Source of the DNA: Eledone cirrhosa
Taxonomy: Eukaryota
Reading direction: 5' to 3'
NCBI GenBank assembly: GCA_964016885.1
Contig: OZ024740.1
Location: 297,662,001 to 297,726,000 of the forward strand
DNA: 64,000 nt
Shown here: in pieces, positions 1 through 64,000 of the stretch
How the letters are laid out: each line of letters begins with the position of its first letter
Position numbering within the stretch: position 1 is the stretch's first letter
Made by a program: the position numbers and the translations under genes
Notes under the pieces: generated by a model
What the model was told of the DNA's origin: nothing
Databases searched by the model: none
The model's input: the letters and a program-made list of their open reading frames with translations, nothing else

Positions 1-43908: not shown

Positions 43909-44261
43909 AACATATATACATACATACATACATGCAAACATACATATTAAAATAAACATTCTAAGTTACATTCCAGGCTTAAACGCATATTTTCAATTTT
44001 AATTGTTACATTCCATTCTTATACACATATACACATATACATATAAATACTTACACACATTTTCGAGTCGAATGTAAAATATTGCATACACATTTAAATC
44101 TGTGTATGAATATATTTCTATATGTTTATACCTCTATATACAAATGCGTATGCGTGTAAATGTAGATAGATAGATAGATATACACATACATATATATATA
44201 GATGCATGTATAAGTGTATGTATGCATACACACACGCACGCACACACACACATATATACAT

Positions 44262-44292
<31 letters not shown>

Positions 44293-45096
44293 ATGTATCA
44301 TAAGATAGGGTTTTATCTACATAACATATATGTGTGTGATGTGTATTTGGGTGTGTGTACCAATACGTTATTTGTTGTATCACGTGACAAATTTGCCTCC
44401 CGGCTGCCTGAGAATTAGGGGTAGATGATATGGGGTAAAGAATGTCGGTGTGTTGGAGCCGTATAACAAAAGAGAGGCTCAATATACGTTAATTAGAGGG
44501 TTGTTGAAATAGGCAGGGCTTCAGGTTTGTGCGAGATGTCAACTTGACCTAACACACCACAACCTCCACCGATGCCTCCACATTCTCCCTCTGCAGATAA
44601 CAACCATCAATCACCCCGCTTATCTCTACATTCACTGACCCAACAATTCCTGTAGATTAAACCACCTTTAACACTACCTTTCATACCACCACCCATCGCC
44701 ACCTTATCTCTCAAACCCACAATCTCATACGCCAACAGCTAAAACATCAACAGCAGAACAAGCAGCAACGCCAACAATATGAACTAATGGAGAAACATTC
44801 GACGTGCTCACTCGACTTGTAAGATATATAGCCAAGTCTGCTTCAAACCATTCTTAGAAAACAACATATTGTATAGCGTAATCCTGGCTTTCTTGTAAAT
44901 AGGGAAAAGACAAGGTGTTATGGCTGAGACGCCTTTTAACATAGATATGCAAGATCAAGGCAGACCTGGAGCTAAACCACTACACTTTTAATTTCAATAC
45001 CGCTAACTTATATACAATCACCTGTCAACATTCAGACTATAGCACGCACGTAATAAACTTGATGCCATGTCCCTACATGAGTTGGTACCAAGTATG

Positions 45097-45139
<43 letters not shown>

Positions 45140-45279
45140 GACAGAGGGGCCATTCAAGGAAAGATATTATACCCATCTCACCTTCTTCAGTAGATCGAGT
45201 AATACTTGAGTTACATCTGGCCCTTTAAAAGAAGGGAGCTACAGAATATAATTTCTCTGTGGGTGTATGTGTATGTATG

Positions 45280-45314
<35 letters not shown>

Positions 45315-45674
45315 CTGTGTCTGTGTCTGTGTGTGTGTGTGTGACTGTGTGTGATTGTGTGTGTGTGTCTTTGTGTGTGTGTACATGTGTGCACAAATAC
45401 AAAGAATATAATCCCTATTAGTAAACAGATCCTCCCTACAGAAGAAAATGAGTAAAATATTCCAGCCACCACGAAAATCTCTGTGCGGTCCTGCTAGAAA
45501 GAGCAGCCAAATTTACCCTAAAGTACACATCTTCAAAAATTGGAAAGAGAGATTAGATAATGTACTTCTAGATTCCTCTGAAATGGTGGTATGACCAGGA
45601 TTTGAATAACTTTGGTCCAACCTCTACTTGATCGTGGTTTGTTTAAATAAATCAACATTTATTTTTAAATCGCT

Positions 45675-45884
45675 GGACAGATTTTACGGGCAAAATCAAG
45701 CAGCAGGAGATCCAGGGGTAGACCGTGAGCAAGATGGTTGGATAACATCCATGAGCCTGTCTGGTCTCGCTTGTGGATTCATCGGGATCAGTTGGAAACG
45801 ATTGCTTCTGACTGGACCCTCTGGAAGGAGAGTTTCAGAACTCTGCCCTCATGACCCTCTAAGAAGAAGAAGAAGAAGAAGAAA
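45675..45884 (+). mobile_element. RTE-like LINE 3' end with (AAG)n tail; relative at ~50325-50475 (-)
   Basis: RSRGRP..RW remnant followed by aagaagaag. Confidence 0.6.
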
Positions 45885-46474
45885 GGGTCTAATCTTTAAA
45901 ATAGGAGCCATGACCTAGTGTTTCAGATTCCCTGAGCCTGAGAAATATTTGCAATGGCAATTATAAACATTTTATTAATGTTTTATGCCATCGTTAAACG
46001 CTAATAGTATTTGGCACAAATTTAGATTTAGATTTAGAACTACACGAGCAAAGGTCAACTGTATGTATGTATGTGTGTACGTATGTATGTGTGTACGTAT
46101 GTAAGTATGTATGTATGAATGTATGTATGTATGTGTATTTGTATGTATGTATGCATGTATGTATTATTGTATGTATGCGTATTTGTATGTGTGTGTGTGT
46201 ATGCATGTATATATGTGTGCATGTATGTATGTGTGTTTGTATGTATGTGTGTGCTACTGGTGCTACTGGTAACATGTAACCCAGTACAATTTGTCGCATG
46301 GTCGGGTCATCGGCGACTAAACCGGCAACCCCACCAGGTTTACTTGTTGAGGAGAGTGATTTTAGACACCCTGCAGGACAAAAGACAAAATATGACAAAG
46401 GGCGGAAGAACTCATAAGAGTCAACGGCCATCCAAAAATGTGTAAATATGTATATGCATGTATGCATCTGTATG

Positions 46475-46550
<76 letters not shown>

Positions 46551-47332
46551 CATGCATGTGTATGTATATGCGCGGGGACATAGAAATAATTGGGCTGGAT
46601 ACACGATCGCTCGGTTAAACCACTGGGAGTGAAGGACCCCTAGCCTTTGTCAAGGTCTTCTTGTAGGAGAAGGTAACTCAGGAAACTGGGATAACTCTGA
46701 CATAAAACCTGCGGCTCAGTAGTTACCGATGATGTTGATCTTTTCTTCTTTTCGAGTTATAGCTACTGTCGCTCAGAGAGTGGGATCGGCTCAGTGCACA
46801 GTCTTTCCTCACTTAAAAAAAAAATGTTCATGCACAGGCATTGCACGATAGAATTAATTAATAATTATTAATAATGTTATATCGTGCGATGGCCATACTC
46901 GATAACGAGGGGACAGCTATCATCATATATTTAACATAGACAAAGACTCTTTCATTGGAATTTAGACAACTAGGTGAATATGTCTGCATGGATGCGTGTG
47001 TGTGCGTGTTTCTGTGCGTGTGCAGGTATGGATGTTATTATATGTGTGGATATGTATGTTTTGAGTTATATGTGCACACGTGGATATGTTTTGTATCTGT
47101 ACATGTGTATATCTGTACATGTGTATACTTATAAATGTGTATATGCAGTGATTACATGTTGTTATCTGTATGTATGTAAATGTATATATTATCTATCCTT
47201 TGCGTTCCTGTCTCTATTTATGTACTCATGAAGAAGGGCTAAAGCCCGACACGTCGAACTTTCTTTCCCCTTTTCCATATAAAGCTTGAAACTAATAAGA
47301 CTTTTTGTACCTCTGTTTGTTGTTTCCTTGAA

Positions 47333-47433
<101 letters not shown>

Positions 47434-47457
47434 TGTGTGTATTTATATATATATATA

Positions 47458-48341
47458 CGAGATGTATCAGAAAAGTTCAAGGACTATGTCACAAAAGATT
47501 TATTTCAAACCCAAACATCACACTAAGAGTTTTCTCCTTCAAAGTAATCCCCCTGGAGTATGTAACTGTAATCTTAGCTCTCTGCAGCGATCAAACTTTT
47601 TTCTTCATAATTTTATATACATGTCCTCTGTTTCAGGTCGTCGAGCAATGAGCACAGAGCAACGAACAAACTTAAAGTTTCTGGTACGGTTAGGGAAAAC
47701 TCCGTCAGAAGCACTGGGATTGCTGCAGCAAGTGTATGGAGATGAGACGATGTCACGCTCACGTGTTTTTGAGTGGTGCAAGATGCCCCCAGGAGCGAAA
47801 GGCCCTCAACAACCAGGACTGAGGTCAACGTTGATCGCGTCAGGCAGATGGTGCGTAGCCATCGTCGGCTGACTGTTGGACTGATGGCAAATGAGCTGGG
47901 CATGAATCGGGACAGCGTCTGGAAGATTCTCACTGAAGATTTGGACATGCGGAAAGTTTGCGCGAAGATGGTGCCAAAACTGCTGAACGATGACCAGAAG
48001 GGTGGACGCATGCAAGTGTGCCAGGACATCCTCGAGCGTCTTGAATCAGAACCAGACTTGCTAGAGACAGTCATCATCGGTGATGACTCATGGATCTTCG
48101 AGTACGACCCGCAGGGGACCCGTTTTGAAGACGTGGACGACATCAAAAAGGCCGTGACGACGGAACTGCGGAGGATCCCGGAAGAATCCTTCCAGGAGAG
48201 CATGCAAGCGTGGCAGAAAAGGATGGAAGAGTGCATTAGACTAAAGGGGGATTACTTTGAAGGAGAAAACTCCTCGTGTGAAGTTTGGGTTTGAAATAAA
48301 TCTTTTGTGACATCAGTCCTGGAACTTTTCTGACACACCTC

Positions 48342-48342
<1 letters not shown>
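47458..48342 (+). mobile_element. Internally deleted mariner element with ~55-bp TIRs, inserted in TA repeats
   Basis: TIRs cgagatgtatcagaaaagttcaaggact... / ...agtcctggaacttttctgacacacctcg; motifs EQRTNLKF, VCAKMVPKLL, IGDDSWIFEYDP, GDYFE. Confidence 0.9.
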
Positions 48343-48431
<89 letters not shown>

Positions 48432-48448
48432 ATGTATGTATATGTATG

Positions 48449-48492
<44 letters not shown>

Positions 48493-48539
48493 AAAGACAG
48501 TAAAAGGATAGTAAATGTATAATTGAGTTTAAACGTTAC

Positions 48540-48662
48540 CTTCACAATGTTTTCCATCTGTGAAGAGCTGATAGCCATGTCTACATGCACAACTAAACGA
48601 TCCTTGAGTGTTGACACACTTGTGGGCACAGTCCCCGTTGTTTACTTCACATTCATTTAAAT
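48540..48662 (-). CDS. cbEGF exon 5: [41 protein letters not shown]
   Basis: 123 bp, ag/gt, phase 1-1; absent from the ORF track. Confidence 0.93.
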
Positions 48663-48699
48663 CTGTCAATGTATAACACAAGAAAATATTATTATTCAT

Positions 48700-49420
48700 C
48701 TAATGGTATTATCAGTAGAGTGTCAGAGGACAAGCTTTTCGTTTTCGGTATTTTGTCACGGCTTTCTATGTTTTGAGCTCAAATCCCACCTAAATCAGAA
48801 ACCATTATTAAGGTGGTGTGGGGCAATGGATTGGTAGTATCAGTAGAGTGTGGGACAATATGCTTTGCAGCATAGAGTTACGGCCCTTTGCGTTCTGAGT
48901 TCAAATCCCGCTGAGGTTAACTTTGCCTTTCATCCTTACGCGGTCGATCAAATAAAGTACCAGTAATGCACTGAAGTTGATTTAGTCAACTTCCTCTTCT
49001 CTTCAAATTGTTGGCCTTGTGCCAAATGTAGGAAAAATTATTAAGTATTATCATGAACGGTAGAGTGTCAGTATTGGTAGAGTGTCGGACAACGTGCTTT
49101 ACAGCATATAATTACGTCGGTTTACGTTCTAAGTTCAAATCCCGCCGTGATTAGCTTTACCTTTCATCCTTACGGGGTCGATAAAATATAGTATCAGAGA
49201 CACACTGGAGTCAATTTAATTGATTTTCCCCTCCCCTAAAATTGCTGGCCTGGTGCCTAAATGAGAAACATCATTAAGTATTATCATTGTTGAGGGGGTT
49301 TTCTGGATTATACGATTGAATTCTCTTTGTGTTCAATTCTACCTTTCATCCTTCTCGGTTCGATAAAATAAAGAACAAAGTACCAGACAAGGCAGAGGAG
49401 GGGGGAATTAAGGGAGCAGT
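48700..49420 (+). mobile_element. Tandem cluster of tRNA-derived SINE copies; others at ~49690-50030, 54385-54570 (+) and 60455-60657 (-)
   Basis: B box gagttcaaatccc; core tttgcctttcatccttacggggtcgataaaataaagtaccag. Confidence 0.75.
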
Positions 49421-49473
49421 AGACATCTTTAAAAAATGAACACTGTGTTCGAGAAGCTGAATCAATAGCTCAC

Positions 49474-49596
49474 CATAACATGTTTCCAGGTCAGGCATGA
49501 GATGGTAACCAGGTGAGCAAAGACAGGCCTTGGCCCCGGGCATATTTTGACATATCTGACTGCAATTGCCGTTGTTTTCACTGCACTCATTTATAT
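49474..49596 (-). CDS. cbEGF exon 4: DINECSENNGNCSQICQNMPGAKACLCSPGYHLMPDLETCY
   Basis: 123 bp, ag/gtgag, phase 1-1. Confidence 0.93.
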
Positions 49597-49833
49597 CTGA
49601 AATGGGTGACCAAGAAGTAAGTGTAATAGAGAAAAAAACATTTATATTGAACGATAAATTCAGATTTATATTATATATGTGACATTAAGACGACGAGTAA
49701 GCAGAGTTGATAGAACGTCAGATTAAAAATGCATCGGTGTTTGTTCCGGCTCACGGCCCTTTGAACACAAATCCCACCGAGGTTAACTTTACCTTTCATC
49801 GATAAATAAATTATCTATCCAATAATAAGTTTG

Positions 49834-49895
<62 letters not shown>

Positions 49896-50887
49896 GCAGT
49901 ATTTGTTTAGGTTCTTTACGTGCTGAGTTCACATCCCGCGGAGGTCAACTTCACCATCCACTCTTCTGGAGTCAATTTAATCGACTTTCAAATCCCCTAA
50001 ATTGCTGGCCTTGTGTCTAAATTAGATATTATGTTTCCTCTTTATCCAATAACGCATTGATACAAAAATGTATTACCACAAACCGATGACAAACCAATTC
50101 GTTGATACAACCATGTGGTAAAACATTTTTACGGGTCTTTCAACTATCATACTACCCTACCCAGCACTTAGCATTTATAGGCTGGAGTAGAGTGGGCATC
50201 CGTTGGTTTCGATGTTGTGTGTTCCAATTCTTCGATCAACAGAAAAGCCTCCCCATGAAATTAATGTGCAATCAGCTAAGTATTTCATGGATATGTGTAC
50301 CCTTAACGTAAATATGATAAGCTTTTTCTTCTTCTTCCCCCCACTTATTCTTCAGAGGGTCGTAGGGGCAGAGTCCTCAAACACTCCTTCCGGCGAGTCC
50401 TGTCAGAAGCCGCCGTTTCCAACTGATCCGACTGGATCCGCAAGCGTGACCAACAAAGCTCATGGATGTGATAATCTTGGCCATTTGAATTACAGATACA
50501 GTCAATCTGAAGGGCTTCCGCACAGTTACCGTCTGCTCAATTTCACTCAGAAGGCACTGGTCGGCTGGATTCTATGGTAAAAAACACTTTCTCAAAATGC
50601 CACGCAGTAGGATCGAACGTGAAACCTAATGATTGCGAAGCGAACTTCTCAACCATTCAAAGTCCGCTTAATCAACTAACCAATCCCTCAACCACTAAAT
50701 CAATAAATCAATCAATCAATAGATGTATAACTTAATCAATAAATCAATCACACATTCAACTAACCAGTTTGTTGATCAACCAACAAACCTAACAACTATC
50801 TATCCAGCCAACCAATCAATCACACACACAATCACTCAACTAATCGAACTATCAATATATCATGTCTATCGGTGCCAAGGGACTTAC

Positions 50888-51007
50888 CTAAACAGGAACC
50901 GTTTTCTTGCAAAGAATATCCCGGCCGGCATTCACATATGTAACTTCCGACAGTGTTTTTACAGTTATGTTGACATCCGCCATTGGCCAATTGGCATTCG
51001 TTGAGAT
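50888..51007 (-). CDS. cbEGF exon 3: [40 protein letters not shown]
   Basis: 120 bp, ag/gtaagt, phase 1-1. Confidence 0.94.
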
Positions 51008-51477
51008 CTGTCAAGTAGGAATGAAACAAGGCATTAGAATAACATCTTAATGACAGTAGCAAGATCACATTTAAACACAAGTTGGTTATGAATAATTTAC
51101 CTTTATATATATATATATGTGTGTGTGTGTGCGTAATAATTCAACTTTCGTAGGCCATTGTATAACTGCATTGAAACATGTGTTAGAAGCCCTATTATAT
51201 GATAAAAACTTCTTCAAATTTCAACAAATCTTGCCTAATTTTTCCTAATTCCCTATTCATATTAAATTCTCCGTGAAATACTCTTTGAAACTCAAATACC
51301 ATACTCAGTGACGCATCACGAATCAACTCTATCGACCACGCCGAACACAACAAACTGATTAGATGTAGCTTCCATTTTGCGTCACGCATATCAACTTTAC
51401 ATAAACTTGAATTAGCCTACATAAAACGGATACTTCTATTTCTTCTCATATATATACGTGTATATATATATATATAT

Positions 51478-51514
<37 letters not shown>

Positions 51515-51517
<3 letters not shown>

Positions 51518-51660
51518 TTATTAAAATAACAGATTAAAGTTTAAGAATCGGTGCTTTCACCCTTAACGGGATCTTCTGAAACTCAGTTTCAGAAGATCCC
51601 GTTAAGGGTGAAAGCAGCGATTCTTTGCTTAAACCTTAATCTGTTATTTTAATAAATATT
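51515..51660. repeat. Near-perfect hairpin of the 6.7-kb family, with variant HHR at 51586-51634 (+)
   Basis: Arms meet at ~51584; gttt-CAGAAGA-tccc gttaa gggt-GAAA-gca..tgc-TT-aaac. Confidence 0.8.
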
Positions 51661-51742
51661 TGCTCTACGGTTCTTATATATTTGATATATATTTATCCTT
51701 ATCGAGCCCTCTTTGGATTTTAGTCTTGAAATTTATTATTAT

Positions 51743-51772
<30 letters not shown>

Positions 51773-51773
<1 letters not shown>

Positions 51774-52898
51774 CCAGATAGAAAAATGCGTACAGCAAAA
51801 AAAAGTAATATTGTTGGAATATAAACCTTTAAAAATACAGGACAAGAAACTAAAATAAAACTTTAAAAGAATAGGACAAGAAACTAAGATAAAACTTTAA
51901 AGAATTGGACAAGAAATAAAAAATTTTACAATAATATTAGTGGCAAAATTTTTATTGGTAAAAAATAGAGTTCCACATTCATAGGCCCTGGGTCCCACAT
52001 TCAGAGGTCGTCGTCAGACCGGGGGATCATTTGAACCTGGTTTGAACACCAATTGGGCCATAACCATACCCCTATTTCATCATTCGGCGACACGCCTCAT
52101 GTGTCATGCATAATGTGAATGGACCCATGGGCCCATGAGCACAGATCTTGAGCAGCAGCGGACGGTCTTGTCGTCCCGCTCATCCTTGATCTTGACCAAC
52201 CCGTCCATCTTCTCCTTGCATCTTGTCCTTGAGTTCAAGTCCGGCAGTCCAGATGAATGCGTGCCACAGCTTTCTGGTACAGGAAGGGGGAGCAGGAGGA
52301 CTGGAGGGATGACGGGACAGAGGGAGGGAGGATCGGTGGTTGAGGGAGGTGCCGTAGTCGGTGGTCAGAGTCGACATCTTGTCCCGGTCGTCTTCTCCAT
52401 CTTCGTCTGGTTGCGGGACCAGAAGTGCATTCTTGGAGGAGACCTGCAGCTGCATCGGCCAATTCTTCTTGCAATGGTCATTCTGACGGAGCAGAACTGC
52501 TCAGCCAACCAACCCCAACCAGAGCCAGCCGCTCAGGGGCAACGCACAATGAGAGCATGACAATTATTATGCACTAATCAAGAAGATACTGGGGCATAGC
52601 ACAGGAAACGAATAAAAAAATGTTGCCACTAATATTATTGTAAAATTTTTTATTTCTTGTCCAATTCTTTAAAGTTTTATCTTAGTTTCTTGTCCTATTC
52701 TTTTAAAGTTTTATTTTAGTTTCTTGTCCTATTCTTTTAAAGTTTTATCTTAGTTTCTTGTCCTATTCTTTTAAAGTTTTATTTTAGTTTCTTGTCCTAT
52801 TCTTTTAAAGTTTTATCTTAGTTTCTTGTCCTGTAGTTTTAAAGGTTTATATTCCAACAATATTACTTTTTTTTGCTGTACGCATTTTTCTATCTGGT
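51773..52898. mobile_element. Element with long inverted arms built partly of 34-bp subrepeats around a GC-rich core (foldback/MITE-like)
   Basis: accagatagaaaaatgcg... / ...cgcatttttctatctggt; subrepeat ggacaagaaactaaaataaaactttaaaagaata is more amplified in the right arm. Confidence 0.75.
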
Positions 52899-53542
52899 CT
52901 ACTATTTTTTTAAGGCAATGCAAGCAACAACTATCTAATAATTAAATGATCATAGTGAATTACTGACAAGTGATTGACATTTTAAAGTTCTTTTGAGTAT
53001 AATTGCAATGAACAAAAGGGCGACGATGGTTGCCTGAACACTGTACGGCGTAATTCGGGCTGTTTGTTTGTTTACAGGCGAACAAACCGAGCATTATAAT
53101 AAATGTTCGGTAAACCCATACGTACATATATATATATATATATATATATGTGTGCATGTATGTATATATATACATACTACTGTACGTCTGTATACATATA
53201 TGTATGTACGTATACATATATACATACATACTTACATATATATATATATAATCTGTTTCAAGCTCGGAGGCTCTTTAGGCCTGTCACTATCCCGGTTTCA
53301 GTCTATTGCAGATTTAAACACCAAGCTACTACTAATACTCATTTTCAACTGAGTGTACGGAAGCATCGTGAAATGAAGTGCTTTTATCAAAAACACACCA
53401 TACAACTCGGCCCAATAATCAAACACAAGACATTGTAATCGTCAGTCTAACACACTAACCACGCACGAGACCAAGCGCCTTTATATATGTGTGTGTGTGT
53501 GTGTGTATGTGTGTGTGTGTACGTAGATAGATAGATAGATAT

Positions 53543-54215
53543 CTTTATTTATTTTCCACAAGGACGTACACGGGACATTACAAGACATTAATAAATAACA
53601 ATAAACTATATATTAAAAAATAAACAATCGAAATTCCCAATAGGGGGGAACGTTACTGCGAGGTTGTTTTACAGCCCGTAGATAGAACAACCCTCAACAC
53701 CAGGAGCACGTTTTGTAGGTGTTCCTGTCTTCCCTAGATAGATGGACACATATAACTATTATATATGTGTATGTGTGTGTGTATAGATAGATAGATAGAT
53801 ACATAGATTGATAGATAGATAGATAACTTTCTTTTTATTTGCCACCAGGGCATCAAAGAGTGGGACAAGTACAATGGGTGAGTTTACATAAAAAGGCGTC
53901 CTCACTAAGGAGGAGGAAATAACAAAATATAAAAATATAAAATATAAAAAAAATAAATTGAATAACAAAATCCTCAATATGGAGGAGGCGCCTTGGGGGG
54001 TCGCACACACCCCCGAAAAAGTGTGCAACCCTTCTCCTCAGGAGCACAGAGAGAGGGTGCTGCCTTGATCTTTCATCTTTCTCACCTACAGTCTCATGTA
54101 GAGTGAAGGCCCATTCACACGGGCCATTCTCGCCACTTTCACCCATAGAAACGGCTGGGGTGCAGTTCCTCTCTCTTCATCCTGATCCTTCTTCCGAAAT
54201 GATATCGGAAGAAAC
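53543..54215 (-). mobile_element. Two 5'-truncated Tx1-like 3' ends (53543-53735; 53826-54215), each flanked by GATA repeats
   Basis: Shared 3'UTR motifs (caaccc...caggagcac), A-rich tail with aataaa, ORF end WVKVARMARVNGPSLYMRL*. Confidence 0.55.
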
Positions 54216-54989
54216 AGATAGATAGATAGATGCCCATGTATATATATATATATATATATATATATCATATATGTGTGTGTTTGTGTGGGTGTATGTTGTG
54301 TATGTGTGTTTACGTGTGTGCCTGTGTGTGAGAGAGAGTGTGTAAATAAGTAAGTAAGCTATCCCTGGTTATTTATTTAAATTGGCGGTGGATTGGTAGT
54401 ATCGGTAGAGGGTCGGACGCCATGCTTTCCAGCATAGTTACGTCCCTTTATGATCTGAGTTCAAATCCCGCCGAGGTTGACTTTGCCTTTCATCCTTACG
54501 GGGTCGATAAAATAAAGTACCAGTAATGCACTGGGTGATTGCTGGCCTTGTGCCTAAAGTAGAAACAGTTATTTATTTTCGTCGTTAGATTTTATTTATT
54601 TATTTATTTATTCTACTAAAGTAAATGGCGTTAGATACCAAAACACACTCTAGTACTAAGTTAAGACTCTAGAAGTTCTGAGTTCAAACTCTTCCGAGCT
54701 AAACTTTGTTTTTATTCCTCCGTGGACGATGTTAGGAATTTTTTCTTGGGTAATTAATTAAACTCCTTCTGTGCAAATATCTAACCTTGAGCTAATGTTA
54801 GAAATCATTAACAGATACAATTAAAATTCTTTAATTCCGATCTGCCTAACTAATTACTTTTATTACAAAACTAACTGCTAAATTATTGGATTAAAATTGA
54901 AAACGGTTAAACTTACGGTATATATATTATACACATACAAACATGCACACAAGAATACATACATATGTACACACACATACACACACACG

Positions 54990-55048
<59 letters not shown>

Positions 55049-55133
55049 ATTATATATATATATGTGTGTACATATATATATGTGTGTGGGTGTGTTTATT
55101 TTATATATATATATCAATCGATTATTAATTTAA

Positions 55134-55165
<32 letters not shown>

Positions 55166-55168
<3 letters not shown>

Positions 55169-55243
55169 GGTGTCCCAAAAAATGTATACATATATTTATC
55201 AGAATGCTGTTGAAGTATGTATACATTTTGGGGGGACATCCTG
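55166..55243. mobile_element. 78-bp Tc1-type mini-MITE with TA duplication
   Basis: TA-cagggtgtcccaaaaaatgtataca ... tgtatacattttggggggacatcctg-TA. Confidence 0.75.
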
Positions 55244-55245
55244 TA

Positions 55246-55298
<53 letters not shown>

Positions 55299-55589
55299 AT
55301 GTAAGTATTTATGTATGTATATGTACATATATGTATATATATATATACATGTACATATATGTATATATATATGTACATATATGTAAATGAAAAATGGCGT
55401 GCTGCGTTGTTGAGACATTGAACATATGAATGAAAATAGACCGAGAAACAGGAATGTCCATCATCAGTAGCCTGCTGATTATCATATATGTATATGTATA
55501 TGTATATATATATGTACATATATGTATGTATATGTACATATATGTATGTATATGTACATATATGTATATATATGTGTACATATATGTAT

Positions 55590-55896
55590 ATATTTCAGAG
55601 CAACAATTCTAATTTTTAATTTCTGCTTGACCGGCAACCGCTCTGTATAATCAGTTCCTGATTATTTACTAGAATTCTATAAGAACCAAAACATCCAGGT
55701 TTTCAGCAAATGGGAGGAGTAGTTGGCTTTGATAAGCATCAATAAATGCAGAAACAAGGCCTTGTCAGCTTTATCTGCCCCTGTTTGCTGAAATTAAAGT
55801 GAGTCTGTCACTACTCTAAAACAATAGCATAAGGTCTTCAAAATGCTTTTTATTAAGCATACAGTGTATTGCAAAATACACTGTATATACATTCAT
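55590..55896 (+). mobile_element. Diverged solo monomer of the 310-bp family with HHR at 55725-55770
   Basis: Shares tatttcagagca, ccggcaaccgctct, ttctataag, aggtcttcaaaatg; ggct-TTGATAA-gcat caataa atgca-GAAA-caaggccttg-TC-agct. Confidence 0.8.
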
Positions 55897-55983
55897 ATAT
55901 ATATATATATAGAAGTAGTCGTCCCATAGACTCGTCCCATAGACTGAGTGCTCTTCTACTACAGATATAACCCTCCAGGGTTC

Positions 55984-56022
<39 letters not shown>

Positions 56023-56192
56023 AAACGTTTGCACCGAAGATATGTGTCGTCAGTTCCAAAATGTGAGGTTGGTCCTACACAAGCCTCACCACTTAAAACA
56101 AAACTTTGTGTGGATAGTTCAACATGAGTTCACTTTCTCACATTTAACTTTTGTTGGACACTCATACGTCGGATATCGACGGGAGAGTCCAT

Positions 56193-56227
<35 letters not shown>

Positions 56228-56315
56228 GTTACAATAGTGGTATATATACAAGTACTTAAGTTTCGTTGAGTTGTACACTCCAATTTATTCAGCATGTTAT
56301 ATAAGATTTTATATA

Positions 56316-56365
56316 ACAGGCTGAATGAGTTGGAGTCTAAAACCCAACGAAACTTAAGTACCTGT
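56316..56365 (+). ncRNA. Type I HHR (core CTGAATGA) within hairpin 56222-56391
   Basis: acagg-CTGAATGA-gttgg...ccaac-GAAA-cttaag-TA-cctgt; degenerate inverted twin in the left arm. Confidence 0.7.
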
Positions 56366-56427
56366 ATATATACCACTATTGTAACTAATTATACTTAACT
56401 CATCCTATTGACTGAGTGTTCTACCAA

Positions 56428-56557
<130 letters not shown>

Positions 56558-57075
56558 TTGGTTAGAGCACTGGGCTTGCAATCGGGAGGTTGTGAGTTCG
56601 ATTCACCGAACAGGTGATGTGTTGTGTCCTAGAACACGGCACTTCAGTTTACTCAGCTGTAGAAATGAGTTGCAACGTGACTGGTGCCAAGATGTATTGA
56701 CCATTGCGTTTCCTTTCGACAATATCGGTGGCGTGGAGAGGGGAGGTTGGTATGCATGGGCGTTTCAACGTATTACTTTTAGTAATTAGTTAGGCAGATC
56801 GGAATTAAAGAATTTAATTGTATCTATTAATGATTTCTAACATTAGCTCAAGGTTAGATATTTGCACAGGAGGAGTTTAATTAATTACATAAGAATTCCT
56901 GACATTGTCCATGGAGTAATCAAAATAAATTTCTGCTCGAAAGAGTTTGAACTCAGAAGATAAAAATTCTAAAGAAAATATTAAGTGATAATTAAATAAC
57001 CACCCGTCTACCTACTAAAACTAAAACCGACCCGTGTCTTTTTGTGTTTATATTGGCAACAATGGATCTCCCAAA

Positions 57076-57162
<87 letters not shown>

Positions 57163-57210
57163 AAGAATAAAGAGTAAGATGGTTGGCTGTACAATAAGGG
57201 CTTATTTAAA

Positions 57211-57314
57211 GTACTGACAATTGTTTCGTTAATCAGGTGAGTCTAGAGTTCGCTAATCGCTTGCGTCATTCGATCTCCAATACATTATTTACCTCTGGTC
57301 AACACATCAGAGTA

Positions 57315-57315
<1 letters not shown>
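57211..57315 (-). ncRNA. HHR-like motif with long stem II insert and A9>U
   Basis: gtact-CTGATGT-gttga...ttaac-GAAA-caattg-TC-agtac. Confidence 0.55.
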
Positions 57316-57359
<44 letters not shown>

Positions 57360-57363
<4 letters not shown>

Positions 57364-58450
57364 AACAAATAGTAGAAAGGAAAAAGGTTTTTTTGTTCCC
57401 GTAGAAAATGTTGAAGAGATTCTTTAGTGAAATTTGAAAACATTAATTTATTTACAATACCGGTTTCAGCATTAAATGCATTATCAATTTCGGATATGCA
57501 GAATATTGTTAAGTTGTATATTTTGTACAAATAGTGAAGATAATGATAATAACAAAAAGAGAAAAAAAAGAAAATATAAAGAGGGAAAGGAAAGTTAGTT
57601 TTCACTCCATCCCTAGCAGTAATTTTAGATTTAGGGAGATGGAGGCCACAAAGAAGATTTAGAGTTATTGAAATATTAATTCCATCCCTAGCAGTAATTT
57701 TAGATTTAGGGGGTGGAGAAAGTTTTGCTATAAAGAGGGGTTCAGAGCCACTAGAATACCCATTCAATCTTCAGCAGAAGCTTCCAGATTCCGGGGAATG
57801 TAAAGCGTTTAGTTTGGCATCTGAATGTTTCCATTTGTCCGATTATCTTCATGGAGGTCCTACAGGACTTGTGGGTGTTACTATGTGGTTGCTTGGTCTG
57901 CATTATATTGTTGTCAGAGGTTGCTGGAATCTTGTCTAGGGTGTTGATTTTAAAGTGTGCTAGCTTTGGTTTAGTCCGAAGTGGAAGCATTTAGAAGGGG
58001 TTCGTATTTGGCGATAAATTGTGATTCCTTGCTGATGCGTTGGATGTAGGAATCGTTGTCTTTGAATTTGTAGATGGGAAAAATTCTAAAATTGGGTTGT
58101 GTTCACTCAGTGCTATCTTTCTGTATTCCCGTATTTTGATTTGGGAGCTATGGACGGTCATACGTTGTCGGAGGCTGTTTGGGGGTGTCCTATGTAATGC
58201 TCTCGACAACCTGAGCAGGTCAACACATAGATCAGGTTTTCTAATGCACATGTGAAATTGCACTTAACTGTGAAGTGGAACTCTGATCCTTCTATTACAT
58301 ATACTACAGTTGGGTCTTCCGCATTTTTTACTGTAGGGTTCATTGTGGGGACCGGCTGGACTTTGGCCTGTATAAGGATGTTTTTTATTGATTTAGGTTG
58401 TCTTTTACTCTTTATGATATCTCACTTTCTATCATTCTTTGGAAGAAATT
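57360..58450 (-). mobile_element. Penelope-like element 3' fragment: GIY-YIG endonuclease (stop 57971-57973) + 3' region with HHR-like motif (57454-57490)
   Basis: CNFTC..NLIYVLTCSGCREHYIG, SLRQRMTVH, LSEH, RISKESQFIAKYEPLLN; downstream TTGATAA-t gcat tta atgc t-GAAA-ccgg-TA. Confidence 0.85.
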
Positions 58451-59344
58451 TTCTGTACTCAGGCCTGAAAGGGGCTGAGTTCCGCCAGGCTTTAACATGC
58501 GCAAGAAATGCCGTATGTCAATACGGAGCTCCTACAACTCAATCAGGAATTACGAGACTATACCATACCAAATACCTGCACGTACAAAGATTACAATTAT
58601 GTGTTTATATATATATATATATAACCTAAAATAAAGCCTTTAAAAGGCCATATTGATCTTTGATTCTTGGTTAAAGCATAGCATTCCCACGGGGTCATCA
58701 ACTTTTGTACGTTTAAATGTTACCTTTACAAGTGCGCTTGTCAGTCTCCAAGAAATATCCTTCTTGACATTCACAGAAATAGGATCCTTTCATATTTATA
58801 CAGGTGTGAAGGCAACCTCCTTTTCCGTCATCACACTCATTGATGTCTTCAATTGGAGAAAGAATAAAAGAATAGTGAAATAGATGAACAAAAGAATACA
58901 GGCAGGACAGTATATAAGATTATCAGAATACAAAAATAACAATATAGCAAATATAAGAGAACAGAACAATAACAAAAGTTAAATAAAATCTGAATAAAAG
59001 AATGTTAGAATATAAATTATAAGAATATAAAGAGTGGAAATAAATGTAGGGAAACAGTTTAGAGTTACTGAAAACTAAATCTCCGGGCATGGAGAAATTG
59101 TGAGATATCAACCGTTTATACGATAGAAGAATAAAAGCTGAATTTATTTGCATACATTTGTGAGAATTGTTCGCAGCTTTTTATTCATTTTATCCCATCA
59201 CTAAGTTGGCAAATGTTGGTGCAACTTGTCTTCCTATTTGTTCGTAGGCTGTTTCGTCGAATATGAAATAATTGCTATCTTAAATAAACTGAAGACCATT
59301 TACAATAAAATGTTATCAATAGGGTCTGGTAATTCAGTGGGATA

Positions 59345-59388
<44 letters not shown>

Positions 59389-59624
59389 GCACATCATCAT
59401 TGGTACTATTCCCTCCTATTGCATTGTAATGTTTGATAGACTATATATATATATTCATATCTGTATTTTTAACCGTTGGTCAATCAATGACAAACACTGA
59501 TTGCCAAATAAATTAACTGTGGAGATATAAAAGATACAGAAGCGAAAACCAACCACAAACAGTGAGTTTGTTCTATTATTATTTCTGGCAATATTATTAA
59601 AACAATATAACCCTCCCCAATTAT

Positions 59625-59669
<45 letters not shown>

Positions 59670-59914
59670 GTTATATACTTTGTTGATAAGTATTCAACAG
59701 AGTTATGTTCATAACAGATATTAAGCACTCTACAGTAAATTTTTATCTGGAGTGTTATAATACGTTGAGGTCTATATTTTGGGTATGTCATTATCTTATA
59801 CTTCAAATATTGTATTTTATCTGATGAAAGCATACTATAATTTAGTATCCTTGAAATATGTATGATGAAATAGATATGATGCTATAGTGATATATTTTGC
59901 ATTTATTACTATTG

Positions 59915-59979
<65 letters not shown>

Positions 59980-60049
59980 AAAAGGAAGAGAATGACTTCA
60001 CTTGTAATTCTAAACAATTTGATTTTATTTTATTTTATTTTATAATATA

Positions 60050-60360
60050 ATATTATGAGTTGGTAGATCTTGTACACACAGATGGTGGGTGGAAAGAAAC
60101 TCACTGTTAAAAAATTAAAGGATGTTCAGCCTATTGTTGCCACTTGAGACAACATCAATGACCTTTTCATGAAAGATGGAGCCCCTCCTCATTTTATATT
60201 TACTGTCTGTGAATGGCTTGATCTCCAATTTCCATAATGTTGGCTGGATCATCTAGGTCCACATGAACAGCCAGCAAGAACCTGACTTAATGGCATGCAA
60301 TTTTTTTCCTGTGGGGTGGGGCGAAGGAAGACATTTATAGACCAAAACCAAAAACTGATA
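60050..60360 (+). pseudogene. Tc1/mariner transposase relic
   Basis: FMKDGAPPH...PDL..NFFLWG motifs. Confidence 0.6.
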
Positions 60361-61338
60361 TAACTAGCGCCTATATAGGATTTTAACACTGTATACTCTA
60401 CTTCTGCCATTATACTTTTCAAAATAAAACGTTCTATGACAATCCCCCAATAAACAAGGGGCCAGCAATTTTGTGGGGAGGGGAAAGTCGATTAAAACGA
60501 CCCCAGTGCATTACTGGTACTTTATTTTATCGACCCCGAAAGGATGAAAGGCAAAGTTAACCTCGGCGGGATTTTTATTCAGATCATAAAGGGCCGTAAC
60601 TCTATGCTACAAAGCATGGCGTCCAGCACTCTACCGTTACTGCCAATCCACCGCCCTACAATCCCCCAATAATAAAATTAGAAATTATTAATTCTAAACA
60701 GGGAGTCTTTCCACCCAACTGGTACGTATATGAGCACATATATATATCGCGCGTTGAAACGTTCGTTGATGTATAAATAAATAAAATAACATTAGGATGC
60801 TTTACTCTATTGAGGGAATCTGAGTACCTTCTTCTTTAGAAAGTCTCATGATGCTTCCACAACGTAAAACTACTATCACTATTATAGTGGAGTTAAGTTT
60901 GCTTCTGCTGGTATCATGGACAGATTCCTCCGCTAGACTGCAGGACTGAATTCCATTGATAATTCGCTCCGTCGGTCCGAGCTACATGGACTTCCTTGAA
61001 AATTTTCGGAAATAGCTCGTGGTTTCTGTGCATGATGTTTAGCTAATGCATCAGTTGCTCAAAAAACACTGCAATTAAATTGTACAGTTCCCACACAAAT
61101 CAGTTTATCCACTATGTAACGTATTATGTCCACTGTTATTCAGATTCGTATTTACAACATACGATTTTTGTAAAGTAATGGAGTAAGTGAAAAACGGCGA
61201 TCCTAGGCGAAATCTAATTGTTATAATTTATATATATATAAATTGAGCTTTTTTTTCTTCCTGGTAATTGGGTAGTGCTGAATACTACCCTTTCATATTT
61301 ATAATTATATATAACTCATATATAAGTATAAATAATGT

Positions 61339-61369
<31 letters not shown>

Positions 61370-61500
61370 TCAAGCTAACATAAGTCCGATAAGCGTTTGA
61401 TTCCAGAGTCGGACCCGATCGACATAGATCGAACCTTGTGCTGATCAATCGCGAAACGCGCGTCACACCTGAATAAACTTAATGAAAATTTGACACCTCG

Positions 61501-61535
<35 letters not shown>

Positions 61536-61695
61536 CCCACTCTGCTACCCTAAGTATCGGGTACTCTGGTGCGTTATGGTCCACCTGGTACCTTACCACA
61601 CTTTCTTTGTTATATATATATATATATGCATGCGTGAGTTCGTGTTTGGTCATGTATTGACATTGACGTCCTATATTAGTATATATCAGACTCAC

Positions 61696-61818
61696 CTGCA
61701 CATGTCTTCTTGTCTGCATTAAGCTGATATCCTTTCCTACACAAACACGAAACATTACCATTTATGTTTCTACACATGTGTTCACATCCACCGTTGGCTA
61801 TAACACACTCATTGATGT
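61696..61818 (-). CDS. cbEGF exon 2: [41 protein letters not shown]
   Basis: 123 bp, ag/gtgagt, phase 1-1. Confidence 0.93.
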
Positions 61819-62480
61819 CTGACCAAATAAAACATTATAGAATTGAAATAATGGCTGAAGATTTAATTTGTTAGCGAAATGAAAGTATTAAAGAAAAGGA
61901 TTTATTTAATAAACAGGAAGAGAAAAAATGAGAAAAATGTGGAACGATAAAAATTAAATAAGGGAAGGCACAAGCAAGATTGTCGTATCTCAGTCAAAAC
62001 GGTGGTTGATCTCATTTGGGAGGCATGTCTGAGGAATCTGCCCTCACGACCCTCACAAGAAGAAGTGAGTTGACAAACTCTGCACTCGTAGCTGGGCGGT
62101 ATATCTCATCTGCACCGTGGGGACAGGTATTGCTAAGGAGAATAGTCAGCGATACTCGTCTCATCCCCAATTTCACCTCCTCAGGTGGGATAGACTCCTC
62201 CCGACGTTTCAGAAGAAAACCTCAGAAATGGTATCAGTGATGATGGTGGTGGTAGTAATGATCGTGGGGTGTTGATAATAGTGATGGTGGCGCGTAAAGC
62301 GAGTGGGATGTGAATGTTCGTGTTAACTGTGGTAATGTTGGTGTTAGTTATATGGATGGTGGTGTAAGTAGGGTGGGGGGTGCTGGTGATCGTGTTAGCA
62401 ATTGCGATAACTATAGCAATGGTGGTGGTCTTCGTTGAGGACGAGGAAGAGGAGGAGAAGGAGGTTGACTTGTATCTCAC

Positions 62481-62603
62481 CTTTGCACTGTTTACCATCA
62501 GGTTGTAGATAGAATCCATTTTGACAACCACAATCGTAGGAACCCGGTGTATTATGACATAAATGGTCGCATTCAGCTTCTCCGTTTACGCATTCATTAA
62601 TAT
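62481..62603 (-). CDS. cbEGF exon 1 (first in window): DINECVNGEAECDHLCHNTPGSYDCGCQNGFYLQPDGKQCK
   Basis: 123 bp, ag/gtgag, phase 1-1. Confidence 0.94.
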
Positions 62604-63189
62604 CTGAACAATGGAATAACGGAGATATGTACGTCAAAAACTATTCAATACGTGGTATGTAAGCATTATATAAATACTTTTTCGATAAAGTCAAAATAGT
62701 ATCATTAGATATTATTGGGTTTGTTTTTACTCTTTTGCTGGTTCCAGTCATTAGACAGTGGCCATGATGGGTCATCATTTTTTTACTTATTTCACTCATT
62801 AGATCGCAGCCATGATGGGGTACTGTTCTTTCATTGGCTCCAGTATATGACTATGCTAGGACACTGTTCTTTTACTGCTTTCTAGCAGTAGAAGTTGAAA
62901 AAACTGACGCTGCACACCAGGTCCGAACACAGAAGAGCCGAACTCCCACTGTCATCGCCTCCATCTCTTTCTCCCTCCCCATTTATCTCTATAATGAGTA
63001 AATGGAGTCCCACGTGCTGGCCGCCCCATGGCTTCCGGCGGACAGAATGGAGAAGGCGTTTCCCCGGAGGATGGTAAGGGAGATGCGCAGCAAAATATAA
63101 CAATACGATAGATCAGTAATGTAAAACGGTGTTCATTTTTTTTATTTTTATCTGAAACATAAAATTGAAATTAAAATCTTAACGAAATT

Positions 63190-64000
63190 TTTCACATTGG
63201 CTCATAATTTTTGCTATCGTCCAGTCATCTTTGTTGCAGTCGTCCAACCCATGCATAAGTGCACCGCTGTTTTCTTTTCAATTCGGAGAAGTAGTAGCTC
63301 TACTTTCTGACCTCCGAGCTACGCACTCTAATCCCGATTCGGCCTCTTGTATTCGCGATCGTATTCTTTCGTTCATTACTTAAGATTCATGACCATAGGT
63401 AATGGTTGGCACGAATACCAAATTAAAGTTAGTGAGTTTGACTTTTACGCCTACCTCACTTCTTCTGATTACCGAATGCTGAAACTGGTGAATTACTGCA
63501 CCAGCTCCTGTCATTTTTGCACTTAATTTAGCCTCCCGCCTTCCATCACTCGTGAACACGAGATACTTGAACTTCTCTACCTGTTTCAGTAGAATTCCAT
63601 TCACGTGTAGAGTGCACTGCGCAGGCTTCCTTGAGAAGACGAGTGTCTCAGTTGTCGCAGCACTGATTTTCATTCCATCCATGCAGCACTCGGCATCAAA
63701 CCTATCAAGTTTAAGTCGGAGATCACCTTCTGTTGATATAAGTAATACCATGTCGTCAGAAAATTCCAGCCGACTGATTCTATACCTGCCAGTCGTGATA
63801 CCACTTCCAACCCGGCTGCGCATGTCAATCCTGTTCATGAAAATAATGAACGGGGGAGGTAACAGTACGCACCCTTGGCGAAGTCCAACTCCCACATTGA
63901 ACGGTCTCGATTTAGCACCATTTATCTGAACACAATTACTCGAGCATTTGTATATAGACATCACGGCAGCAAGAAGCTGACCATCGATCCCATACTCCTG
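63190..64000 (-). pseudogene. RTE-like LINE reverse transcriptase fragment
   Basis: GVGLRQGCVL, LEFSDD, QVEKFKYL, VPTITYGHES. Confidence 0.85.

Follow-up and report, generated by a model that had tools for sequence, protein, structure and literature searches.

A probable retrozyme copy with a U3:A8 hammerhead core between TA-rich tracts of the Eledone cirrhosa genome

The window analysed here is a 64,000-nucleotide stretch of contig OZ024740.1 of the Eledone cirrhosa assembly GCA_964016885.1 (positions 297,662,001 to 297,726,000 of the forward strand; coordinates below are those of the window unless a locus is named). At 18221-35037 the sequence is a TA-rich tract of great length in which short inserts recur, and a LINE-like fragment within it, at about 24.7-26.1 kb, recurs at 36.6-37.8 kb. 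By eye, a tRNA-derived SINE-like start can be recognised at 56560-56700 (plus strand), adjoining a (TA)n tract. At 1083-4402 (minus strand), 43309-43830 (plus), 47773-48294 (plus) and 63492-63929 lie what we take to be LINE-like (endonuclease, zinc knuckle), restriction-like endonuclease end, mariner-type transposase and RT fragments, and 4989-5471 (minus strand) presumably represents a calcium-binding EGF-like exon, suggesting an intronic location for the region inside a host gene. The features relevant to the present study are the following.

8629..11577, both strands: two-armed array of the related 310-bp family, whose core is C3:G8; the minus-strand arm has 3.9 units and the plus-strand arm 5.7
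55590..55896, plus strand: probable retrozyme unit of the U3:A8 clade, extra-A subfamily; a single arm without inverted partner and without tail
55591..55660, plus strand: conserved 5' flank, shared with the 310-bp array family, containing the second fixed end point and a 16-mer
about 55613, within the 5' flank 55591..55660, plus strand: second fixed end point, …TTCTAAT
55701..55793, plus strand: ribozyme domain, with the closing outer helix at 55701-55710/55784-55793
55725..55770, plus strand: type I hammerhead motif with three helices, GAA and GUC site
55725-55728/55767-55770, plus strand: stem I, GGCU/AGCU
55725..55761, plus strand: predicted alternative helix, 55725-55731 with 55755-55761, pairing U3, U4 and G5
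55729..55735, plus strand: core UUGAUAA, with U3 at 55729 and A8 at 55734
55736-55739/55746-55749, plus strand: stem II, GCAU/AUGC
55750, plus strand: extra A between C11.1 and G12, diagnostic of a sub-lineage
55751-55753, plus strand: GAA (GAAA starts at 55751)
55754..55765, plus strand: 12-nt perfect palindrome ACAAGGCCUUGU, a 4-bp stem III in the monomer and a 12-bp duplex in a double hammerhead
55766, plus strand: GUC site, predicted cut after C17
55824..55896, plus strand: conserved 3' flank, shared with the array family, including a hairpin (55860-55885)
55896-55911, plus strand: first fixed end point, the end of the 3' flank, running into (TA)n

The 307-nt unit at 55590-55896 lies between TA-rich tracts and, relative to the full unit of its subfamily (about 320 nt), is missing the 'GC' where units join and 4 nt that follow the outer helix. 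The outer helix, stems I-III, core and GUC site listed by the first-pass annotation are all present at the positions it gave. Its hammerhead has the YUGANRA and GAAA motifs, an NUH site, three helices with stem I open and a Watson-Crick 3:8 pair, as expected of type I, and departs from that type by one extra A before G12, which the first-pass annotation had overlooked. Like animal retrozymes, the unit is non-coding (without a long ORF) and low in G+C, and carries one type I hammerhead. The Rfam hammerhead models gave no match for it, either at the gathering score or up to E = 10, and they also miss the canonical 310-bp family; thus, the models do not cover these variants. In the genome (3.0 Gb), a search with the unit returned 2,162 first-look candidates, of which 40 were scored and 30 loci fetched; at least 30 loci are 95-100% identical to the unit, and the copies aligned from the fetched loci have the identical core and extra A, except for single private changes. 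The window copy differs from the subfamily majority by 3 substitutions and one 4-nt deletion, all outside stems I-III and the core, and is thus close to the consensus rather than the diverged solo monomer it had been taken for.

The flanks connect the unit with the array at 8629-11577, whose 3' ends both face outward into (TA)n, with a tail of about 30 nt on the left end only. As had been claimed, the flanks are homologous to the 310-bp unit (84% identity over 70 nt, E 1e-16; a second match of 83% over 48 nt, E 7e-7), and the array junction reads as quoted at the time. The assertion that the ribozyme domains have the same architecture in a different sequence needs to be narrowed: both are hammerheads and the domains barely align, but the array ribozyme has a 6-bp stem I, a U-U at the base of stem II, a 6-nt palindrome and a GUA site. 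Comparison of the two domains therefore offers no covariation, for which the evidence sits inside the clade of the solo unit itself. A 16-mer common to the 5' flank of this unit and the array family has 18,504 matches in the genome, and loci drawn from its pattern list contain sister subfamilies that have U3:A8 and lack the extra A, plus one with C3:G8. A genome pattern search found no C3:G8 version of the exact subfamily of the solo unit, yielding two chance matches and one control match. At locus L073 (3186-3500), a deep-branching C3:G8 unit with a 9-nt stem III region, 24-28% divergent from the U3:A8 groups, adjoins a 310-bp array.

A pattern of the core left open at positions 3, 7 and 8 has 2,912 matches in the genome and none for the reversed control. 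C3 is present in 385 of them and U3G8 in 30, leaving 2,497 with U3A8. Given that 8 of the first 100 C3 matches listed are C3A8, about 354 are C3G8, and unpaired 3:8 combinations amount to about 2%, which matches what mutation of inserted copies would be expected to produce (0.8% per A/T site and 2% per G/C site, the G/C sites mutating 2.4 times faster). A FastTree tree of 155 full-length units, with the 310-bp array family as root, places the C3:G8 lineages at its base and unites the U3:A8 copies in one group (support 0.97). The C3:G8 to U3:A8 swap is thus a single event and the copy number reflects inheritance, so the count does not provide independent support. Nevertheless, fixation in 2,497 matches bears out the proposal that U3:A8 is compensatory rather than decay, and the pair is not confined to one copy, a prospect that the first-pass annotation had raised against itself; decay of a single copy is rejected. 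What does not hold is the surprise attached to the pair: natural U3-A8 covariation, with in vitro activity cited, is already described by Perreault et al. 2011 (PMC3088659) in their section on core variation.

Paired changes that followed the swap were analysed in 111 U3:A8-clade copies from 69 sites. Inherited changes on both sides were found at six pairs (II.2, II.4, III.4, III.5, I.1 and outer 9), with G-U intermediates at II.4, III.4, III.5 and I.1. Pairing is kept by 7 of 9 inherited states and by 11 of 50 private states (Fisher p = 0.002, with inherited states defined as those seen at four or more sites, pairs fixed by the search pattern excluded, thresholds of our own choosing, and a further 15 states, found at 2-3 sites each, left aside, 5 of which pair while 10 do not); both non-pairing inherited states are at the terminal outer pair. 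When each site is represented by one row (60 distinct rows), pairing is found in 96% of cells, compared with 35-48% for slid controls, in shuffling that ignores relatedness, and both sides change at 16 of 29 pairs. The unpaired core letters U4, G5, A6, A9, G12, A13, A14 and C17 are invariant in all subfamilies, whereas their neighbours change. Accordingly, the covariation anticipated earlier is found, by pair counts and tree, for helices I-III within the family. Among 32 copies of the solo's own subfamily, however, there is no excess conservation of the core (2 changes seen, 4.35 expected; P = 0.19) or of the stems (10 changes seen, 10.0 expected). From the paired changes after the swap and the lack of excess conservation among copies, as read from the sequences, we place selection on the fold in the source lineages and not detectably on the genomic copies. 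The claim that the structure is under selection hence stands for the former, with their six double-changed pairs, and fails for the latter; the window's copy has not kept its fold through a compensatory change of its own but inherited it, and is a passive product that needs no selection of its own.

A survey of 107 non-overlapping loci, including 85 insertions of the U3:A8 clade and 13 of the 310-bp family, revealed a recurrent footprint. Back-to-back inverted pairs with 3' ends outward account for 60 of the 85 U3:A8-clade insertions, and 82 of the 85 contact (TA)n, which, along with the 2,912 core matches, agrees with the suggested dispersed mobile family. Among the two-armed loci that could be classified, 35 of 37 have a tail on exactly one end: one end is at the TA run of the unit and the other carries a tail of about 30 nt ending near TTCTAAT, as in the window array. 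The notion that the unit's ends lie at a short TA run is therefore correct for one end, the second fixed end being about 30 nt into the next unit. The family consists of many dispersed copies including head-to-tail tandems, mostly short, as is typical of animal retrozymes. Arms of at least 2.5 units occur in 4 of the 85 U3:A8-clade insertions, compared with 5 of 13 for the 310-bp family, whose stretches were sized to hold arrays; because such arms are few, rolling round a circle is weakly shown for the U3:A8 clade. Locus L150 (1400-6600) contains a 17-unit U3:A8-clade array whose units have diverged and follow a higher-order pattern, in contrast to 310-bp family arrays, which are near-identical; judging from its sequence, it looks like a later segmental expansion.

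The genome contains 10,596 GIY-YIG candidates; in all four candidate ORFs tested a reverse transcriptase (RT) was found, and in three also a C-terminal Pfam GIY-YIG hit. One Penelope-like family has a two-point end pattern like that of the unit, with a TTCTAAT+(TA)n end, and a U3:A8 hammerhead unrelated to that of the unit (the exact motif matches 6,441 times, with U3A8 in every one of the first 100 listed; a minor variant with one T fewer has 83 matches), which is an independent origin of the 3:8 swap. This autonomous family, with a minimal hammerhead, is present at L199 (2452 and 7431, minus strand), L200, L204, L208, L210 and L218, and has a 938-aa open frame with RT, a C-terminal GIY-YIG domain and a Cys-rich linker. 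In 50 of about 10,600 GIY-YIG candidate loci, no homology of the unit to a Penelope pLTR was found beyond the shared TTCTAAT end. A third U3:A8 hammerhead family, with a U-U at the stem II base, lies downstream of a GIY-YIG match and ends in (TA)n (L193:2204, plus strand). Further C3:G8 hammerhead repeats adjoin (TA)n at L201, L204, L208, L211, L209 (7067 and 7578), L178 and L206; one family among them resembles the 310-bp unit in its stem II and has a stem III region that is long and not palindromic, and another is in a tandem of about 510 bp.

Folding predictions point to a difference between single and tandem units. For the solo unit and all 8 U3:A8 groups, the predicted minimum-energy fold of the monomer is not the hammerhead: the 5' strand of stem I, together with U3-U4-G5, is engaged by the 5' half of the palindrome in an alternative 7-bp helix (probability at least 0.95), and in all 8 groups the hammerhead is 2.9-7.0 kcal/mol above the minimum, in calculations that exclude tertiary contacts, penalise three-way junctions and treat groups that are not independent. 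The predicted gap is 0.5-0.7 kcal/mol in the two C3:G8 sister groups. Replacing the core of the solo unit by C3:G8 in silico leaves a gap of 5.2 kcal/mol; thus, U3 is not needed for the misfolding of the monomer. When two copies are folded unconstrained, the predicted minimum is a double hammerhead, 6-12 kcal/mol below two monomers, and for two real tandem pairs the predicted fold contains the 12-bp palindrome duplex and one complete core. In the alternative helix, 94.5% of cells pair and both sides change at 4 of 7 pairs; a comparable run of 6-7 bp is formed by only 4-8 of 256 perfect palindromes, among which the U3:A8 groups rank 3-67 by energy gap. Two inherited states break the helix, G-A in 11 sites and A-C in 7, and the changes along it are all transitions, often keeping a G-U pair. 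From these models, dimer-dependent cleavage appears likely and an evolved off-switch is a lead. An explanation of the short arms of the U3:A8 clade by cleavage of monomers is not supported by the folding and survives as part of the rival considered below.

We consider it likely that the unit is a copy of an animal retrozyme targeted to (TA)n, whose U3:A8 pair is fixed throughout a clade numbering about 2,500 copies, and that the motif remained active in the source lineages, where it would have cut tandem transcripts for copying by Penelope-like enzymes. By analogy with published retrozymes (PMC7229834), tandem loci would be transcribed, the transcripts cut between two ribozymes into units, the units ligated into circles and the circles reverse-transcribed over more than one unit length, with a borrowed Penelope-like RT-endonuclease copying the units into (TA)n. 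According to the folding predictions, a single unit would prefer the inactive helix and two units would join in a double hammerhead by way of the 12-bp palindrome, which would confine cleavage to multimers. It could instead be argued that the U3:A8 ribozyme is dead throughout the clade, and that AT-biased drift is combined with selection acting only on the stability of an RNA rod or on enzyme binding. C-to-U and G-to-A are indeed the commonest changes, with the faster mutation of G/C sites noted above, and the monomer is predicted to fold away from the hammerhead. Yet, drift of this kind sits poorly with the invariance of the eight unpaired core letters across subfamilies, with unpaired 3:8 forms staying near 2% and with the published activity of U3:A8, and we regard a clade-wide dead ribozyme as very improbable. 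A much more serious alternative, which we think possible although we are inclined to doubt it, accepts an active ribozyme but lets it work as an ordinary monomer with a 4-bp stem III, the alternative helix being a by-product, without any role, of the similarity between core and stem III. This would accommodate the transitions that often retain G-U pairs anyway, the two inherited states that break the helix, the unexceptional energy-gap ranks and the tertiary loop contacts that lie outside the folding energies, and short arms agree with circles that re-cleave. On the other hand, the palindrome stayed perfect while two of its pairs changed on both sides, although at pair III.5 the tetraloop of a monomer would have no need of this, few palindromes give a run of this length, and pairing of the alternative helix is maintained with more than half of its pairs changed on both sides. 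As for the fullest version of dimer-dependent cleavage, in which the conserved 6-7-bp helix would lock the monomer or circle, the palindrome would enable cleavage of multimers, the swap would have opened palindrome changes with the helix kept, and the extra A would be tolerated, we hold it only tentatively and find it rather doubtful as a whole. If true, the subfamily series would be a record of a ribozyme and its off-switch evolving via G-U intermediates.

The extra A raises a related question, namely, whether its bearers are crippled passengers of an otherwise active clade, the insertion weakening or killing cleavage and the copies spreading through read-through or partner-cleaved transcripts. 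The insertion at 55750 adjoins G12, which is the general base of the hammerhead according to the portion of PMC6155905 consulted, and Perreault et al. 2011 (PMC3088659), in their section on core variation, list insertions after A6 and A13, and none before G12; a non-exhaustive search of literature texts found no report of a tolerated insertion before G12. The extra A is present in 241 of the 2,912 core matches, that is, 8%, yet its lineage accounts for 11 of the 30 U3G8 matches, and a U3G8 haplotype with the extra A recurs in tandem and inverted copies at two loci (L119 and L165). A wobble-core template seems, from these sequences, to have been transposed there, and the U3G8 enrichment together with the recurring haplotype could mean relaxed selection in this lineage. 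An arm of 2 full units was seen in none of the 27 best-hit loci, and in the FastTree tree GCC copies without the A nest, with weak support, after copies with it, as if the A had been lost again. These points speak for a crippled passenger. Against it, the extra A occurs in three sequence backgrounds; pair I.1 is found as U-A and as C-G, plus two U-G intermediates, among the first 100 listed of the 241 matches; the ends of the outer helix are compensated; the rest of the core is invariant in 44 copies chosen independently of the core; and the lineage has been amplified recently. On balance, a crippled sub-lineage appears unlikely.

The U3:A8 pair itself is already known, and the retrozyme family described here belongs to a known kind. 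Literature on the U3-A8 pair was limited, among the records listed, to Cervera and de la Peña 2014 and one other paper. A literature search combining hammerhead, Penelope and cephalopod terms listed no description of the present family, although supplements may list further U3-A8 retrozymes, and nothing relevant on C3U/G8A rescue was found in the literature search. As far as covered by our excerpt of Cervera and de la Peña 2014 (PMC4209133), about 1,300 U3-A8 motifs are known from the Penelope-like (Cercyon) elements of Schistosoma mansoni; the clade described here similarly combines this compensatory pair with high copy number in an animal retroelement. The Schistosoma motifs are, however, minimal hammerheads in the repeats of coding elements, whereas here a non-coding unit has 4-bp stems II and III and, unlike in that case, a subfamily series can be resolved before and after the swap. 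This dense natural series, with C3:G8 ancestors, one swap and about ten subfamilies with stepwise paired changes, offers ready constructs for measuring the cost of U3:A8, of an insertion before G12 and of a competing helix in a natural hammerhead. Descriptors limited to C3:G8 miss thousands of such motifs, 2,497 in this clade and 6,441 in the Penelope-like repeat.

With animal non-LTR retrozymes, as portrayed in the sections considered of Cervera and de la Peña 2020 (PMC7229834) and 10.64898/2026.07.22.740005, the clade shares an AT-rich unit that is non-coding, measures 170-400 nt and bears a single type I hammerhead, the occurrence of monomers, dimers and multimers, and co-existence with Penelope-like elements. 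Solo monomers are normal and retrozymes are linked to Penelope repeats in what we have of Li, Clavereau and Pollet 2026 (10.64898/2026.07.22.740005), and dimer-dependent cleavage is reported for axolotl retrozyme families in the parts used of these two animal retrozyme papers (PMC7229834; 10.64898/2026.07.22.740005); the U-U at the stem II base of HHR_Amex2, as it appears there, is also found in the 310-bp family. To the retrozymes described in those sections, the present clade adds the U3:A8 core, the 12-nt palindrome, the extra A before G12 and a predominance of inverted insertions of 1-2 units in (TA)n. The main text of PMC7229834 contains none of the terms 'inverted', 'microsatellite' and 'U3-A8'. 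Expression and circles were observed for the retrozymes of that study in the sections cited. For the unit described here, a look-up of sequencing runs listed three runs of one study that contain the stretch, and no RNA run. Partial tandems, an inverted 5'-truncated copy, a tail of 30-40 bp at one end and a bias towards microsatellites are shared with EN+ Penelope-like elements, as reported in the portion considered of Craig et al. 2021 (10.1101/2021.04.23.441226), from which the unit differs in having neither an ORF nor, in 50 loci, homology to Penelope repeats. Whether dimer-only cleavage lets retrozyme circles avoid self-cutting is a question that the series allows one to ask, and the closest precedents are the newt satellite and avocado sunblotch viroid, which, in the passages drawn on from PMC6155905 and PMC4209133, share a palindromic stem III through which two ribozymes make one active dimer and monomers are spared. 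In the newt and viroid RNAs described there, the monomer fails because its stem III is too short, whereas in the present clade a 4-bp stem III is possible and it is a competing helix that is predicted to block the monomer.
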